DNA from: an uncultured delta proteobacterium | Lineage (GTDB): Bacteria > Desulfobacterota > Binatia > UBA9968 | Length of the DNA: 64,000 nucleotides | Direction of reading: 5' to 3' | Assembly: GCA_963760795.1 (NCBI GenBank) | Contig: CAVXEP010000020.1 | Location: forward strand, 1 to 64,000 | Shown: in pieces, positions 1 through 64,000 of the stretch | How the letters are laid out: each line of letters opens with the position of its first letter | Position numbering within the stretch: the first letter of the stretch is position 1 | Notes under the pieces: model-generated | What the model saw: only the letters and a program-made list of their open reading frames with translations | Told to the model about the DNA's origin: nothing | Database searches by the model: none | Made by a program: the position numbers and the translations under genes

Positions 1-83
1 CCGTCGAACAAGCGCTGAAGTGCGAGAAGGAGAAGAAACTACCGGTGATAGACCTGGTGCTGAGCGATTTAAATCCGCGCTAG
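1..83 (+). CDS. 3' end of an upstream CDS (partial, unknown product)
   Basis: Frame from nt 3 reads VEQALKCEKEKKLPVIDLVLSDLNPR to TAG at 81-83; converges on the next gene. Confidence 0.5.
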   Translation, partial: VEQALKCEKEKKLPVIDLVLSDLNPR

Positions 84-113
84 AACCAAGGCCTCGTTGA
101 AAAACAATCGCGC

Positions 114-971
114 TTACGCCGCGTCGGCGCTGGCAACCCTGATGTCGATCTCTGCGTGGAGTTCCGACGTAATCGCGTTGCCGCGAAACGTCCCGCTCAC
201 GGGCGCCGACAGTAGAGGGTCCCCGGCCGCGGCGATGGCCACATGGCGATCGGTTACCGCCAGACCCTGACTTGGATCATAGCCACGCCAACCGACGCCG
301 GGTAGATAGACTTCGCCCCAAGAATGCAGCGAGAGTCGATCTGTTGCGCCGCCCTCTTGGTAATAGCCGTTGACGAAACGAGCCGCGATGCCGACATAGC
401 GGCAAGCGTCGATGAATAAAATCGCTAGATCGCGGCTAGATCCGACCCGGCTCAAATAGGTTTCTTCGGCGCTGCGCGGCCCGCCAACGCCTCGTTCGGT
501 TTGTTGAAAGCTTTCGGAAATTTCCCGCGTGAGCATCGTCAGGAAGCGCAAGGTTTTCCATTCGGTCCGATTGGCGATGTGACGGGCGAATTGTTCGACC
601 AAGTGGCTCTCGTTCCGGCGCACGGTATAAGGGGCGAGATAAGCCTGGAGCGGATCCCGGTAGCTGACGGGCAGATGGTCGGCCCGCTCGGCGAGAATAT
701 AGTTAAACGGATTGCGGTATTGGGTGATTATTTTGGCGCGGCTGGCGACAATCAGTTTTTCCGTCAAACCTTGAAACCAAACATTCTCGACGATGTTGCC
801 GTCGATATCGATCCCGTCCGTCGATCCGGCCGGACACGGCTCGACCTTGGACTCGAAGTAGGTCACATTTTGCACGGCATCGCAGCGCGGACGGATCCGC
901 AGATGATGCAACTCGAGAAAAACCGGGCGGCTATAGGTGTAAGTAGTTTTGTGACTGATTTCAAAGAACAT
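114..971 (-). CDS. Transglutaminase-like protein (Bact_transglu_N + core); catalytic Cys appears as Ser
   Basis: ATG 971 (MFFEISHKTTYTY..LRIRPR); GSSRDLA, LHSWGEVYLPGVGWRGYDPS motifs. Confidence 0.9.
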   Translation of the reverse strand: MFFEISHKTTYTYSRPVFLELHHLRIRPRCDAVQNVTYFESKVEPCPAGSTDGIDIDGNIVENVWFQGLTEKLIVASRAKIITQYRNPFNYILAERADHLPVSYRDPLQAYLAPYTVRRNESHLVEQFARHIANRTEWKTLRFLTMLTREISESFQQTERGVGGPRSAEETYLSRVGSSRDLAILFIDACRYVGIAARFVNGYYQEGGATDRLSLHSWGEVYLPGVGWRGYDPSQGLAVTDRHVAIAAAGDPLLSAPVSGTFRGNAITSELHAEIDIRVASADAA

Positions 972-1014
972 GGTTATCCTTCCGCCCCGTCTTGCCGCGC
1001 GATTGCCTTGCCGA

Positions 1015-1995
1015 TCACTGGCCGACTCGATCCGGCGCACTCGAACCCACCGGGCGAAGCGCGAAAAAAGTGTCGAAGATGCATTGATCCACCAGATTCA
1101 ACTTGGTCTGAAACCCATCGAGGAATTCATGCAGGCCGCGCTCGACGATCTGCTGCGTGTCGGTATACGCCAACTCGGCGCGCAGCTGGCCCAAACGCTG
1201 CTCGGCGGTATTGCGATACATGCCGATCGGCGTGCCGGAGATCGCGTGGAGAGAATCGTTGGCGGTCGTCAGGCAGTAGTGAATCGAGCGCGGAAACTCG
1301 TGGTCCAAGACCAGAAAGTTGATAATTTGCTCCGGCGCGATGTGGCCGTGGCGCTTGCGGTACATTTCTAAAGCGCTCGCCGATCGCAACACCGCGGCCC
1401 ATTGAATATCGTCCAACGGGGTGCCCACGTCGGCGACCGACGGCAGCAGCATGAAATACTTGACATCGAGCAGCCGGGAGGTCTTATCGGCCCGTTCGAG
1501 CAGTCGTCCCAGGCTATAGAAGTGCCACACTTCACCGTGCAACATGGTCGCGTCGGTGATGCCATGAAAAAGTTGGCTGGCCTTTTTTACTTCGCTAAAA
1601 AAGCTCGAAGACGACGTCCTCAGCCGTTCGTTTGCCGCCGCGGCGTTGACCATCAAATAAAAAGTGTTGACCTGTTCCCACATCTCGGGCGAGATCGACT
1701 CGCGAATTGTCCGGGCGTTCTCCCGAGCGGCGCGCAAGCAGGACACGATCGAGCTTGGGTTGTCCCCGTCAAAGGTAAGAAACTTGATGACGTTGTCCCG
1801 CGTCGCCACTGGATACCTCGACGAGAACGCCGCGTCGCCGCCGGAGATGCTCACCAGGGGATGCCACTGTTCCTGGGAGCCGCTCGGCAGATCGAGCATC
1901 AATTGCAGGTTGACATCGATAAAACGCGCGACGTTGTCGGCTCGCTCCATGTATCGGCTCAACCAGTATATCGAATTGGCGACTCGGCTTAGCAT
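1015..1995 (-). CDS. Alpha-E domain protein (DUF403)
   Basis: MLSRVANSIYWLSRYMERADNVAR, ARENAR, GRLLERAD, FPRS motifs. Confidence 0.93.
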   Translation of the reverse strand: MLSRVANSIYWLSRYMERADNVARFIDVNLQLMLDLPSGSQEQWHPLVSISGGDAAFSSRYPVATRDNVIKFLTFDGDNPSSIVSCLRAARENARTIRESISPEMWEQVNTFYLMVNAAAANERLRTSSSSFFSEVKKASQLFHGITDATMLHGEVWHFYSLGRLLERADKTSRLLDVKYFMLLPSVADVGTPLDDIQWAAVLRSASALEMYRKRHGHIAPEQIINFLVLDHEFPRSIHYCLTTANDSLHAISGTPIGMYRNTAEQRLGQLRAELAYTDTQQIVERGLHEFLDGFQTKLNLVDQCIFDTFFALRPVGSSAPDRVGQ

Positions 1996-2046
1996 TAGTC
2001 TAATTCACGATTGCGCCGCTCTAGGCGCTGCTCAGGAGCGCGGCGT

Positions 2047-3480
2047 TTAAGCCTGTAATACCCACGTGTCCTTGCTCCCTCCTCCCTGCGATGAGTTGAC
2101 CACCAAGGAGCCGGCTTTGAGTGCGACGCGAGTCAGTCCGCCGGGTAGCACGTAAATGTCGCTGCCGTAGAGCACATAGGGACGCAAATCGACATGGCGC
2201 CCAACGACGCGGCCATCGGCGATAACCGGCACCCGCGATAGACCCAACGTCGGCTGGGCGATATAGTTGCGCGGATTTTGTTGAATCCGTTGGGCAAACT
2301 CAGCACGTTCTGCTGGCGTCGCGTGAAGTCCTACGAGCATGCCGTAACCGCCCGATTCGTTGACCGCTTTGACGACTAATTTGTCCAGGTTGGCAAGCAC
2401 GTAGGAAAGTTCCTCGGGCTCGGCGCAAATATGGGTCGGCACGTTTGGGATCAGGATTTTTTCGCCGAGATAGTATTCGATGATCTTCGGCACATAGGCG
2501 TAGATCGACTTGTCGTCGGCGATGCCCGTCCCCGGCGCGTTGGCCAACGCCACGCGCCCTTTCTTATAAATCTCCATGAGCCCCGCCACTCCCAGTAACG
2601 AATCCGACCGGAAAGTTTGCGGGTCGAGAAAATCATCGTCGATGCGCCGGTACAGCACGTCAACCGGTTCGAAACCTTTGGTGGTGCGCATCATGATCCG
2701 GTTGTTGACTGCCACCAGATCGCGCCCCTCGACCAATTCGACGCCCATTTGTTGCGCCAAAAAAGAATGTTCGTAGTAGGCCGAATTATAAATCCCCGGA
2801 GTAAGCACGGCGACTTTGGGCGAGTCAACCGCCGCGGGAAAAGCGACTGGAGGGTCGATAGCAGGCGGCTGGGATATTCATCCACCGGCCGCACCCGCGA
2901 CGCCTCGAAGACCTGGGGAAAGGTCCGCTTCATGATCCGGCGGTTTTCCAGGACGTAAGACACGCCGGAGGGACAGCGCAAGTTATCTTCCAGGACGTAC
3001 AACTGGCCGTCGCGGTCGCGCACCAGATCGGTGCCGGTGATATGGCACCAAACCTTCTGGGGCGGATCTAACCCGACGCATTCTTTCCTAAAGGAGCGCG
3101 CCGATTGGATCAGATATTCCGGCACGACTTTGTCTTTGACGATTTTTTGTTGATGATAAATATCGTCGATGAATAAATTGAGGGCGTAGACCCGCTGTTT
3201 CAAGCCTTTTTCGATCCAATCCCACTCGGCGGCTTCGACGATTCGCGGTATGACATCGAATGGGAATATTTTTTCGGTGGCCGCGCTGTCGCTATAAACG
3301 TTAAACGTAATGCCGTTCTGCAACAGCAGGCTTTCGGCGGCCGCTTGGCGGGCGAAAAGCTCACCGTCCGGCAGCGACTCGATCCGCTCCTTCAGCAATC
3401 GAGCGCCCGAGCGCGGAGCGCTGCTCGGAGACGAACATCTCGTCATAGAAATCAGCGGTTTCGTAAAGTTCAAATTTCAT
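2047..3480 (-). CDS. Circularly permuted type-2 ATP-grasp protein (frameshifts near 3425 and 2820)
   Basis: Start [16 protein letters not shown] at 3480; [48 protein letters not shown] spread over ORFs 2691-3473 and 2047-2808. Confidence 0.9.
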
Positions 3481-3554
3481 GGCCGGTCCTAGAGAAATTC
3501 CAAAGCCGCGGTTACCAGCATAACGTAACACGACCGCGGCACCCCTTGTCTACC

Positions 3555-3569
3555 GCAACGAATATGCCA
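3555..3569 (-). promoter_or_regulatory. sigma54 (-24/-12) promoter for the leftward ATP-grasp operon
   Basis: TGGCATATTCGTTGC on the minus strand: GG-N10-GC, near consensus, about 75 nt upstream of ATG 3480. Confidence 0.7.
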
Positions 3570-3841
3570 TGGCACGCGCGCGTGATTTGCGCTAGTGAAC
3601 TGCCTGGGTGTGCAGCGGACGATCAATTTTTAGGCAATCCGCTGCCTGAGCTTTGATCAGCGACAGCCGTTGCCAATTCCCACAGCGATATTCAGGGACA
3701 AAAATCAGCCGGCACCGCTGGCCATCAACTTCGCCGCTTTTTTAAGCCACCGCTGCATAATATTTGGGCCTGGGATTCCCCGCTCGCTGCAATTGCCGTT
3801 CGGATCGCGGGAATATTGAATGAAATGGCGCAGCTAGGCGC

Positions 3842-3857
3842 TGGTATGCGTTCTGCA
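3842..3857 (+). promoter_or_regulatory. Possible sigma54 promoter, rightward
   Basis: TGGTATGCGTTCTGCA has GG-N10-GC spacing. Confidence 0.4.
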
Positions 3858-4006
3858 CAAGGTCTTGTCGCCAGATCTTGCAGAAATGACGGGCTATTTA
3901 TCTTGTAATTTGGTTAAAGCAGTAGCGGCAAAAAGAGCTGGACTTTTACCCGACTGGCTTAATCTGCGCGCTTCGAAACCTGTGCGCAACGCACCGGTGA
4001 AGGCAA

Positions 4007-4287
4007 ATGTTACCAAAAGAAATCCTGCCAAACTATGTTGCTTATTTTTCCATGGAAGTGGTCCTTGACTCGTTGATGCCAACTATAGCGGCGGCATCGG
4101 CATTCTTGCCGACGACACGTTGCGTGCGGCGGCCGACCTCGGACTGCCCATGATCGGCGTCACTTTGCTGCACCGCAAAGGCTATTTGCGTCAAACCCTG
4201 GACGCAGGTGGCAATCAAACCGAGAGTCCGGCGGGCTGGAACTACGAAGAAGTTTTGGCACCGATGGTGCCGCGCGCCCTAGCTTGA
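4007..4287 (+). pseudogene. glgP: N-terminal fragment of alpha-glucan (glycogen/starch) phosphorylase
   Basis: MLPKEILPNYVAYFSMEVVLDSLMP / (frameshift near 4083) YSGGIGILADDTLRAAADLGLPMIGVTLLHRKGYLRQTLD.., stop at 4285-4287; absent from the ORF track. Confidence 0.8.
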
Positions 4288-4346
4288 TCCCGGCAGGCCG
4301 ATCTTCTAGATTAAGTCTCCATTCATTCGACCCAGTAAAAGAAATC

Positions 4347-7300
4347 ATGTCCATCCACGTTGCGCTTCATCACGTCACCCACTACCACTACGACCGGCGG
4401 ATCACTCTTGGACCGCAGGTTCTGCGCCTGCGTCCGGCGCCGCACTGCCGCACCCGCATCTTAAGTTATTCACTGAAGATCTTGCCCAAAGAGCATTTCA
4501 TTAATTGGCAGCAGGACCCGCAGGCGAACTATTCAGCGCGTCTGGTGTTTAACCAGACAACGACCGAATTTCGTATCGAGGTCGATCTGGTCGCTGAGAT
4601 GGCGGTGATCAATCCCTTCGATTTTTTTCTTGAGCCCTATGCCGAGAATTATCCGTTCGAGTACGAGTCTTGGCAACAAAATGAGCTCGGGCCATACGTC
4701 AAGCGCGAGCCGGTTACGCCGCTTTTCGAGCGTTATCTGGGGGCAATTCCGCGCGAGCCCAAGCGCTGTGTCGATTTTCTCGTCAGCTTGAACGCGCAAT
4801 TGGCGCGCGACGTGCGATATTTAATTCGCCTTGAACCGGGCGTGCAAACGCCCGAAGAAACCCTCGTCAAAGGTTCGGGCTCTTGCCGGGATTCTGCTTG
4901 GCTGCTCGTACAACTGCTGCGCCATTTAGGACTGGCGGCGCGCTTTGTCTCGGGCTACTTGATTCAACTCACCGCCGATGTGAAGTCCCTCGACGGCCCT
5001 GCCGGTCCGGAAAAGGATTTCACCGATTTGCACGCCTGGGCCGAAGTTTATCTGCCGGGCGCGGGTTGGATCGGTCTCGACCCGACCTCTGGCTTGTTCG
5101 CCGGCGAAGGTCATTTGCCGCTCGCCTGCACGCCCGAGCCGGGATCGGCTTCTCCGGTGACCGGCGTGATCGACGAATGCAAAGTAGATTTTTCCCATGA
5201 AATGTCGGTCACCAGGATCTGGGAAGCGCCGCGCGTCACCAAGCCCTACACCGAGGAACAGTGGCAAGCCATCGACCGGCTCGGTCATGCCGTCGATGTC
5301 GACCTGAAGGAAAACGATGTCAGACTCACCATGGGCGGCGAACCGACTTTTGTCTCGATGGACGATCCAGAGGGCGAAGAGTGGAGCACCGCGGCGCTCG
5401 GCCCGAACAAACGACGGCTCGCAGCGGAGGTTTATCAGCGCCTGCGGGCTCGCTACGGCGCTCAAGGCCTGGTTCATTTCGGCCAGGGCAAATGGTATCC
5501 CGGCGAGCAACTGCCGCGCTGGTCGCTCAATTGCTATTGGCGCGCCGACGGCGAACCCATCTGGCGCAATGATTGGTTAATCGCCGACGAGACCCAAGCC
5601 GGGAATGCAACAGCTGAACTCGCAAGTAAGTTTCTCCAAGGCGTAGCCCATCGACTGGGGTTGGACGACCAAGATATTTTCCCGGCATACGAAGACCTGT
5701 TTTACTACCTCTGGCGCGAGCGCCGCTTGCCTGCCAACGTCGATCCATTCGATTCACGGCTCGAAGATCCGCTCGAACGCGAGCGACTCACGCGCATATT
5801 CAGTCAAGGCCTAAAACAGGTTGTCGGTTATGCCCTGCCGGTGGCGCGCGATCCGCGCACAGAACGTTGGCGCAGCGGACAGTGGTTTTTGCGCGGCGAG
5901 CACTGCTACCTCGTTCCCGGTGACTCGGCCATGGGCTATCGGCTACCGTTAGACTCGTTGCCGTGGACCAGCGCCAATGACTATCCCTATATTTTTCCAC
6001 CGGATCCCACCCGGCCGCTGCCACCGCTTGCGACTCACGGGCAAATTCGCTTTCTAGTTGACGCAGGCAAGCCCGTGGATAGCACAGCATCGAGGCTCGA
6101 CAGCGGCGGTGGGCAGCGGATTAATAGCGAGCGCGCTCCCGGCAAACACGAAAGCGCGCCATGGATCTCGCGCACCGCAATCTGCGCCGAAGCGAGAAAC
6201 GGCGTGCTTTACATCTTCATGCCGCCGACCGCCGCCCTGGAAGATTATCTCGAACTCGTTGCCGCCGTGGAAGCGACCGCGGAAGCGCTAAATCAGCCGA
6301 TTATGTTCGAAGGCTACGAGCCGCCGCGCGATCCGCGCCTGCCGCACTTTCGCATCACTCCCGACCCGGGCGTGATCGAGGTCAATATTCATCCTTCATC
6401 GAGTTGGGCCGAGTCAAGCGAACAGACGGCGTTTCTCTACGAAACGGCGCGCCAGTCGCGTCTATCGACGGAAAAATTCATGATCGACGGCCGCCACACC
6501 GGCACCGGAGGCGGCAATCATTTCGCCCTCGGCGGCGCCACGCCGGCGGATTCGCCCTGGCTTAGGCGGCCGGATCTGTTGCGCAGTTTTTTAAGCTACT
6601 GGCATAATCATCCGTCGTTATCTTATCTTTTCAGCGGGCTGTTCATCGGCCCGACCTCGCAAGCGCCGCGCATCGACGAAGCGCGCAACGATTCGCTGCG
6701 GGAACTCGAAGTGGCGTTCCGCGAATTAGAACGGCGCCTGGAGGCGAACCGTGACGATTGCCCGCCCTGGCTGATCGACCGGCTGCTGCGCCATCTGCTC
6801 ATCGACGTCACCGGCAACACCCATCGCGCCGAGTTTTGCATCGACAAACTCTATTCGCCCGACAGCGCCACCGGGCGCTTGGGATTGCTGGAGATGCGCG
6901 CCTTTGAGATGCCGCCGCACGCGCGCATGAGCCTGACCCAACAGTTGTTGATTCGGGCGCTGATCGCGCGCTTCTGGAAGACCCCATACGCGCCGCCGCG
7001 TTTAGCCCGCTTGGGCATGGAACTGCACGACCGCTTTCTGCTGCCGCATTTCATTTGGCTCGATTTTGCCGACGTGATCACCGAGTTGAATCAAGCCGGT
7101 TATGGCTTCGATGCCGGCTGGTTTGCGCCGCACTTCGAATTCCGCTTTCCCAAGTACGGCGACTTTGCCGTTCGCGGTATCGAGCTGGAATTGCGCGCCG
7201 CCCTCGAGCCGTGGCATGTGCTGGGCGAAGAGGGCGCCCCTGGCGGCACGGCGCGCTACGTCGATTCGTCGCTGGAAAGAGTCCAGGTCAAAGTGACCGG

Positions 7301-7685
7301 ACTGCCGCCCGATCGCTACGCGATCACCTGCAATCAAGTGCCGCTGCCGCTGCAATCGACAGGGACCGTCGGCGAATTCGTCGCCGGCGTGCGCTATCGC
7401 GCCTGGCAACCGCCCTCGGCCTTGCATCCGACCATCGGCGTGCACACGCCGCTCACCTTCGATATCGTCGACCGCTGGATGAAACGGAGCCTCGGCGGCT
7501 GTCAATACCATGTCATGCATCCCGGCGGACGCAGCTATGAGGTCTTTCCCGTCAACGCCTTCGAAGCCGAGAGCCGCCGTCTCGAACGGTTCTTCCGCGT
7601 CGGTCACACGCCGGGGATCATGGAAATCTGCGAATCGCGCGTCGACCCGGAGTTTCCCTTCACCCTCGATTTGCGTAAAATTTAA
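4347..7685 (+). CDS. Large transglutaminase + DUF2126 (amidoligase/COOH-NH2 ligase-like) fusion
   Basis: MSIHVALHHVTHYHY, GSCRDSAWL, DLHAWAEVYLPGAGWIGLDPT, GGEPTFVS, HTGTGGGNH, C-terminal FPFTLDLR. Confidence 0.92.
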   Translation: MSIHVALHHVTHYHYDRRITLGPQVLRLRPAPHCRTRILSYSLKILPKEHFINWQQDPQANYSARLVFNQTTTEFRIEVDLVAEMAVINPFDFFLEPYAENYPFEYESWQQNELGPYVKREPVTPLFERYLGAIPREPKRCVDFLVSLNAQLARDVRYLIRLEPGVQTPEETLVKGSGSCRDSAWLLVQLLRHLGLAARFVSGYLIQLTADVKSLDGPAGPEKDFTDLHAWAEVYLPGAGWIGLDPTSGLFAGEGHLPLACTPEPGSASPVTGVIDECKVDFSHEMSVTRIWEAPRVTKPYTEEQWQAIDRLGHAVDVDLKENDVRLTMGGEPTFVSMDDPEGEEWSTAALGPNKRRLAAEVYQRLRARYGAQGLVHFGQGKWYPGEQLPRWSLNCYWRADGEPIWRNDWLIADETQAGNATAELASKFLQGVAHRLGLDDQDIFPAYEDLFYYLWRERRLPANVDPFDSRLEDPLERERLTRIFSQGLKQVVGYALPVARDPRTERWRSGQWFLRGEHCYLVPGDSAMGYRLPLDSLPWTSANDYPYIFPPDPTRPLPPLATHGQIRFLVDAGKPVDSTASRLDSGGGQRINSERAPGKHESAPWISRTAICAEARNGVLYIFMPPTAALEDYLELVAAVEATAEALNQPIMFEGYEPPRDPRLPHFRITPDPGVIEVNIHPSSSWAESSEQTAFLYETARQSRLSTEKFMIDGRHTGTGGGNHFALGGATPADSPWLRRPDLLRSFLSYWHNHPSLSYLFSGLFIGPTSQAPRIDEARNDSLRELEVAFRELERRLEANRDDCPPWLIDRLLRHLLIDVTGNTHRAEFCIDKLYSPDSATGRLGLLEMRAFEMPPHARMSLTQQLLIRALIARFWKTPYAPPRLARLGMELHDRFLLPHFIWLDFADVITELNQAGYGFDAGWFAPHFEFRFPKYGDFAVRGIELELRAALEPWHVLGEEGAPGGTARYVDSSLERVQVKVTGLPPDRYAITCNQVPLPLQSTGTVGEFVAGVRYRAWQPPSALHPTIGVHTPLTFDIVDRWMKRSLGGCQYHVMHPGGRSYEVFPVNAFEAESRRLERFFRVGHTPGIMEICESRVDPEFPFTLDLRKI

Positions 7686-7824
7686 TCTAGCGCCGGTATC
7701 GTCAACGAGTTATTCTGCGCTGGCAACTGGTTATTCTCGGAATTCGGTTAGAATCTGTGATTAAGCCGATATCGATCCAAACAGTCCCATTTCTGAGTCA
7801 TGACCATTTTCAACAACAGCATTT

Positions 7825-10319
7825 ATGAACTACCCACTCAACTCCGATCGTTACGATGAAGTTTTCGCCGCCCAAGGCCGGCCGCGCGCGCATTGGACGC
7901 GATTGGCCCAAGCGGCCACGCGGGCCGGCCGCACGGCATTGTCGCGCCGCGCCGGCACGATTCGCCGCGCCGTCGAGCAGGACGGCGTCACCTACAATGT
8001 CTATGGCGATCCCAAGGGAACCGACCGGCCGTGGGAAGTGGATCTCCTGCCCTTCGTGATCGCGGCCGAGGAATGGCAGTTTCTCGCCAAGGCGGTGGCC
8101 CAGCGCGCGCGTCTGCTCAATCTCGTGCTCGCCGACTTGTACGGCGCTAACCGGCTGCTCGCCGAAGGGCTGATCCCGCCGGCGATTATTCACGGTCACC
8201 ACAACTACCTATGGCCCTGCCGCGGCATCGAGCCGGCGGGCGGCACTTTCCTGCACCTTTACGCATGCGATCTCGCGCGCTCGCCCGATGGCCGTTGGTG
8301 GGTGATCGGCGACCGAACCCAAGGCCCGTCGGGAGCGGGCTATGCGGTGCAAAACCGGCTCATCGTTACGCCCTTGTATGAAAACATCTTTCGCTCCCTC
8401 GGCGTGCAGCGGTTGGCGAATTTTTTTCGCACCCTGCAGCAACAACTCACCGCGCTAGCGCCCACCGATGGGGATGCGCCGCTGGTCGCGCTATTGACGC
8501 CGGGGCCCTACAACGAAACCTACTTTGAGCATGTTTTTCTGGCGCGCTATCTGGGCTTTCCGCTGGTCGAAGGATCGGATCTGACGGTGCGCGACAACCG
8601 AGTTTATCTGAAAACATTGCAAGGTCTGAAGCGCGTCCACGCGCTCTTGCGCCGTCTCGACGATGAGTACTGCGATCCGTCCAAGCTTGCGCACCGATTC
8701 GGCCCTCGGCGTCGCCGGCCTGATCTCGGCGGCGCGCGCGGGCAATGTGCTGATCGCCAATGCGCTCGGCTCCGGCGTGCTCGAATCGCCGGCGCTGCTC
8801 GGCTTTTTGCCGGCCATTTGCGAGAGCCTGCTCGGCGAGCCATTGGCGTTGCCGTCGGTGGCACCTGGTGGTGCGGCGAAGCGCCGGCGCTCGAACATGT
8901 GATCGACCATCTTCCCGAGCTGGTTATCAAACCGGCCTTCGCTTCGATGAAGCTCGAACCGACTTTCGGTCATGACCTCGATAGTGCCGGGCGCGCAGCC
9001 ATGGCGGAACGGCTGCGGGCCACGCCCCATGCCTTCGTCGCCCAGGAATGGGTGCGGCTCTCTCAGGCGCCCACCTGGTCGAACGAAACCCAGCAGTTCG
9101 AACCGCGGGTCGTCGGCTTGCGGCTTTACGCGACCGTCAACGGCGACGGCTATGACGTCATGCCCGGCGGGCTCGCCCGCGTCGCTCCCGAATCGACCGT
9201 CGAAGTCGTTACCATGCAACGGGGCGGTTCGAGCAAAGACGTCTGGGTGCTCGGCGACGGCGCGACGCCGTGGCAATCGCTGCTGGTGCCGCGGCTGGGC
9301 GCCCGCAATATCGTCCGCGGCGGATTTTATTCGCCTTCGCGGGCGGTGGAAAATCTGTTTTGGATGGGGCGCTACGCTGAGCGCGTCGAGAACATCGGAC
9401 GCTTGCTCCGGTCCGTCGGTCAACGGCTTGCCGAAAGCGATCCAGCGCATTGGGCGACGCTCAAAGTGCTAACTCGTCTTGTCGGATAAGGCGCGCTTGC
9501 GCGAGCCGGTCAGAGACCGAGCGTTCGCCGGCGCCGGATAAGAAAAAAGTGCCGCCTAGCTTGGGCCCGGAGTGGGTGATTGCGGCGATGGGAGACCCAA
9601 AGGTTCTAAACGGCATTCCCGCCAACACTTCGCGGCTGCTCTACTGTGCGAGCCAACTACGGGAGCGCATGTCGCTCGATCATTGGCGCACGGTGCAGCG
9701 GCTCGCCCATGAGCATGATCAGGCGCCGCAAAGCTTGGAAGCGGCGTTGGCGATTCTCGATCGCGTAATTCCCGTCTGCACGGCGCTGGCTGGCTACGCC
9801 TTTGACGATATGACCCGGGATGACGCGTGGCGCTTCCTCGTCATGGGACGCCAGTTGGAGCGCATGGCGTTTTTGAGCTCAGCGGCGATGCAGGTCCTCG
9901 GGCTGCCGGACGAAGATTGCGATGCGGTGCTGGGCGCGTTATTGGAAATCGGCAACGTCAGCATGACCTATCGAGCGCGTTACCAGCGCCAACCTGAGCT
10001 TCTGCCGGTCCTCGATCTCTTGGTGCTCGACGAACCGAATCCACACTCGGTGTGTTTTCAGTTGGCTGCGCTCGGCAACCATCTCCAACAAGTCGAGACC
10101 CGGCTGGGATTCCGGCCGGTCAACGATCCGGCCTCGCTGCTGCAGGCGCTCAGAGGATTCGATCTCGCCGAATTCGAAGGTCTGCGTATGCCCGAGGGCG
10201 AACCGCTCGCCGCGCTGCTGGCCGCTTGCGAGCGCTGCGTCTATGGACTTTCCGATGAGCTCACCCAAAGGTTTTTTATTCACGCCGGTGAACACCCGCA
10301 GACGAGCGTGGCAGCATGA
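7825..10319 (+). CDS. Circularly permuted ATP-grasp + alpha-E fusion (frameshifts near 8685, 8860, 9485)
   Basis: GVTYNVY, DRTQGPSGAGY, TPGPYNETYFEH, MQRGGSSKDVW, RAVENLFWMGRYAERVE, then MTRDDAWRFLVMGRQLER and LDEPNPHSV. Confidence 0.88.
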
Positions 10320-11220
10320 GTCAAAACGGCGCGCGCCAGTTATCGAGTCGAACACTCACACCGCCTACCTTTACTCGGAACCGGTGATGCTGTCGCACCA
10401 GCAGCTCCATTTGACGCCGCGGCCCTTGGACTACCAATCGATCCAGGCCCATGAAGTCCTCATCAAACCTGCGCCGACGCAGCAGCGCAAATTGATCGAC
10501 GCCTTCGGCAACCGGTGACCGAGATCGCCATCGAATCGGCACACAAGACCTTGGATATTATCGCCCGAACCACCGTAGCAGTGACGGAACGACGCGTGAA
10601 CGATCTGGTGGAAACCCCTCGCCTGGGAAACCGTTCGCGACGCCTCGCCTACCGCGCCGCCTGGCATCCCGAGCCGGCGATCCTCGATGCCACACAGTTT
10701 CTCTTCGAATCCCCATACGCTCGGGTGAAACGTAGTCTCAGGGCCTATGCCGGCGATTGCTTTGAACCGGGCCGGCCGATTCTAGCGGCGGCGACGGCGC
10801 TGATGGCGAAAACTTTACAGCGAGTTCAAATTCGATGCGACGGCGACCAACGTCACGACGCCGGTAATGAAATTTTTCGAACAGAAGCGCGGTGTCTGCC
10901 AGGATTTTACCCACTTGATGATTTCGTGTTTGCGTTCGACCGGGCTGGCGGCGCGTTACGTGAGCGGCTATTTGCTGACGCGCCCGGCCCCAGGCAAGCC
11001 GCGTCGCGTCGGTACCGATGTTTCCCACGCATGGGTGTCGTTATTCGTCCCCGGCAACGGCTGGGTCGACCTCGACCCGACTAACAACCTCATGCCGTCG
11101 CTGGAGCATATCACCATCGGTTGGGGCCGCGACTTCTCCGATGTAACGCCGCTGCGCGGCGTCATCAGCGGCGGCGGCGAGCAAACATTGGAAGTCAAGG
11201 TGACCGTCGAGCCGCTTTAG
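10316..11220 (+). CDS. Transglutaminase-like protein (several frameshifts)
   Basis: ATG overlaps the upstream TGA (ATGA); fragments YLYSEPV..HLTPR, DAFGN, FLFESPY, GVCQDFTH, SHAWV, WVDLDPTN, GRDFSDVTPLRG. Confidence 0.85.
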
Positions 11221-11267
11221 GTCGCAACTCCTGGCCTCGTGGTCGGCGCTATCGGGTTCCCCCCGCT

Positions 11268-12002
11268 CTACGCGGTCAGCGTCAGCAGAACATCGGCATA
11301 CCAAGCACAGTTGAGATTCAAGCGCTCGTCCTCGTCAATGTCGCGGTTGGCCACGTCCATGCGCGCCGAGTGGACGCCAAGCAGCGTCCAGGTGAGGTCG
11401 CCGCGACCGGAACGGTCAGTGGTAACGCGGGCGACCACCGGCGCGCCGCTGGTGCCGCGATGCATCCTGGCGTCGGTCAGAAAATAGCCTTGTCCCTGAA
11501 AACGAATGCCGAACGCCGAGGCGATCCCCGCGTGGCGCGCCACCGGCAGGTGATGCAGGTTGTCATGAAACCCCAACGGAAAGCCGACGATCAGCACTGC
11601 GGTGCCAACCTCGACCTGATCCAATTCAGCGACCAGATGAGCGGGTGTAAACGGCGAGAAAAGGACCGTCTCAGGCAAAGCCTGCCGGTGAATCTCCACA
11701 GCGACGACGTCAACAGTGCCGCCGGAATCGACGCCTTGGCGCCACAGCGCTTGGGTTCCTCCATAAAGCGGAATCGACCATTGGATCACATTAGCAATGT
11801 TTTGCCGATCGACGTGCAGCTCGATTGTCAGCCGGTCCGGCCGGTGATTGCTGGCCTCATCCAAGACGACGTGCCGGCTGGTCACTAAAAATAATCGGCC
11901 ATCGCGCTCGAAGAAAAATCCGGTGGCGCCGGTGAGCGGCTGGTCGCCCGACATCGTCGAGACCCGAGTTACCGCCAATAGCAAAGATTCAATCAAGATC
12001 AC
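11268..12002 (-). CDS. Trypsin-like (S1) serine protease
   Basis: ATGFF, VTSRHV (His), DVVAV (Asp), GTSGAPV (Ser). Confidence 0.85.
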   Translation of the reverse strand: MILIESLLLAVTRVSTMSGDQPLTGATGFFFERDGRLFLVTSRHVVLDEASNHRPDRLTIELHVDRQNIANVIQWSIPLYGGTQALWRQGVDSGGTVDVVAVEIHRQALPETVLFSPFTPAHLVAELDQVEVGTAVLIVGFPLGFHDNLHHLPVARHAGIASAFGIRFQGQGYFLTDARMHRGTSGAPVVARVTTDRSGRGDLTWTLLGVHSARMDVANRDIDEDERLNLNCAWYADVLLTLTA

Positions 12003-12019
12003 GCTCCTCGAAGTTGCGT

Positions 12020-13087
12020 TTATCTGCCGCTGGACTTGTAAAGTTGCGTCAAGAAGCCGCCCTTCTCAATCTCCTGCAAAAAACTGAGATCGGTAATATC
12101 GGCGGGTTGCAGCGCTCTGGCCTTTGCATCGTTTTCGCGGTCCAGGACGGACTGGAGCGCTTCTTTCATCGGCATGGGCAGGGCTGGTAGCCTATCTCTG
12201 GTTTCGTTGTAGAGTGGACTGACGATTTCGATTGGCAATCCCGCCATAAATTTTTGCATGACGCGGATCGATGCTTCGCGATTGGTTTTGAAAAAATGAA
12301 TGCCTTCGACGAACGCGCGCACGAAGCTCATCACTTCTTGGCGGTCACGGGCGATTTTACGCCGCGTCGTTGCCAGCGTTCCGGCGAGCGCCAGAACCTT
12401 CATATCTTCACCCGAAGCGATTTCTAACGCGCCCAGCCGCTTGGCCTGCAGGGCGTTAGTGCCGCCCGTCGCCCCCGCGTGGATCTTTCCCGCTGCGAGC
12501 GCCTGCACCGTGTTCGCCCCGCCGCCGGTCTGGAATATCGTCACGTCCAGATCGGGCCGCAGGCCGGCGCTTTTGAGCGCGATGCGCAGGAAGGTGTCCC
12601 CCTCGGAACCGTACTGGGTCACGCCAACGATCTTTCCACGAAGGTCGCCTAGTTTGCGGATTCCCGCCTGCGGGACGACGACGATCTGCTGCGTCGAGTA
12701 GTTCGTGATCGCCGCCAGGATCGCCGGATCTGCGCCGTTCAGCCGCGACCGAACCAGCGGTGTCACTCCCGCCATCGTATAATCGAAATTGCCGGCGATC
12801 AGCGACTGAACGTTACGCGGGCTGCCGCTCACGAGGACGACTTGAGCGTCAAGTCCGTGCTTATGGAAAATTCCGGTTTGTTGAGCGAGCGTTGGGATTA
12901 TCATCTGCTCGCTGGCGGCGACGTAAGCAACGACGATCTTTTTTCGTTCTTGAGCGCCGGCGAATTCATCGAGCGCCATGCCGTGGGCGCCGACCAGCAA
13001 GCCCACGGTGGCGCAGATCAGTGGCCAGTAAGTTATGCGTTGCGCTCGCCGGCTATTGATGGACACGGGTGAAAAATCCTGTGTCAT
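12020..13087 (-). CDS. ABC transporter substrate-binding protein, NMT1/TauA/SsuA-like (start uncertain)
   Basis: GIFHKHGLDAQV, DLRGKIVGV, C-terminal DLSFLQEIEKGGFL. Confidence 0.85.
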   Translation of the reverse strand: MTQDFSPVSINSRRAQRITYWPLICATVGLLVGAHGMALDEFAGAQERKKIVVAYVAASEQMIIPTLAQQTGIFHKHGLDAQVVLVSGSPRNVQSLIAGNFDYTMAGVTPLVRSRLNGADPAILAAITNYSTQQIVVVPQAGIRKLGDLRGKIVGVTQYGSEGDTFLRIALKSAGLRPDLDVTIFQTGGGANTVQALAAGKIHAGATGGTNALQAKRLGALEIASGEDMKVLALAGTLATTRRKIARDRQEVMSFVRAFVEGIHFFKTNREASIRVMQKFMAGLPIEIVSPLYNETRDRLPALPMPMKEALQSVLDRENDAKARALQPADITDLSFLQEIEKGGFLTQLYKSSGR

Positions 13088-14051
13088 CCAACTTTTTGCA
13101 CAGGCTCATGTCGGCGATGTCCTCCGGCTTGAGCTCCGCGGCTTTGGGGTTGATGCCATGTTGGGCCATCAGTTTTAACACCGAGGCGATACCCGCCAGA
13201 CTCGGGCATGGTTTGCGCGGAATGGTTTCGGCGATGGCGCGATAGGCGCTCTCCAAGCGGTCAGGCCGGTCGAGCCGCAAATTGCGCGCGATGCTGTCGA
13301 CGACGGCCTTTTTATTCGCCGGATTTTGCACGAACGCCGCGCCCTCGATCACCGCCTTGGCGAGATTTTCGACGATCAGCGGATTGCTGCGCATATATTT
13401 ACGCGAGGTCACCAAACCCGATGCCTGGTACGGCACGTTCGCCTTGCCCAGGTCGAACAATATTGGAAAACCCTGCTGGAGCACGACCTGCTCGACCTCA
13501 GGATTGAAAAACGCCGCGTCGATAGCGCCGGCGAAAAGCGAGCTCATGCGCTCGGGAGTGCTGCCGGTATTCAACAGCGTGATGCGATCGCGCCGCGGCA
13601 CCAAACCCAGTTGGTCCAGGCCAACGTAGGTGGCCATCGCCAGCGAGCCAGAGGGTGTGCCGATGCCAACTTTCTTGCCCTTCAAATCTTCGGCGCTCTT
13701 GATGCCCGGACGCACGTTCAAAAAGTAATTCAGTTTGTCTTCCATGCCGAGCAGCATCGTCATATCGCCGCCCGCGGTTACGGCGTTGGTCACATGGGAG
13801 GCACCGAGCAAGCCGAACTGAATATCGCCGGCGATCATCGACTGCATCGCCCGGCCGGCGATGATGAAAATCAACTGCGGATCGAGATTGTATTTGCGAA
13901 AGATCCCTTGCTCCTTGGCAAGCCACAGCGGCATCGCATTGCCGCCGATGGCGCCGTAAGCCAACAGAAACTTAACTGGACCTTCCGCCGCATGAACAGA
14001 GGTCAAAATCGTCCAGCAAAAACAACCGATCGCGAGCCATCGCAGCTTCAT
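13053..14051 (-). CDS. ABC transporter substrate-binding protein, NMT1/TauA-like
   Basis: Signal peptide; PLWLAKEQGIFRKYNLD, DLKGKKVGI. Confidence 0.88.
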   Translation of the reverse strand: MKLRWLAIGCFCWTILTSVHAAEGPVKFLLAYGAIGGNAMPLWLAKEQGIFRKYNLDPQLIFIIAGRAMQSMIAGDIQFGLLGASHVTNAVTAGGDMTMLLGMEDKLNYFLNVRPGIKSAEDLKGKKVGIGTPSGSLAMATYVGLDQLGLVPRRDRITLLNTGSTPERMSSLFAGAIDAAFFNPEVEQVVLQQGFPILFDLGKANVPYQASGLVTSRKYMRSNPLIVENLAKAVIEGAAFVQNPANKKAVVDSIARNLRLDRPDRLESAYRAIAETIPRKPCPSLAGIASVLKLMAQHGINPKAAELKPEDIADMSLCKKLDDTGFFTRVHQ

Positions 14052-14120
14052 TCGACGTGCCTCCGAATCCGCAACGGATTGAACGACTTGAACTCTGTGA
14101 ACGTCTCGAAGGAGTTCGGT

Positions 14121-14819
14121 TTAAGCCTTCTTCCGCCGACCCTGGCCAAACAAAATTTTCTTGCCTTCCTCGGTCATCCCCGCCGAGCCGACGTTGATCG
14201 TCTTGGCGAGCTCGTAGGCGCGCACCACGGCGGGACGTTTTTGAATCGTTTCAAACCAGCGCTTCAAGTTGGCAAAGTCATTTAAGTCCTGCCCCTGGCG
14301 CTCGTGCAGGACGATCCAAGGATAACAGGCGATGTCGGCGATGGAATAAGCGCCAGCGACGAACTCGCGGTCTTCAAGCCGCTCGTCGAGCACGCCGTAG
14401 AGCCGCTCGGTTTCTTTGGTATAGCGCTCGATGGCGTAAGCAATTTTCTCGGCGGAATAACCGCGAAAATGATGATTCTGCCCGAGCATCGGCCCGAGCC
14501 CACCCATTTGCCAGAAGAGCCATTGCATGACATCCGCGCGCCCGCGCACGTCGCGCGGTAGAAACTGGCCGCACTTATCGGCGAGATACTCGAGGATCGC
14601 CCCGGACTCGAAAATACTCAGCGGCCCGCCGCCGCCCGCCGGCTCATGATCGACCATCGCCGGAATCCGATTGTTCGGCGAAATTTTTAAGAACTCGGGA
14701 GCAAATTGCTCGCCCTTGCCGATGTTGATCGGTTTAATCGAATAAGGCAGCCCCGTCTCTTCCAAGAAAATGGTAATCTTGTGACCGTTGGGCGTCGTCC
14801 AGTAATACAGATCGATCAT
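14121..14819 (-). CDS. Glutathione S-transferase, YfcG/YghU-like (GSH-dependent disulfide oxidoreductase)
   Basis: MIDLYYWTTPNGHKI, ISPNNRIP, FESGAIL, MGGLGPMLGQNHHF. Confidence 0.92.
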   Translation of the reverse strand: MIDLYYWTTPNGHKITIFLEETGLPYSIKPINIGKGEQFAPEFLKISPNNRIPAMVDHEPAGGGGPLSIFESGAILEYLADKCGQFLPRDVRGRADVMQWLFWQMGGLGPMLGQNHHFRGYSAEKIAYAIERYTKETERLYGVLDERLEDREFVAGAYSIADIACYPWIVLHERQGQDLNDFANLKRWFETIQKRPAVVRAYELAKTINVGSAGMTEEGKKILFGQGRRKKA

Positions 14820-14858
14820 TGAAACCTCCAAGAAGCTGTGTGGTTTGGCGCTCCCCGC

Positions 14859-15869
14859 CTACTTGCCATAAACCCGGTCGATGAATCCATCTTTTTCCAG
14901 TTCCCGCACGACGCTGTCGTCGATCAAATTGTCCACCGTCACCTTGCTCCCGGGCGCCTGCTTCAAGGCTTCGTCGAGCTGGATTTTCATTCCTTCACGG
15001 CTCGTGTATGGGACACGCTCGAGGATTTTTGCCGTGGACTCGTAGGAACTGTCTAAATACGCTTTGTTCGCGCCGCGCAGATACTTGGCAACGACTTTTT
15101 GCGCGCCCTCTTTATTGGTCTTGAAATATTGCGATGCTTCGATCAGCGACATCATCACTCGGCGCACCACCGAACGATTTTTCGCCAGGTAGCTTTTCGT
15201 CGTGACCGCGCAAATGAACGGCAACGGATAAGGTTTTTTGAGATCCGACAGATTTGCCAGAATACGATGCGGCAAGCCGCCCGGAATCAGATGCACGTTA
15301 CCGGGCGGTGATGGAAATCCCGCGATCACGCCGCGGCTGAATCCGGCAGCGCGTTCCGCTGCCCCGCCAACTTGCAGGATCTTCACGTCGTCCATGGGAC
15401 GCAACCCCAAGCCCTTTAATAGCTCCCGCGCAGCCACGTCAGAGACGCTGCCGAAGCGGCTGATGCCGATCGACTTACCTTTCAAATCTTCCGCGGTTTT
15501 GACGCTGTCGAGCACTACCAGCTCGTAGGCCAATACATTGATCGTGCAACCGACGCTCACCGTGTCCGCGCCGCGCACGTTGGCATTGGCGACGCCGCTG
15601 CCGGCGGCATTGCCGACTTGAATGTCCTGGGCCATGATCGCTGAGATACCGACGGTGGTACTGCCAATATAAACCAACTCCACGTCGAGGCCATTCTTTT
15701 TGTACAGTCCGATCTCCTGCGGGATGGTCCAGATTTGATTGAGCGTATCGGTGGAACTGTAGGCGATCTTAATCTTGTCCTGGGATGGCGCCGTCAGTGG
15801 CCAGCCGCTAATGAGACAGAATAAAACGGAACTAAGAAAGCGGCGGTTGCTGCGACTTCTGTCGTTCAT
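14859..15869 (-). CDS. ABC transporter substrate-binding protein, NMT1/TauA-like
   Basis: Signal peptide; GLYKKNGLDVELV, DLKGKSIGISRFGS, ELEKDGFIDRVY. Confidence 0.88.
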   Translation of the reverse strand: MNDRSRSNRRFLSSVLFCLISGWPLTAPSQDKIKIAYSSTDTLNQIWTIPQEIGLYKKNGLDVELVYIGSTTVGISAIMAQDIQVGNAAGSGVANANVRGADTVSVGCTINVLAYELVVLDSVKTAEDLKGKSIGISRFGSVSDVAARELLKGLGLRPMDDVKILQVGGAAERAAGFSRGVIAGFPSPPGNVHLIPGGLPHRILANLSDLKKPYPLPFICAVTTKSYLAKNRSVVRRVMMSLIEASQYFKTNKEGAQKVVAKYLRGANKAYLDSSYESTAKILERVPYTSREGMKIQLDEALKQAPGSKVTVDNLIDDSVVRELEKDGFIDRVYGK

Positions 15870-15931
15870 AAGTCCTCCTTAAATGACAGCCAAGTGGAAG
15901 GGTGCGGCTAAATTCTTCCGCTCGCCGCTCT

Positions 15932-18172
15932 TCACCGCTGCGCCCGCAGCGCCGCATACACTTTTTCTGCTGTCACCGGCGTGTCGAAGATCCGCACGCC
16001 GCAGGCGTCGGCGACGGCGTTGGCGATCGCCGCCGGCGGCGTCACGTTGGCATGTTCGCCGATCCCCTTCGCTTCGTAGGGCCCGGGGCCGTTTTTACCT
16101 TTGACCAGCACGGTTTTGAATTTCGGAATATCGAGAATATTGGGAATCTTGTACTCGCCCAAGTTGGTGGTCGTCACCTTGCCCTGATCGTGGGTGAGCT
16201 CCTCCATCAGGCCGCTGCCGATCGCCATGATGGCCTCGCCGTCGATCTGTCCCTGATGACCTAATGGATTGATGATCGTACCGACATCGTGGGCACTGAC
16301 AAATTTAGTGAGCTTCACCCGGCCGGTGTCGCGATCGACTTCGACCTCGGCCACTTGAGCGATGAAGGAAGTCGACGAACCTTTGCGCGGCACTTCGGTT
16401 TCCACACTGACAGCTATCGGCGCGTCCGTCGAATTCACCACCTCGCTCAATGTCAACAACTTGCGCTTACTACCCTTGCTGGAAAACTGGCCCGACTTGT
16501 AAACCACCTGATCTTCCGCGCAGGCGAGCAACTGCGCCGCCTGGGCGTTGAGTTTTTTGCGCAATTCAGCCGACGCTTGAAACGCCGCCGCGCTGTTAAT
16601 ATTGGTCGAGCGGCTGCCGCCGAAACCGACATCGACACTGTACGAAACGTCCGCGGTGTTGCCGATGCGGCAGCGCACCTGTTCGTAGGGCACTTGCATC
16701 TCCGCTGCGACCGTCTGGCAGAGCACGGTCTGCAATCCGGTGCCCTGATCGCCGGCAACGGTGAACACGGTTAAGCTGCCGTCGAGCTCAGCCGTTAGGT
16801 TGACCCACACTTTGCCGGCGCCGGTGCCGCGCTCGTACATCGCCAAGCCGCGGCCGACGTTGGCGCGCTTGGGCGATTTCCATCCGGCGGCGTCGAGAGC
16901 GGCTTTCAAGGTCTCCTTCGCTTTTACACCGCTCCAAGATTTGCCCAGGGCATTCTCTTCGCCTTCGCCGACCAGATTCATCATGCGAAACTTGGCCGGG
17001 TCCATTTTCAATTCCTTGGCGATCAGGTCCATATGCGACTCAGAGGCGAACACCGCTTGAATCGCCCCCGGCGCGCGCCAGAAACCGCAAGGCACGGTAT
17101 TGGTGTAGACCTGCAACGCTTCCATATAGCTGTTATCGATCTTGTACGGTGTCGCCGAGCCGGCGCCGCCGATGCTGGCCCGCCCCGGTTTCATACCGGC
17201 GTAGGCGCCGGTGCCATGGATCGCCTGCAGATAACGCGCGGTCATCCGGCCATCGCGCTTGACGCCGGTTTTGACTTTGACAACCGTGTAGTGATCGGGA
17301 TTCATCGCCGTCAGTTCTTCGCTGTGAGTGAGCAGGATCTTGACCGGCCGCCTGGCCTGTTTGGCGAGAAAATAGCAGATCGGCAGTTCGCCGGCGCCGC
17401 TCTTGCCGCCGAAGTCGGCGCCGACGTGGACCGCTTGCAGGTGAATCTGTTTCGGCGCGATGCCCACCGCCTTGGCGAACTGGCCGCGCGAGCCGAACGG
17501 ACCCTTAGTCGAGGCCCACGCATTGACGGTGCCGTCGTCATCGATCTTGACGAGAAAAGACTGCGGCTCGAGATAGCCTTGATGATGGATCGGCATGCGA
17601 AAGGTATGCTCCAAAACCAGGTCGGCTTCGGCGAAACCTTTTTCGATATCGCCTTTGCCGAAGGTCAACTTGTTGAGCACGTTGCCGCCCGCCGGCGCCA
17701 TGATCTCCGCCGGCGCGCCGTCGTAAGCGGGCGCGTTGTCGTGCAGCACCGGCGCGCCCGGATTCATCGCTTCGAGCACGTCGAACACCGCCGGCAACTC
17801 TTCATAATCGACGTCGATTAAATTAATCGCCTCTTCGGCGGCATCGCGGCTCTCCGCCGCCACAGCCGCGACTTTGTCGCCGATGTAGCGCACTTTGTCC
17901 CAGCACAAAACGGGAATATCGCGAATGCTCTTGCCCTGATAATGCTCCGGCTCGTCTTTGCCGGTGACGATCGCCTTCACGCCCGGCACTTTCCACGCTT
18001 TTGAAGTATCGATGCTCTTGATCCGCGCATGCGGATATGGACTGCGCAAAATCTTTCCCCACAAAGCATCGGCGAAGTGCACATCCGCCCCATAAATCGC
18101 TGTCCCATTTACCTTTTCTGTCCCCTCAACCCGCCCGACTGAAGCGCCAATGATCGATGATGGTATTACCAT
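15932..18172 (-). CDS. Xanthine dehydrogenase/aldehyde oxidase family molybdopterin-binding subunit
   Basis: LRSPYPHARI, VGADFGGK, WRAPG, GQGTG, GFGGSRST, GQIDG, AKGIGE. Confidence 0.92.
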   Translation of the reverse strand: MVIPSSIIGASVGRVEGTEKVNGTAIYGADVHFADALWGKILRSPYPHARIKSIDTSKAWKVPGVKAIVTGKDEPEHYQGKSIRDIPVLCWDKVRYIGDKVAAVAAESRDAAEEAINLIDVDYEELPAVFDVLEAMNPGAPVLHDNAPAYDGAPAEIMAPAGGNVLNKLTFGKGDIEKGFAEADLVLEHTFRMPIHHQGYLEPQSFLVKIDDDGTVNAWASTKGPFGSRGQFAKAVGIAPKQIHLQAVHVGADFGGKSGAGELPICYFLAKQARRPVKILLTHSEELTAMNPDHYTVVKVKTGVKRDGRMTARYLQAIHGTGAYAGMKPGRASIGGAGSATPYKIDNSYMEALQVYTNTVPCGFWRAPGAIQAVFASESHMDLIAKELKMDPAKFRMMNLVGEGEENALGKSWSGVKAKETLKAALDAAGWKSPKRANVGRGLAMYERGTGAGKVWVNLTAELDGSLTVFTVAGDQGTGLQTVLCQTVAAEMQVPYEQVRCRIGNTADVSYSVDVGFGGSRSTNINSAAAFQASAELRKKLNAQAAQLLACAEDQVVYKSGQFSSKGSKRKLLTLSEVVNSTDAPIAVSVETEVPRKGSSTSFIAQVAEVEVDRDTGRVKLTKFVSAHDVGTIINPLGHQGQIDGEAIMAIGSGLMEELTHDQGKVTTTNLGEYKIPNILDIPKFKTVLVKGKNGPGPYEAKGIGEHANVTPPAAIANAVADACGVRIFDTPVTAEKVYAALRAQR

Positions 18173-18441
18173 GTTAGATTCTCCTAAGTGATGATAGAAG
18201 TTGTGCGGAATATAGCGTTAATCACTGCCAGCGGGCAACAGAAACATGCCGCGGCATGGCAAACAAGAAATTTTACCTGGACCTCTGCCGCGAAATTCAC
18301 CGACTGAGATACCAATTTTTCAGGGATATGCGCCAACTCATTTGCAATTACACACCTGGCCGCGCCGCGATCATTTTGGCTATCGGTTCCAGTTTGCTAT
18401 CTTGTGCCAAGGCGCCTAGAAAGATTGCGTAATATTTAACC

Positions 18442-19032
18442 GTGAACCCTGCACACTCGCCGCACTGCCGCGCCTGCAAAGAGCGCGTCCGCGATTTATT
18501 GAGCGCTAACTTCGGCGGCCGCCGGATTAATCAGCGGTTCCCTTGGTCGTCCTACCCGGAAGACTATAAAAACACACCGATCGGCAATCACCTGGAGCAA
18601 ATCCGCCGCGCCCTGGGCGACCTGCGCGGCCATCGCGACTTCATCAAGAGCGCGCAGATGCCCCCTTGCGACTACTTCGTTACCGACCCGCCATTTATCG
18701 TTGAGTTTGACGAGGACCAACACTTTTCGGGCGCGCGTCTCGTCACCCTAGTCAATTATCCAGCGAACGCCGCGATCGGCTTTCCAATCTCGCGTTGGCG
18801 CGGGCTCTGCCGTGAGATCGATGCAAAAGATGACGAGCCGTTTGACCGGGACGAACGGCGCGCGTGGTACGACACGCTGCGGGATTTGCTTCCAAACTTG
18901 CACGGATTTGCCCCAACGGTTCGGCTTTACGCTAAAGAATTCCCATGGTGTACACTCGACCCCGCTTCGGCGCATGGAGTGGAAAACTTTCGGACACTGC
19001 TTCGGGATCGGCTTCCGGATAGAATCCGTTAA
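18442..19032 (+). CDS. Hypothetical protein, possible PD-(D/E)xK/Vsr-like nuclease fold
   Basis: CDYFV..IVEFDEDQHF and RAWYDTLRD motifs; N-terminal CxxC. Confidence 0.5.
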   Translation: MNPAHSPHCRACKERVRDLLSANFGGRRINQRFPWSSYPEDYKNTPIGNHLEQIRRALGDLRGHRDFIKSAQMPPCDYFVTDPPFIVEFDEDQHFSGARLVTLVNYPANAAIGFPISRWRGLCREIDAKDDEPFDRDERRAWYDTLRDLLPNLHGFAPTVRLYAKEFPWCTLDPASAHGVENFRTLLRDRLPDRIR

Positions 19033-19137
19033 CGTAGAGACATTGCCGCAATCAACCGGATTAGGCAATTCGTAGCGGAATTATTCAATGAAATCAGGAA
19101 TAGCCCGTCGATGATATCCAAGCAGCCGCCCGCCAGC

Positions 19138-19174
19138 GAAGACTTTCTCTGTTTCATTCGTATTATGGGTTAAC
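19138..19174 (+). promoter_or_regulatory. Putative ECF-sigma promoter (copy 1)
   Basis: GAAGACTT-N12-TCGTATTA-N3-GTTAAC; same architecture at 20643. Confidence 0.7.
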
Positions 19175-19265
19175 GGAGCATTCTATCGAACCCTTTGGCT
19201 CCCAGGACGGATGATTGTATGATCGAAACGTTTCACCACACTTCTAAGGTTGCTCCAACGACACT

Positions 19266-19820
19266 ATGGCGACAGCTTGGCCCGATAAAGACGACAATGA
19301 ACTGCTGGCGTTGGTTCAGGACGGCAGCCATCCGGCTTTTGCCGAGCTGGTTCAGCGCCATACCGAGCGATTTTATCGCCTGGCATTTCGTTATCTGCAA
19401 AATAAACAGGCAGCCGAAGATGTGGTCCAGGACGCGTTTCTAAAATTATGGGAAGATCCGAAAAAATGGCAGGCCGACAAGAACTCGAAGTTTACCACCT
19501 GGTTTTATCGCGTCGTGGTGAATCTTTGCCTCGATTGGCAGAAGCGAAAACGTCCGGTGGCGTTAAACGAAGAAATGCCGCTGATCGACGACCGGGAGAG
19601 CGCCGATCAAGCCATGTTGCGCCGCGAAGAACAGCGAATCTTGGAGCAGGCGATCGCCGCCCTGCCGGAGCGCCAGCGTACCGCCATCAATCTCTGGTTC
19701 GACGAGGGCTTGAGCAATCAGGATGCCGCCGACGCCATGGGCGTGAATTTGAAAGCTTTGCAGTCCCTGATCATGCGCGCCAAGACCACATTGAAAGAAC
19801 GGATGAAAAATTATCTGTGA
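19266..19820 (+). CDS. ECF sigma-70 factor
   Basis: AEDVVQDAFLKLW, FTTWFYRVVVNLCLD, LPERQRTA..GLSNQDAADAMG. Confidence 0.93.
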   Translation: MATAWPDKDDNELLALVQDGSHPAFAELVQRHTERFYRLAFRYLQNKQAAEDVVQDAFLKLWEDPKKWQADKNSKFTTWFYRVVVNLCLDWQKRKRPVALNEEMPLIDDRESADQAMLRREEQRILEQAIAALPERQRTAINLWFDEGLSNQDAADAMGVNLKALQSLIMRAKTTLKERMKNYL

Positions 19821-19827
19821 GGATTTT

Positions 19828-20142
19828 ATGAGCGAATACCAGGACGAAAAATTAGAATCGATGCTGCGCTCACGGCGCGCGGAAACGGTGGCCCCGAATC
19901 TGGCCGGGCGGATCATTTTGCAGGCCCAGAGCTTGCCCCAGCTGCAAAACATTTCGCTTTGGCACTCGGTGCGCCAATTGTTCGCCGAATTTCATCTCCC
20001 GAAACCGGGCTATGTGCTCGCCAGCGCACTGATTTTGGGAATGGTGCTGGGCTTCAGCACGGCGCCGGAAAATAGCCAGTTGAGTGACGCTAGTAACGCG
20101 ACCGTACAGAGTTATATCGCTGGCGACGAGGAGTTGTTATGA
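19828..20142 (+). CDS. Putative membrane anti-sigma factor
   Basis: Directly after the ECF gene; one TM segment (YVLASALILGMVLGF). Confidence 0.65.
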   Translation: MSEYQDEKLESMLRSRRAETVAPNLAGRIILQAQSLPQLQNISLWHSVRQLFAEFHLPKPGYVLASALILGMVLGFSTAPENSQLSDASNATVQSYIAGDEELL

Positions 20143-20570
20143 GCCAGAAGACTAAACTGGCGTTTATCGCGTCGATCGTTTTGAACGTACTCCTGGTCGG
20201 CGTACTACTCGGGCAGTCGCCGCGCCGTTTCGACCCGGGCTCCATGCGCGAGCAGCGCATGGAGCAGGCAATCAAAGACCTGCCGGCAGCGTCACAGACC
20301 CGCTTGCGCGAGAGATTTAAGCAACTGCGCGCCACCGCCGAGCCGCTGTTCCGTGAAATGCGCCAGATTCAGGATGAATCGGCGCGGCTTCTGGCCGTCG
20401 AGCCCTTCGACGAAGCCGCCTTCGATGGGCAGCAAGCCAAGATCAACAAAATGCGCGCCGATATGACAAAAAAACTATCCGAAGTGGTCAAGAACGCCGT
20501 CAAGGACCTGACCCCTGAGGAACGGCAACGTTTCGCCGAACTGCTGCGTCGCCCGCCGCCACCGGCCTAA
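20139..20570 (+). CDS. Periplasmic heavy-metal sensor / Spy-CpxP-like protein
   Basis: SIVLNVLLVG anchor; EPFDEAA and LTPEERQRF motifs. Confidence 0.8.
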   Translation: MSQKTKLAFIASIVLNVLLVGVLLGQSPRRFDPGSMREQRMEQAIKDLPAASQTRLRERFKQLRATAEPLFREMRQIQDESARLLAVEPFDEAAFDGQQAKINKMRADMTKKLSEVVKNAVKDLTPEERQRFAELLRRPPPPA

Positions 20571-20604
20571 ACGACAATCCCCTGCAAAAACGCCCATTTC
20601 CAAA

Positions 20605-20633
20605 AGCGCCGGTAACCCCGGCGCCTTTTTTTT
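20605..20633 (+). terminator. Rho-independent terminator
   Basis: GCGCCGG..CCGGCGC hairpin followed by a T-run. Confidence 0.8.
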
Positions 20634-20642
20634 GCGTGCTCC

Positions 20643-20679
20643 GAAGACTTCCCTCGGCTAGGTCGTATTAACAGTTAAC
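20643..20679 (+). promoter_or_regulatory. Putative ECF-sigma promoter (copy 2) upstream of macA
   Basis: GAAGACTT-N12-TCGTATTA-N3-GTTAAC. Confidence 0.7.
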
Positions 20680-20706
20680 AACCTCCTAGAGGACGGGAAA
20701 AACCCT

Positions 20707-21927
20707 ATGAAATGGCTAAACAAGACAGTTCGCAACAAAATTATCGCCGGAATCACCGTCGCCGGGCTCAGCGCCGGCGGCTGGTACTGGTACACCAGCG
20801 CGGCGCAAAGCTCTCAAGGTGAAGTGGTTCAGCCGATCACGGTCCGCCGCGGCAACCTTGAAGAAGTCGTCACCTCGCAGGGCAAGCTCGAAGCTAAGCA
20901 ATACGTTGACGTCGGCACCCAGGTTTCCGGCCAGCTAAAGGCAATCCATGTCGATATCGGCGATACCGTAACTAAGGGACAATTACTCGCCGAGATCGAC
21001 CCGCGCGTCTACCAGGCCCAGGTCGAAGCAGGGGAAGCCAAGCTAAATAGTTTGCGCGCCCAGCTCAACCAACAGAAGGCCGAGGCGGTTTTGGCCGAAC
21101 AGAATCTGAAACGCAACCAAAATCTGATCGCCGCCAACGCGGTTAGCCAGCAGGCATTGCAGGAGACGGAATCCCAATTCGCAGTGGCCAAAGCTCAAGT
21201 GGACTCGATCGCCGCGCAGATGCAGGAAACGGAGTCTAATTTGAAAGCGAGCCGGGCCAATCTCAGTTATACAAAAATTTACGCGCCGATGGCCGGCACG
21301 GTAACGACATTGCCGACCAAAGAAGGGCAGACATTGAACGCCAATCAGACCGCGCCGACGGTTTTGCAGATTGCCAGTCTCGATGTCATGACCGTGCGCG
21401 CCCAGGTCGCGGAAGCCGATGTGAACCGGATCAAAGCCAACATGCCGGTTTATTTTACCACCCTCGGCAACAGCGAGCGGCGCTGGCCGGGCACCGTGCG
21501 GCAGGTGCTGCCGACACCACAGATCGTCAACGACGTGGTGCTCTACGATGTCTTGATCGACGTCAAGAACGAAGGCCGACAGCTTATGACCAGCATGACA
21601 ACCCAAGTATTCTTTATCTTCGGCAAGGCGGAAAACGCCTTGATCGTACCCGCAGAGATTCTCACGCGCCGAGCAGCGCAGCAAGACAACGACAAAGGCA
21701 AGGCCTATCGGATCGCGGTGATCACCGACAAAGGCCCGGAGCAGCGCATCGTCCGCGTCGGCTTGCAAAGCCGCACCCAGGCGGAAGTCGTTGACGGACT
21801 CAAAGAAGGCGAACGGATCGCAGTGAATCGACCCGCCGGCGCAGCCAACCGGACGGCCAGTCAGGCAAATAATCCGCAACGCGGCGCCGGTAATCAGCCG
21901 CGCCTCAACCGAGGGCCACAGTTATGA
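20707..21927 (+). CDS. macA: MacA-like periplasmic adaptor subunit
   Basis: VDVGTQVSGQL, TKIYAPMAGTV, GQTLNANQTAP. Confidence 0.9.
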   Translation: MKWLNKTVRNKIIAGITVAGLSAGGWYWYTSAAQSSQGEVVQPITVRRGNLEEVVTSQGKLEAKQYVDVGTQVSGQLKAIHVDIGDTVTKGQLLAEIDPRVYQAQVEAGEAKLNSLRAQLNQQKAEAVLAEQNLKRNQNLIAANAVSQQALQETESQFAVAKAQVDSIAAQMQETESNLKASRANLSYTKIYAPMAGTVTTLPTKEGQTLNANQTAPTVLQIASLDVMTVRAQVAEADVNRIKANMPVYFTTLGNSERRWPGTVRQVLPTPQIVNDVVLYDVLIDVKNEGRQLMTSMTTQVFFIFGKAENALIVPAEILTRRAAQQDNDKGKAYRIAVITDKGPEQRIVRVGLQSRTQAEVVDGLKEGERIAVNRPAGAANRTASQANNPQRGAGNQPRLNRGPQL

Positions 21928-23864
21928 GCGCGACTATCCTAGAACTGCATAACATCGAGAAACATTACACCAACGGCGATACCACCGTGCGCGCCCTCGA
22001 CGGCGTGTCGCTGCGAATCCGCCGGGGTGAATTTGTCGCGATCATGGGCCAGTCCGGCTCAGGCAAATCGACACTGATGAATATTATCGGCTGTCTCGAT
22101 CGCCCGAGCGCGGGCAGTTATCGGGTGCTCGGCCGGGAAGCGGCGAATCTTGACGCCGACGAGCTGGCGTCGCTGCGGCGCGAAACTTTCGGCTTCATTT
22201 TTCAACGCTATAATCTTCTCGCCACGGCGACGGCCCAGGAAAATGTCGCGATACCTTCGGTGTACGCCGGCCTGGCAAAACACAAACGCAAGACTCATGC
22301 GAACGAGCTGTTAAAGCGGCTGGGGCTGAGTGAGCGCACCGATCACCGGCCGTCCGAGCTGTCGGGCGGGCAGCAGCAACGGGTCGCGATAGCCCGCGCC
22401 CTGGTGAATGATCCGCCGGTGATCCTCGCCGACGAGCCCACCGGCGCGCTGGACAGCAAGAGCGGCGACGAAGTCCTGGCACTGCTCAAACAACTCCACG
22501 CCGAAGGGCGCACGATTATCCTCATCACCCACGCCGAGAACGTCGCACAGCACGCCAGCCGCATCGTGCGCATTCAGGACGGACGGATTATCGAGGACAA
22601 CGGCATCGTCGACGCGGAACCGGAAGAGAAGTCAGATGCAAACAATCGCAGTTTCGGGAGCGCCGTCGGCTTGCTGGCGAGCATGCAGGAAGCGCTCGTC
22701 ACTGCCTGGCGGTCGCTGCGCGTAAACATCTTTCGGACGGCGCTCACGCTGCTTGGCATCATCATCGGCGTCGCCGCTGTGGTCGCCATGCTCGCGGTGG
22801 GCGAAGGCAGCCGGCAAAAGGTGCTCGATCGCATCAGTTCCTTCGGCACAAATCTAATGCTGATTCGCCCCGGCGCCGCCGGCATCCGCAACTCCGGCGA
22901 CATCGTTACGCTGGTGCCGGAAGACGCCGCCGCGATCAAAACCTTGCCCAACGTCGAAAGCGCGCTCGCCGAGCGCAACAGCCGTGCTACGGTGCGTTTC
23001 GGCAATATCGATTATCAAACTTCAGTGCAGGGCACGAGCGAGGATTTTCCCTCAGCGCGCGAATGGCCGGTGGCCGAAGGACAGTTTTTCAACGCCGACG
23101 ATATGAAGAAGTATGCGGCCGTCGTCGTGCTCGGCCGCACGGTGGCCAAAACGCTCTTTCCCGACGGCAGCAGCCCGGTCGGCAAGTACATTCTGATGAA
23201 GAGCGTACCGTTTGTCGTGATCGGCGTGATGACCGAGAAAGGCGCATCACCCAACGGCAGCGACCAGGACGATGTCATCTTCATGCCGATCAACACCGGC
23301 TTGGTGCGGCTATTCGGCAAAAACTACTTGAGCAGCATTACCATCAAGGTCAAAGACGCCGCAGCCATCGAAGCCACCCAGCAGCAGGTCGAGGCGCTCC
23401 TCAAGGCGCGCCATAACGCGGAGGACTTCAGCGTCCGCAACATGGCTTCGTTTCTCCAAGCCGCGATGGAAACCCAGGATACCTTTACCCTGCTGCTCGG
23501 CACCGTGGCAGCGATCTCGCTGCTGGTGGGCGGCATCGGCGTCATGAATATCATGCTGGTCAGCGTGGTCGAACGCACCCGAGAAATCGGCATCCGCATG
23601 GCCACCGGCGCGCGCATGCGCGACATCATGTTGCAGTTCAACATCGAGGCCGCGGTGGTGTGCGCCGCCGGCGGACTTATGGGCATCGCCGTGGGCGTGA
23701 TCGCCGGCCTGGTGCTGCGCTACAGCGGCATGACCGTGGTATTTTCGGTGACGCCGGCGGCGCTCGCCTTCGCCTGCGCATCCGCCACCGGCCTGGCGTT
23801 CGGTTATCTGCCGGCCCGTAAAGCCGCCCAGCTCGATCCAGTTGTTGCCTTAGCTTCGGAGTGA
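21924..23864 (+). CDS. macB: MacB-type ABC ATPase/permease fusion
   Basis: [52 protein letters not shown]. Confidence 0.95.
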
Positions 23865-23872
23865 GGTGCTCT

Positions 23873-25219
23873 ATGCGTAAATATCTGTTGAACGGTACAG
23901 TCGCCCTCTCGTTAGCGTTGTCGGCATGCAGTCTCGCGCCGAAATACGAGCGCCCGCAAATGGCTCTGCCCACCGGTTGGAGCAACGTCGCCGGCGTCGG
24001 CAACGCGCAGGTGAATCCGGCCACGACTTTCTGGCAGGAGCTCGGCAGCGCGGATCTCAACCATTTGATCGACAATGCGCTGGCGCAGAATCTTGATCTT
24101 GAGGCCGCGCTCCATCGGATCGAACAGGCGCGCGCCCAGGCCAAGAGCTCGGCCTCTCCACTCTATCCGACCGTCACTGCCAGCGGCTCAGCTTCGCGCA
24201 CCTTCGAAGATTCGGGCAGCAGCAATGCGGCGCGCGGCGGCGGCAGCATCAGCTATGAAGTCGATCTGTGGGGAAAGAATCGGAACGCGGCCAAGTCCGC
24301 CGACTATCGGGTCAACGCGAGCGAGTTCGACCGCGAAGCGTTGCGCCTCGTCGTAATCTCGGACGCGACAAATTTTTATGCGCAAATTTTGAGCCTCAAC
24401 GACCGTATTCGCATCGCCGAGTTCAACCTCAAGGACGCCGAAGAGGTTTTGCGTATCATCGAAGCGCGCTTCGGCCAGGGCAGCGTCTCGGGTCTGGAAG
24501 TTTCCCAGCAGCGCGTCGCCGTGAACAATCTCCGCACAGTAATGGCCTCGCTCTTCGAACAGCGCAGCACAACCGCCAATGCATTGGCGATTCTGCTCGG
24601 CCTGGCGCCGCAGAATTATGCCGCGCCGACTGCCGGGCTGGCGACGCTGTCGCTGCCGCCGGTTAACTTGACGCCGCCGGCGACGCTGTTGACCGCGCGC
24701 CCCGACATCGAGAGCGCCGAGGCCGGCTTGCTCGGAGTCAATGCCGATATCGGCGTAGCGCGCGCCGCCTTCTTCCCGTCGTTGACCCTAGGGTTGGACA
24801 CCGCGATCGCCGCTGGTTTCGGCGGGCCGGCGGCGGCGGCAACCTCCATTGCCTCGAGTTTGCTCGCGCCGATTTTTACCGGCGGGCGGCTCACCGGCAA
24901 TCTAGAAAATGTCACCGCGCGCCAGAAAGAGCTTGCGGTGCAGTATCGTCAGACCGTGCTGGTGGCGTTTCAAGAGGTCGAAGACGCCCTCGCGGCGCTT
25001 AAAAGCAATAACGACCGCGCCGTGCTATCGCGCGCCACCGTCGCCGAATCGCAAACTGCCTACGACATCGCCAAAGCGCGCTTCGACGCCGGCGCCGTCG
25101 ATTATCTCAACCTGCTCGAAGCCCAGCGCAGCCTCTACCAGGCACAGGACAGCCAGATCACCATCAATCAGGGCCAGCTGCAGTCGTTCGTCCAGTTGCG
25201 CAAAGCGATGGGCGCTTGA
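23873..25219 (+). CDS. Outer membrane efflux lipoprotein (NodT/TolC family)
   Basis: Lipobox LSAC; SYEVDLWG, RPDI, AFQEVEDAL. Confidence 0.92.
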   Translation: MRKYLLNGTVALSLALSACSLAPKYERPQMALPTGWSNVAGVGNAQVNPATTFWQELGSADLNHLIDNALAQNLDLEAALHRIEQARAQAKSSASPLYPTVTASGSASRTFEDSGSSNAARGGGSISYEVDLWGKNRNAAKSADYRVNASEFDREALRLVVISDATNFYAQILSLNDRIRIAEFNLKDAEEVLRIIEARFGQGSVSGLEVSQQRVAVNNLRTVMASLFEQRSTTANALAILLGLAPQNYAAPTAGLATLSLPPVNLTPPATLLTARPDIESAEAGLLGVNADIGVARAAFFPSLTLGLDTAIAAGFGGPAAAATSIASSLLAPIFTGGRLTGNLENVTARQKELAVQYRQTVLVAFQEVEDALAALKSNNDRAVLSRATVAESQTAYDIAKARFDAGAVDYLNLLEAQRSLYQAQDSQITINQGQLQSFVQLRKAMGA

Positions 25220-25324
25220 AAATGATCCTGTCAATGCAATCGCTCGGCATGCCGGCATGCGGCTGCCGAGCGCTGCGCTATTTCTCTTGCAAGTCGCGGC
25301 TTGATGATTATCTTGTAAGTTACG

Positions 25325-26446
25325 ATGGCGGACCTTGATTATTATAAAACTCTCGGCGTCGAGCACGGCGCCTCGAATGACGACGTGCGCAAGGCCTATC
25401 GCAAACTTGCGCGCAAGTATCATCCCGATCTCAATCCCGGCAACAAAGAAGCGGAAAGCAAATTTAAAACCCTTTCGGTTGCCTACGACGTCCTGAGCGA
25501 CGAGAAAAAACGCAAGCTTTACGACGAATTCGGCGAGGCCGGATTGGCCGCCGGCTTCGATGCCGAGAAGGCGCGTACCTATGAGCAATGGCGCCAGCAG
25601 TCAGCCCGCGGCGGCGGCACGCAGGCGTTCGACACGGACGACTTGGGCGATCTTTTTGGCGGCCTTGGCGGCATGTTCCGGCGCGGCCCGCGGGCGCAGA
25701 CCGGACCGCAGCGCGGCGGGGATATTGAGTCGAGCATGGAAATCGACTTCCTCGATGCCGTGCGCGGCTTTCAAACCGCCATCACACTCGATCGGCCGGT
25801 GTCCTGCGACACCTGTCACGGCTCGGGCACAAAAACTGGAACCGTGCCGACCAATTGTCCACAATGCGGCGGCAGCGGCAGCGTATCCATCGCCCAAGGG
25901 CCGCTGCAGTTTCGCCAGGCCTGCCCGCGCTGTTCGGGCAGCGGAAAGCTGCCCGGTGACCCATGCACCACCTGCGATGGCAGCGGTCGCGTCATGCGCG
26001 CGGAAACGATTCGGGTCAACATTCCACCCGGCGCCGATCCCGGCAAACGCATCCGTTTGCGGGGAAAAGGCGAAGCGGGATTTCGCAGTGGACCGGCGGG
26101 CGATCTCTTTATAACGCCGCGTATCCGGCCTCATCCGATACTCACTCGCTCCGGTCGAGATTTGTCCATGGACTTGCCGATCACCGTCGGCGAAGCGCTG
26201 CGCGGCGCCAGCGTCGAGGTGCCGACGCCCAGTGGAGCAATCATGGTAAAAATTCCTCTGGGTGCACAGAGCGGCCAACAGTTACGCATCAAAGGCAAAG
26301 GAGTTCCGGCCCACGGGCAAACTCCCGCTGGAGATTTATATCTGCGTCTGATGGTGCGCGTGCCAAATGAAGATGTTGCCCCAGAAGTGATCGACAAGAT
26401 CGACCAAGCCTACGGCGAAAACGTGCGTCAAAACATTCGGCTGTAA
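25325..26446 (+). CDS. dnaJ: DnaJ-family co-chaperone with zinc finger
   Basis: J-domain HPD; four CxxCxGxG repeats. Confidence 0.88.
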
Positions 26447-26461
26447 CTGAGGAATAAAAAA

Positions 26462-26755
26462 ATGCCGCGAAAATATTTGCGCATTACCGAAGTGACAAAA
26501 GTCTGCGGGGTTAACGTAAAGTTCGTCAAACGTTTGGAACAGGAACAGGTCATCTCTCCGATCATCCGCGGTAGCGAAAAATTCTATACGCTCGATCAAG
26601 TCGACCGCGTCCGCGTCGCACACCTGCTCATCGAAGAGATGGGCGTGAACTTCGAAGGCGCGGAAGTCGCGCTAAACATGCGCGAGCAAATGATCGCCAT
26701 GCAGCGCCAGTTCAATGAAATCCTTCGGCTGCTCGGCCGTGAACTGCGAAAATAG
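26462..26755 (+). CDS. MerR-type CbpM/HspR-like chaperone modulator
   Basis: Follows dnaJ; EEMGVNFEGAEVALNMREQM. Confidence 0.8.
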   Translation: MPRKYLRITEVTKVCGVNVKFVKRLEQEQVISPIIRGSEKFYTLDQVDRVRVAHLLIEEMGVNFEGAEVALNMREQMIAMQRQFNEILRLLGRELRK

Positions 26756-26926
26756 CCGCGCCGATCGAGCGACCTCGGGGTAATCAATCGCTGCCCGCCG
26801 CTTCTGCCTGGATCACCGCTTTGCGGTTGACTTAGGCGCACCCGGTTGATTACTGTTCGGAAGGACCGCGGCTTCATGCCGGCGCGTGCGCATGAACCGT
26901 AGAAACTACCGACGGAAGGTAACTAG

Positions 26927-28222
26927 GTGAAAAAAGTCCTAGCGATGATTTTAGGCGGTGGGGTCGGCACCCGGCTCTACCCTTTAACCAAACTGCGCGC
27001 CAAGCCAGCGGTCCCGCTTGGCGCCAAGTATCGCTTGATCGATATTCCCATTAGTAATTGTATCAACTCCGATCTCCAGCGAATTTACGTATTGACGCAA
27101 TTTAATTCCGCGTCGCTCAACCGGCATATTTCCCGAACCTACGCCGCTTTAGGGGCGGGCTTCTCCCAGGGATTTGTCGAAGTGCTGGCGGCGCAGCAAA
27201 CTCCCGAAAGTCCGAATTGGTTTGAAGGAACCGCCGACGCAGTGCGCAAGCATCTCCGGCTCTTCGCGGAATGGGATGTCGATCAGTATCTGATTTTGTC
27301 CGGCGATCACTTGTACCGGATGAATTATGCTGACTTCATTGAGCGCCATCGCGAGACCAAGGCCGACATCACCCTCTCGGTGGTGCCGGTGGATGAGAGC
27401 CGGGCTTCTGAATTCGGTTTAATGGCGATCGACGGCCATGGACGGGTGCGCGCGTTCAGCGAAAAACCCAAAGGCGACGCTCTGAAAGCCATGGCCGTGG
27501 ACACGACGGTGCTTGGCCTATCGAAAGAAAAAGCAAAAGAGCTGCCCTATATCGCCTCTATGGGCATCTACGTTTTCGACAAGCAGGTGCTGCTCGATCT
27601 GCTTGATAAAAACCCGGGTCACACCGATTTCGGCAAGGAAATCATTCCAGCGGCGGCTGCGAATAAAAGAGTTCAAGCTTACTTGTTTAAGGACTACTGG
27701 GAGGATATCGGCACCATCGAATCATTCTACCAGGCTAATTTGGCGCTCACCCAGCAGCCGGTTCCTTCCTTCAGCTTCTACGATGAGAAAGCGCCGATCT
27801 ATACGCGCTCACGCTACTTGCCACCGACCAAGCTGCTCGATTCCCATGTCATCGAATCCATGGTCGGTGAAGGCTGCATCCTCAAGGAATGTACCGTGAA
27901 GCGCTCGGTCATCGGCATTCGCTCGCGCATCGAAACCGGCTGCGTGATCGACAACGCATTGCTGATGGGATCGGACTATTACGAGTCGCCGGCGGAACGG
28001 CAGCAAGTCCTTGACAGCGGTAAAGTTCCCCTGGGTGTCGGCGCCAACACCACCATCCAGCGGGCCATCGTCGACAAAAACGCCCGTATCGGCCGCAACG
28101 TGCAAATTGTCAATCAAGATAAGATTCAGGAATCGACTCGGGAGGAGCTGGGATTTGTCATCCGCAATGGCATCGTCGTCATCATCAAGAATGCGACGAT
28201 TCCTGATGGAATGATGGTCTGA
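26927..28222 (+). CDS. glgC: Glucose-1-phosphate adenylyltransferase (cyanobacterial/plant-type)
   Basis: [53 protein letters not shown]. Confidence 0.96.
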
Positions 28223-28238
28223 CGAAAGGAGCGACCCG

Positions 28239-29415
28239 TTATTCGGTCACTCCGTCATTTCCCGGTTCCGGCTTCTTCTTGCGCATTCCACCTTCGATCA
28301 TCTTGTATTCGAACAGCCGGCAATCCAGCGCGCCGTTAAATAGCGGCGTGCGTTTGGAAGTGGCGAGCCGGATGAGCTTGGGCAGTTGCATGTCGGCGCT
28401 GAGAAAGTAAGCGCGCCAGCCGGTGAACTGTTTTTTCAAGACATCGCCCAGCTTGGGATAAAGTTCCGCCAGCGCTTGCTGCTCGCCGAGACGCACGCCA
28501 TAAGGCGGGTTGCTGACGATGATCCCGACCTTGGCCGGCGCGGTGATTTCCAGAACGCTAGCCCGCTTCAAACTGACGACCTGCTCCAGACCGGCACCCG
28601 CAAGATTCGCCTGCGCCGCTTGCAGTACCTTGCCGTCGAGATCGCTGCCATGGATCGGCAGCGCCACGCGTGCCTTGCGCCGCGCCGTGCGGCGCTGGAT
28701 CAGCTCGCGCCATGCCACCGAGTTGAAGTTCAGAAATTTTTCAAAGGCGAATTGGCGTCCCAATCCCGGCGCGATATCGAGCGCCATGCACGCCGCTTCG
28801 ACAAGAATCGTCCCGCTGCCGCACATCGGATCGAGCAAGGTAATGCCCGGAGTCCATCCGGCGAGGCGAAGAATTCCCGCGGCGAGGTTTTCTCTCAAGC
28901 GGCGCTTCGCCGGTGGCGATGCGCTGCCCGCGCTTGAACAGTGGCTCACCCGAGGTGTCGAGATAAAGTGTAAACTCGCGATCGGTCAAATGGCCTTGGA
29001 TCGGAATATCCGGGTCGCGCGTGTCGACACTCGGACGCTGCTGTGAAACCTGGCGGATTTTGTCGCACACGGCGTCTTTGATCTTGAGCGTGACGAAGTT
29101 GAGGCTAGTGAGCGGGCTCTTGGTCGCCGAGACATCGACGCGGATGGTCCGCGCGGCATCGAACCAGTCGGTCCACGGCACCGCGTAAGCGGCACGATAG
29201 ATATCGTTTTCACTACGATAACCGGCTGTCGCGACTTGCCAGAGCACGCGGCTAGCGATGCGGCTTTCGAGATTGACCCGGTAGCAAACCATGAGATCGC
29301 CGCCGAACTGCACGCCGCCGCCAACGGCGTGAACTTTGTCCGCGCCGAGTTGGCGCAATTCGTCGACCAGGATCATCTCCAGACCGCGCGGACAGGTGGC
29401 GAAAAAAAATTCCAT
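28239..29415 (-). CDS. THUMP-domain RNA methyltransferase, RlmL-like (frameshift near 28895)
   Basis: FFATCPRGLE, LYLDTSGEPLFKRG, LDPMCGSGT, NPPYG. Confidence 0.88.
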
Positions 29416-29445
29416 TGATAATAACAAACAAGGATCGAGCACAAT

Positions 29446-29475
29446 AAAAAAGGGCAACCGAGACGGTTGCCCTTT
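29446..29475 (-). terminator. Rho-independent terminator after the RRM gene
   Basis: AAAGGGCAACCG..CGGTTGCCCTTTTTT on the minus strand. Confidence 0.85.
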
Positions 29476-29500
29476 ATGCAGTTATTTTACTTGCGAAACT

Positions 29501-29863
29501 CTACCAGCGATTACCCCGGCCACCGCCGTCGCCGCCACCGCGGCCGCCGCGACCACCGCCGCCACCGCCACGATTACCACCGCCGCCGCCACCACCGCCA
29601 AAGCCTTCACGCTTGGCCATCGGCTTGGCTTCATTGACAGTCAAGGTGCGCCCATCGAGCTGAGTGCCATTCAGGCTCTCGATCGCCTTCTGTGCTTCGC
29701 TCCCCGAGCTCATCTCGACAAAGCCGAAACCGCGCGATTGACCGGTGAATTTATCGGAAATCACATTGGCCGAGGTGACCTCGCCATGCGCCGAAAAGAT
29801 TTCTTGCAACCGATCGCCGGTTACCGAATAGGGCAAGCCGCCCACGTACAATTTACTACCCAT
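29501..29863 (-). CDS. RRM (RNP-1) RNA-binding protein with Gly-rich tail
   Basis: KLYVGGL (RNP2), RGFGFVEM (RNP1), RGG tail. Confidence 0.95.
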   Translation of the reverse strand: MGSKLYVGGLPYSVTGDRLQEIFSAHGEVTSANVISDKFTGQSRGFGFVEMSSGSEAQKAIESLNGTQLDGRTLTVNEAKPMAKREGFGGGGGGGGNRGGGGGGRGGRGGGDGGGRGNRW

Positions 29864-30221
29864 GTTCTCCTCCTATAGAGAATGTTAATGTCTTTTACCC
29901 TGAGAAATGAACTGCTAATGGGGGCCGAACATGGGAGCTCAACTGCGTAGCTCTGGTCGGAAGATCCTTTAGATATTGTTCGCAAGGACAGACTGACAGG
30001 GGCCTTCAACCTTTATTATGTCCTCTACCAGAAGGCCGTTTACTGAAGAAGATAAGTTAAAGTACGTCTTATCCAGCGCAATGTCAATGGTAATGCCTAT
30101 ACCGTCCAAGCGACGACCTTGGCGCCGACTGTTTGAACCCAAATAGGCTTGAAACCGCTGCGCCACTTAAACCATAATGCGCCCGAATCGGATGGATGAC
30201 GTAAGAACTCTAAGGAGTAAG

Positions 30222-31187
30222 ATGAAAAAGCTAGCATTATTGACGTTGCTATGTTTCGCCTTCGCGCGCGCGACGGTATTGGCGCAGGATCGCGTGCGCA
30301 TCGGCGTGCCGTTGTTCCCAACGGTGTCCTATCCGGTGCTGATCGCCCACGAAAAAGGCTTCTTCGAAAAAAATGGTTTGAAAGCGGAGATTATCCGTAT
30401 CAACAGCGAACCGACAACCTATCAAGCGTTGATCTCCGGCGATATCGATGCCACCTCCGGCGCGCCGACGGGACTCGTGCAGTCCAACCTGCAAGGCATA
30501 CCGGTAACTTCCCTCGGCAGCTGGGACAATCTGGTTTCCTACACGGTCATGACCAAAGATAGGATCGACGACCTGTCGCAGTTGCGCGGCAAGAAAGTCG
30601 GCATCAACCGGCTCGGCGGCAAGTCGTCGTTGGTCTTGCGCGTCATGCTCGAAGACGCCGGCCTCAATACAGCGAAAGACGTCACTCTGTTGCAACTGGG
30701 CGGTTCGCAGGAACGTTTGGCGGCGCTCGTGCGCGGCGGCATCGACGCGGCGCCGGTGGACTTCGCCTTCGAACCGAAGATGAAACAGATGGGCTTTCAC
30801 CTGGTGCCGAGCAAGAAGACCGCCTTCATGAACGGCCCGATCACGGTCACCGTGGCGAATTTGAAAGCCAACCGCGGCAAATGGCTGCGCTTCGTCAAAG
30901 CCAACATGGAAGCGACTTATTATATGACAGTCAATAAGTCCGGCGCGATGGATGTTCTGAAAAAAATCATTCAGACTGACGAACGTGAAACTCTCGAACA
31001 CGCCTACGAGCAGATGCGCGCCCGCGCCACCGTCGATCTGATCGCCCCCGACGCCGCCATCGAAAACCTGGTGAAGATGATGACCTACGTCGACAAACGC
31101 GCCGCCGGCATCGACCGCAGCAAACTCACCGACTACTCCATCGTCCGCGAACTGATCCAGAGCAACGCCGTGCCGGTGAAAAGATAA
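30222..31187 (+). CDS. ABC transporter substrate-binding protein, NMT1/TauA-like
   Basis: MKKLALL signal peptide; GFFEKNGLKAE, LRGKKVGI. Confidence 0.88.
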   Translation: MKKLALLTLLCFAFARATVLAQDRVRIGVPLFPTVSYPVLIAHEKGFFEKNGLKAEIIRINSEPTTYQALISGDIDATSGAPTGLVQSNLQGIPVTSLGSWDNLVSYTVMTKDRIDDLSQLRGKKVGINRLGGKSSLVLRVMLEDAGLNTAKDVTLLQLGGSQERLAALVRGGIDAAPVDFAFEPKMKQMGFHLVPSKKTAFMNGPITVTVANLKANRGKWLRFVKANMEATYYMTVNKSGAMDVLKKIIQTDERETLEHAYEQMRARATVDLIAPDAAIENLVKMMTYVDKRAAGIDRSKLTDYSIVRELIQSNAVPVKR

Positions 31188-31313
31188 CCGGAATGGAGCA
31201 TTGAGAGATGGAGTAGTGGGTTTCTGGACCCGACACTCCATCGCTCCAGTATTCCCGCAGCTTACGGTGGAAAAGCGAACTTCGCTATAATCTTACCAAG
31301 GCAACTAACTTCC

Positions 31314-32796
31314 ATGAACGATATCACCTTCGTCGACACTACCCTGCGCGACGGCCAACAGAGCCTGTGGGCTTTGGGCATGAAGACAGACGCCATGCTC
31401 GGTGCCGCCGAGCAGATGGATCAAGCCGGCTTCGAGTCCTTGGAGTTCTTCAGCTCCAACATGATCAAGAAATACGTGCGCGAGCACAAAGAAAATCCCT
31501 GGGACTGGATTCGCCTGGGAACAAAAAAATTTCGCCGCACCAAGCTTCGGCTGCACGGCGGTATCCACGGCTCGGGGGCGTTCGAAAAACTCCCGAGCGC
31601 AATCATGAAGCTGCTAGTGGAGAGAATCGTCTCCTACGGCATTACACTAACGCGCACATCGACGTGTTGGAATGACTTTCGCGGCTTCAAAGAAGAGTTG
31701 CACGAGCTGCGCCAGTTGGGCATGGAAACCATCGTCAACTTGATATACTCGGTATCGCCGCGCCACAGCGACGAGTACTACGCGCAGAAGGCCAAAGAAG
31801 CCGGGGAGATCCGCCCCTATCGCGTTTGCTTCAAAGATGTCGGCGGCCTGCTAACGCTCGAGCGCGCCCGCACGTTAATACCGCTGATCATGAAGAATGC
31901 CGGTGAAACCCCGGTAGAATTTCATGCCCACTGCAACAACGGCTTGGCGCCGCTCTGTTACCTCGAAGCGGCCAAGCTCGGCATCAAGACAATCCACACT
32001 TCGATTCCGCCGCTGGCCAACGGCTCGTCACAACCGTCGATCTTCAACATGGCGAAGAATCTGCGCGCCTTGGGTTTTGCGCCGCAGATTAATGAAGAAC
32101 CGTTGAAGCCGGTGACCGAACACTTCACCGCCATCGCCGAGCGCGACGGCCTCGCCATCGGCCAACCCCTCGCCTACGATCACTCGCAATACCTCCATCA
32201 AGTCCCCGGCGGCATGATTTCCAACTTGCGCCACCAGCTACGTTTGGTCGGCATGGAAGATAAACTGCCGGCGACCTTGGACGAAGTCGGCGCGCGTGCG
32301 CGCTGAGTTTGGCTTTCCGATCATGGTCACGCCGCTGTCGCAATTCGTCGGCACCCAGGCGGCGATCAACGTCATCGTCGGCGAGCGCTACAAGGAAGTC
32401 ACCGATCAAGTGATCCAATACGCCCTCGGCGTCTGGGGCGCCGAAGCCACTGAGATCATGGATCCCAACGTGAAAGATCGCATACTGAATCGCGGCCGTG
32501 CCAAGGAATGGACCGCCTGGGAACCGCCGCAACCTTCGCTCAAAGAAATCCGCAACAAATTCGGCGGCCCATCGCTCCCGGATGAAGAACTCATACTACG
32601 CGTCTACGCCGGCAGCGATAATGTCAACGCGCTCTTGACCGCCGGCGCGCCACCGCCAAAACTCGACGGCAAACGGCCGCTCATGCAGCTGATCGAAGAA
32701 CTAACCAAGAAAAAAGACAGCAGCCACATCCACATCCGCCGCGACGGTGTCTCGCTGACTTTGGGAAAGTCGCCCAAGGCCGAAACCTCGGCGTGA
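31314..32796 (+). CDS. Carboxyltransferase of the pyruvate carboxylase B / oxaloacetate decarboxylase alpha family (frameshift near 32295)
   Basis: DTTLRDGQQS, FKDVGGLL, FHAHCNNG, HQVPGGMISNL, PIMVTPLSQFVGTQA. Confidence 0.88.
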
Positions 32797-32812
32797 AATG
32801 CGGCGGTTGTTC

Positions 32813-32881
32813 TCACCACGAAGGCACGAAGGACACGAAGGTTCGAAAAATTTTTCGACTCTTCGTGATCCTTCGTGGTGA
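32813..32881. repeat. Palindromic CACGAAG-unit intergenic repeat
   Basis: TCACCACGAAGGCACGAAGGACACGAAG..CTTCGTGATCCTTCGTGGTGA; related copies near 39772, 50355/50580, 53512 and 56876. Confidence 0.8.
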
Positions 32882-32909
32882 AAAATCTTTAGCATCCTAT
32901 GGAGCAACC

Positions 32910-34349
32910 ATGAACTACCACGGCCTGCGCGACTGGCTCGCCAAAGTCGACGCCTTCGGCGAACTGACGACGCTCGAAAACATCGACTGGAATCTAGAAA
33001 TGGGCGCCATCGTCGACGTGCTCTACCGCGAGCATCCGCCCCATGCGCCGGCGCTGATCTTCGACAACATCAAAGACCATCGGCCCGGCTATCGCACACT
33101 GTTCGGCCATTTCGCCTCGCCGAAGCGCATCGCGCTGACCCTCGGCGTCACCGAGGAGTTCGATCACGTGTTGGAATTCACTCGCATCTATCATCAGCGC
33201 ATGAAGCAGAGCGCGCCGCTGCGCATGGAACAAGTGACAACCGGCCCGGTTCATGAAAACGTCCAAGAGGGCAACCACGTCGATCTGTCGATCTTCCCTT
33301 CGCCGCTTATGCATGAAAAAGACGGCGGCCGCTACATCGGCACCGGCCATCTGGTGATCACCAAAGATCCCGATTCGGATTGGATCAACGTCGGCACCTA
33401 CCGGATCATGTCGCAGGATAAAAACACGCTGAGCATTTACATCGGTCCGGGAAAACACGCCTTCATTCACAAACAGAAATATTTTGACAAAAACCAAGCG
33501 ATGCCGGTCAACGTCGTTCTCGGCAGCGATCCTCTCGACTGGTTCGCCGCGGCCTGTCCGGTGCCCGCGGGCGTCAGCGAGTTCGACTACTCCGGCGGGT
33601 TGCGCGGCGCGCCGACCAAAGTGATTCGCAGCGACATCACTGGCCTACCCTATCCCGCCGATGCGGAAATTGTTTTAGAGGGCGAAATCCGCCCGGGTGA
33701 ATTTAAAGACGAAGGTCCCTTTGGCGAGTGGCCCGGCTACTACGCCAGTCCTCGCAGCCCCGAGCCGTTCATTCGTGTCAAACGCGTCTTGTATCGAAAT
33801 AATCCGATTATTTCCTGCGCCAACCCGGCGCGCCCGCCGCACACTCTCACGCTCCTGCGCGCCATCACCCGCTCGGCCCATGTCTGGGAAGAAATGGAAA
33901 AAGCCGGCATCCCGGACATAAAAGGCGTCTGGTCCCACGAGCCCGGCCCGCGCCAGTTCACCGTCGTCGCCATCAAGCAGCGTTATCCCGGCCATGTGAA
34001 ACAAGCCGGTATGATCGCGTCCCAATGCTTCTCCGGCGGCTATCAAAATCGCTTCACCATCGTTGTCGACGACGACATCGATCCGACGCGCATTGACGAT
34101 GTCGTCTGGGCGCTATCGACCCGCTGCGATCCCGCGGACGACATCGACATCCAGCGGCGCAGCTGGTCCAGCGCCCTCGACCCGATGATCCATCCCGACT
34201 CTAAAGTATTTCTCAATTCCCGCGCCGTCATCGACGCCTGCCGACCATATGAATGGATGAATAAATTTCCCGAAGTCGCCGAAACCAGTCGGGAGTTACG
34301 CAAAACCGTCCTCGGCAAGTTCGGCCGCGCGTTTTTCGGACTCAAATGA
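32910..34349 (+). CDS. UbiD-family prFMN-dependent (de)carboxylase
   Basis: HEKDGGRYIGT, NVGTYR, EGPFGEWPGYY, VVDDDID, WALSTRCDP. Confidence 0.93.
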   Translation: MNYHGLRDWLAKVDAFGELTTLENIDWNLEMGAIVDVLYREHPPHAPALIFDNIKDHRPGYRTLFGHFASPKRIALTLGVTEEFDHVLEFTRIYHQRMKQSAPLRMEQVTTGPVHENVQEGNHVDLSIFPSPLMHEKDGGRYIGTGHLVITKDPDSDWINVGTYRIMSQDKNTLSIYIGPGKHAFIHKQKYFDKNQAMPVNVVLGSDPLDWFAAACPVPAGVSEFDYSGGLRGAPTKVIRSDITGLPYPADAEIVLEGEIRPGEFKDEGPFGEWPGYYASPRSPEPFIRVKRVLYRNNPIISCANPARPPHTLTLLRAITRSAHVWEEMEKAGIPDIKGVWSHEPGPRQFTVVAIKQRYPGHVKQAGMIASQCFSGGYQNRFTIVVDDDIDPTRIDDVVWALSTRCDPADDIDIQRRSWSSALDPMIHPDSKVFLNSRAVIDACRPYEWMNKFPEVAETSRELRKTVLGKFGRAFFGLK

Positions 34350-34428
34350 CTACCTGCGCGCGGTGACAAACTCTCAGATAACGACCAAATCTTCGACTTT
34401 GCAATTGGGTAATTCTTACGTGTTTCGT

Positions 34429-34512
34429 AGTAGGAATTTTACCTACTTCCAGCTACTGAAAAACTAGAAATCGCCGTAATTTCGCCCACTTCCCGCTGGC
34501 CCAAGGTTTGCT
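34429..34512 (+). promoter_or_regulatory. Palindromic activator site plus sigma54 promoter
   Basis: AGTAGG-N7-CCTACT (34429-34447) and TGGCCCAAGGTTTGCT (34497-34512). Confidence 0.55.
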
Positions 34513-34539
34513 GTTTTTAACCCACGAGAGGGAAAAACT

Positions 34540-34818
34540 ATGAAATACGGTATTTTTATATTTATTCTCGTTTTTGTCTTCAGAGCCGTTTCAACGTCGG
34601 CTTTTGATTTGAAAAATAACCAGCGCGACGAGCGCGATTTGCGCATCGAGATCGAAACGATTCCGTCGCCAGTGCAGCATGACTTTGACAAGTACATCCA
34701 AGACCTCGCTGCCGCGGCGCAAAGGGAGGCGAGCCCGGAAGAACGGGCGCGAAAAGAAGAAGCAGCTAAGGATCACCAAATTAAAGTGCTAAACCCGATC
34801 GTGCTTTTCCGCTGGTAA
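34540..34818 (+). CDS. Small exported hypothetical protein
   Basis: RBS GAGAGG, signal peptide, acidic/helical body. Confidence 0.6.
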   Translation: MKYGIFIFILVFVFRAVSTSAFDLKNNQRDERDLRIEIETIPSPVQHDFDKYIQDLAAAAQREASPEERARKEEAAKDHQIKVLNPIVLFRW

Positions 34819-35426
34819 CCGGCTTTCCTTGAGTTAAGGTGTGCGCTACGGCGGACCCACACCGCGTAGGAAGATTTTACTAAACTCATTTTTCTAATCA
34901 TCGAACGCTTTCCGTCGTGCAATATTATTTGCCGTATTGAATCTATCCTCCCCCGGCAGGGGTGGGTAAATGCCTTTACGATTGGCAAACTCCACGCCCT
35001 AGGCGAGAATTGTCGTCGTTTGATTGTCGAAATAGAAGACTTGGAACGCTTTATCTACGCTGGAGCGGCGGTTTTGCTGAGCACAACCCCCATGCGAGTC
35101 ACCCAGCATTATTCCCCTGCACACGGTCATCGACGCCGGCCAGCTGTATGCATGGATGAGTAAATATCCGGAGATCGCCGAAATCAGGAAGCACTAAGAA
35201 AAAATACTGGCAAAGGCGGGACGGCCGTTGATTGGTCTTCAGTGAGAGCTGGGGAGGCCATTGTTGTCGTGCGGTTGTGGTGTGCGGAGGATAGCAGCCT
35301 CCGCGCCTGAGTGTAGATGACTGGAAAGTTCGTCTTTGCACTGTGCGTCGCGTGAGATATGATCCTCTGCGGCGACCTTGAACAATATTCGCGAGCTTGA
35401 GCGCTGAGCGATTTGCAAAGCTAACC

Positions 35427-35951
35427 ATGGCGATCTATCAACTGGGCGATGACATACCAAATATTCCTAATTCAGCCTATGTCGCAGCTGAAGCGACTGT
35501 CATTGGCAAAGTTACTTTGGGCGAGAACGTGAGCGTCTGGCCCGGCGTCGTTATGCGTGGCGACAACGATTCGATTACGATCGGCAATGGCAGCAACGTC
35601 CAAGACAACGCCGTGCTGCACACTGATCCTGGATTTCCACTCTTGGTCGGCGAGAACGTCACCATTGGCCACCAGGCTGTACTGCACGGCTGCACTATCG
35701 GCGACGGCTCGCTCGTTGGCATCCAAGCCGTCGTGTTGAACGGCGCCGTTATCGGCAAAAACTGCCTGGTCGGCGCCGGCGCTTTAGTGCTGGAAGGAAA
35801 GAGCTACGGCGAGCGCAAACTCATCCTCGGCTCACCAGCCAAAGTCATCCGCGAACTCACTGATGAAGATATCGAAAAAATGCATCGCGCCGCACCGGGC
35901 TATGTGCGGCGCCAGGAAATGTACAAATTGAAGTTAAAGAAACTCGGCTGA
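35427..35951 (+). CDS. Gamma carbonic anhydrase family (YrdA/PaaY-like)
   Basis: Hexapeptide repeats; RGD, NVQDNAVLH, TIGHQAVLHGC. Confidence 0.92.
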   Translation: MAIYQLGDDIPNIPNSAYVAAEATVIGKVTLGENVSVWPGVVMRGDNDSITIGNGSNVQDNAVLHTDPGFPLLVGENVTIGHQAVLHGCTIGDGSLVGIQAVVLNGAVIGKNCLVGAGALVLEGKSYGERKLILGSPAKVIRELTDEDIEKMHRAAPGYVRRQEMYKLKLKKLG

Positions 35952-36068
35952 TCCAAGTTTAAGTCCGGCGCAATAAACCTGGATCCCCGCGTGCGCGGGA
36001 ATACCGAATTCGCGCGTCACCTTCATCTATCGCCTGCCTGTAACGCAACGACACCTTAACACACACCG

Positions 36069-37073
36069 TCACTTCAAAAATATCTTGCCTAACTCCTTTT
36101 TCTTTTCCTCGAACGCTTTCGCCTCCAGCACTTCCATTTGCACGTACTGAATCTTGTCGGCGCCGGGGAGCGGCGGGTAGATGCCTTTGCGATTGGGGAA
36201 TTCGCCGGCTTGGGCAAGGATTTTCATATTCTCGTCGTCGAGGTAGTAGTCGATGAACGCTTTGCCGGCGCTTGGGCGCGGCGCTTTGTTGCTGAGCACG
36301 GCGTAGTGAGCATCGCCGAGCATTTTTTCGAGACGCACGTAGTCTAGCGGCGCACCGCCCTTGGCCGCGGTGTAGGCGTATTTGATGAAAGTCAGGGCGA
36401 TGGGAAACTCGCCGTTGGCCATGCGCTCGGCCGCCGGCAGCATCGACTCGACCAAGGTCGGCTTCGTCGCCGCCAGATCACGGATGAATTTGTCGGCGCG
36501 TTCTTTGGGCATGATCTTGTGCAAACTCGATAGCCATTGAATGGTCGTCACGTGTAGCGTCGGATCGGCCATCACCAGCATGCCTTTGTATTTTGCATTG
36601 ACCAGATCGTCGAGCGACTTGGGCGCGTCCTCGGCTTTGATCGAGCCCTTGTGATAGACCACGCCGACGATGCCGTAGCGGCTTACCGGGCCGAGCCGCG
36701 CATCGATCTGCTCCTTGGGATATTTTTTCGCCGTCGGCGAGTCGTACTTGGCGATCATCCCTTCGTTGGCCATGATCACCAATGGATCCGAGTTGTTCAT
36801 GACGATGTCGTAGAGCGGCGCGCCGGCGCGGTACTCGCTCATCGACCGGTTCATCACGCTCATCGCCGAAGCGCGCCAGTACTCGGCGTTGAGCCCGGTC
36901 TTCTTGCGAAAGCCAGCCAACACTTCATCCACCACCTGGCTCTCCAACGAGCCGTAAATCACCACCTTACCGCCTTCTTTTTTAGCCGCGTCGATGGTTT
37001 TCGCATCCTGGGCAAAAGTTGGTGACGCCCAGAAAAATACCGCGAGAGCTAAAATCACAATGACGAATTTCAT
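36069..37073 (-). CDS. Extracellular solute-binding protein (Fe3+/thiamine-type family)
   Basis: Signal peptide; AKKEGGKVVIYGS, APKSLDDLV, APRPSAGKAFIDY. Confidence 0.85.
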   Translation of the reverse strand: MKFVIVILALAVFFWASPTFAQDAKTIDAAKKEGGKVVIYGSLESQVVDEVLAGFRKKTGLNAEYWRASAMSVMNRSMSEYRAGAPLYDIVMNNSDPLVIMANEGMIAKYDSPTAKKYPKEQIDARLGPVSRYGIVGVVYHKGSIKAEDAPKSLDDLVNAKYKGMLVMADPTLHVTTIQWLSSLHKIMPKERADKFIRDLAATKPTLVESMLPAAERMANGEFPIALTFIKYAYTAAKGGAPLDYVRLEKMLGDAHYAVLSNKAPRPSAGKAFIDYYLDDENMKILAQAGEFPNRKGIYPPLPGADKIQYVQMEVLEAKAFEEKKKELGKIFLK

Positions 37074-37231
37074 TTCCCCTCCATTAAATCCTGCGACTCC
37101 AACTATCACGGCAGGAATTCTCCGGTCAACATTGAACATTGAACCTTTGAACTGTTTAACCCTCCTGCGTTGACATGAGCGAAGTCAACTTGTTATAGCC
37201 GATTGAAGTTCCAACGAAAGGTGCTCAAACA

Positions 37232-38299
37232 ATGCAAATCATCGACGCCGACGGCCATGTCAACGACCGCCCCTGTATGGACGAAATATCTAAATTCATG
37301 CCGGCGGGCAATCGCACGCAGGTATTTCCTGCTTTCGATCATATTCACTTTCATTACTTGGAAGGCGGCGAAAAGCGTTCGCGCACCGGCGATGTCGGCC
37401 CCAAAGAATGGCTCGACTTCCTGGACGAAACTGAGATCGATTGGACCGTCGTCTATCCCACGGCAGGATTAGCCGTCGGCCGGATCATCGCCGAAGACTG
37501 GGCTATCGCCGCTTGCCGCGCTTATAACAATTGGCTTTATGAAAAATTCACCAAGGTTACGCCGCGCATCAAAGGCATGGCGCTAATCCCGATCCAAGAT
37601 ACTCAAGCCGCCTGTGAAGAATTGCGCCGCGCGGTAAAAGAACTCGGCATGGCCGGCGCCATGCTGCCATCCAACGGCGAAGGCATCAAAGGCCACTTCG
37701 GCTCAAAAATCTATTGGCCGATCTACGAGGAAGCCGAGAAACTCAACGCGCCGCTGGCGGTTCACGTCGGCGCGCTGCACCATTTAGGCATGGACAGCAT
37801 CGGCGTTTACTATCCGGTGCATGCCCTCGGCCATCCGTTCGGGATCATGGCGCAAGCAGCCGCGATGCTCTCCTACGGCGTGTTCGATCGCTTCCCCAAA
37901 CTGCGCGTCGGTTTCCTCGAAGGTGGCGCGACCTGGGTGCCGTTCTTCATGGACCGTCTCGACCGCTCCTACCCGCATCATCTGCAGGTCGACATTCATG
38001 GCGAATTCCTGCCGAGCTCGCACCCTGATGTGATGGCCAGCGAATATTTCCGCCGGCAAACCAAAGCCGGCAAAATTTTTGTCGGCTTCGACGGTGACGA
38101 TCATGGCCTCGGCTACGCGGTCAAAGAAGCGGGCAACGAGTCGTTCGTCTTCGCCACCGACTTTCCGCACGAGAGCTTCGATGCCAAATCCTGCCGCATC
38201 GAGCTCCAGCATATTCTCAGCCGCGAAGATCTCAGTCAGGCCGATAAAGAAGCGATTCTGGGAAAAAATGCCATAACATTCTACGGCGTCGAGCGCTGA
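37232..38299 (+). CDS. Amidohydrolase-2 family (non-oxidative decarboxylase/hydratase-like)
   Basis: IIDADGH, CRAYNNW, FLEGGATW, FATDFPH. Confidence 0.9.
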   Translation: MQIIDADGHVNDRPCMDEISKFMPAGNRTQVFPAFDHIHFHYLEGGEKRSRTGDVGPKEWLDFLDETEIDWTVVYPTAGLAVGRIIAEDWAIAACRAYNNWLYEKFTKVTPRIKGMALIPIQDTQAACEELRRAVKELGMAGAMLPSNGEGIKGHFGSKIYWPIYEEAEKLNAPLAVHVGALHHLGMDSIGVYYPVHALGHPFGIMAQAAAMLSYGVFDRFPKLRVGFLEGGATWVPFFMDRLDRSYPHHLQVDIHGEFLPSSHPDVMASEYFRRQTKAGKIFVGFDGDDHGLGYAVKEAGNESFVFATDFPHESFDAKSCRIELQHILSREDLSQADKEAILGKNAITFYGVER

Positions 38300-38314
38300 A
38301 GCGGAGACTCACCC

Positions 38315-38714
38315 GTGCTGCGAATATTATCCGCCTACGAGCCCCAGAGTCTACGCAATCATGCGCATTATCGTCGGCCTACTATTTGTCTGCCACGGTT
38401 TGCAGAAAACTGCCGGCGCCTTTGGCGGGGTCAACGGCGAGCCGGCACCATTGTTTAGTTTGCTCGGTATCGCCGGTTACCTCGAACTCGCACTTGGGTT
38501 GATGATTACCATGGGCATATTTACCGTTGCCGCCGCGTTTCTAGCCAGCGGCCATATGGCCGCGGCCTACTTCATCGGCCATTTTCCAATGGGCTACTGG
38601 CCAATCACGAATCAAGGTGAAGTAGCAGTCTTATACTGTTTCGTGTTTCTCTATATCGCCGCGCACGGCCCCGGCATCTGGAGCGTCGATATGTTCGGCA
38701 GCGCGACGCGGTGA
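38315..38714 (+). CDS. DoxX family membrane protein (frameshift near 38345)
   Basis: RIIVGLLFVCHGLQK, SGHMAAAYF, NQGEVAVLYCFVFL, GPGIWSVD. Confidence 0.85.
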
Positions 38715-38828
38715 TTGTCAACCGAGATACATAACTCATAGGGTCTTTGATTTTAACCTTTGTACTGGACGGAGGCTTTGTGATTAAATCGCACCGTTAA
38801 CGATTCTAGGAAAACTTCAGGAGTATTC

Positions 38829-39740
38829 ATGGCAGAAACTTCTTCAGCTGTAGCGACACCTCGCGTCAAAGGCCCGCTCGTCTGGCTCGGCATGGATCAG
38901 CAAGAGCTCGATGACGCTTACGATCAGACAGTCTACGCCCCCAATCAACCCTTGCTCGCCAAGCGCCGCGCCGCCGCCAGCGAGTCGGTGTTGAAACGAT
39001 TTCCGCCGGAGCGCGTCGTCTACGGCCCCAGCGAGCATGAAAAACTCGATATCTACAAAACTCATAAGCCCAACGCGCCGGTGAATGTCTACGTCCACGG
39101 CGGCGCCTGGCGCAACGGCCAGGCCAAAGACTTCGCCTTCCCCGCCGAGATGTTCGTCAACGCCGGCGCGAATTTCGTCGTCCTCGACTTCGTGCAAATT
39201 CAGGACACCGGCGGCAACCTGCTGCCGATGGCGCAGCAAGTCCGCAGCGCCGTCGCCTGGGTCTACAAAAACGCCGCGCGCTTCGGCGCCGATGCCAATC
39301 GCGTCTACATCACCGGCCATTCCTCCGGCGCGCACTTGAGCGGCTGCGCGTTGGTCACCGACTGGCAAAAAGATTTTGGCCTGCCGCCCGACATTCTCAA
39401 AGCTGGATTGTTAGTCAGCGGCATGTACGATTTGCACCCGGTGCGGCTTTCGAAGCGCAGTGAGTATGTGAAATTCACCGACGAGGTCGAGCAAGCGCTC
39501 AGCTCGCAACGCCATCTGGACAAGCTGCATGCGCCGATCACCGTCTGCTATGGCACCCAAGAAACGCCAGAGTTCCAGCGCCAAAACCGCGACTTCGCCG
39601 CCGCGGTGAAAGCTGCCGGTAAGCCGGTGGAACTCCTCGTCGGCGAAAGCTTGAACCACTTCGAGATGCAGGAAACCTTGGGCAATCCCTACGGCATCGG
39701 CGGCCGGGCGGCGTTAAAAATGATGAACTTGTCCGCTTAA
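38829..39740 (+). CDS. Alpha/beta hydrolase, arylformamidase-like
   Basis: HGGAW, GHSSG nucleophile elbow, NHFE. Confidence 0.88.
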   Translation: MAETSSAVATPRVKGPLVWLGMDQQELDDAYDQTVYAPNQPLLAKRRAAASESVLKRFPPERVVYGPSEHEKLDIYKTHKPNAPVNVYVHGGAWRNGQAKDFAFPAEMFVNAGANFVVLDFVQIQDTGGNLLPMAQQVRSAVAWVYKNAARFGADANRVYITGHSSGAHLSGCALVTDWQKDFGLPPDILKAGLLVSGMYDLHPVRLSKRSEYVKFTDEVEQALSSQRHLDKLHAPITVCYGTQETPEFQRQNRDFAAAVKAAGKPVELLVGESLNHFEMQETLGNPYGIGGRAALKMMNLSA

Positions 39741-39920
39741 CCATTTCTTTCAGGTTTATGCTGAGGAAGCCTCACCACGAAGTTCACGAAAGGACACGAA
39801 GGGTTCGGATGATCAAAATTCTGAACTTCGTGCTCTTCGTGTCCTTCGTGGTGTAAAAGTCTTATTGACCGTGGCACTTGAGCCACACAAAGGCCGCAGA
39901 GTGTTTGACTAGGAGGAACC

Positions 39921-40461
39921 ATGAGCCGTATTCCCCACGCTAAGCGCGATGAATTGTCGCCCGAACAGCAAAAGATTTGGGATCACATCCACGCCGTCCG
40001 CACTGGCGGCGGCGGGCCCTATTCGATGCTGCTGCATGTGCCCGGCCCTCGCCGCCAACGTCGCCGCCACCGAAGATTATTTTCGCTTGGATTCGGCGCT
40101 CAGCGATGCCGACCGCGAGATCGTCATCCTCGCCGCGGCGCGCGAGCTCGGCGCGCACTATCCCTGGGTGCGCCACGAAGCACGCGCCCGGCAAGTCGGC
40201 GTGCGCACGGAAGTGATCGAGACCTTGCGCGCCCAAGGCTCCCGCGCCGGCTTCACGCCGCGCGAGCAACTTCTGACCGACATCCCGCTGAGCTTGGTGC
40301 GCGAACACGGCTTGTCCGATGAACTATTCGCCCGCGCCGAACGCGAGTTGAATCGCCGACAACTCGTCGAAGTCATCGGCCTGGTCGGCCACTACAGCAC
40401 CATCAGCTTCGTCGCCAACACCTTCCAAATACCCAAGCCCGAAGGCAGCCAGACATTTTAG
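39921..40461 (+). CDS. Carboxymuconolactone decarboxylase (CMD)-like protein (frameshift near 40045)
   Basis: GGGPYSMLLH / REIVILAAARE..YPWVRHE, VEVIGLVGHY. Confidence 0.82.
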
Positions 40462-40471
40462 AAAGGTTTCT

Positions 40472-41011
40472 ATGAGCAAACTACCCAACGCGACACGCGA
40501 AGGACTTTCCGCAGAGCAGCTGAAAATCTGGGACCGAATCTTCGAGGGTCGCACCGGCGGCGGCGGTCCTTACTCCATGCTGATGCACTCGCCGGAGATG
40601 GCACAGCACTTCGCCGCCACCGAAGACTACTTTCGCAACCATTCGCTCCTGCCCGATGCCGACCGCGAGATCATCATCCTCACCGCTGCCCGCGAAGTAA
40701 GCGCCCACTACGCCTGGACGCGCCACGAAATCCGCGCTCACAAAGTCGGCATCATGCCGGAAACGATCGAAGCGCTGCGCGCCCATGCCGACGCCGACAA
40801 ATTCACCGGCAAAGAAAGACTGCTGGTGGAATTTACCCGCACGCTGATGAACCAACATGAGCTACCCGAAGAATTGTTCGCACGGATGGAAAAGGAGTTC
40901 GGCAAGGCAAAGTTTATCGAAGCCGTCGGCCTGCTCGGCCACTACATCACCATCGGCACAGTGATAAGAATGTTCGACGTCAGACCGCCGGCGGGAAGTA
41001 AGACTTTCTAA
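40472..41011 (+). CDS. CMD-like protein, tandem paralogue
   Basis: GGGPYSMLMHSP, REIIILTAARE, YAWTRHE. Confidence 0.87.
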   Translation: MSKLPNATREGLSAEQLKIWDRIFEGRTGGGGPYSMLMHSPEMAQHFAATEDYFRNHSLLPDADREIIILTAAREVSAHYAWTRHEIRAHKVGIMPETIEALRAHADADKFTGKERLLVEFTRTLMNQHELPEELFARMEKEFGKAKFIEAVGLLGHYITIGTVIRMFDVRPPAGSKTF

Positions 41012-41030
41012 GAACGCTGCAGAGACAACT

Positions 41031-41142
41031 CCGTCATACCGGCGAAGGCCGGTATCCAGACCCTTCCTCCAGCTGGATACCGTTCTTCAACGGTATGATC
41101 GACGCTGTCGGTCACCTGGATTCCGCGTGCGCGGGAATGACG
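41031..41142. repeat. REP-like (CGTCAT..GGGAATGACG) palindromes
   Basis: CCGTCATACCGGCGAAGGCCGGTATCCAG..CTGGATTCCGCGTGCGCGGGAATGACG; related copies near 35978, 50440 and 56670. Confidence 0.75.
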
Positions 41143-41175
41143 AATTTTCGGCTTAATCCTCTCCCTTTACCGTCT

Positions 41176-42171
41176 TCATTTCGCTGGATATCTCTTACTC
41201 AATTCAACAAAGAACCCTTCTTTGTCCAACTCGTTTAACACACCGGCGTCGTAAAACTGCTCGGGCTTGGCGGTTTTTGCCTGGGGCATCTGCGGCGCCA
41301 GCATGTCGAGGATGAATTGAATTCCTTTCGGCGTGAACGTCGGCTTTCTGGGAATCGTCTTCACATAATTTTGGTAGGAAGTCTCCAGCACCTCGGCGTC
41401 ATTGCTGCGCATATACTTGGCGAAGACTTTCTGCGACTCCGGCTTGCGCGCGTAGATGAAATGGATCGACTCCAAGTAACCCTTCATAACATTCTTGACG
41501 ATATCGCGGCTGTTCTTCAAATACGCCCGCGAAGTCGCCAGGCCGTTGCCCTGCACTTCGACACCGAGATCGGCGATCTGCAGCAAATCGACAAAACCCA
41601 TCTTGCGCGCGATCGGCGCGGTTGAAAGATTGAAAAATGACGCATCCACCGTCCCCGCGCTCATCGCCCCCAAGCGCTCGGCATCGGGACCGCCCGGCAC
41701 CAGGATCAAGTCCTTGTTTATTTCCAAATTGAGATGTTTAGCGAGAATTTGCGCTGCGTAATGGGTAATCGAGCCGAAGCCGCTGATGGCCAGCTTCTTA
41801 CCTTTGAGTTGTTCCAGACTGGCTATGCCGGGCCGGACGAAGACCAGCTGATAAAACTTGTTCTCCATGCTGGCGACCAAGACCAGATTATAACCGGTAA
41901 GATTGGCCTGAATTACCGTGCCGACATTAACCATCGGCGGCTCCCCCGCCGCCAACGCTTGCGTCGCCACCTGCCCACCGCGCAAAAACACTGGGTCGAC
42001 CTCGACGCCGTATTTGCGAAATAGACCTTGCTCTTTGCCGACCCAGATATGGCTCTGGGTAAACGCCAGGGACGGATAGCCCATGGTGATGCGCTTCAGC
42101 TCTTGGGCTTCGACCCCACTGGCGATCAAGGCTAAAACTAGGAACAGCCCCGCTACTGCCAACTTAAACAT
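41176..42171 (-). CDS. ABC transporter substrate-binding protein, NMT1/TauA-like
   Basis: Signal peptide; GLFRKYGVEV, LKGKKLAISGFGS. Confidence 0.88.
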   Translation of the reverse strand: MFKLAVAGLFLVLALIASGVEAQELKRITMGYPSLAFTQSHIWVGKEQGLFRKYGVEVDPVFLRGGQVATQALAAGEPPMVNVGTVIQANLTGYNLVLVASMENKFYQLVFVRPGIASLEQLKGKKLAISGFGSITHYAAQILAKHLNLEINKDLILVPGGPDAERLGAMSAGTVDASFFNLSTAPIARKMGFVDLLQIADLGVEVQGNGLATSRAYLKNSRDIVKNVMKGYLESIHFIYARKPESQKVFAKYMRSNDAEVLETSYQNYVKTIPRKPTFTPKGIQFILDMLAPQMPQAKTAKPEQFYDAGVLNELDKEGFFVELSKRYPAK

Positions 42172-42188
42172 CGCGCCTCCTCAGAGAA

Positions 42189-43379
42189 TTATGCGAGCGA
42201 CACCAGTTCAGGATCGCGCTTGAATAGAGCTTCGCAACCCGTCTCCGTCACGATCACCGGCCCGCCAAAGGCGAAGTGAATCCTGCCGTCGGCGGACAGC
42301 GCCATCGGTTTCCAGACAAAGGTATTGTTCTTCTCAATGGCTAAATCTCGGGCACGGTCACTTTTCGTTCGAAGCGTGAACCGCGGCCCATCGTCGCCAT
42401 AGCCACAGCCATGCAATTGTAAAGTCGTTCGCATGCCGCTTTTTGAGCCGAAGCCGCTAACGAAATCTTCCAGCGCGCCGAAGCTCACGCCGGGTTTGAT
42501 GAATTGCAACCCAGCTTCGTAAACCTCCCGTTGCAGCGCGATCACCGGTTTCCAGGCGTCAGGAATCTTGCCCAGCAACACCGGCTGGCATATCTGCGTC
42601 AACTGCGCACCCATGATCGCGTTGATCTCGCTGGTAATAGATGCGCCGGCTTCGAGCCTGCGGCCAATGGGCGGATTGGTAAAGCGCTGCGGTTTCGCCG
42701 TGTCGATCGCATCGATCGTCAGAGTCATCGGGAAGTATTCGCTGCGCAGCGCCAACATCTTGGCCAACACGTCGGAATAAAAAACCCCGGCGTCAACACC
42801 CGGACAGGCAAGCTTAATCAGTTCATCCAGAGCTGCCGCCGCCACCTCGGCGGAACGGCGGATGAATGGAATCTCTTCCGCGCTCTTCACATAGCGCACC
42901 AGACCGATCACATCCGTGGCGTCTTCGAAGTGCGCGCTCGGCACTTTGCTCATGGCGGTTTCGAGAGCGGTGTGATTGACCACGCCGTCCATAGAGCAGC
43001 AGTGCGTTACGCGGCCGCCTTTCAAGCCGGCCACGCCGATGCGCGCCCGCTCGAAACCCAGGTCGCACAGCGCTTCGCCCATGGGCTCCGCCCACTCGCG
43101 GCCGGTCTGCCAAGGGTCGGGCACCCATTCGTTGTTCGATCGGCGGTCGGCGACGACGATCGGCGCCCGTCCGTCGGTCGGCAAGACCATCGCCGAGCAA
43201 CGCAATTGCGTCATGTAGCGCGCATCGATGCCGTCGCCGAGAGGCACGAGAATGCAGTCGAAGCCAGCTTGCGCAGCGTTGGCACGCACCGCATTCCAGC
43301 GCCGATCGCGCTCCACCAGCGAATAACCATTCCAAACAAAAACCGTCGCGCCGGATCCCGGCGGCGTAGTCCACGGCAT
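42189..43379 (-). CDS. M24 (creatinase/prolidase-fold) family protein
   Basis: YSLVERDRRW, RYVKSAEEI, HGCGYGDDGP. Confidence 0.8.
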   Translation of the reverse strand: MPWTTPPGSGATVFVWNGYSLVERDRRWNAVRANAAQAGFDCILVPLGDGIDARYMTQLRCSAMVLPTDGRAPIVVADRRSNNEWVPDPWQTGREWAEPMGEALCDLGFERARIGVAGLKGGRVTHCCSMDGVVNHTALETAMSKVPSAHFEDATDVIGLVRYVKSAEEIPFIRRSAEVAAAALDELIKLACPGVDAGVFYSDVLAKMLALRSEYFPMTLTIDAIDTAKPQRFTNPPIGRRLEAGASITSEINAIMGAQLTQICQPVLLGKIPDAWKPVIALQREVYEAGLQFIKPGVSFGALEDFVSGFGSKSGMRTTLQLHGCGYGDDGPRFTLRTKSDRARDLAIEKNNTFVWKPMALSADGRIHFAFGGPVIVTETGCEALFKRDPELVSLA

Positions 43380-43448
43380 AAAAGCTTCCCTTCGGTTCGC
43401 TGTTTCGAGTTCTGAGTAGAACCCGAAACTCGAAACCCAAAACGCATT

Positions 43449-44663
43449 TTAAGTAATCGAGACCATCCCCGGCGTGCGCTGAACCAGCGGCTCCCCACCC
43501 TTATCCGTCACCAGCACGCACCCGCCCCAGCTAGTGTCGAAGGTGCCGTCGGCGCTATGGGCGATCGGTTTTAGAATAAACACGTTGCCCGCCTCGAGCC
43601 CGACCTCGCGATTGCGCATGCCGCGGTTTTGCGGCGTGAACAACGGACCGTCGTCGCCGTAGCCGCGTCCATGCATGAGCAGCTGGCTTTTCATGCCGCG
43701 CTTCTCGCCAAAAGTATTAATCAGATCCATGAATTCGGCGAAGGGGCGGCCCGGCGTGAGATATTCCAGGCCGGCGTAATACATTTCCTTTTGCAGCTCG
43801 ATGGCGGGCTTCCACGACTCGGGAATGGCACCCAAGAGAATCGGCTGCTGCTCCTGGGCGATCAGCCCGCCGAACACCGCATCGACTTCGTTGGCGATCT
43901 TGTACATCGGCTGGAGCGTGCGCCCTTCCATCGGATCTTCAAAGCGCGGCAAGCGCCCGCCGCCGTTGGCGCCGCTGTAGAACGCCATCGGATAGTATTC
44001 GCTGCCGAGCGAGATCATCCGGTGCATCACCTGGGTGTACAGATAACCCTCGTCGACACCCGGCCGCGCCAGCTCGATCATCTTATCGATGCCCGCCGCG
44101 GCGATCGCCGCGCCGCGCCGCAGGCAAGCGATCTGCTCCGCGCTTTTGACATAACGCGCATAACCGATCGCCTCCGTGCCGTTTTCAAAACTCGCGTTGG
44201 GCAAACGCTTGATTACTTCGGCGTAGGAGCTGTGATTGACCACGCCGTGGAACGCGCGCCCATGGGTGTAAAACCCCCGGTGGGTGCCGGAGACACCGAT
44301 GCGCGCGCGCTCCATGCCGGCGTCGATCAGCGCCTGCGCCATCGTTTGGCCCCAGGAACCTTGCACCGGGAGAAACTCGGGAATCCACGCGTTACCGTCT
44401 TCCTGGTCGGAAATCACGATTGGCTTGCGGCCATCGGTGGGCAGAATTACCGCCGCGTTGTCGAGCGTAGTCAGAAACCGGCAGTCCGAGCGCGTGCCGC
44501 GATGCTGCTCCAGGGACAAATGCAGATTGCGCCCGTCCACACATAGCGGTACGAATACACAGTCAAACCCCGCCTTCGCCGCGTTATCGCGCACCCGCTG
44601 CCAACGCCAGTCGCGCTCCGCCAAAGAATAGCCGGTCCATTTGATATCTGCTGGGGCTTCCAT
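43449..44663 (-). CDS. M24 family protein, tandem paralogue
   Basis: YSLAERDWRW, RYVKSAEQI, HGRGYGDDGP. Confidence 0.8.
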   Translation of the reverse strand: MEAPADIKWTGYSLAERDWRWQRVRDNAAKAGFDCVFVPLCVDGRNLHLSLEQHRGTRSDCRFLTTLDNAAVILPTDGRKPIVISDQEDGNAWIPEFLPVQGSWGQTMAQALIDAGMERARIGVSGTHRGFYTHGRAFHGVVNHSSYAEVIKRLPNASFENGTEAIGYARYVKSAEQIACLRRGAAIAAAGIDKMIELARPGVDEGYLYTQVMHRMISLGSEYYPMAFYSGANGGGRLPRFEDPMEGRTLQPMYKIANEVDAVFGGLIAQEQQPILLGAIPESWKPAIELQKEMYYAGLEYLTPGRPFAEFMDLINTFGEKRGMKSQLLMHGRGYGDDGPLFTPQNRGMRNREVGLEAGNVFILKPIAHSADGTFDTSWGGCVLVTDKGGEPLVQRTPGMVSIT

Positions 44664-44761
44664 TTACGTGACCGTCCCTTCAGTTCGCTCGCCGCGTGAT
44701 CACCGAAACGGTTTGAACGATTTGAACTGTTTGAACCTTTTGAACAAATTTTTTCAATGAC

Positions 44762-45738
44762 TCACCGGCGCTGCAACACTTCCGGATTAGCAACATGAAT
44801 CGGCTTGCCGGCGAGATACGCCATGATTTGTTCCACCGCCAAGCCATAGTGAATCTCATAGGTCTCGGCGGTAACGAAGCCCAGATGCGGCGTGCAGATC
44901 GCGTTGTCGAGCTTGAGCAGTGGATGATCGGCAGCGAAGATCGGTTCGTCTTCGTAGACATCGACGGCGGCGAAACCCGGTCGCCCCATTTTTAGGGCAT
45001 CGACCAATGCGCCATCTTCGATCAGCTTCGCCCGGCTGGTGTTGACCAGCAGCGCCGTCGGCTTCATGCGCGCCAAATCCGAACCGCGTGATAATCCCGC
45101 GAGTCTCGCGCACCATCGGCAAGTGCAGCGTCAAAATATCCGACTCGGCAAAAAATTCTTCGCGGCTGCGCCGCCACTTCGTAACCCGCGAGCCGCGCCC
45201 GCGCCAACGAAGCGCCGCGCCCCCAGCAAAGCACCCGCGCGCCAAAGGCCTTACCGATATTCGCGACGATGGAACCGATACCGCCGAGGGCGTAGACCCC
45301 TAACGTCTTGCCGAAGATATCGACACCCACGGTCGACTGCCAGCGTCCCTGGCGCAGCCCGTGAACTTCTTCGGGTACATGGCGCAGCGCCGCCAGTATC
45401 AGCGCCCAGGTTAGCTCCGCGGTGGAATGAGGCCGGCCCTTGCCGCCGGCGCACACCATCACGCCGCGCTCGGTGCATGATTTGAGATCGATATGGGCGG
45501 TCACGCGCCCCGTCTGGCTGATCAGCCGTAAGTTGGGTAACGCCTCAAGCAACGGACGGCGTATCCATGACCGCTGCTGCGTCAAGATAACGCACTCGGC
45601 ATCGCTCAGTCGTCCAGCAAGCTGCGCCGGATCCTTCAGCGTATCGTTGTAAATCTCGACCTCATGTCCGGCAAGCTTAGAGAAGCAGGACATCTGCCGG
45701 AAGGCATCCTGGTAATCGTCGATAACGGTGATCTTCAT
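44762..45738 (-). CDS. D-2-hydroxyacid dehydrogenase (frameshifts near 45170 and 45080)
   Basis: MKITVIDDYQ, STAELTW, LVNTSRA, VDVYEDEP, TPHLG. Confidence 0.88.
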
Positions 45739-45762
45739 TGGCTAGGAATTGGTTGACTGATT

Positions 45763-46007
45763 TTCACCGCAGAGACGCTGAGGGCACAGAGGAAATACAA
45801 AACGTCATGATTACGATACGACTAAGCGCAAATGGATTCCGAATTACGCACATTCAAGACCGAGACCACCACTCCGCCGCCCCAGGGCGTATGCCATACG
45901 CCCCTACATTCGGATTTCCTCTTGGAATTTACTTTGTGCCATTTGCGTTCTTTGCGACCATTCATCCGAATCCGATTTTTTGTGACCTTTGTGCTCTTTG
46001 TGGTCAA
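45763..46007. repeat. Mosaic of REP-like repeats
   Basis: GGGCGTATGCCATACGCCCCTAC palindrome in an ~60-bp unit nearly identical to 53411-53472, plus 9-bp periodic units. Confidence 0.75.
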
Positions 46008-46017
46008 AACTTTTCGA

Positions 46018-46488
46018 TCACTCATCCTCGCCGAGCATCGTGCCGCGGCAGCGCTTGGCGCCGCACAGGCAGGCATGGTCGCGCTTGGCTTTCTTGGTGT
46101 GCTTCTCGCCGATCTGCAGGTTGTAATCGTAGGCGAGCTCTTCGCCGGGACGAATATCGCGGCGCGCTTCGATAAACACCCGGTGATTTTCTTCCTCGAT
46201 CTCGCAGTTGGGCGCGCAAGAGTGATTGATCCAGCGCGCCGAATTTCCCCCGCGGGTAGCGTCGATCACCAACTCATCGTCGACGGAAAACAACATCGTG
46301 TGCGACGAGTTTTCATGAAGCCGGCCGAAACGCCGGTCCGCCTCTTTGTCGGTTATCAGCTTGCCTTTGTACTCGATAATCCGCGTGCCCTTGGGAATCG
46401 GCCGCAGCGCGAATACCCCGCGTCCATGGATCGGCGAGTTGCGCACGACGATGCGCCGGTGAATCTTTTTGCCTTTGGTCTTTTTCAT
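46018..46488 (-). CDS. SET-domain lysine methyltransferase with post-SET motif
   Basis: HGRGVFA, ARWINHSCAPNC, GEELAYDY, CLCGAKRCRG. Confidence 0.93.
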   Translation of the reverse strand: MKKTKGKKIHRRIVVRNSPIHGRGVFALRPIPKGTRIIEYKGKLITDKEADRRFGRLHENSSHTMLFSVDDELVIDATRGGNSARWINHSCAPNCEIEEENHRVFIEARRDIRPGEELAYDYNLQIGEKHTKKAKRDHACLCGAKRCRGTMLGEDE

Positions 46489-46517
46489 ATTCTTAGATTA
46501 TTGAGCGCGCGCGGAGC

Positions 46518-47949
46518 TTAATCCTTGTCCATAGATTTGACGAATTGCATCATGCGCTCGGCCGGCGCCGGGTCTTGATAAGAAGCGTAGAGCCGTTGGC
46601 GCATGCGGTCGACTTCACCGCTCTGCAAGCGCTCGTAGAGCTGGCTGCGCTTGCCGAACGGCGTCATGACCATATCCGCGGCCACCGCCATCAGAGCGCA
46701 GGTGCTCTTTGGTATCCGGCGCGCCGCCGCGGAAGTAGCGCTCGACAAACGGCCCGAGGTCGGCGCTTTTCAAGTCCGACGCGCCGCCGCTCAACATCAG
46801 CGTGCTGGTCAACAAACCTTCCATGGTCCGCTCGGCGCGGTCCGACGCTTCGATGCTGTGAACCCGATACGCCGAGCTCAACAGCGGCGCCCAGGTGCCG
46901 CCGCCGGCGCGGTAGCCTTTCGACTCGGCCACTTGAATGCACGAGCGCAGGATTTCGATGTCCTGCATCAAACTCGCCAGCAGGATCTGCGACGGCGGGC
47001 TGGTGTTGCGCTTGGCGTACTGCGTCAAGATCTGCGCCACGCCGAGAAATGCCTCGAGCTTGATCACCAGCCGCAGCATCGTCGAGTACTGCCCCCAGGT
47101 GTGAATGTACATAATTCCTGAAAGCAGCTGCGGATCTTTGTAAACGAACATGCGCTCCCACGGCACGACGACATCGTCGAAGATCAGCGCCGCATCGACT
47201 TCGTCGAAGCGCGTGGTCAGCGGCTGGCGCTCGGGATCGGCATGTTCGGCGTAAAGATCGCGGCAGAGAATTTTTAATCCCTTGGTGTTCATCGGGATGG
47301 CGAAGGCGATGGCGTAATCTTGCTCGTCCGGTTCCCGCGGCCGGTTCGGATAGACGATCACCTCGTCGGCGATCGGCGCCAAGGTCGCCAGCGTGCGCAA
47401 GCCGCGCACTACGGGACCTTCCTTGGTCTCGCCGACGACCCGCAGAATCAGATCGGGATCGGCCTGTTTGCCCACCGGCTTGGTGCGGTCGTAGTACTGG
47501 TCGGTCAAGGCGTGGGTGAGACAGAGGTCGTTGCGGCTGACATAGCGATGATAGGCGCGGGCGTTGTCGGCCCATTGCTTGTTGGTCTTTTCGATATGAT
47601 GGGACCAGTCGAGCAGTCCAACCACCAGCTCGGCGACGAACTCCGGGTAGCGCCCCATCTGGCCGAAGGTCTGCTGCGCCCAGAATTCGATATTGCGCCG
47701 CTTGAGCAGAAGCTCGTCATGATTCTTCGGCGGCAGGTAGCTGTAGGAAATCCGCTCGCCTTCGTACTCGCAGGTCATGACATCGCGATGCTCCGGCGCA
47801 TGCTGCTTGTCGTACATATCAGCCAAGGTCTTGATCGTGCCGGTGAAACCGGAATGCGCCGTCACGTCGGCAATGCGCTTACCCGCATGCCACACCTCGC
47901 GGCCGTCGCGCAGCGCCTCGATATAATCCGCCCCTCGTCTAATGGGCAT
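46518..47949 (-). CDS. 4-hydroxyphenylacetate 3-hydroxylase (HpaB)-family flavin monooxygenase (frameshift near 46693)
   Basis: YIEALRDGREVW, MGRYPEF, RFDEVDA..FDDVVVPWERMF, RSQLYER. Confidence 0.88.
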
Positions 47950-48146
47950 GAGAAAAAACCTCCAGAGCCGATATTACTGCTGTTGAAAGCACCAAACTTT
48001 ATAGCGTTAATCCGACACCGCAAGCAACCGCCTGACACTTGTTCATGGATTCTAAACCAGCTAACTGCGCTCAGGTTGACAGCCGGAGCGCCAGCAGGTT
48101 AAGACCGCGCTAGCACCAGGCTGATCCGACGAGTGGGGAGCATGCC

Positions 48147-49136
48147 ATGATCATCAAGGTGCTGATTGCTCTGAACCTGTTGTTGTTCGCTTCGAGCAAC
48201 GGATACACCGGACAAGCGTCGAGCGCGCCGCTTTCCATGCGCTTTCTCTACCCAAGCCTGAGCGGCACCTTCGCCGCGGCTTGGATCGCCAAGGAAACGG
48301 GATACTTTGCCGCGGAAAATCTCGACGTCGAACTGATTCGCGTCGGCGGCAGCACGCGCATCGTCGCGTCCATGGTCGGCGGCAGCGCGCCGATCATTCA
48401 TGCCGGCGCCTCCGCCAGCATGGCCGCCACCGTGGCGGGCAGCGATTCGGTGATCATCGGCTGCATGAGCACCAAGTCGCCGTTTCATCTGATCGCCCGT
48501 CCGGAGATCAAGCAACCCAGCGATCTAAAAGGCAAGCGCGCCGGCATCAGCGCTTTCGGCGCGACTTCTGATTTTCTCGTGCGGCTGGCGCTGCGCAGGT
48601 TCGGCTTGGAACCGGGCAAGGACGTGGCGATCTTGCCCACCGGCGGCGAGTCGGAAGCCTTCGCCGCATTGCAGGCGGGCAGCGTGCAGGTCGCCGCCTT
48701 GGCCTATCCCGCCTACATCCACGCAATGAAGATGGACATGAAAGAGTTGGTCAATTTTTCCGAGCTCGGTTTCGAAGCGGTAAACGCCGCGCTGGTCAGC
48801 ACCCGCTCCTATCTGGCCAACAATCGCGATCAATCCACCCGCTTCGTCCGCGCCCTCATCCGCGGCATGCACCGTTACGCCAGCGACAAAGAGTTCAGCA
48901 AAAAAGTCTTGAGCAAGTACTTTCGCACCACCGATAACGACGTGCTCGAAGCGAGCTGGAAAGATGTCGCGCCGCATCTGCTAAAAGTGCCGCGCCCATC
49001 GGCGAAAGCGATCCAGTTCATCATCGATGGCCAGTTCAAAGACAAAACCCCGCCGCCCAAAGCGGAAATGTTCGTCGACACCTCGATCGTCGATCAGCTC
49101 GAACGCAGCGGCTTTATCGATTCGGTGTACCGGTGA
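48147..49136 (+). CDS. ABC transporter substrate-binding protein, NMT1/TauA-like
   Basis: WIAKETGYF, DLKGKRAGIS, LERSGFIDSVY. Confidence 0.88.
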   Translation: MIIKVLIALNLLLFASSNGYTGQASSAPLSMRFLYPSLSGTFAAAWIAKETGYFAAENLDVELIRVGGSTRIVASMVGGSAPIIHAGASASMAATVAGSDSVIIGCMSTKSPFHLIARPEIKQPSDLKGKRAGISAFGATSDFLVRLALRRFGLEPGKDVAILPTGGESEAFAALQAGSVQVAALAYPAYIHAMKMDMKELVNFSELGFEAVNAALVSTRSYLANNRDQSTRFVRALIRGMHRYASDKEFSKKVLSKYFRTTDNDVLEASWKDVAPHLLKVPRPSAKAIQFIIDGQFKDKTPPPKAEMFVDTSIVDQLERSGFIDSVYR

Positions 49137-49316
49137 TGATTTGCCGCGTTAACTGCGCAACAGAGAAGGTCGTCGGGCAGGTTTCTCGCGCCGAAAATTA
49201 GGAACGAATCGGCTAATTCATCGCAGAGACGCCGAGGATGCCAGGGGGGAGAGGAATATACTCTCTGCGAACTCTGCGCCTCTGCGGTGAGTCTTTTCTG
49301 TCTCTAGTAATTGGCT

Positions 49317-49751
49317 CTAATTCTTCTTCCCCGGCTCAGCTTGATAACCCTGTTCTTTCCACTGATTAACCGGGCAAAACGTCGTGCTCTGAAAACCCAT
49401 CTCTTCGGCTAGCTTCGCAGCCTGCGAGCTTTGACGTCCACTGCCTCAGGTGAAGACAATGTAGGTGTCCTTGGCCAGTTTCTTTAGATGGCCGTCGAGT
49501 ACTTCGAGTGGAATATTGATCGCCCCGGGAATGGTTTCTTTCTGGAACTGCTCCGGCGCGCGCACGTCGATAATCAAGATTTTGCCGGCATCGAGTTCTT
49601 TCTTGAGCTCGTCGGCCGGTTTTGGCTTGGCGCCCACCGCCCAGTTGGTCTTGGGATCCACCGGGTAGCGCGGTTGCGCTTGGGCCGCGAACGAAAATGT
49701 TGTCCACAGGATGACCGTAAGCAAACCAACGACAGCTACTTGTGGCTTCAT
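49317..49751 (-). CDS. Exported rhodanese-domain selenoprotein (Sec at TGA 49446-49448)
   Basis: Signal peptide; IIDVR..IPGAINIP..IVFT-TGA-GSGRQSSQAAKLAEEMGF..WKEQGY; open to TAG 49317; SECIS-like hairpin at 49411-49430. Confidence 0.85.
49411..49430 (-). promoter_or_regulatory. Putative SECIS element
   Basis: AGCUCGCA-GGC-UGCGAAGCU hairpin; CAGGCTG begins 21 nt after the UGA. Confidence 0.75.
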
Positions 49752-49786
49752 ATCCGCTCCTTTCAAAGTCGTGCGAAATTATTTTT

Positions 49787-50308
49787 TCAACCGCGATCCG
49801 ACAATTCGAACGCCAGTGTTGCATAGCGCATGAAAACACCGCCGCGCGGTTCCGCCAGCGGACCGTTGGCGACCAGGCATGCGATCACATGCTTGGCGCC
49901 CGGCTGCGCTTTGGCGCTCACCTCAACGCGCTGCGACGCGTTGATGCCGACGATGGTTCCGGCCGGCCGCTCGATCTTGCCGTCGATCCAAATCTCGCCG
50001 TAGTTATCGACGTTGGTTTCGAAGAATACCCGGTAATCGCGCAACGCCACGCCGTTCACCTGCTCCGGCAGCTCGACGGCGATGCGATACCAAGCAAACG
50101 TGAAACCCTTGGAGATACTGCTGCGAATATTGGTGCAAACTGCCCAACCTGAATCATCGAAGTCCGCCAACCGCGGTGGCGCGGCCAATAGCTGCGCTGT
50201 AAGCCCTTCATTCGGCTGGCCCGGCACCAACCCGGGTCCAATGCGCCACTGCCCTTTGACCTTTCGACAATCCTCCGCACTATTCAAATCCAAAGCTATC
50301 CTCGGCAT
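49787..50308 (-). CDS. Hypothetical protein with galactose-binding/GH2 N-terminal-like jelly-roll domain
   Basis: FDDSGW, FAWYR, VDNYGEIWIDG motifs. Confidence 0.65.
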   Translation of the reverse strand: MPRIALDLNSAEDCRKVKGQWRIGPGLVPGQPNEGLTAQLLAAPPRLADFDDSGWAVCTNIRSSISKGFTFAWYRIAVELPEQVNGVALRDYRVFFETNVDNYGEIWIDGKIERPAGTIVGINASQRVEVSAKAQPGAKHVIACLVANGPLAEPRGGVFMRYATLAFELSDRG

Positions 50309-50354
50309 GCTTACCTCCTAAAAGTGAATGATTACCGTAATGCAAAATACTTTT

Positions 50355-50825
50355 TTCACCACGAAGTGTTCATGATCTTACGCTCGCCTACAGAATATGA
50401 AAATGGTTGGGATTCCCTCCATACGCGGTCTGCTTGACGCGTCGTTCCCGCGCACGCGGGAATCCAGGTTTGATCTGCGCCAAATTAGCCTGGATACCCG
50501 CTTTCGCGGGTATGACGGAACCAACGTTTCCTCTTCATTGTGGAGACCCTCACCTTACATGTATTTTCTAAGGAGGGGCACGAAGAACACGAAGGTTTCG
50601 GAGAATAATTATTCCGAACTTCGTGCTCTTCGTGTCCTTCGTGGTGAATACAATCTTGCTACTCTGCGCCATTACGACGGGCGTATACCATACGCCCCGA
50701 CAAACCTGAACGGTGCGTACAGCGCACCCTACGAAGACTTACCTTTGCGCCTTGGCGCCTTTGCGCGAGATATTCCGATTGCCTTGATTCTCTTTATGCG
50801 CCCTTTGCGTTCTTTGCGGCCAATC
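50355..50825. repeat. Large REP/MITE mosaic
   Basis: Segment 50371-50522 homologous to 56599-56750, nested between CACGAAG repeat units, plus GGGCGTATACCATACGCCC and GGTGCGTACAGCGCACCCTAC palindromes. Confidence 0.8.
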
Positions 50826-50854
50826 TTTCAGCTGCTTGCGCCGTCGCGCGCGCG

Positions 50855-52207
50855 TTAACCTCGGAGAATCTCCGTCAACGATCTTACGTTATCGACTTTT
50901 TCCAAACCCTCGATTAGCGCCAACGCGCGCTCAGCCGCTTCGGCGCTCAAGGTTTCGCGCGCGCACTCGGTAAACTTGCCTCTCAGCTCCGCTTCCGTCA
51001 TGGGAAATTCCGGACTGCCTTTGGAGTGCTGTGCCTCGCGAATATAGGTCTGGCCGCTTTTCGTGCGCAACGTCACCCGGCAGGGGCGGCCGCTCGGGTC
51101 GGTCTTTTTTAGATCATTGCCAAGATTCATCTGCACTCTTTCCGCCAGTTTCAACACATTCGCTTCGCGCACGGCGGCGTCGGTGAATGCATGTAACGAC
51201 ACTTTACCGTCGATCAGCGCCCGCGCCACCAGATAAGGCATGCAAAACTTTCCCTGGATGCTGGTTTGCGGCACTTTGAAAACGATGCGCTCGAAGGTGT
51301 GTTTGGCGACGTCGACGTCGATGCCCTCGACCATCTCCGCAGTCAAGCCGTGTTTGGCTCTGAATTCCAATATCGAATCGATCGCCTGATGCGTCAGCCC
51401 GCCGCAAGGATAAGGCTTGATGCGAATGCCGTCGCTGAGCAGCGCGTAGGACCGGCCCAACTCTTCTATGGGCTTCTCGTCGATCGGCGCACCGGAATGA
51501 AGCACTTTGTAGAAGCCAAAGCCCGATTCGATCGCTTTACCGTTGGCGGTGAAGCCGGATTGCGCCAGCTTGGCCGCGAGCACGCCGTTGCGCGCGCCGA
51601 GGCCGACATGCAACGGCTTGGTCATAGTGCCAAAGTTGGCCACCACACCGCCGGCCATCGATGCCGACATGCCGAGCGCCATTTCAATTTGGGCGGCGTT
51701 GAGCCCGAGCAGCTTGCCGCATGCCGCCGCGGCGCCGAAGGAACCCAGCGTGCTCGGCGCGTGCCAGCCGTCATGTTCGCTGTCGCGCAGCGAGTGCACG
51801 AGCTTTGCCGTGACCTCATAACCAACCGCATAGGCTTCGATGATTTGCCGGCCGCTGGCGCCGAGCGCTTCTCCCAGCGCAAAGGTGGCGGGAATGATCG
51901 GCGCCGTCGGCTGGCCCATCAGGGTAAAGCTGTGATCGAAATCCATCGCGTGCGCCGCCGTGCCGTTCGCCAGCGCCGCGTTGAGCGCGGAAGTTTTGAA
52001 TCTTTGCCCGATGACCGTGGTTTCTTCCTTGGCCTGTTCCTGACGTGCTATCTCGGCGCAAATTTTCGCGTCCTCTTCCTTGCTGCCGGCGAGCGCCACA
52101 CCGAGGCAATCGCGCACAGCGATCTTAGCGGTGGCAATCGCCGCCGCCGGTAGACTTTCATATTTCGCATTGGCGACGAACTGAGCGATCTTTGCGGTTA
52201 CGTCCAT
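50855..52207 (-). CDS. MmgE/PrpD family protein
   Basis: NGTAAHAMDFD, GWHAPSTLG, TMTKPLHVG, KPYPCG. Confidence 0.92.
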   Translation of the reverse strand: MDVTAKIAQFVANAKYESLPAAAIATAKIAVRDCLGVALAGSKEEDAKICAEIARQEQAKEETTVIGQRFKTSALNAALANGTAAHAMDFDHSFTLMGQPTAPIIPATFALGEALGASGRQIIEAYAVGYEVTAKLVHSLRDSEHDGWHAPSTLGSFGAAAACGKLLGLNAAQIEMALGMSASMAGGVVANFGTMTKPLHVGLGARNGVLAAKLAQSGFTANGKAIESGFGFYKVLHSGAPIDEKPIEELGRSYALLSDGIRIKPYPCGGLTHQAIDSILEFRAKHGLTAEMVEGIDVDVAKHTFERIVFKVPQTSIQGKFCMPYLVARALIDGKVSLHAFTDAAVREANVLKLAERVQMNLGNDLKKTDPSGRPCRVTLRTKSGQTYIREAQHSKGSPEFPMTEAELRGKFTECARETLSAEAAERALALIEGLEKVDNVRSLTEILRG

Positions 52208-52319
52208 ATCATTCTCCTCACTTTACTGGGAATTTCAGATTGCAGATTGCATATCTCAGACCCAAGCCAACTGCGCTCAGTCGCGACAACCCGCTGGGCG
52301 ACTATCCGTCATAAATCTT

Positions 52320-53375
52320 TTAACTGCCAAGAATCTTTCTCGCCTGCTCGACCACTTCGGGCGGCTGATTCAAAACTTCCTTGACCAACGCCTCCAAGTC
52401 TTCCCCCGCCGCATACTCCACATCCATGCGCGCGCGTTTCGCTTCGGCCAACAGCTCGGAGTCCTTCAAGACATTGCGAAAACTCTCGCGCAGCATTTTG
52501 ACTCGATCCGGAGGCGTTCCTGGCGTGACCAGCACCGGCCGGCCGAACTCGCCGCCGGATAACAGCGCCTGGGCGACGCGCCGCTTGGTGCTGGCGACTT
52601 TGAACTCATCCAAGATCTCATAAATCGTCGGCGCCTCGGCCGCGCGCGGGTCGCGCTTGCGGCCGGATTGGAGCACATGGAAATCGAAACTTTTCTTATG
52701 CCAGGAATTGAAAGGTTCCCGGCCAAAGTGCGACGCCAGCGTGTGCGCCCGGCAAGCGATCTCGCCTTTTTCCACTGCCAAGTCGGCGTCGCTGCCACCT
52801 TGATAGCCTGACACCGAATTGATCTTCGCGCCCACGGTCAGCTCCAGGATCCGCGCGATGATGTAATCCGAGCTGGTGGTGCCGGAGCCGCCGCAACTGG
52901 GCGGCTGCTTAGCTCTGACGATATCGCCGACGGTTTTAAGTCCGGTATCGGCGCGCATGTAAAACATGATCGAATCCTGCGACGCCGAACCGAGCCAGTG
53001 AAATTTCCTGAGGTCGAACTGCGCTTCCTTACGGCCGATGAGCTGTTCGATGTAAATGCTGTTGTTCGGCAAGAGCACATGCAGGCCGTCCGGCTTGGCC
53101 ACGCCGTAAACGTAATTAGTCGCGCTGATCGAGCCGGCGCCGGGCATGTTGTGGACGATTACGTTGGGATTACCGGGGATATACTTGCCCCAATAGCGGG
53201 CGATGAGCCGAGCCCAAGAATCGTAGAAATTTGCCGTCGCCGAACCGACCACGAATCTGAGCGTCTTGCCTTTGTAAAATGACTCGCTCTGCGCTTCGGC
53301 AATCGCCAGCGGGAACAAGATCGCCGCAGCCAGCAACAAACAAATGTGAATGAGAGACAGTTTCGCTTTGGTCAT
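52320..53375 (-). CDS. Tripartite tricarboxylate transporter (Bug/TctC-like) binding protein
   Basis: FYKGKTLRFVVG, YIPGNPNVIVHNMPGAGS, PGTPPDRVKMLR. Confidence 0.87.
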   Translation of the reverse strand: MTKAKLSLIHICLLLAAAILFPLAIAEAQSESFYKGKTLRFVVGSATANFYDSWARLIARYWGKYIPGNPNVIVHNMPGAGSISATNYVYGVAKPDGLHVLLPNNSIYIEQLIGRKEAQFDLRKFHWLGSASQDSIMFYMRADTGLKTVGDIVRAKQPPSCGGSGTTSSDYIIARILELTVGAKINSVSGYQGGSDADLAVEKGEIACRAHTLASHFGREPFNSWHKKSFDFHVLQSGRKRDPRAAEAPTIYEILDEFKVASTKRRVAQALLSGGEFGRPVLVTPGTPPDRVKMLRESFRNVLKDSELLAEAKRARMDVEYAAGEDLEALVKEVLNQPPEVVEQARKILGS

Positions 53376-53650
53376 GGCGACATTCACTCCGGTGGTCGTT
53401 GGGCACTCGCCGCTCCGCCACCCCAGGGCGTATGCCATACGCCTCTACAATCGGATTTCTTCCTTGGAATTTTTTTGCGCTTTTTGCTGCGGTTAATTAT
53501 CCAATTCCAAACTTCGTGTCCTTCGTGATCTTCGTGGTGAGATCAAGACTTCTCGTCCTGCCACGACTTGATCATAGTCTCGAAAGCGCGAGCCTAGTCG
53601 ATGTTCTAACGAGCTGTCAACTGACAATGCGTCGACGCGCAAGGCGTTTC

Positions 53651-55321
53651 ATGCTACCGATGAGCGGACATCCGCCACCCATCATGGAAAAAGCCTTCGC
53701 CCAACAATCACGCGCCAGCGTCGCGCGCAACGCCGGCATCGTCAGCCTCGCCGTCATGGCGAGCCGCGTGCTCGGTCTGGTGCGCGATCAGGTCTTCGCC
53801 GCCCTGTTCGGCGCCGGCTTGCAATACGACGCCTTTCTCACCGCCTTTCGCGTGCCCAACTTACTGCGCGACCTGCTCGCCGAAGGGGCGCTGTCATCGG
53901 CGTTCGTCACTACCTTCACGCAGACGCTGCAACAAAAAGGCAAAGACGAAGCGATTCGGCTGTCCAACCGCGTCGCCACGCTGATCGTCGCGTGCATCAC
54001 GGCGGTTTCTATCTTCGCGTGGATTTTTACTCCTGAGATTGTCCGACTGCTCGCGCCGGGATTCTACGCTGTGCCTGGGAAAGCCGAGCTCACCATTGAA
54101 TTGACGCGGGTCATGATGCCGTTTCTCTTGCTGATCGCCCTGGCGGCGCAAGCCATGGGCATGCTCAACGCGTTCAATATTTACGGCATGCCGGCGCTGG
54201 CTTCGGCGTTTTTCAATCTTGGCTCGATCATCGGCGGCTTGCTATTGGGTTATCTCATCGGACCGGCCATCGGCTTGAGCCCCATCGCCGGCATGGCTTA
54301 CGGCACAGTGATCGGCGGCTTTTTGCAGTTCGCCGTGCAATGGCCGAGCCTGCGCCGTTGCGGTGTCGGCTACCGGGCCGATTGGAATGTGAACGACTCG
54401 GGCGTGCGGCAGATTCTTCGGCTCATGGGACCGGCGATCATCGGCGCCGCCGCCGTGCAGATCAATGTTTTCGTCAACACCAGTTTCGCTTCGGCGATCG
54501 TCGATCCGGCCACCGGCGCGGTCGCCAACGGACCGGTGTCCTGGCTCAACTTCGCCTTTCGCTTCATGCAGTTTCCCATCGGCGTGTTCGGCGTCGCCAT
54601 CGCCACCGCCACCCTGCCGACGCTATCGCGCAGCACGACGAATCCGAATTTCGAAGAATTTCGCCAAACCCTGACGCACGCGCTGGCGCTGGTGTTTCTC
54701 CTATGCATCCCGTCGGCTGTCGGCCTGGCGGTGCTGGCCCATCCGATCGTCGCCCTGGTCTTCGAGCATGGCAAGTTCACCGCCTTCGACACCGCCCAGA
54801 CGGCCAACGCCTTGGCAGCCTACGCCGTCGGTCTGGCCGGCTACGGCGCCATTAAAGTTCTGTCACCGGCGTTCTACGCGCTCAACGACGCGCGCACACC
54901 GATGTTGATCAGCCTGGGATCGATCGCAGTGAATTACGTCATGAACTCACTGCTGGTCGGCCCCTTCGGCCACGTCGGTTTGGCATTTTCCACCTCGGCG
55001 GTGGCGTTGGTGAATTTTCTCCTGCTGGCGTTGTTAATGCGCCGCCGCTTGGGCCGCTTGGCCGGCCGCAAGCTCGCGGTCACCGCCGTGAAAATCGCGC
55101 TCGCCTCAGCGGCCCTCGCCGTCGTCGCATGGATCGTCAATGAAAGCGCCGGCGCCTTGCCGCTGCATGGTTTGGCACTGGAGTTCAGCCGCGTCATCGT
55201 AGCGATCGTCCTGGCCACCGCGACCTTTTACGGCGTCTGCCGACTGCTGCAAGTGGGCGAGTTGCAAGAAGCCATCGACGCCATCGGTGGCAAATTAATC
55301 CGCCGACTGCGGCGCAAGTAG
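53651..55321 (+). CDS. murJ: Lipid II flippase MurJ (start uncertain)
   Basis: SRVLGLVRD, AFRVPNLLRDLLAEGALSSAF, RFMQFPIGVFG. Confidence 0.94.
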   Translation: MLPMSGHPPPIMEKAFAQQSRASVARNAGIVSLAVMASRVLGLVRDQVFAALFGAGLQYDAFLTAFRVPNLLRDLLAEGALSSAFVTTFTQTLQQKGKDEAIRLSNRVATLIVACITAVSIFAWIFTPEIVRLLAPGFYAVPGKAELTIELTRVMMPFLLLIALAAQAMGMLNAFNIYGMPALASAFFNLGSIIGGLLLGYLIGPAIGLSPIAGMAYGTVIGGFLQFAVQWPSLRRCGVGYRADWNVNDSGVRQILRLMGPAIIGAAAVQINVFVNTSFASAIVDPATGAVANGPVSWLNFAFRFMQFPIGVFGVAIATATLPTLSRSTTNPNFEEFRQTLTHALALVFLLCIPSAVGLAVLAHPIVALVFEHGKFTAFDTAQTANALAAYAVGLAGYGAIKVLSPAFYALNDARTPMLISLGSIAVNYVMNSLLVGPFGHVGLAFSTSAVALVNFLLLALLMRRRLGRLAGRKLAVTAVKIALASAALAVVAWIVNESAGALPLHGLALEFSRVIVAIVLATATFYGVCRLLQVGELQEAIDAIGGKLIRRLRRK

Positions 55322-55448
55322 GTTCGCACCCTTTAGTAACTTATGACTAACCGCGGCAATGCGGATCGAGCACGAGCACGTCGTTAAAGCCGGCCATTGA
55401 CATCGTTGGCACCGCCATTTAACAATCCGCCCGAACCAAGGAGAGCTT

Positions 55449-55937
55449 ATGCCTAAAGTCACATCCCTCGGACATCTGGGTTTTCATGTGCGCGATATGG
55501 AACGCTCGGTGGCGTTCTACCGCGACATTCTCGGTTTAACCGTCAGCGACCGCAGCCCGCGCGGCGCCGTGTTCATGACCAGCCAAGATCGCAGCGTCGA
55601 GCACCACGAGCTCTACTTGGCGCCGGGGCGCGACGACGACGGCAAGGTCAACGTCTTGCAGCAGATTTCCTTCCGCTGTCCGACGTTGAAGGATGTCAAG
55701 GATTTCTATCAGCTATTCGTCGACAAGCAGGTGCCGATCAACCGCTGCGTCAGTCATGGCAACACCGTCAGCATCTACGCCAGCGACCCCGACGGCAACT
55801 CGGTGGAAGTCTACTGGCCGAGCGGCGTCGACGTGCCGCAACCCTTCGGCAAACCGATGGACTTGACCAAAAGCGAGGTGGAAATCCGCGAACAGCTCAA
55901 TCAGATCCTGACAGAGTGGCAAAACCAAACTTCATAA
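55449..55937 (+). CDS. VOC/glyoxalase family protein
   Basis: LGHLGFHVRD..FYRDILG, EHHEL, HGNTVSIY..DPDGNSVEVY. Confidence 0.9.
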   Translation: MPKVTSLGHLGFHVRDMERSVAFYRDILGLTVSDRSPRGAVFMTSQDRSVEHHELYLAPGRDDDGKVNVLQQISFRCPTLKDVKDFYQLFVDKQVPINRCVSHGNTVSIYASDPDGNSVEVYWPSGVDVPQPFGKPMDLTKSEVEIREQLNQILTEWQNQTS

Positions 55938-55993
55938 AACCCGCTCTCAAGAATAATTAACAATCGGCGAGCCCAGAAGTCATTGGAGACGTT

Positions 55994-56563
55994 ATGCCGC
56001 GTATTCCCTACGTTGACCCGGATAAAGTTACCGACCCAGAGATCAAGGGCTATCTGGAGCGCGCTCGCCGTGAAGGCACGCCGCGCCCTGAAAGCCAGGC
56101 CGTGCGAGCCAACGTCCCCGAGGTCATCCGCGCGTTCTCGCAGGCGTGGGAACTCACGTTCCGCAACGGCGTCGTCGACCACGCGCTCAAAGAGCTTTGC
56201 CGGGTTTACGTTTCGAAATCGATTGACTGTCAATATTGAGGCGTGCAGCGCTCCGTCCAGGCTGGACGGCAAGGGCTCATTGAAGCGAAGTATGATGAGT
56301 TGCTCAACTTCGCCGACTCGGACAAATTCACCGAGCGAGAAAAAGTCGCGCTAACCTACACCAGCGCGATCGCTTGGAACTCAGACATCGCCGACGACGC
56401 GCTCTGGGCAAAATTGCACCGACTTTTTTCGACTCCCGAGTTGGTCGAGCTCGGTTTTTTCATCGGCCTCACCCTCGGCCAACAGCGCTGGATCAAAACC
56501 CTCGGCATCGACCATGGCGCCGTACTCGGCGATACCACCGCCGGTCTCGCGCCGACGAACTAA
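55994..56563 (+). CDS. AhpD/CMD-like selenoprotein (CxxU; Sec at TGA 56237-56239)
   Basis: Two in-frame ORFs joined by TGT CAA TAT TGA GGC = C-Q-Y-U-G; FTEREKVAL and FSTPELVELG in the second half; SECIS-like hairpin at 56253-56269. Confidence 0.9.
56253..56269 (+). promoter_or_regulatory. Putative SECIS element
   Basis: CCGUCCA-GGC-UGGACGG perfect stem; CAGGCTG begins 18 nt after the UGA. Confidence 0.8.
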
Positions 56564-56598
56564 GCGGAGAAAAACATTCATCTCGCCACCGAATTGTC

Positions 56599-56870
56599 CA
56601 TGAACTTGCGCTCGCCTACAGAGCATGGAAATGGTTCGCATCCCAGAACATGCTCCCCTCGTCGATTCGTCATTCCGGCGCTCGCGGGAATCCAGGTTTG
56701 GTCGGCGCCCGATTAGCCTGGATACCCGCTTTCGCGGGTATGACGGAACCCAGGCGGCTCTTCGTCGTGCATCCCACTCCTGGATGCCGGCCTGGGCACG
56801 AATGACGAATTCGGAATGAATACCTCGGAGGCTTCGGTATCTTCATACTCTATACGAGCGCAAGCTCATG
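56599..56870. mobile_element. MITE-like non-autonomous element with ~32-bp imperfect TIRs
   Basis: Left CATGAACTTGCGCTCGCCTACAGAGCATGGAAAT vs reverse complement of right CATGAGCTTGCGCTCGTATAGAGTATGAAGAT; internal REP hairpins. Confidence 0.6.
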
Positions 56871-56947
56871 CAACCTTCGTGGTGCAACACTCTTTCCCAT
56901 TCGGTTGCGGCTGCGCCGCGCTGGGTACTTCGTGGTGAAAACCAATT

Positions 56948-58637
56948 TCACAAACGCTCACCGCCGACTGAGCGCGACCGTTCAGCGATTTGCGAAACAT
57001 CGTCCAGCGCATAAATCGCTAGCGCTTCGCGCCGGTTGCGCACGGTAAGTTCGTGGCGCGGCAGGCTGGCCGTGTTCAACCCCGACTGCTTGGCGACTTC
57101 TGCCGAGATCACCAACTGACAGTGAAACTCCTTGGTCGCATCTTGCAGCCGGCTGGCGACGTTGACCGTATCACCGATAGCGGTGACGTGAATCGTTTCG
57201 CCGTAGCCCATGCGCCCTACCACCGCCGGGCCGCAGTGAATGCCGATGCCAATGCGCAGTGGCGCGCTGAGTTCTTCTGCGAGTGCTCCGCTGAGCTCGT
57301 CGACCCGCTTAATCATCACCTGGGCAGCGGCGAGCGCTTGGCGGCAGCCTTCTTCGGGTCCGCTTTCGACGCCGAACAGCGCCATCACACCGTCACCGAC
57401 GAATTTGTCGATGATGCCGCCGCTCGAGACGATTGCCGCACCGACGGCGGTGAAATAGCTGTTCAAGAAAAACACTAAATCGTAAGGCAGTTTGGTTTCA
57501 GCGATGCCGGTAAACGAGCGAATATCCGCGAACATCACGGCGATCATGCGCTCCTGGCCGGCGAGATAGGCCGGTTGCCCATACCCCGCACTCGCCTGAG
57601 CATGGGGCGGCAGGAGCGGCGTCACCGTGAGATTATTCGTCGGCCGCAGCTGGCAGGCCAGTCGAACATCGGGCGCGGCGCCGACGCGCTGCAAGACTTT
57701 CAACTCGCCGGCAGCCGGCGGCGGCAAATTGGCAGCGCCATGAGTGACCCGCACCCGGCACGTCGAGCAGCGCCCGCGACCGCCGCAAACCGAAGCATGG
57801 GGGATCGCCGCTAGACGGCTCGCTTCGAGGACGGAGAAATTGCGCGGCGCCTGCACCTCCCGGCCATTGGGATACGTAATGCGGATGCGGCTGCGCCGCT
57901 CGATCAAGCTGCGCGCAACCGCGCGCTATGAGCGCCAAGACGATCGCCGCGCCGAACGTTATCAGCACGCCGTCATAGATCTGGTACAACACCGCTCGCT
58001 GGCTGCGCGGCGGCACTTTCGCAGCCACAAGGAAGCGCTCGAGCCATTCCGGCTGGCGCGCGATCAGGTTGGACACTTCCCGACCGGCACCGACGAAACC
58101 CAACAGCCCGCACACCGGGATAAGCAACGCCAGGGTGAGCAGGTAGGGCGCGATGCGCGGATACCATTTCTTCAATCGCAGCCAGTAGTGGCAGCCGATA
58201 CAGCCATGGGTCCAGGCGATGACAATCAGGATCGCCTGCTTCAATCCATCCATCGGCGCAGCATGCCAGAGGGTCAAAACCATCAAAGTGTAGGAATCGT
58301 CGACGCCAAAAAATTCATGGGTGAGCCGGGTGCCGACGATATGGATCGTCAGCAATAGCGGGATGGTCAAACCGAATAACAGTTGCAGCACCTCGGCCAC
58401 CGGCATGCGCCAATGGCGCCGCTGGTACAGCGCCCAAATCGCCAAGCCTAAGTGAGTCAATAACGCGCTGTAAAGAATCGCCGTGCCGACGGGATTGCGC
58501 CACAAAAGCAAAAACCAGCCACGCCCCCACTCCATCGCCGCCAACGAAATCAAGCCGAGCGCATGATTGAGCAAATGCGTCGACAAATAGGTGAGCAGAA
58601 TTAGCCCCGTAACCAAACGTGTGCGCCGAACGTTCAT
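56948..58637 (-). CDS. Membrane adenylate/guanylate cyclase with His-rich TM region and 2Fe-2S ferredoxin domain, CyaC-like (frameshift near 57915)
   Basis: THLLNH, HIVGTR, WTHGCIG; CGGRGRCSTC..RLACQ; FADIRSFT, DKFVGDGVMA, GDTVNVASRL. Confidence 0.88.
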
Positions 58638-58866
58638 GATTGCGCGCCAATCTACTACGACCGCGCCCCCGCCGTCTATGCAACAACGCTGCAAGCCGAA
58701 CAAGGCCATGATCCGAATTCCCGAAGCCTCACCCCTTACTCCTGACGCCTAACTTCTCATAGCCTTCCTCCTGTTGACTCCCTCCGCCAACTCGGCCTAT
58801 TTATGGACGGTCCAGTTTTTCACCGCGTGCCGGAACAGGCACTGGCTATTCGAAAGGAGCCAGACC

Positions 58867-60000
58867 ATGAGAGATGGATTTAAGATCATCGACGCCGACC
58901 GCCATGTGCTCGAGCCGTCGGATCTGTTCGCCAAATATTTACCGGAAAAATTTCGCAGCCGGGTCGACATCCAGGGACCCAACCAGTCCTATCGTAGAGT
59001 AGACGGCGAGTTAATTTCCGACGCCGATCGGTTGCGCGACGCGACTAAACAAGAAGACTTCGGCTTTACCTTCGCCGCCTCGAAAAAATGGCGCGAGACC
59101 TTCGCCGATGCCCTGGCGGCGAAATTCGATACCGCGTCCAACGTCCGCGACATGGACAAAGAAGGCGTCGACATCGGCGTCCTCTTCCCCACCGTCGGAC
59201 TCTACATCATGTGGCGCGACAATTTAGATCCCGAACTCTCTGCCGCCATCTGCCGCGCCTACAACACCTGGATGTCGGACTATTGCAGCGCCAGCAACAA
59301 GCGCCTCTACGGCGTCGCCTTGATACCGCTACAAGACCCGGTCCGCGCGGTGGAAGAGTTGCAGCACGCCAAAAAGCTCGGCCTGGTCGGCATCTTCTGG
59401 CGGCCTAACAAGCTCTGCGGCCGCACCATATCGAGCCCCGACTACGATCCGATCTATGCGACCGCCGCCGACCTCGGCATGACCGTCTGCGTGCACGAAG
59501 GCGCGCGCACCGTGCTGGCGCAAGCCGGCTCGGACCGCTACAGCGAGTTCGGCCGCCATGTCGCCTGCCATCCCTTGGAACAGATGCTCGCCTGCCTGAA
59601 TCTCTGCGCCGACGGCGTGCTGGAAAAATTTCCCAAGCTCAAGGTCGCCCACCTGGAATCGGGCTGCGGCTGGGTGCCGTTCTGGTTGGAGCGCATGGAC
59701 GAGCATTGGGAGCATGCCGGCCATGGCCAAGCCAAGACGACCAAAGAAAAACCGAGCTTCTATTTCAAGCGCCAATGCTGGACCAGCGCCGAAGCCGGCG
59801 AAGAGTTGGCGCCGGTTTTTGTCGAGCATGTCGGCGAGGATTACTTATTGGTCGCCACCGACTATCCGCACAGCGACTGCATCGGCAAGTTCCCCGATCG
59901 CACCGTCGGCGATCTCACCACCAACAATCATCTCTCACAAGAAGCGCGCCGGAAAATTTTATGGGACAATCCGAAGCGCTTTTACGGACTGGAGGTTTGA
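58867..60000 (+). CDS. Amidohydrolase-2 family protein
   Basis: IIDADRHVLEP, CRAYNTW, LESGCGW, ATDYPHSD. Confidence 0.9.
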   Translation: MRDGFKIIDADRHVLEPSDLFAKYLPEKFRSRVDIQGPNQSYRRVDGELISDADRLRDATKQEDFGFTFAASKKWRETFADALAAKFDTASNVRDMDKEGVDIGVLFPTVGLYIMWRDNLDPELSAAICRAYNTWMSDYCSASNKRLYGVALIPLQDPVRAVEELQHAKKLGLVGIFWRPNKLCGRTISSPDYDPIYATAADLGMTVCVHEGARTVLAQAGSDRYSEFGRHVACHPLEQMLACLNLCADGVLEKFPKLKVAHLESGCGWVPFWLERMDEHWEHAGHGQAKTTKEKPSFYFKRQCWTSAEAGEELAPVFVEHVGEDYLLVATDYPHSDCIGKFPDRTVGDLTTNNHLSQEARRKILWDNPKRFYGLEV

Positions 60001-60005
60001 CTCAC

Positions 60006-61031
60006 ATGGGTAAGTTTCACGTAGTTTATTTTGGCAGCAACGATGTCCCGGTCGATCTGCTCAAGCCAATCCTGGCCGAGATCGACGCCGACATGACCAT
60101 CCGCCGCCCGACCACCGACGCGGAAGTGATCGAAATGGCCAAGGACGCCGACGGCATCATCATGCACGGCTCGGTGCCGCTATCGCGCGAAATCATTTCG
60201 CAGATAAAGCGCGTCAAAGTCGTCTGCCGCACCGGCGTCGGCGTCGACAGAATGGATCTCAAAGCCGCCGCCGATCACGGCCTGATCATCTGCAACGCCG
60301 CCGGCTGCAACTCCATCGAAGTCGCCGAGCAAGCGATCGGCTTGATGATCGCGATCTCGCGCAAACTCGTGCGCATGAACCAATACGTCCACGACGGCAA
60401 GTGGAAACGCCACACCGCTGAACTGCACGCCTACCGCGGCCGCGTGTATCGAATCCAAGGCTGCACCATGGGCATCGTCGGCCTGGGCCATGTCGGCAAA
60501 CAAGTCGCCCCGCGCGCCCAGGGCATGCGCTTGAACGTGCAAACCTTCGATCCCTATCTCGATCCCAAAGTAGCCGAACAGATGAATGTGAAAATGGTCT
60601 CCTTCGATGAGTTGGTAAAGACTTCCGATTTCATCAGCGTCCACGCGCCGCTGACCAAACAGACCCGCCACATGTTCGGCATGCCGCAATTCAAGATGAT
60701 GAAAAAGAGCGCCTATCTGATCAACTGCGCCCGCGGCGGCCTGGTCGACACCGACGCATTATATGACGCCCTGGTCGCCGGCGAACTCTCCGGCGCCGCC
60801 CTCGACGTCACCGACCCCGAACCGTTACCCGCCGATCACAAAATATTAACGCTGCCCAACGTCATCGTCACCTGCCACACCTCGGCCAACTCCGACGAGT
60901 CCTACGTCGACTGCCAAACCCACGCCGCCAGAGAAGTCGTCGGCGTATTGAGCGGCCGAGGCCCGACGACGCAGATCAAAGATCCATGGTTGTTGGCGGA
61001 GGCGCAGGATGAGGGGTTTGGCGGAGTGTAA
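60006..61031 (+). CDS. D-2-hydroxyacid dehydrogenase (CtBP/SerA-like)
   Basis: GVGVD, GIVGLGHVG, INCARGG, LDVTDPEP. Confidence 0.9.
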   Translation: MGKFHVVYFGSNDVPVDLLKPILAEIDADMTIRRPTTDAEVIEMAKDADGIIMHGSVPLSREIISQIKRVKVVCRTGVGVDRMDLKAAADHGLIICNAAGCNSIEVAEQAIGLMIAISRKLVRMNQYVHDGKWKRHTAELHAYRGRVYRIQGCTMGIVGLGHVGKQVAPRAQGMRLNVQTFDPYLDPKVAEQMNVKMVSFDELVKTSDFISVHAPLTKQTRHMFGMPQFKMMKKSAYLINCARGGLVDTDALYDALVAGELSGAALDVTDPEPLPADHKILTLPNVIVTCHTSANSDESYVDCQTHAAREVVGVLSGRGPTTQIKDPWLLAEAQDEGFGGV

Positions 61032-61061
61032 AATTGTTGACCCTGCTTTCTCGCCGTAACG

Positions 61062-61092
61062 AAGGCCCGAGTCGTATTGACTTGGGCCTTTG
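61062..61092 (+). terminator. Probable intrinsic terminator
   Basis: AAGGCCCGAGTC..GACTTGGGCCTT hairpin followed by T residues. Confidence 0.65.
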
Positions 61093-61145
61093 TCTTAGCG
61101 GGCGGATTTGACCTTCGTATTCAAGGAATTTATTAGGACACTTGG

Positions 61146-62361
61146 ATGTCACAACCCCGCATCATCATCGCCGGCGCCGGTCCGGTGGGAGTCGTCTCCG
61201 CGCTCGCGCTGGCGCAGCAGGGCTACGCCGTCACGCTGCTCGAAGCCGACGCGGTGATTGACGACAATCCGCGGGCGGCGACGACTCATCCGTCGACGTT
61301 GGAGATGATCGCGCGGGTTGGCTTGATCGATCAGTTCATCAAGGAAGGTCTCGTCGCGCGCTATTTTCAGTTTTGGGACAAGCCGACACGGACTCGCATC
61401 GTTCAGTTCGATCATGAGCTTTTGCGCGATGAGACGCCTTACCCGTTTGTCGTGCAGACCGAGCAGCATAAGCTGGCGCGCATGGGCATCGAGCGGCTTA
61501 AAACCTTTGCCGATGTCGAGGTGCGATTCTCCACTCGGGTAACCGGAGTAACGCAAGACGCCAACCAGGCAACTGTAACGGCGGAAGGACCGAACGGCAT
61601 GGAAACCCATCGCGGCGATTGGGTCATCGGCGCGGACGGCGGGCGCAGTACGGTGCGAAAGTCGCTGGACATCGACTTCGAAGGCTTCACCTGGCCGGAG
61701 AATTTTCTCGTGCTGACGACGACGGAAGACTTTCAGCAGCTGCTCGGCGGCTGTTGCTATCGCAACTATCTCGCCGACCCTGATGAATGGACGAACTTAT
61801 TCAAAGTCGCCGGCGACGACGGCAAGGGACGCTGGCGCGCGGTGTTTCCGACCAAAGTCGAAGAGAGCGACGAGCAGGCGCTGGGCGACGAGTCGACCTA
61901 CTCGCGTTTGCAGCGGGTCTATCCATTGAACCGGCGCTACAACGTCGTCCATCGCAATCTCTACAAAGTTCATCAGCGTGTCGCCGCCACTTTCCGCAAA
62001 GGCCGCGTGGTCCTCGCCGGCGATTCGGCTCATGTGAACAACTCCGTCGGCGGCTTGGGTTTGAATAGCGGCATCCACGACGCCATGGAACTGGTCGACA
62101 CGCTGCGTGAGATTATCGACAAGAAAGCGGATCACACCCTGCTCGACCGCTACACGCGCCGGCGGCGCACCAGCAATATCGAATCGGTCCAAGAGCAAAC
62201 CATCACCAACAAGAAGCGCCTCGAAGAGCGCGACCCCGCGGCACGCCAAGCCCGCTTCGACGAGCTCCGCGCTATCGCCGAAGATCCGAAACTAGCACAA
62301 GGAATTTCTCCTGCGCACCTCGCTCATCGCCAGCGTACGCAAGGCGCAGAGCATCGATTGA
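61146..62361 (+). CDS. FAD-dependent monooxygenase, MhpA/PHBH-like (frameshift near 62293)
   Basis: GAGPVG, GADGGRSTVR, LAGDSAH..GGLGLNSGIHDA; probable true end HKEFLLRTSLIASVRKAQSID-TGA. Confidence 0.88.
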
Positions 62362-62567
62362 CTGTTGTCACTCCGCGGATACTGGCGCATCGATTCGAAC
62401 AGCGCCCCTTCGTCACGGCACAATCCTGTTCCGTTTCCGCCGCAAATTGCCCACTTCACGGAAGGCTTTAGCCAATTAAACGAAAATCCTGGCAATCGAA
62501 GGAACATTTGCTCGGGGCATGGTAGTTGCTGCTCCAATTACTGGAACGAATGGGAGGGGCATACACT

Positions 62568-63140
62568 ATGAAGAACTATTTGACAGCCGGAATCCTGTTG
62601 GCGCCATTAGCGACGGCGGCGGCCTTCGCCCAGAGCGGCGACGAGGATTTTTACCAGCAGTGGGTCAATATCAAAGACGGCGAAGTTTCCGTCGCCTTCA
62701 ATCAGACGCCCGTGCAATTCGCTCTCGATGCGTTTCACGCCAAGACCGGATTTAACATCGTCGTGCCAGCGTCGACGGAGTCGAAGACCGTCAATCTGCG
62801 TTTGCATCGTCAACCCTTCGAACCGGCGATTCGTTCGCTCATCTCCACCATCGGTTATGACAATTTTGCCATGGTCTACGATCAGAAAGGCCGGCCCCAT
62901 AGCGCAGTGGTTCTCGGCGCGCGGGCACCCGCTGTGATCGAGGCATCGAACACCGCTGCACCGATCGCGCCTCTGACCATCGAAGAGCGCGACCGGCTCA
63001 AAAAAGAAATCGACCGCTGGAATGAACTGAAACAGGAAGAGCGCGGCCGCATCGAAGATCGCTTGCGTAACGTGCCGCCGTCGGAAGACCGCGAGATTCT
63101 GGTCCGAGAGTATGGCCGCCAGCTCTTAAGCTTGAAGTAA
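62568..63140 (+). CDS. Exported hypothetical protein (STN-like N-terminal domain)
   Basis: RBS GGAGG, signal peptide AFA; possible sigma54 site GGCATGGTAGTTGCT at 62516-62530. Confidence 0.65.
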   Translation: MKNYLTAGILLAPLATAAAFAQSGDEDFYQQWVNIKDGEVSVAFNQTPVQFALDAFHAKTGFNIVVPASTESKTVNLRLHRQPFEPAIRSLISTIGYDNFAMVYDQKGRPHSAVVLGARAPAVIEASNTAAPIAPLTIEERDRLKKEIDRWNELKQEERGRIEDRLRNVPPSEDREILVREYGRQLLSLK

Positions 63141-63217
63141 GTCGTTCGAACGACGAAGGACGAAGCGCCGCAGCGATATGCGCGCTTCATCCTTCCGCCT
63201 TCATCCCGCAGCCTTTT

Positions 63218-64000
63218 TTACTTTCCCCACAATTCTTTAGTCGCGATGCGCGCCCCTTCAGCCATCGCCTCAAACTTCGCCCAACCCACCTGCGGATGAC
63301 CGACCCGCGAGCCGATGCCGCAATCGGTGCCGGCGATGATGTTTTCCTTGCCGACGATCTTGGCGTAACGCACTAAGCGATCGGCGATCGCCCGCGGATG
63401 CTCGATGAAATCGCTGTAGTGGCCGACGACCCCGGGCATGAGCATCTTGCCATCCGGCAGCTTCACCTCTTCCCAGACGCGCCACTCATGATCGTGGCAG
63501 GGATTGGACGCCTCGATGGAGTAGGCGCTCGCTTTAACTTTGAGAATCAGATCCGCAATGTCCTTGAGCGGTACGTCGTATTTGTGCGGCCCATGATAAC
63601 TGCCCCAGCACATGTGGAAACGAATGCGCTCCTCGGGTAACCCGGCGAGCGCGTGGTTCAGCGCGGCGATGCGCAGCTCCTGATATTTGCGATAGTCCGC
63701 CAGACTCATGTCCGGATGCATCTGCCAGGCATCGGCGAGATCGGGATCGTCGATCTGCAAGACGAAGCCGGCATCGACGATCGCTTGGTACTCTTCACGC
63801 ATCGCGCCGGCGATGGCGAAGAGATACTCCTCGGTGGTCTTGTAATATTCGTTCTTCATCCAATGCTCCATCGTGCCGGGAGCGATGGCCGGGAGAAATC
63901 CCTCTGTGTACTGCTTGCCTTGGAGCGCCGCTTTGAGATTGGCGATGTCGGCGTTGACTTCATCCTGGCCGATATACTTGAGCGGCTCGACGCAGTAGAA
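63218..64000 (-). CDS. Cobalamin-independent methionine synthase II-like (MetE C-terminal) family protein, 5'-partial
   Basis: LQIDDP, HMCWGS, IEASNP, AGTDCG. Confidence 0.88.
   Translation of the reverse strand, partial: FYCVEPLKYIGQDEVNADIANLKAALQGKQYTEGFLPAIAPGTMEHWMKNEYYKTTEEYLFAIAGAMREEYQAIVDAGFVLQIDDPDLADAWQMHPDMSLADYRKYQELRIAALNHALAGLPEERIRFHMCWGSYHGPHKYDVPLKDIADLILKVKASAYSIEASNPCHDHEWRVWEEVKLPDGKMLMPGVVGHYSDFIEHPRAIADRLVRYAKIVGKENIIAGTDCGIGSRVGHPQVGWAKFEAMAEGARIATKELWGK

Follow-up and report, generated by a model that had tools for sequence, protein, structure and literature searches.

Two genes on opposite strands carry an in-frame TGA

Two unrelated genes in the window (the whole stretch of DNA analysed, 64,000 nt of a contig from an uncultured delta proteobacterium) each contain an in-frame TGA that is followed by GGC and by a hairpin whose cap, the heptamer CAGGCTG, lies 18 or 21 nt past the TGA. 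The initial annotation described this arrangement correctly and took it for a selenocysteine insertion sequence (SECIS) peculiar to the lineage. The question is therefore whether the shared apex is such a signature, or whether these are two ordinary selenoprotein genes with a canonical bacterial SECIS immediately 3′ of the selenocysteine (Sec) UGA. On this second view, one gene encodes a UxxG-type rhodanese, periplasmic or secreted, and the other a CMD/AhpD-like redox protein of the CxxU type. We hold the second reading with high confidence.

The gene at 49317..49751 on the minus strand encodes a rhodanese-like selenoprotein, predicted to be secreted, of 144 aa followed by a TAG stop. Its Sec codon lies in frame at 49446..49448 with coding potential on both sides, and the CAGGCTG at 49424-49418, 21 nt past the TGA, is flanked by TCG and CGA. 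In translation, the active-site loop reads IVFT-U-GSGRQS, with the motif U-G-S-G of the UxxG type. Two rhodanese paralogues have Cys at the U position (TGT or TGC aligned to the TGA), and the codon is TGA in 21 orthologous rows. As in rhodanese UxxG selenoproteins (forms 2 and 4 in the table of PMC13188914), a single Pfam Rhodanese domain (PF00581, E=8.3e-18, residues 46-122) encloses U, which stands for the active-site Cys. Unlike the named UxxG forms, the protein has a signal-peptide-like N-terminus and scored below the cut-offs of both NF041203 (rhodanese_LYCAU equivalog; 34.2 bits, cut-off 115) and the NCBIfam selenoprotein-specific rhodanese model NF045694 (16 bits, cut-off 805).

The gene at 55994..56563 on the plus strand encodes the CMD/AhpD-like selenoprotein, 189 aa followed by a TAA stop. 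Its Sec codon at 56237..56239 is in frame in an open, domain-bearing gene, and CAGGCTG follows at 56258-56264, 18 nt past the TGA, flanked by CCGTC and GACGG. The Pfam CMD domain (PF02627, 25.2 bits, cut-off 23) spans residues 42-123 with U inside, and C-Q-Y-U (residues 79-82) occupies the position of the AhpD CxxC. Exactly one in-frame TGA was present in 47/47 close full-length matches of the order (73-99% identity), and the site was TGA in 79/80 related loci of public metagenome-assembled genomes (MAGs); in the remaining locus the site pattern found nothing. The CMD fold over U and the CxxU in place of CxxC are also those of AhpD-like and CMD-like CxxU selenoproteins, which appear together with rhodanese UxxG among the known families in PMC13188914. 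Unlike members of NF053654 ('YciW-related (seleno)protein') and TIGR01926, the protein scored below both curated cut-offs (55.7 against 310, and 25.3 against 81.8), and therefore belongs to a subfamily of its own. The genome also has another such gene, L018, that lies nearer NF053654 (162 bits).

Both TGAs are followed by a conserved hairpin

Both hairpins lie within their ORFs. The rhodanese hairpin (49411..49430, minus strand) reads AGCUCGCA-GGC-UGCG(A)AGCU and begins 18 nt after the U of UGA. Explicit hairpin enumeration gave an 8-bp stem with one bulge (-8.7 kcal/mol) and the apical loop GGC at 49422-49420; counted from the UGA, this loop begins 26 nt from the U and 23 nt past the A. The AhpD-like hairpin (plus strand), CCGUCCA-GGC-UGGACGG, has its core at 56253-56269, beginning 16 nt after the U of UGA, with a possible lower stem extending to 56243-56280. 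By the same enumeration it has a 7-bp stem (-18.5 kcal/mol) and the loop GGC, or AGGCU; GGC occupies 56260-56262 and begins 23 nt from the U and 20 nt past the A of its UGA. With plain minimum-free-energy folding of 64-nt pieces, the rhodanese piece favoured another fold, and z-scores for the two hairpins were -0.33 and +0.32; being near zero, they mean that the hairpins are not thermodynamic outliers.

Conservation marks both elements. The 20-nt rhodanese core was without variation in 21/21 orthologue rows and the AhpD-like core in 29/29 loci of the order. Third codon positions varied at 0/6 sites in the rhodanese core and at 17/18 in its flanks, and at 0/6 and 18/18, respectively, for the AhpD-like gene. 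Since both hairpins are invariant within the order, the only covariation support lies in more distant orthologues of the AhpD-like gene, at two pairs, where compensatory changes turned CG to UA in seven rows and UA to CG in two. In this alignment 97.7% of cells were paired, against 15-42% in slid controls, and the covariation score and percent paired were matched by 0/500 shuffles. No covariation was seen among the rhodanese orthologue rows. The hairpins double as protein code, for S-V-Q-A-G-R in the AhpD-like protein and S-S-Q-A-A-K-L in the rhodanese, and for this reason their codons are frozen. The frozen synonymous sites show cleanly how a SECIS comes under dual coding constraint.

The AhpD-like hairpin was also present in MAGs labelled Rokuibacteriota, Actinomycetota, Chloroflexota and Burkholderiales, and it is therefore not lineage-specific. 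Across MAGs labelled as several phyla, the gene was 74-83% identical and its SECIS nearly invariant. This suggests that the gene and its SECIS may move together as one transferable unit.

The genome encodes a complete Sec machinery and at least 29 selenoproteins

We searched the genome for the Sec machinery. A tRNA-Sec was found at 190670-190764 of contig C13, and contig C11 carries selA (612 bits) and selB (410 bits), both over their cut-offs, together with selD (379 bits), which has one in-frame TGA of its own. SelB consists of GTP_EFTU, D2, beta-barrel, SelB-wing_2 and SelB-wing_3 domains. The conserved in-frame TGAs, the conserved or covarying hairpins and the complete machinery bear out the view of the initial annotation that the TGAs are not sequencing errors and that the elements are SECIS hairpins.

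The same annotation expected a large selenoproteome, and a fairly large one is indeed present. The genome contains at least 29 selenoprotein genes, a working count rather than a census, nearly all of known families, including five of the GrdB family, GrdA, FdhA and SelD. Candidates were chosen by protein context from a list in which the hairpin data were visible, so the choice was not blind, and the 29 genes are not independent because paralogues are included (five GrdB-family, three UGSC, two GST-like and two Prx genes). The assembly is a MAG, 89% complete and 6% contaminated.

A codon-usage filter for read-through ORFs proved too weak, missing the rhodanese gene and selD, and dicodon scores were used instead. 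When TGA was translated as C, BLAST between paralogues recovered many genuine selenoprotein pairs but also many false ones, which were due to repeat elements and to the conserved stops at the C-termini of ABC substrate-binding proteins. Filtering 842 loosely coding candidates by hairpin left 86 sites, none of them selenoprotein-like on inspection by eye. An adenylate cyclase (L030) was rejected, no HMM stretch covering U (domain 77-244, U at 67), as was a CBS-pair protein (L039) with U outside any HMM stretch.

Both hairpins fit the bacterial consensus

The consensus for bacterial SECIS elements, modelled for bSECISearch and summarised in PMC13188914, has a loop of 3-9 nt, an upper stem of 4-16 bp and a UGA-to-loop spacing of 16-37 nt. 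The first or second loop position is G, and the usual pattern is N1 G[G|U] N N2, in which N1 pairs with N2. Both hairpins agree with this published description in their placement within the ORF, loop and stem sizes, A-G-G-C-U loop and spacing. Their structure has also been kept in evolution, by frozen synonymous sites in both and additionally by compensatory changes in the AhpD-like element. CAGGCUG is a textbook case of this loop pattern (N1-G-[G|U]-N-N2), with A-GG-C-U closed by C-G, and codes for Gln-Ala in the frame of both genes.

The apex of the E. coli fdhF element reads GCAGGTCTGC, and CAGGCUG differs from it (CAGGUCUG) by one loop base. Like fdhF, both elements are hairpins in coding sequence just 3′ of the UGA, with a small GG apical loop and an upper stem of 7-8 bp. 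Unlike fdhF, whose loop is GGUC, they have a GGC triloop (or AGGCU pentaloop), and their loops lie 2 and 5 nt farther from the UGA. Both hairpins also lack a bulged U in the 5′ arm, a feature described for fdhF. Since these are standard hairpins close to that of E. coli, the seven shared bases are not a new lineage-specific signal.

Recoding by SelB is established in E. coli. By analogy, SelB with GTP and Sec-tRNA(Sec) would bind the GG apical loop via its C-terminal winged-helix domain and would then bring Sec to the A-site UGA in competition with release factor 2. We infer that SelB binds both hairpins and that Sec is actually inserted at both UGAs. The identical apex reflects convergence on what SelB reads, rather than a shared module or a lineage-specific code.

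The hairpin, not the heptamer, is above chance

We weighed this reading against the proposal that UGA-GGC, together with a stem capped by CAGGCUG, forms a lineage-specific signature by which the selenoprotein genes of this organism can be found, a proposal that we consider very improbable. It draws on the occurrence of the heptamer in frame and at similar spacing in two genes that are not homologous and lie on opposite strands 7 kb from each other, and on its invariance, within the order, among orthologues of either gene. However, the heptamer occurs six times in the window against 6.8 expected, which is chance level, and its exact placement after TGA is not enriched in the genome, TGA-N18-CAGGCTG and TGA-N21-CAGGCTG occurring nine times each against 12.3 expected per spacing. 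CAGGCUG caps only 2/29 SECIS elements of the genome. Loops elsewhere include CGGGC in selD, GGUCU in fdhA and C-GGC-G in the five GrdB-family genes; the heptamer is thus absent after the UGA of selD and fdhA, an absence that the initial annotation had itself named as counting against the signature. Nor does GGC belong to it. The codon after TGA among orthologues was GGC, GGG, GGT, GGA or AGT; GGC is just a Gly codon, subject to synonymous variation. The apex varies too, and TGA was kept where it reads CAGGCCG (11 MAG loci, most labelled Rokuibacteriota or Rokubacteria) or, in others, CAGGGTG. The consensus fit, the single loop base separating the apex from that of fdhF, and the AhpD-like hairpin in other labelled phyla likewise speak against a lineage-specific element.

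As a finder of new families, the motif yielded no further gene. Among the 43 in-frame TGA-N(15-27)-CAGGCTG sites in the genome, coding sequence flanks the site on either side in the two known cases alone. A covariance model of the AhpD-like SECIS (R1), run against the genome, scored its training site alone (E 3e-12; three others had E >4) and, with E values up to 10 allowed, did not recover the SECIS of the rhodanese gene, 150 of ~3893 first-look candidates having been scored. When positions 48500-57500 were scanned with Rfam at the same limit (E up to 10), no SECIS family matched, and the hits were chance-level ones to unrelated families.

What is above chance is the hairpin. We defined a hairpin class by its loop, which had to lie at +19 to +27 and to have G within its first two positions, and by an energy of -7 kcal/mol or lower. 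With the loop window and energy cut-off fixed after the data were seen, this class followed 26/29 Sec-UGAs, compared with 81/600 true TGA stops and 366/1500 out-of-frame TGAs; with GG in the loop, the counts were 20/29, 36/600 and 179/1500. An exact-sequence motif is the wrong finder, and Cys/Sec homology combined with a loose hairpin consensus works.

A second alternative is that recombination gave both genes their apex, either because one SECIS is a copy of the other or because both derive from a common module. We judge this to be similarly improbable. Copying would explain why two genes within a 7-kb neighbourhood share seven bases that are also read in the same frame (CAG GCU G), but the identity ends at the heptamer: the stems differ (CCGUC versus UCG plus AGC), the spacings are 3 nt apart, the proteins are unrelated and R1 finds no similarity above chance. 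GGN triloops occur in 12/29 SECIS elements from ~7 independent families, which make 21 family pairs, and with ~144 pair-pair-GG-N combinations a rough hand estimate gives 0.15 to 0.5 chance coincidences. In addition, the distribution of the AhpD-like gene across labelled phyla already suggests a hairpin as old as the gene family.

The least credible alternative, to which we give almost no weight, is that the TGAs are not Sec codons but sequencing errors, pseudogene stops, boundaries of adjacent gene pairs or codons for a variant-code amino acid. The MAG does have likely errors elsewhere (the N-terminus of selD has a frame problem, and fdhA a second TGA absent from relatives), and one rhodanese orthologue (L078) has CGA at the Sec-codon site. 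Against this, dozens of independent assemblies agree on TGA at this codon, Pfam domains cross it, and rhodanese paralogues have Cys there. The genome also uses TGA as a normal stop, with 614 open frames of at least 400 aa ending in it, and tRNA-Sec, selA, selB and selD are all present.

A MetE-like Sec protein and the selenoproteome of the lineage

The reading of two ordinary selenoprotein genes means that the finding matters little as it was first framed. It points to standard bacterial Sec recoding at work in an uncultured lineage, and two genes that a normal gene caller splits at TGA are intact selenoproteins. Gene calls made without Sec modelling would truncate ~30 genes in these genomes. 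The SECIS elements of the window are ordinary; it is the selenoproteome of the lineage, with its MetE-like Sec protein, that may deserve attention.

This protein, one of the selenoproteins of the genome, resembles cobalamin-independent methionine synthase (Pfam Meth_synt_2) and has Sec in an H-x-U motif, a position that may correspond to a zinc-ligand Cys of MetE. It could represent an undescribed selenoprotein family; it is not named in the main text of the 2026 review and was not found by a full-text literature search. Searches for literature on selenoproteins in Binatia or Binatota gave unrelated papers only. We tentatively suggest, as a possibility rather than an expectation, that the lineage merits attention for its at least 29 selenoprotein genes, its MetE-like Sec protein and the AhpD-like gene that may travel with its SECIS as a transferable unit. 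MAGs that carry the label Candidatus Binatia or 'delta proteobacterium' are its nearest relatives in public data. The MetE-like gene keeps its TGA and a hairpin with a GGU loop in more than 50 genomes of the order.

Two selenoprotein genes and their conserved hairpins

Direct reading of both strands bore out the sites described in the initial annotation, at which an in-frame TGA is followed by GGC and then by a CAGGCTG-capped stem. In the CMD/AhpD-like gene (55994..56563, + strand), the selenocysteine (Sec, U) codon TGA lies at 56237-56239 and CAGGCTG at 56258-56264, 18 bases past the TGA and between CCGTC and GACGG. In the rhodanese-like gene (49317..49751, - strand), the TGA lies at 49448-49446 and CAGGCTG at 49424-49418, 21 bases past the TGA and between TCG and CGA, in a stem that reaches AGCUCGCA-GGC-UGCG(A)AGCU. 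Translation with TGA read as U gave two intact proteins: an AhpD-like protein of 189 aa with the motif C-Q-Y-U, in which Pfam CMD spans residues 42-123 (25.2 bits against a cut-off of 23), and a rhodanese of 144 aa with a signal-peptide-like start and the active-site loop IVFT-U-GSGRQS, in which Pfam Rhodanese spans residues 46-122 (E 8e-18). Rhodanese UxxG and AhpD-like or CMD-like CxxU are selenoprotein families already listed in a 2026 review (PMC13188914). Neither window protein reached the cut-offs of the NCBIfam models specific to these selenoproteins, and both are therefore new members at the subfamily level, outside those equivalogs.

Explicit hairpin energies were -18.5 kcal/mol for the AhpD-like element and -8.7 kcal/mol for the rhodanese element, and their GGC loops begin 23 and 26 nt, respectively, from the U of UGA. 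Under plain minimum-free-energy folding, the 64-nt pieces did not stand out (z-scores -0.33 and +0.32).

Each window protein was searched against 123 genomes of the same order; the unpublished genomes G074, G052, G055 and G093 are included in the order-wide counts for the AhpD-like, rhodanese, MetE-like and fdhA genes, and no claim depends on unpublished genomes alone. Exactly one in-frame TGA was present in 47/47 full-length AhpD-like matches at 73-99% identity, and 9 further full-length matches at 53-58% identity had no stop. The site was located by pattern in 29 of the 30 AhpD-like loci fetched (no pattern match in the remaining one), and the 17-nt core CCGTCCAGGCTGGACGG was invariant in all 29; third codon positions varied at 0/6 in the core and 18/18 in the flanks. 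Likewise, the 20-nt rhodanese core AGCTCGCAGGCTGCGAAGCT was invariant in 21/21 orthologue rows (20 distinct; one, L087, from unpublished G052), with third positions varying at 0/6 in the core and 17/18 in the flanks; L088, with a 1-nt insertion, and the distant homologue L092 had been left out before counting. The rhodanese homologue L091, which has TGC at the site and internal stops, keeps S-S-Q-A-A by different codons and has no hairpin. One rhodanese orthologue (L078, G040:C68) has CGA (Arg) where all others have TGA, with its hairpin intact; this may reflect a sequencing error, inactivation of the copy or a recent change from Sec to Arg.

In a scan of named public genomes, 79 of 80 AhpD-like loci from metagenome-assembled genomes (MAGs; 73-98% identity) had TGA at the site, which was not located by pattern in the remaining locus. 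In their alignment, hairpin pair 18-32 changed from C-G to U-A in 7 rows, and pair 20-30 had its U-A replaced by C-G in 2 rows and by U-G in 2. Of all cells, 97.7% were paired, compared with 15-42% when partner columns were slid, and the observed covariation score was reached by 0/500 shuffles. Hairpin changes in distant copies thus keep pairing. The top A-U "pair" was broken in 12 distinct rows and 11 loci carried CAGGCCG, so the loop is better written AGGCY.

Standard bacterial Sec recoding is the best explanation for both window TGAs. By analogy with the E. coli paradigm, SelB carrying Sec-tRNA(Sec) would bind the GG loop of the hairpin, which lies roughly 20-25 nt downstream of the UGA, and Sec would then be inserted at that codon.

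Neighbouring genes, between the two loci and on either side, have no relation to each other or to selenium. They encode an NMT1-type binding protein (48147-49136), MmgE/PrpD (52207-50855, -), a TctC-type receptor (53438-52320, -), MurJ (53399-55321), a glyoxalase-fold protein (55449-55937) and a Fer2-cyclase (57907-56948, -). The two selenoprotein genes are not part of a common operon. A dispersed repeat at about 56640-56700 (+), also found on contigs C16 and C2 and at C20:50434, recurs past gene ends, translates as ...FVIPA(L/H)AGIQV or WIPAFAGMT, and yields spurious TGA-TGA alignments; a second repeat (translation EYWS.GV.E...HYS) behaves in the same way.

Selenocysteine decoding and the selenoproteome

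The source assembly (6.58 Mb, 35 contigs, 56-58% G+C, 89% complete, 6% contaminated), in which the window is C20:1-64000, decodes Sec. It contains one tRNA-Sec (C13:190670-190764) and a cluster on C11 with selA (612 bits), selB (410 bits) and selD (379 bits), all above curated cut-offs; the domains of SelB make up the complete bacterial architecture, with the winged helices SelB-wing_2 and SelB-wing_3 among them. TGA serves as an ordinary stop as well, at the end of 614 open frames that are 400 aa or longer. selD itself carries one in-frame TGA. Its conserved start, RLTQ, is out of frame with the Sec motif G-U-A-A-K, the shift falling just after a run of four A's (C11, L009 about 2395-2450, -), and a further TGA lies 9 codons upstream in the Sec frame. 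This looks like a 1-nt assembly indel or a real frameshift.

Candidate selenoprotein genes were drawn from in-frame TGAs flanked on either side by sequence with dicodon coding potential, from within-genome BLAST with TGA read as C, and from inspection of local protein context. The choice was made by eye and was not blind, because one candidate list also displayed hairpin data. When 28 read-through ORFs were run against NCBIfam, and some also against Pfam, an HMM match spanned U in 26. These are five GrdB-family proteins (TIGR01918, above cut-off), GrdA, a PrdB-like protein, three UGSC proteins, one SelL-related and one OsmC-related protein, FdhA, two further AhpD-like proteins, two Prx, three AhpC/TSA redoxins with W-U-x-x-C, two GST-like, one Grx-like and one DsbA-like protein, a second rhodanese, and a MetE-like Meth_synt_2 protein. 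The other two were rejected: a CBS protein with no HMM match over U, and an adenylate/guanylate cyclase (L030) with U at residue 67 and its Pfam cyclase domain only at 77-244. The cyclase TGA (C20:161032-161034, L030:349-351; motif C-T-L-U) lies upstream in frame and is followed at +19 by a CGGGC-loop hairpin of -9.6 kcal/mol, and two paralogues have Cys at the U position; it is a candidate.

With the two window genes and SelD, the count is 29, a working count, beyond which lies a further hairpin-filtered list of 86 sites that played no part in the HMM screen. The initial annotation had foreseen a large selenoproteome; about 30 genes is indeed large, but unexceptional, because the largest bacterial sets given in the review comprise 57 and 63 genes (PMC13188914). 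This single genome (C1, C4, C13, C20, C12, C7, C16) thus carries five GrdB-family selenoprotein B paralogues, one GrdA, one PrdB-like and three UGSC-family genes; an apex GC-GGC-GC at +21 is common to all five GrdB-family hairpins.

Hairpins of at most -7 kcal/mol whose loop is 3-7 nt long, begins between +19 and +27 and carries a G in its first two positions followed 26/29 Sec-UGAs, compared with 81/600 true TGA stops and 366/1500 out-of-frame TGAs in long ORFs; when a GG loop was required, the counts were 20/29, 36/600 and 179/1500, all with a window and threshold picked after the data had been seen and with paralogues among the 29 that are not independent.

The shared heptamer and the general bacterial consensus

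The proposal that the GGC and the CAGGCUG apex form a lineage-specific signal usable genome-wide did not hold. The GGC after the TGA does not belong to an RNA signal: it is a Gly codon, and orthologues have GGC, GGG, GGT, GGA or AGT at this position. CAGGCTG occurs at chance level in the window (6 copies, 6.8 expected), and TGA-N18-CAGGCTG and TGA-N21-CAGGCTG each occur 9 times in the genome against 12.3 expected per spacing. Among 181 genomic TGA-N(15-27)-CAGGCTG sites, 43 are in frame, and in 3 of these three flanking pairs are complementary. Coding on both sides is confined to the two window sites. A covariance model of the AhpD-like element, scored on 150 of about 3893 first-look candidates, recovered only its own site (E 3e-12; next matches E above 4). 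The CAGGCUG apex occurs on only the two window elements of the 29; loops among the 29 include GGC, GGU, GGA, GGUC, GGAC, GGUCU, CGGGC, CGGGGC, GUG, GUU and GUC.

Both elements fit the general model of the bacterial Sec insertion element (bSECIS), in which a 4-16 bp stem bears a loop of 3-9 nt that lies 16-37 nt from the UGA and has a G in its first two positions, mostly as N1 G[G|U] N N2 with N1/N2 pairing (PMC13188914); A-GG-C-U closed by C-G is a direct instance. E. coli K-12 fdhF reads TGA CAC GGC CCA TCG GTT GCA GGT CTG CAC C, and its apex CAGGUCUG is identical to CAGGCUG except at one loop base. The nearest named relatives are MAGs labelled Candidatus Binatia, "delta proteobacterium" or Deltaproteobacteria, and copies of the AhpD-like gene at 74-83% identity are present in MAGs with the labels Rokuibacteriota, Actinomycetota, Chloroflexota, Burkholderiales, Armatimonadota and Verrucomicrobiia (L101-L180). 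The TGA and nearly the same hairpin are retained in these differently labelled MAGs, whose labels and binning may be unreliable; the pattern points to horizontal transfer of gene and hairpin together, or to mis-binned or mislabelled contigs.

GGN triloops occur in 12/29 elements from about seven families. With roughly 144 apex combinations, we put chance apex matches between families at 0.15 to 0.5, an estimate of our own rather than a tool-computed value. For the common heptamer, the best reading is coincidence in strongly constrained elements.

Further in-frame TGAs in fdhA and a MetE-like gene

A second in-frame TGA in fdhA (C10:56735-56737, L021:2650-2652) falls in the stretch separating the molybdopterin domain from the C-terminal binding domain. 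It is followed by no good hairpin (the best has -5.4 kcal/mol), and 9 matches in relatives, at 48-92% identity, have no stop in the region; an assembly error or a strain-specific nonsense mutation is the probable cause. About 120 model positions are also missing at the N-terminus of the gene.

The MetE-like candidate (C30:170010-171113, L034:151-1254; Pfam Meth_synt_2, 367 aa) resembles cobalamin-independent methionine synthase. Its in-frame TGA (L034:871-873, motif ALHL-U-RGNQGG) corresponds to Cys in eight paralogues of the same genome. Across the order, exactly one TGA is kept in each of more than 50 matches (59-93% identity), and no TGA occurs in paralogues at 40-47% identity. At +22 lies a conserved GGU-loop hairpin whose stem shows changes. 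The review's main text (PMC13188914) makes no mention of a MetE-like Sec family and a literature search returned nothing relevant; the protein may represent an unlisted selenoprotein family.

Follow-up and report, generated by a model that had tools for sequence, protein, structure and literature searches.

A predicted AhpD/CMD-fold selenoprotein gene, divided at its in-frame UGA, in an uncultured Binatia bacterium

A stretch of 64,000 nucleotides from an uncultured delta proteobacterium of the Binatia (positions 1 to 64,000 of contig CAVXEP010000020.1, assembly GCA_963760795.1), referred to here as the window, was analysed. Two open reading frames on the plus strand, 55994-56239 (81 codons and a TGA) and 56243-56563, share one frame. 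Direct reading of the sequence bore out the claim of an initial annotation that this pair is separated by nothing other than a TGA (56237-56239) and a GGC (56240-56242). When the TGA is read through, a complete gene of 189 codons is obtained (55994-56563, plus strand), which starts with the ATG at 55994 and ends with the TAA at 56561-56563. A ribosome-binding site, GGAG, was read directly from the sequence at 55985-55988 on the same strand, 5 nt ahead of the ATG. Across the junction the 189-residue product reads ...YVSKSIDCQY-U-GVQRSVQAGRQG..., with the selenocysteine (U) followed by GVQRS (SIDCQY-U-GVQRS). The TGA forms the end of a redox motif on the plus strand, C79-Q-Y-U82 (TGT CAA TAT TGA, 56228-56239), and alignment with homologues confirmed that U82 takes the place of the second Cys of their CxxC. 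Upstream, on the same strand, a gene of the VOC/glyoxalase fold is found at 55449-55937 (PF00903 at 1.8e-16). Its stop codon ends at 55937, which leaves the 56-nt gap reported earlier. A terminator-like hairpin inside the selenoprotein gene (56436-56454) lies in a conserved coding stretch, PELVELGFF, and was taken as a chance match.

Two separate small genes, of 81 and 106 aa, could in principle have come to lie in one frame by chance, and a GTG is present 3 nt past the TGA. The sole purine-rich stretch (GAGG), however, ends 1 base before this GTG, too close for a ribosome-binding site. Neither half gave a match when scanned separately against Pfam. The read-through protein matched the CMD family (PF02627) over residues 42-123, that is across the TGA, with 25.2 bits (cut-off 23). 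The statement that both halves look AhpD/CMD-like therefore holds for the joined protein and not for either half alone. Both the domain and the predicted fold cross the junction, and homologues of the Cys type are continuous single proteins about 190-200 aa long. A pair of independent genes is regarded as extremely improbable.

A word-indexed protein search returned 5573 relatives at E <= 0.001. In the 118 best aligned records that bear the motif, the residue at the column of U82 was Cys in 108 and Trp in 10, and all ten Trp records were JGI gene calls. At the DNA level, TGA was found at this column in 80 of the 80 best species-representative genome loci (81 gene copies, with two in locus L063) and in 80 of the 80 best metagenome loci, the latter from a scan seeded with a Trp-type record. 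Cys or TGA had been expected here, and this was the outcome for 108/118 proteins and 160/160 related loci. In each of the 80 genome loci the part past the TGA is conserved to the same degree as the part ahead of it (identity 69-98% and 70-100%, respectively). Eight more distant Cys forms, from genes of Actinomycetota samples, were verified on DNA and carry TGC or TGT at the column. A pseudogene, in which TGC or TGT had mutated to TGA and left only an 81-residue fragment, would need one base change, and standard gene calling does yield two fragments. The TGA is nevertheless kept in all 160 related loci, over many lineages, with the frame open and the protein conserved beyond it, and a hairpin with compensatory changes is co-conserved on its 3' side. 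Conservation of the TGA effectively refutes the pseudogene, to which we give almost no probability.

Trp in homologues had been named beforehand as an observation that would speak against selenocysteine, and the ten JGI records of close homologues could suggest that the UGA is read as Trp, Cys, Gly or Arg without selenium, through a changed code or near-cognate suppression. Yet TGG was found at the column in none of 165 related gene copies read as DNA; all had TGA (at least three of these 165 Sec-type copies are duplicates, the gene having been retrieved twice). All ten Trp records furthermore bear the peptide SV[QR][AG]G[RQ], which is encoded by the hairpin, as is expected of TGA genes translated under table 4. 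Because TGG was absent from the DNA copies and the Trp records carry the hairpin peptide, the Trp in these records is most likely a TGA translated by the gene caller. The JGI gene caller, we assume, may apply a Trp-reading code (table 4). The exact source of the Trp-type records was sought by table 4 translation in 173 fetched loci, none of which encodes them; the relatives found in the metagenome scan seeded with one such record were at most 85% identical to it. TGA terminates 17 of 36 long non-overlapping ORFs in the window; the code is therefore standard, and TGA is not reassigned genome-wide. Distant homologues have Cys and not Trp, and the genome holds a full Sec machinery, described below. 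Decoding of the UGA without selenium is accordingly very unlikely.

A hairpin with the features of a bacterial SECIS element is located at 56253-56269 on the plus strand. It begins 13 nt past the UGA, encodes S-V-Q-A-G-R and in its conserved form is composed of a G+C-rich 6-bp stem (56253-56258/56264-56269) and the loop AGGCU (56259-56263). In the window an extra A-U pair extends the stem to 7 bp, CCGUCCA (56253-56259) and UGGACGG (56263-56269), around the loop GGC. The perfect 7-bp stem with a G-containing loop described in the initial annotation is thus present. The single-sequence fold energy of the 64 nt on the 3' side of the UGA was unremarkable (z = -0.33; 75 of 200 shuffles folded as well). 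Taken alone in the window sequence, the hairpin is no more than chance would give, and the case for it therefore rests on comparison with relatives.

The comparison was made on an alignment of the window and 80 copies. RNAalifold returned the same 6-bp stem and 5-nt loop, with 0 broken pairs among 6 x 81 cells and an invariant GG in the loop. Compensatory changes were observed at two pairs. At pair 2, 73 rows had C-G and 7 had U-A; at pair 4, 76 rows had U-A, and C-G and U-G occurred in 2 rows each. When the 7-pair structure was considered, 97.9% of the cells were paired, compared to 15-42% after a shift of the 3' arm by 1-3 columns. The closing A-U pair, the seventh, was missing in 12 rows and is therefore not required. 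All six stem pairs were formed in 165 of 165 Sec-type copies and only 0-4 of the six in the 8 Cys forms, and the mean hairpin energy was -11.6 kcal/mol for the Sec forms and -5.2 kcal/mol for the Cys forms. The loop was AGGCU in 135 of the 165 copies; the others had AGGCC (17), AGGCG (5), AGGGU (4), AGGGC (2), GGGCC (1) and AGGGG (1). Synonymous sites in the stem codons were fixed in the Sec forms, whereas the same peptide stretch was free to vary in the Cys forms, which points to selection on the RNA. The loop of the window fits the pattern N1-G-G-N-N2. The bSECIS model, as quoted in PMC13188914, calls for a loop of 3-9 nt, a stem of 4-16 bp, a G in the first two loop positions, a distance of 16-37 nt from UGA to loop and an MFE <= -7.5. 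The window hairpin lies within these quoted limits (PMC13188914), with its 5-nt loop AGGCU, 6-bp stem, UGA-to-loop distance of 19 nt and energy of -10.3 kcal/mol.

The TGA was also found in independent sequence data. In Logan, two DNA contigs, each from a different soil study, span the TGA: X1 (covering 56144-56588) and X3 (55913-56584). Both showed no difference at 56237-56239. A third contig, X15, of 269 nt and from a metatranscriptome library (56017-56285), runs across the TGA and has 220 nt to one side of it and 46 nt to the other; the TGA is unchanged, and two letters differ, at 56158 and 56161. DNA can occur in RNA libraries, and X15 is regarded as a hint of transcription. The contigs from RNA libraries span only parts of the gene.

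The source genome (35 contigs, 6.58 Mb, 89% complete) was searched for the genes for selenocysteine synthesis and insertion, and all four, selA, selB, selC and selD, scored over their cut-offs. selA (612.2 bits), selB (410.5 bits) and selD (378.6 bits) are clustered on contig C11. The tRNA-Sec was found on contig C13 (76.7 bits), and ARAGORN gave its anticodon as TCA. In five of five other gene-carrying genomes, labelled as different lineages, selA was also above its cut-off. selD bears an in-frame TGA of its own and, as assembled, is frameshifted. One extra base is present 9-12 nt ahead of its Sec codon (contig C11, near 2838-2860), which puts the N-terminus, MMLGKKNAVRLTQSVK, one base out of frame with the remainder (AAG-U-AAKLGPGDL...). 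If this frameshift were real, selenophosphate would be lacking and this strain would be unable to insert selenocysteine. The gene in the window would then be a genuine selenoprotein gene that is functionally dead in this strain, as the extra base in AAAAGCCGCGGG and a downstream frame without a start codon could indicate. Ten of ten same-genus relatives are in frame at this site, however, with AAAAGCGCGGG or AAAGCCGCGGG, and AAAAGCCGCGGG of the window genome resembles a blend of the two, as would be expected of a mixed-strain consensus. For these two reasons the frameshift is probably a consensus or assembly error. Neither the selenoprotein gene nor the rest of selD shows decay. Loss of function in this strain is considered quite unlikely.

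Conservation of the TGA, the hairpin and the sel genes support, by sequence comparison, the initial annotation of a 189-aa Sec redox enzyme. The UGA at 56237-56239 is almost certainly decoded as selenocysteine, and the region 55994-56563 is very likely a single gene for a 189-residue thiol-selenol oxidoreductase of the AhpD/CMD fold, with the active-site motif C79-x-x-U82 and the UGA read as Sec. SelB, charged with Sec-tRNA(Sec), would attach to the hairpin 13 nt on the 3' side of the UGA and thereby deliver selenocysteine to the ribosome.

An AF2 model of the read-through protein, based on a 30-sequence alignment, was all-helical with a pLDDT of 86.1 and a pTM of 0.82. Foldseek matched the model to 21 PDB chains at E <= 0.001. 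The 18 best-ranked PDB rows were all of the AhpD/CMD type, and those with E <= 0.001 had TM scores of 0.62-0.76. The top matches, proteins of similar length with the AhpD core, were Bmp8 (6ohj, TM 0.76), D. radiodurans AhpD (6k40, 0.76) and 2prr (0.75), followed by 2oyo (0.74) and 2pfx (0.73). The shorter structures of PA0269 and Atu0492 were likewise matched. A sequence-profile search with the family gave PA0269 (E 1.1e-10) and Bmp8 (E 1.6e-10), with their CxxC aligned to C79-x-x-U82. The active-site stretch of the window protein is E67-x11-C79-x-x-U82-G-V-Q85-R86-S87. The AhpD signature is E-x11-C-x-x-C-x-x-x-H; the position of its His is taken by Arg86 in the window protein, and this Arg is invariant in alignment A1.

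Among the solved structures, those of PA0269 of P. aeruginosa (2ijc, 2o4d, 7xw1) and Atu0492 (2gmy), both single-domain AhpD-like proteins, are closest by sequence profile. They share the helical core with the window protein (target-normalised TM 0.79-0.86), but are only about 145 aa long, have Cys and not Sec, and carry a His four residues past the second Cys where the window protein has Arg86. At its N-terminus the window protein carries about 40 additional residues, which are helical. Bmp8, a tetrabromopyrrole debrominase of 187 aa (6ohi, 6ohj), was the top structural match, with TM 0.76 over 177 columns. Its CMYC aligns to the C-x-Y-U of the window protein; Bmp8 is Cys-based, however, and identity is only 18-19%. 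M. tuberculosis AhpD (1lw1) belongs to the same superfamily and is a poor structural match to the model (TM 0.44, E 1.4). It reduces a peroxiredoxin by means of its CxxC, with the second Cys as nucleophile. The window gene differs from it in the absence of an adjacent ahpC and in the replacement of the proton-relay His by Arg.

No curated model reached its cut-off with the window protein. The best-scoring NCBIfam model was NF053654 ('GroundWater_YciW, YciW-related (seleno)protein'), which also describes a Sec/Cys protein of the AhpD type. Residues 1-158 of the window protein align to 1-157 of its 179 positions, and with 55.7 bits against a cut-off of 310 the protein is related to this family and not a member of it. 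TIGR01926, the marker for the AhpD-like family according to a 2026 review, gave 25.3 bits against 81.8. One Cys-type and one other Sec-type relative were also below the cut-offs, with 59.9 and 60.3 bits for NF053654 and 23.0 and 37.7 bits for TIGR01926. The window protein therefore belongs to a subfamily without a model of its own, within a known kind of selenoprotein, and is not a new kind.

AhpD-like selenoproteins had been said to be known, and they have indeed been in print since 2005 (PMC1088965, PMC2398784). The Sargasso Sea study of 2005 reports 27 sequences of AhpD-like CxxU selenoproteins, assigned to COG2128 (PMC1088965). In the GOS study of 2008 the family, 'AhpD-like 1', is given with 299 Sec and 902 Cys forms as the fourth most numerous prokaryotic selenoprotein family, and a second family, 'AhpD-like 2', is stated to match pfam02627 (PMC2398784). 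Several AhpD-type Sec families with NCBIfam models are listed in the 2026 review. The window protein shares with the COG2128 family the CxxU motif, the Sec in second position and the superfamily. JGI lists homologues of the window protein as 'alkylhydroperoxidase family enzyme', a name which we take to point to COG2128. The COG2128 sets, as those studies describe them, are marine, whereas the genomes that carry the window clade were, to judge by record titles and soil sequencing runs, assembled from metagenomes of soil and groundwater. The description of the gene as a hidden selenoprotein is thus correct in that it is split in ORF calls, but the gene is not new in kind, the AhpD-like CxxU family being both known and abundant.

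The finding is chiefly of value for annotation, since gene calling goes systematically wrong for this clade of AhpD-like proteins from soil and groundwater. In a set of the 150 best cluster representatives, 16 stop exactly at residue 81, the last one ahead of the UGA, and another 5 start at residue 84, past it, in accordance with the prediction that standard annotation would split the gene. BSepDB describes truncation at the Sec-UGA as a systematic annotation error (PMC13326102). As no NCBIfam model scored over its cut-off, automatic pipelines are probably without a model to rescue this clade. The module UGA-N13-CCGUCC-AGGCU-GGACGG would serve as a simple and specific search pattern for these genes. 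With this clade, the known AhpD-like selenoprotein family reaches beyond marine data sets into soil lineages, those of the Binatia type among them. The understanding of selenocysteine insertion is unchanged by the finding, which holds little surprise for a specialist.

The role of the protein can be discussed from its relatives. The second Cys is the nucleophile in M. tuberculosis AhpD, and this fits the presence of Sec at the second position of the motif. The selenolate of U82 may act as the nucleophile on an oxidised substrate, either a hydroperoxide or the sulfenic acid or disulfide of a partner protein. C79 would then resolve the intermediate to a selenenylsulfide, and a cellular thiol system could re-reduce the C79/U82 pair. 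We give a peroxide or thiol-disulfide role no more than an even chance. The absence of a nearby peroxiredoxin, Arg86 in place of His and the poor match to M. tuberculosis AhpD count against an AhpD-like function. Since the best structural match is Bmp8, a thiol-dependent debrominase, the clade could alternatively represent a horizontally spread soil selenoenzyme that is not an AhpD of peroxide defence, with the window protein acting as a Sec-dependent reductive dehalogenase or other small-molecule reductase. In favour of such a distinct selenoenzyme are Q85-R86-S87 in place of the His relay, the missing peroxiredoxin partner, the variable neighbourhoods and a SECIS that is almost invariant at 73-98% protein identity across lineages. 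The gene for Bmp8 belongs to a marine cluster for the biosynthesis of brominated pyrroles, and no context of that type was found around the window gene or the related loci examined. This alternative of a distinct selenoenzyme is considered very unlikely; as a dehalogenase or small-molecule reductase, the protein would be a bacterial counterpart of the selenoenzyme iodothyronine deiodinase.

The 124 flanking ORFs taken from 65 related loci yielded no conserved operon partner. The recurrent neighbours in these 65 loci were Amidohydro_2 (7), 2-hydroxyacid dehydrogenase (4), luciferase-like monooxygenase (4), MmgE/PrpD (3), Ogt/Ada (3) and TctC (3). Members of the peroxiredoxin family, including ahpC, were found in 0 of the 124 flanking ORFs at E <= 1e-5, and none adjoins the gene in the window. 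Co-transcription with the upstream VOC gene, proposed in the initial annotation, is possible. A sigma-70-like promoter match (55397-55426, plus strand; 10 of 12 positions, a consensus match only) is located upstream of the VOC gene, and neither a promoter-like site nor a terminator was found in the 56-nt gap. Of the 80 related loci, however, only 17 have a VOC homologue; all 17 are from close relatives, and in 6 of these it lies 1.1-2.7 kb upstream with an ORF between. The two genes are therefore not a functional unit of the family. The VOC gene was ruled out as a functional partner on this lineage-specific synteny, and its possible co-transcription here is uninformative on function. The order murJ, VOC gene, selenoprotein gene, cyclase gene recurs only in the closest relatives, with MurJ in 12 of 80 loci and the downstream minus-strand gene in 17 of 80.

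The gene was present in 18 of 24 sampled genomes of the same genus, all with TGA, or in 17 of 23 when the unpublished genome G409 is left out. In one genome of the same order, a Cys form (54% identity) occurs alongside a TGA form (47%). A phylum-wide sample gave a match in 2 of 401 genomes at E <= 1e-10; the gene is patchy across the phylum, and this sample thus says little. Close relatives, with 73-98% protein identity, are labelled as Binatia, 'delta proteobacterium', Rokuibacteriota/Rokubacteria, Actinomycetota, Chloroflexota, Burkholderiales, Armatimonadota and others. High identity across differently labelled lineages suggests horizontal spread of the gene, with the reservation that labels of metagenome-assembled genomes can be wrong. 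A FastTree tree of 217 rows was constructed with the Sec/Cys column masked; it is a quick tree of a short protein. All 96 Sec or Trp rows fell in one clade (support 85), together with 20 protein records with Cys at the column, and the other 88 Cys records and all 8 DNA-verified Cys forms were placed outside it. The minimum number of Sec/Cys state changes on the tree was 8. This tentatively fits a single acquisition of Sec with several later returns to Cys, and Sec/Cys dynamics of such a kind are described in PMC1794560.

A second AhpD-like gene with an in-frame TGA was found in the source genome (GCA_963760795.1), on the minus strand of contig C5 at approximately 110375-111019 (positions 1432-2076 of the fetched locus L101). 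The TGA lies in the motif INGC-P-Y-U-IDS, and a small hairpin with a G-rich loop is located about 14 nt downstream of it. Counted from the ATG, the product has a length of about 196 aa. It scored 161.6 bits against NF053654 (cut-off 310) and 33 bits against TIGR00778, the AhpD core model (cut-off 27.8). This gene is likely to encode a second selenoprotein, of the same AhpD-like superfamily as the selenoprotein encoded at 55994-56563 of the window. A distant paralogue of the latter, of the Cys type, is present in the window itself at 40580-40939 (+), with 22% identity (E 4.7e-7) and without an internal stop.

Sec-type genes were also observed in other genomes. A MAG contig labelled Syntrophobacteraceae (L063) carries two Sec-type copies, at 1087-1650 and approximately 3870-4430, both with a TGA and a hairpin, and a gene of the MmgE/PrpD family is located between them. 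In a genome of the same class, an AhpD-like ORF with 33% identity (L102; G110:C1:1446617-1447081) has its in-frame TGA in a C-A-L-U motif and looks like a further Sec-bearing branch of the superfamily. In two genomes of the same genus, G409:C152 (unpublished) and G413:C54, the selenoprotein gene was matched as two overlapping segments, each in a different frame; this points to a frameshift or an assembly error past approximately residue 100. No conclusion drawn here depends on G409.

A frame disturbance was also seen in selD of the source genome, which itself contains an in-frame TGA. In the stretch at approximately 2842-2892 on the minus strand of contig C11 (L001:2395-2445), the assembly has one extra base (AAAAGCCGCGGG). 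This base is located 9-12 nt upstream of the Sec codon, and because of it the first 16 codons are not in frame with the rest. In all ten same-genus relatives selD was in frame, reading AAAAGCGCGGG or AAAGCCGCGGG. The extra base probably arose as a consensus error when mixed strains were assembled.

In six close relatives (L021, L022, L026, L027, L031 and L073), a homologue of the upstream VOC gene (window 55449-55937) precedes the selenoprotein gene by 1.1-2.7 kb. The intervening ORF was Amidohydro_2 in all three loci scanned (L021, L022 and L027), and an Amidohydro_2 gene is immediately upstream in L049, L052, L053 and L055. The convergent downstream gene (window 56948-57907, minus strand, 319 aa) was syntenic in 17 of the 80 related loci; judged by eye, its product looks to be a fusion of a 2Fe-2S ferredoxin domain with a domain of the class III nucleotide cyclases.

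Inside the selenoprotein gene, the codons of the PELVELGFF stretch contain a terminator-like hairpin with a T-run (window 56436-56454, plus strand), which probably matches by chance. Copies of a short palindromic G+C-rich repeat, TTCCSGCGCWCGCGGGRATCCAGG, are located at window 56673-56696 (+), 50445-50468 (+) and 35978-36001 (-). Because three copies were observed against none expected in the window, and because summed depth in soil metagenome contigs was very high over 56675-56776 (approximately 440-480 in the soil-study contig X3, compared to approximately 7 over the selenoprotein gene), the data suggest a REP-like intergenic repeat widespread among soil bacteria.
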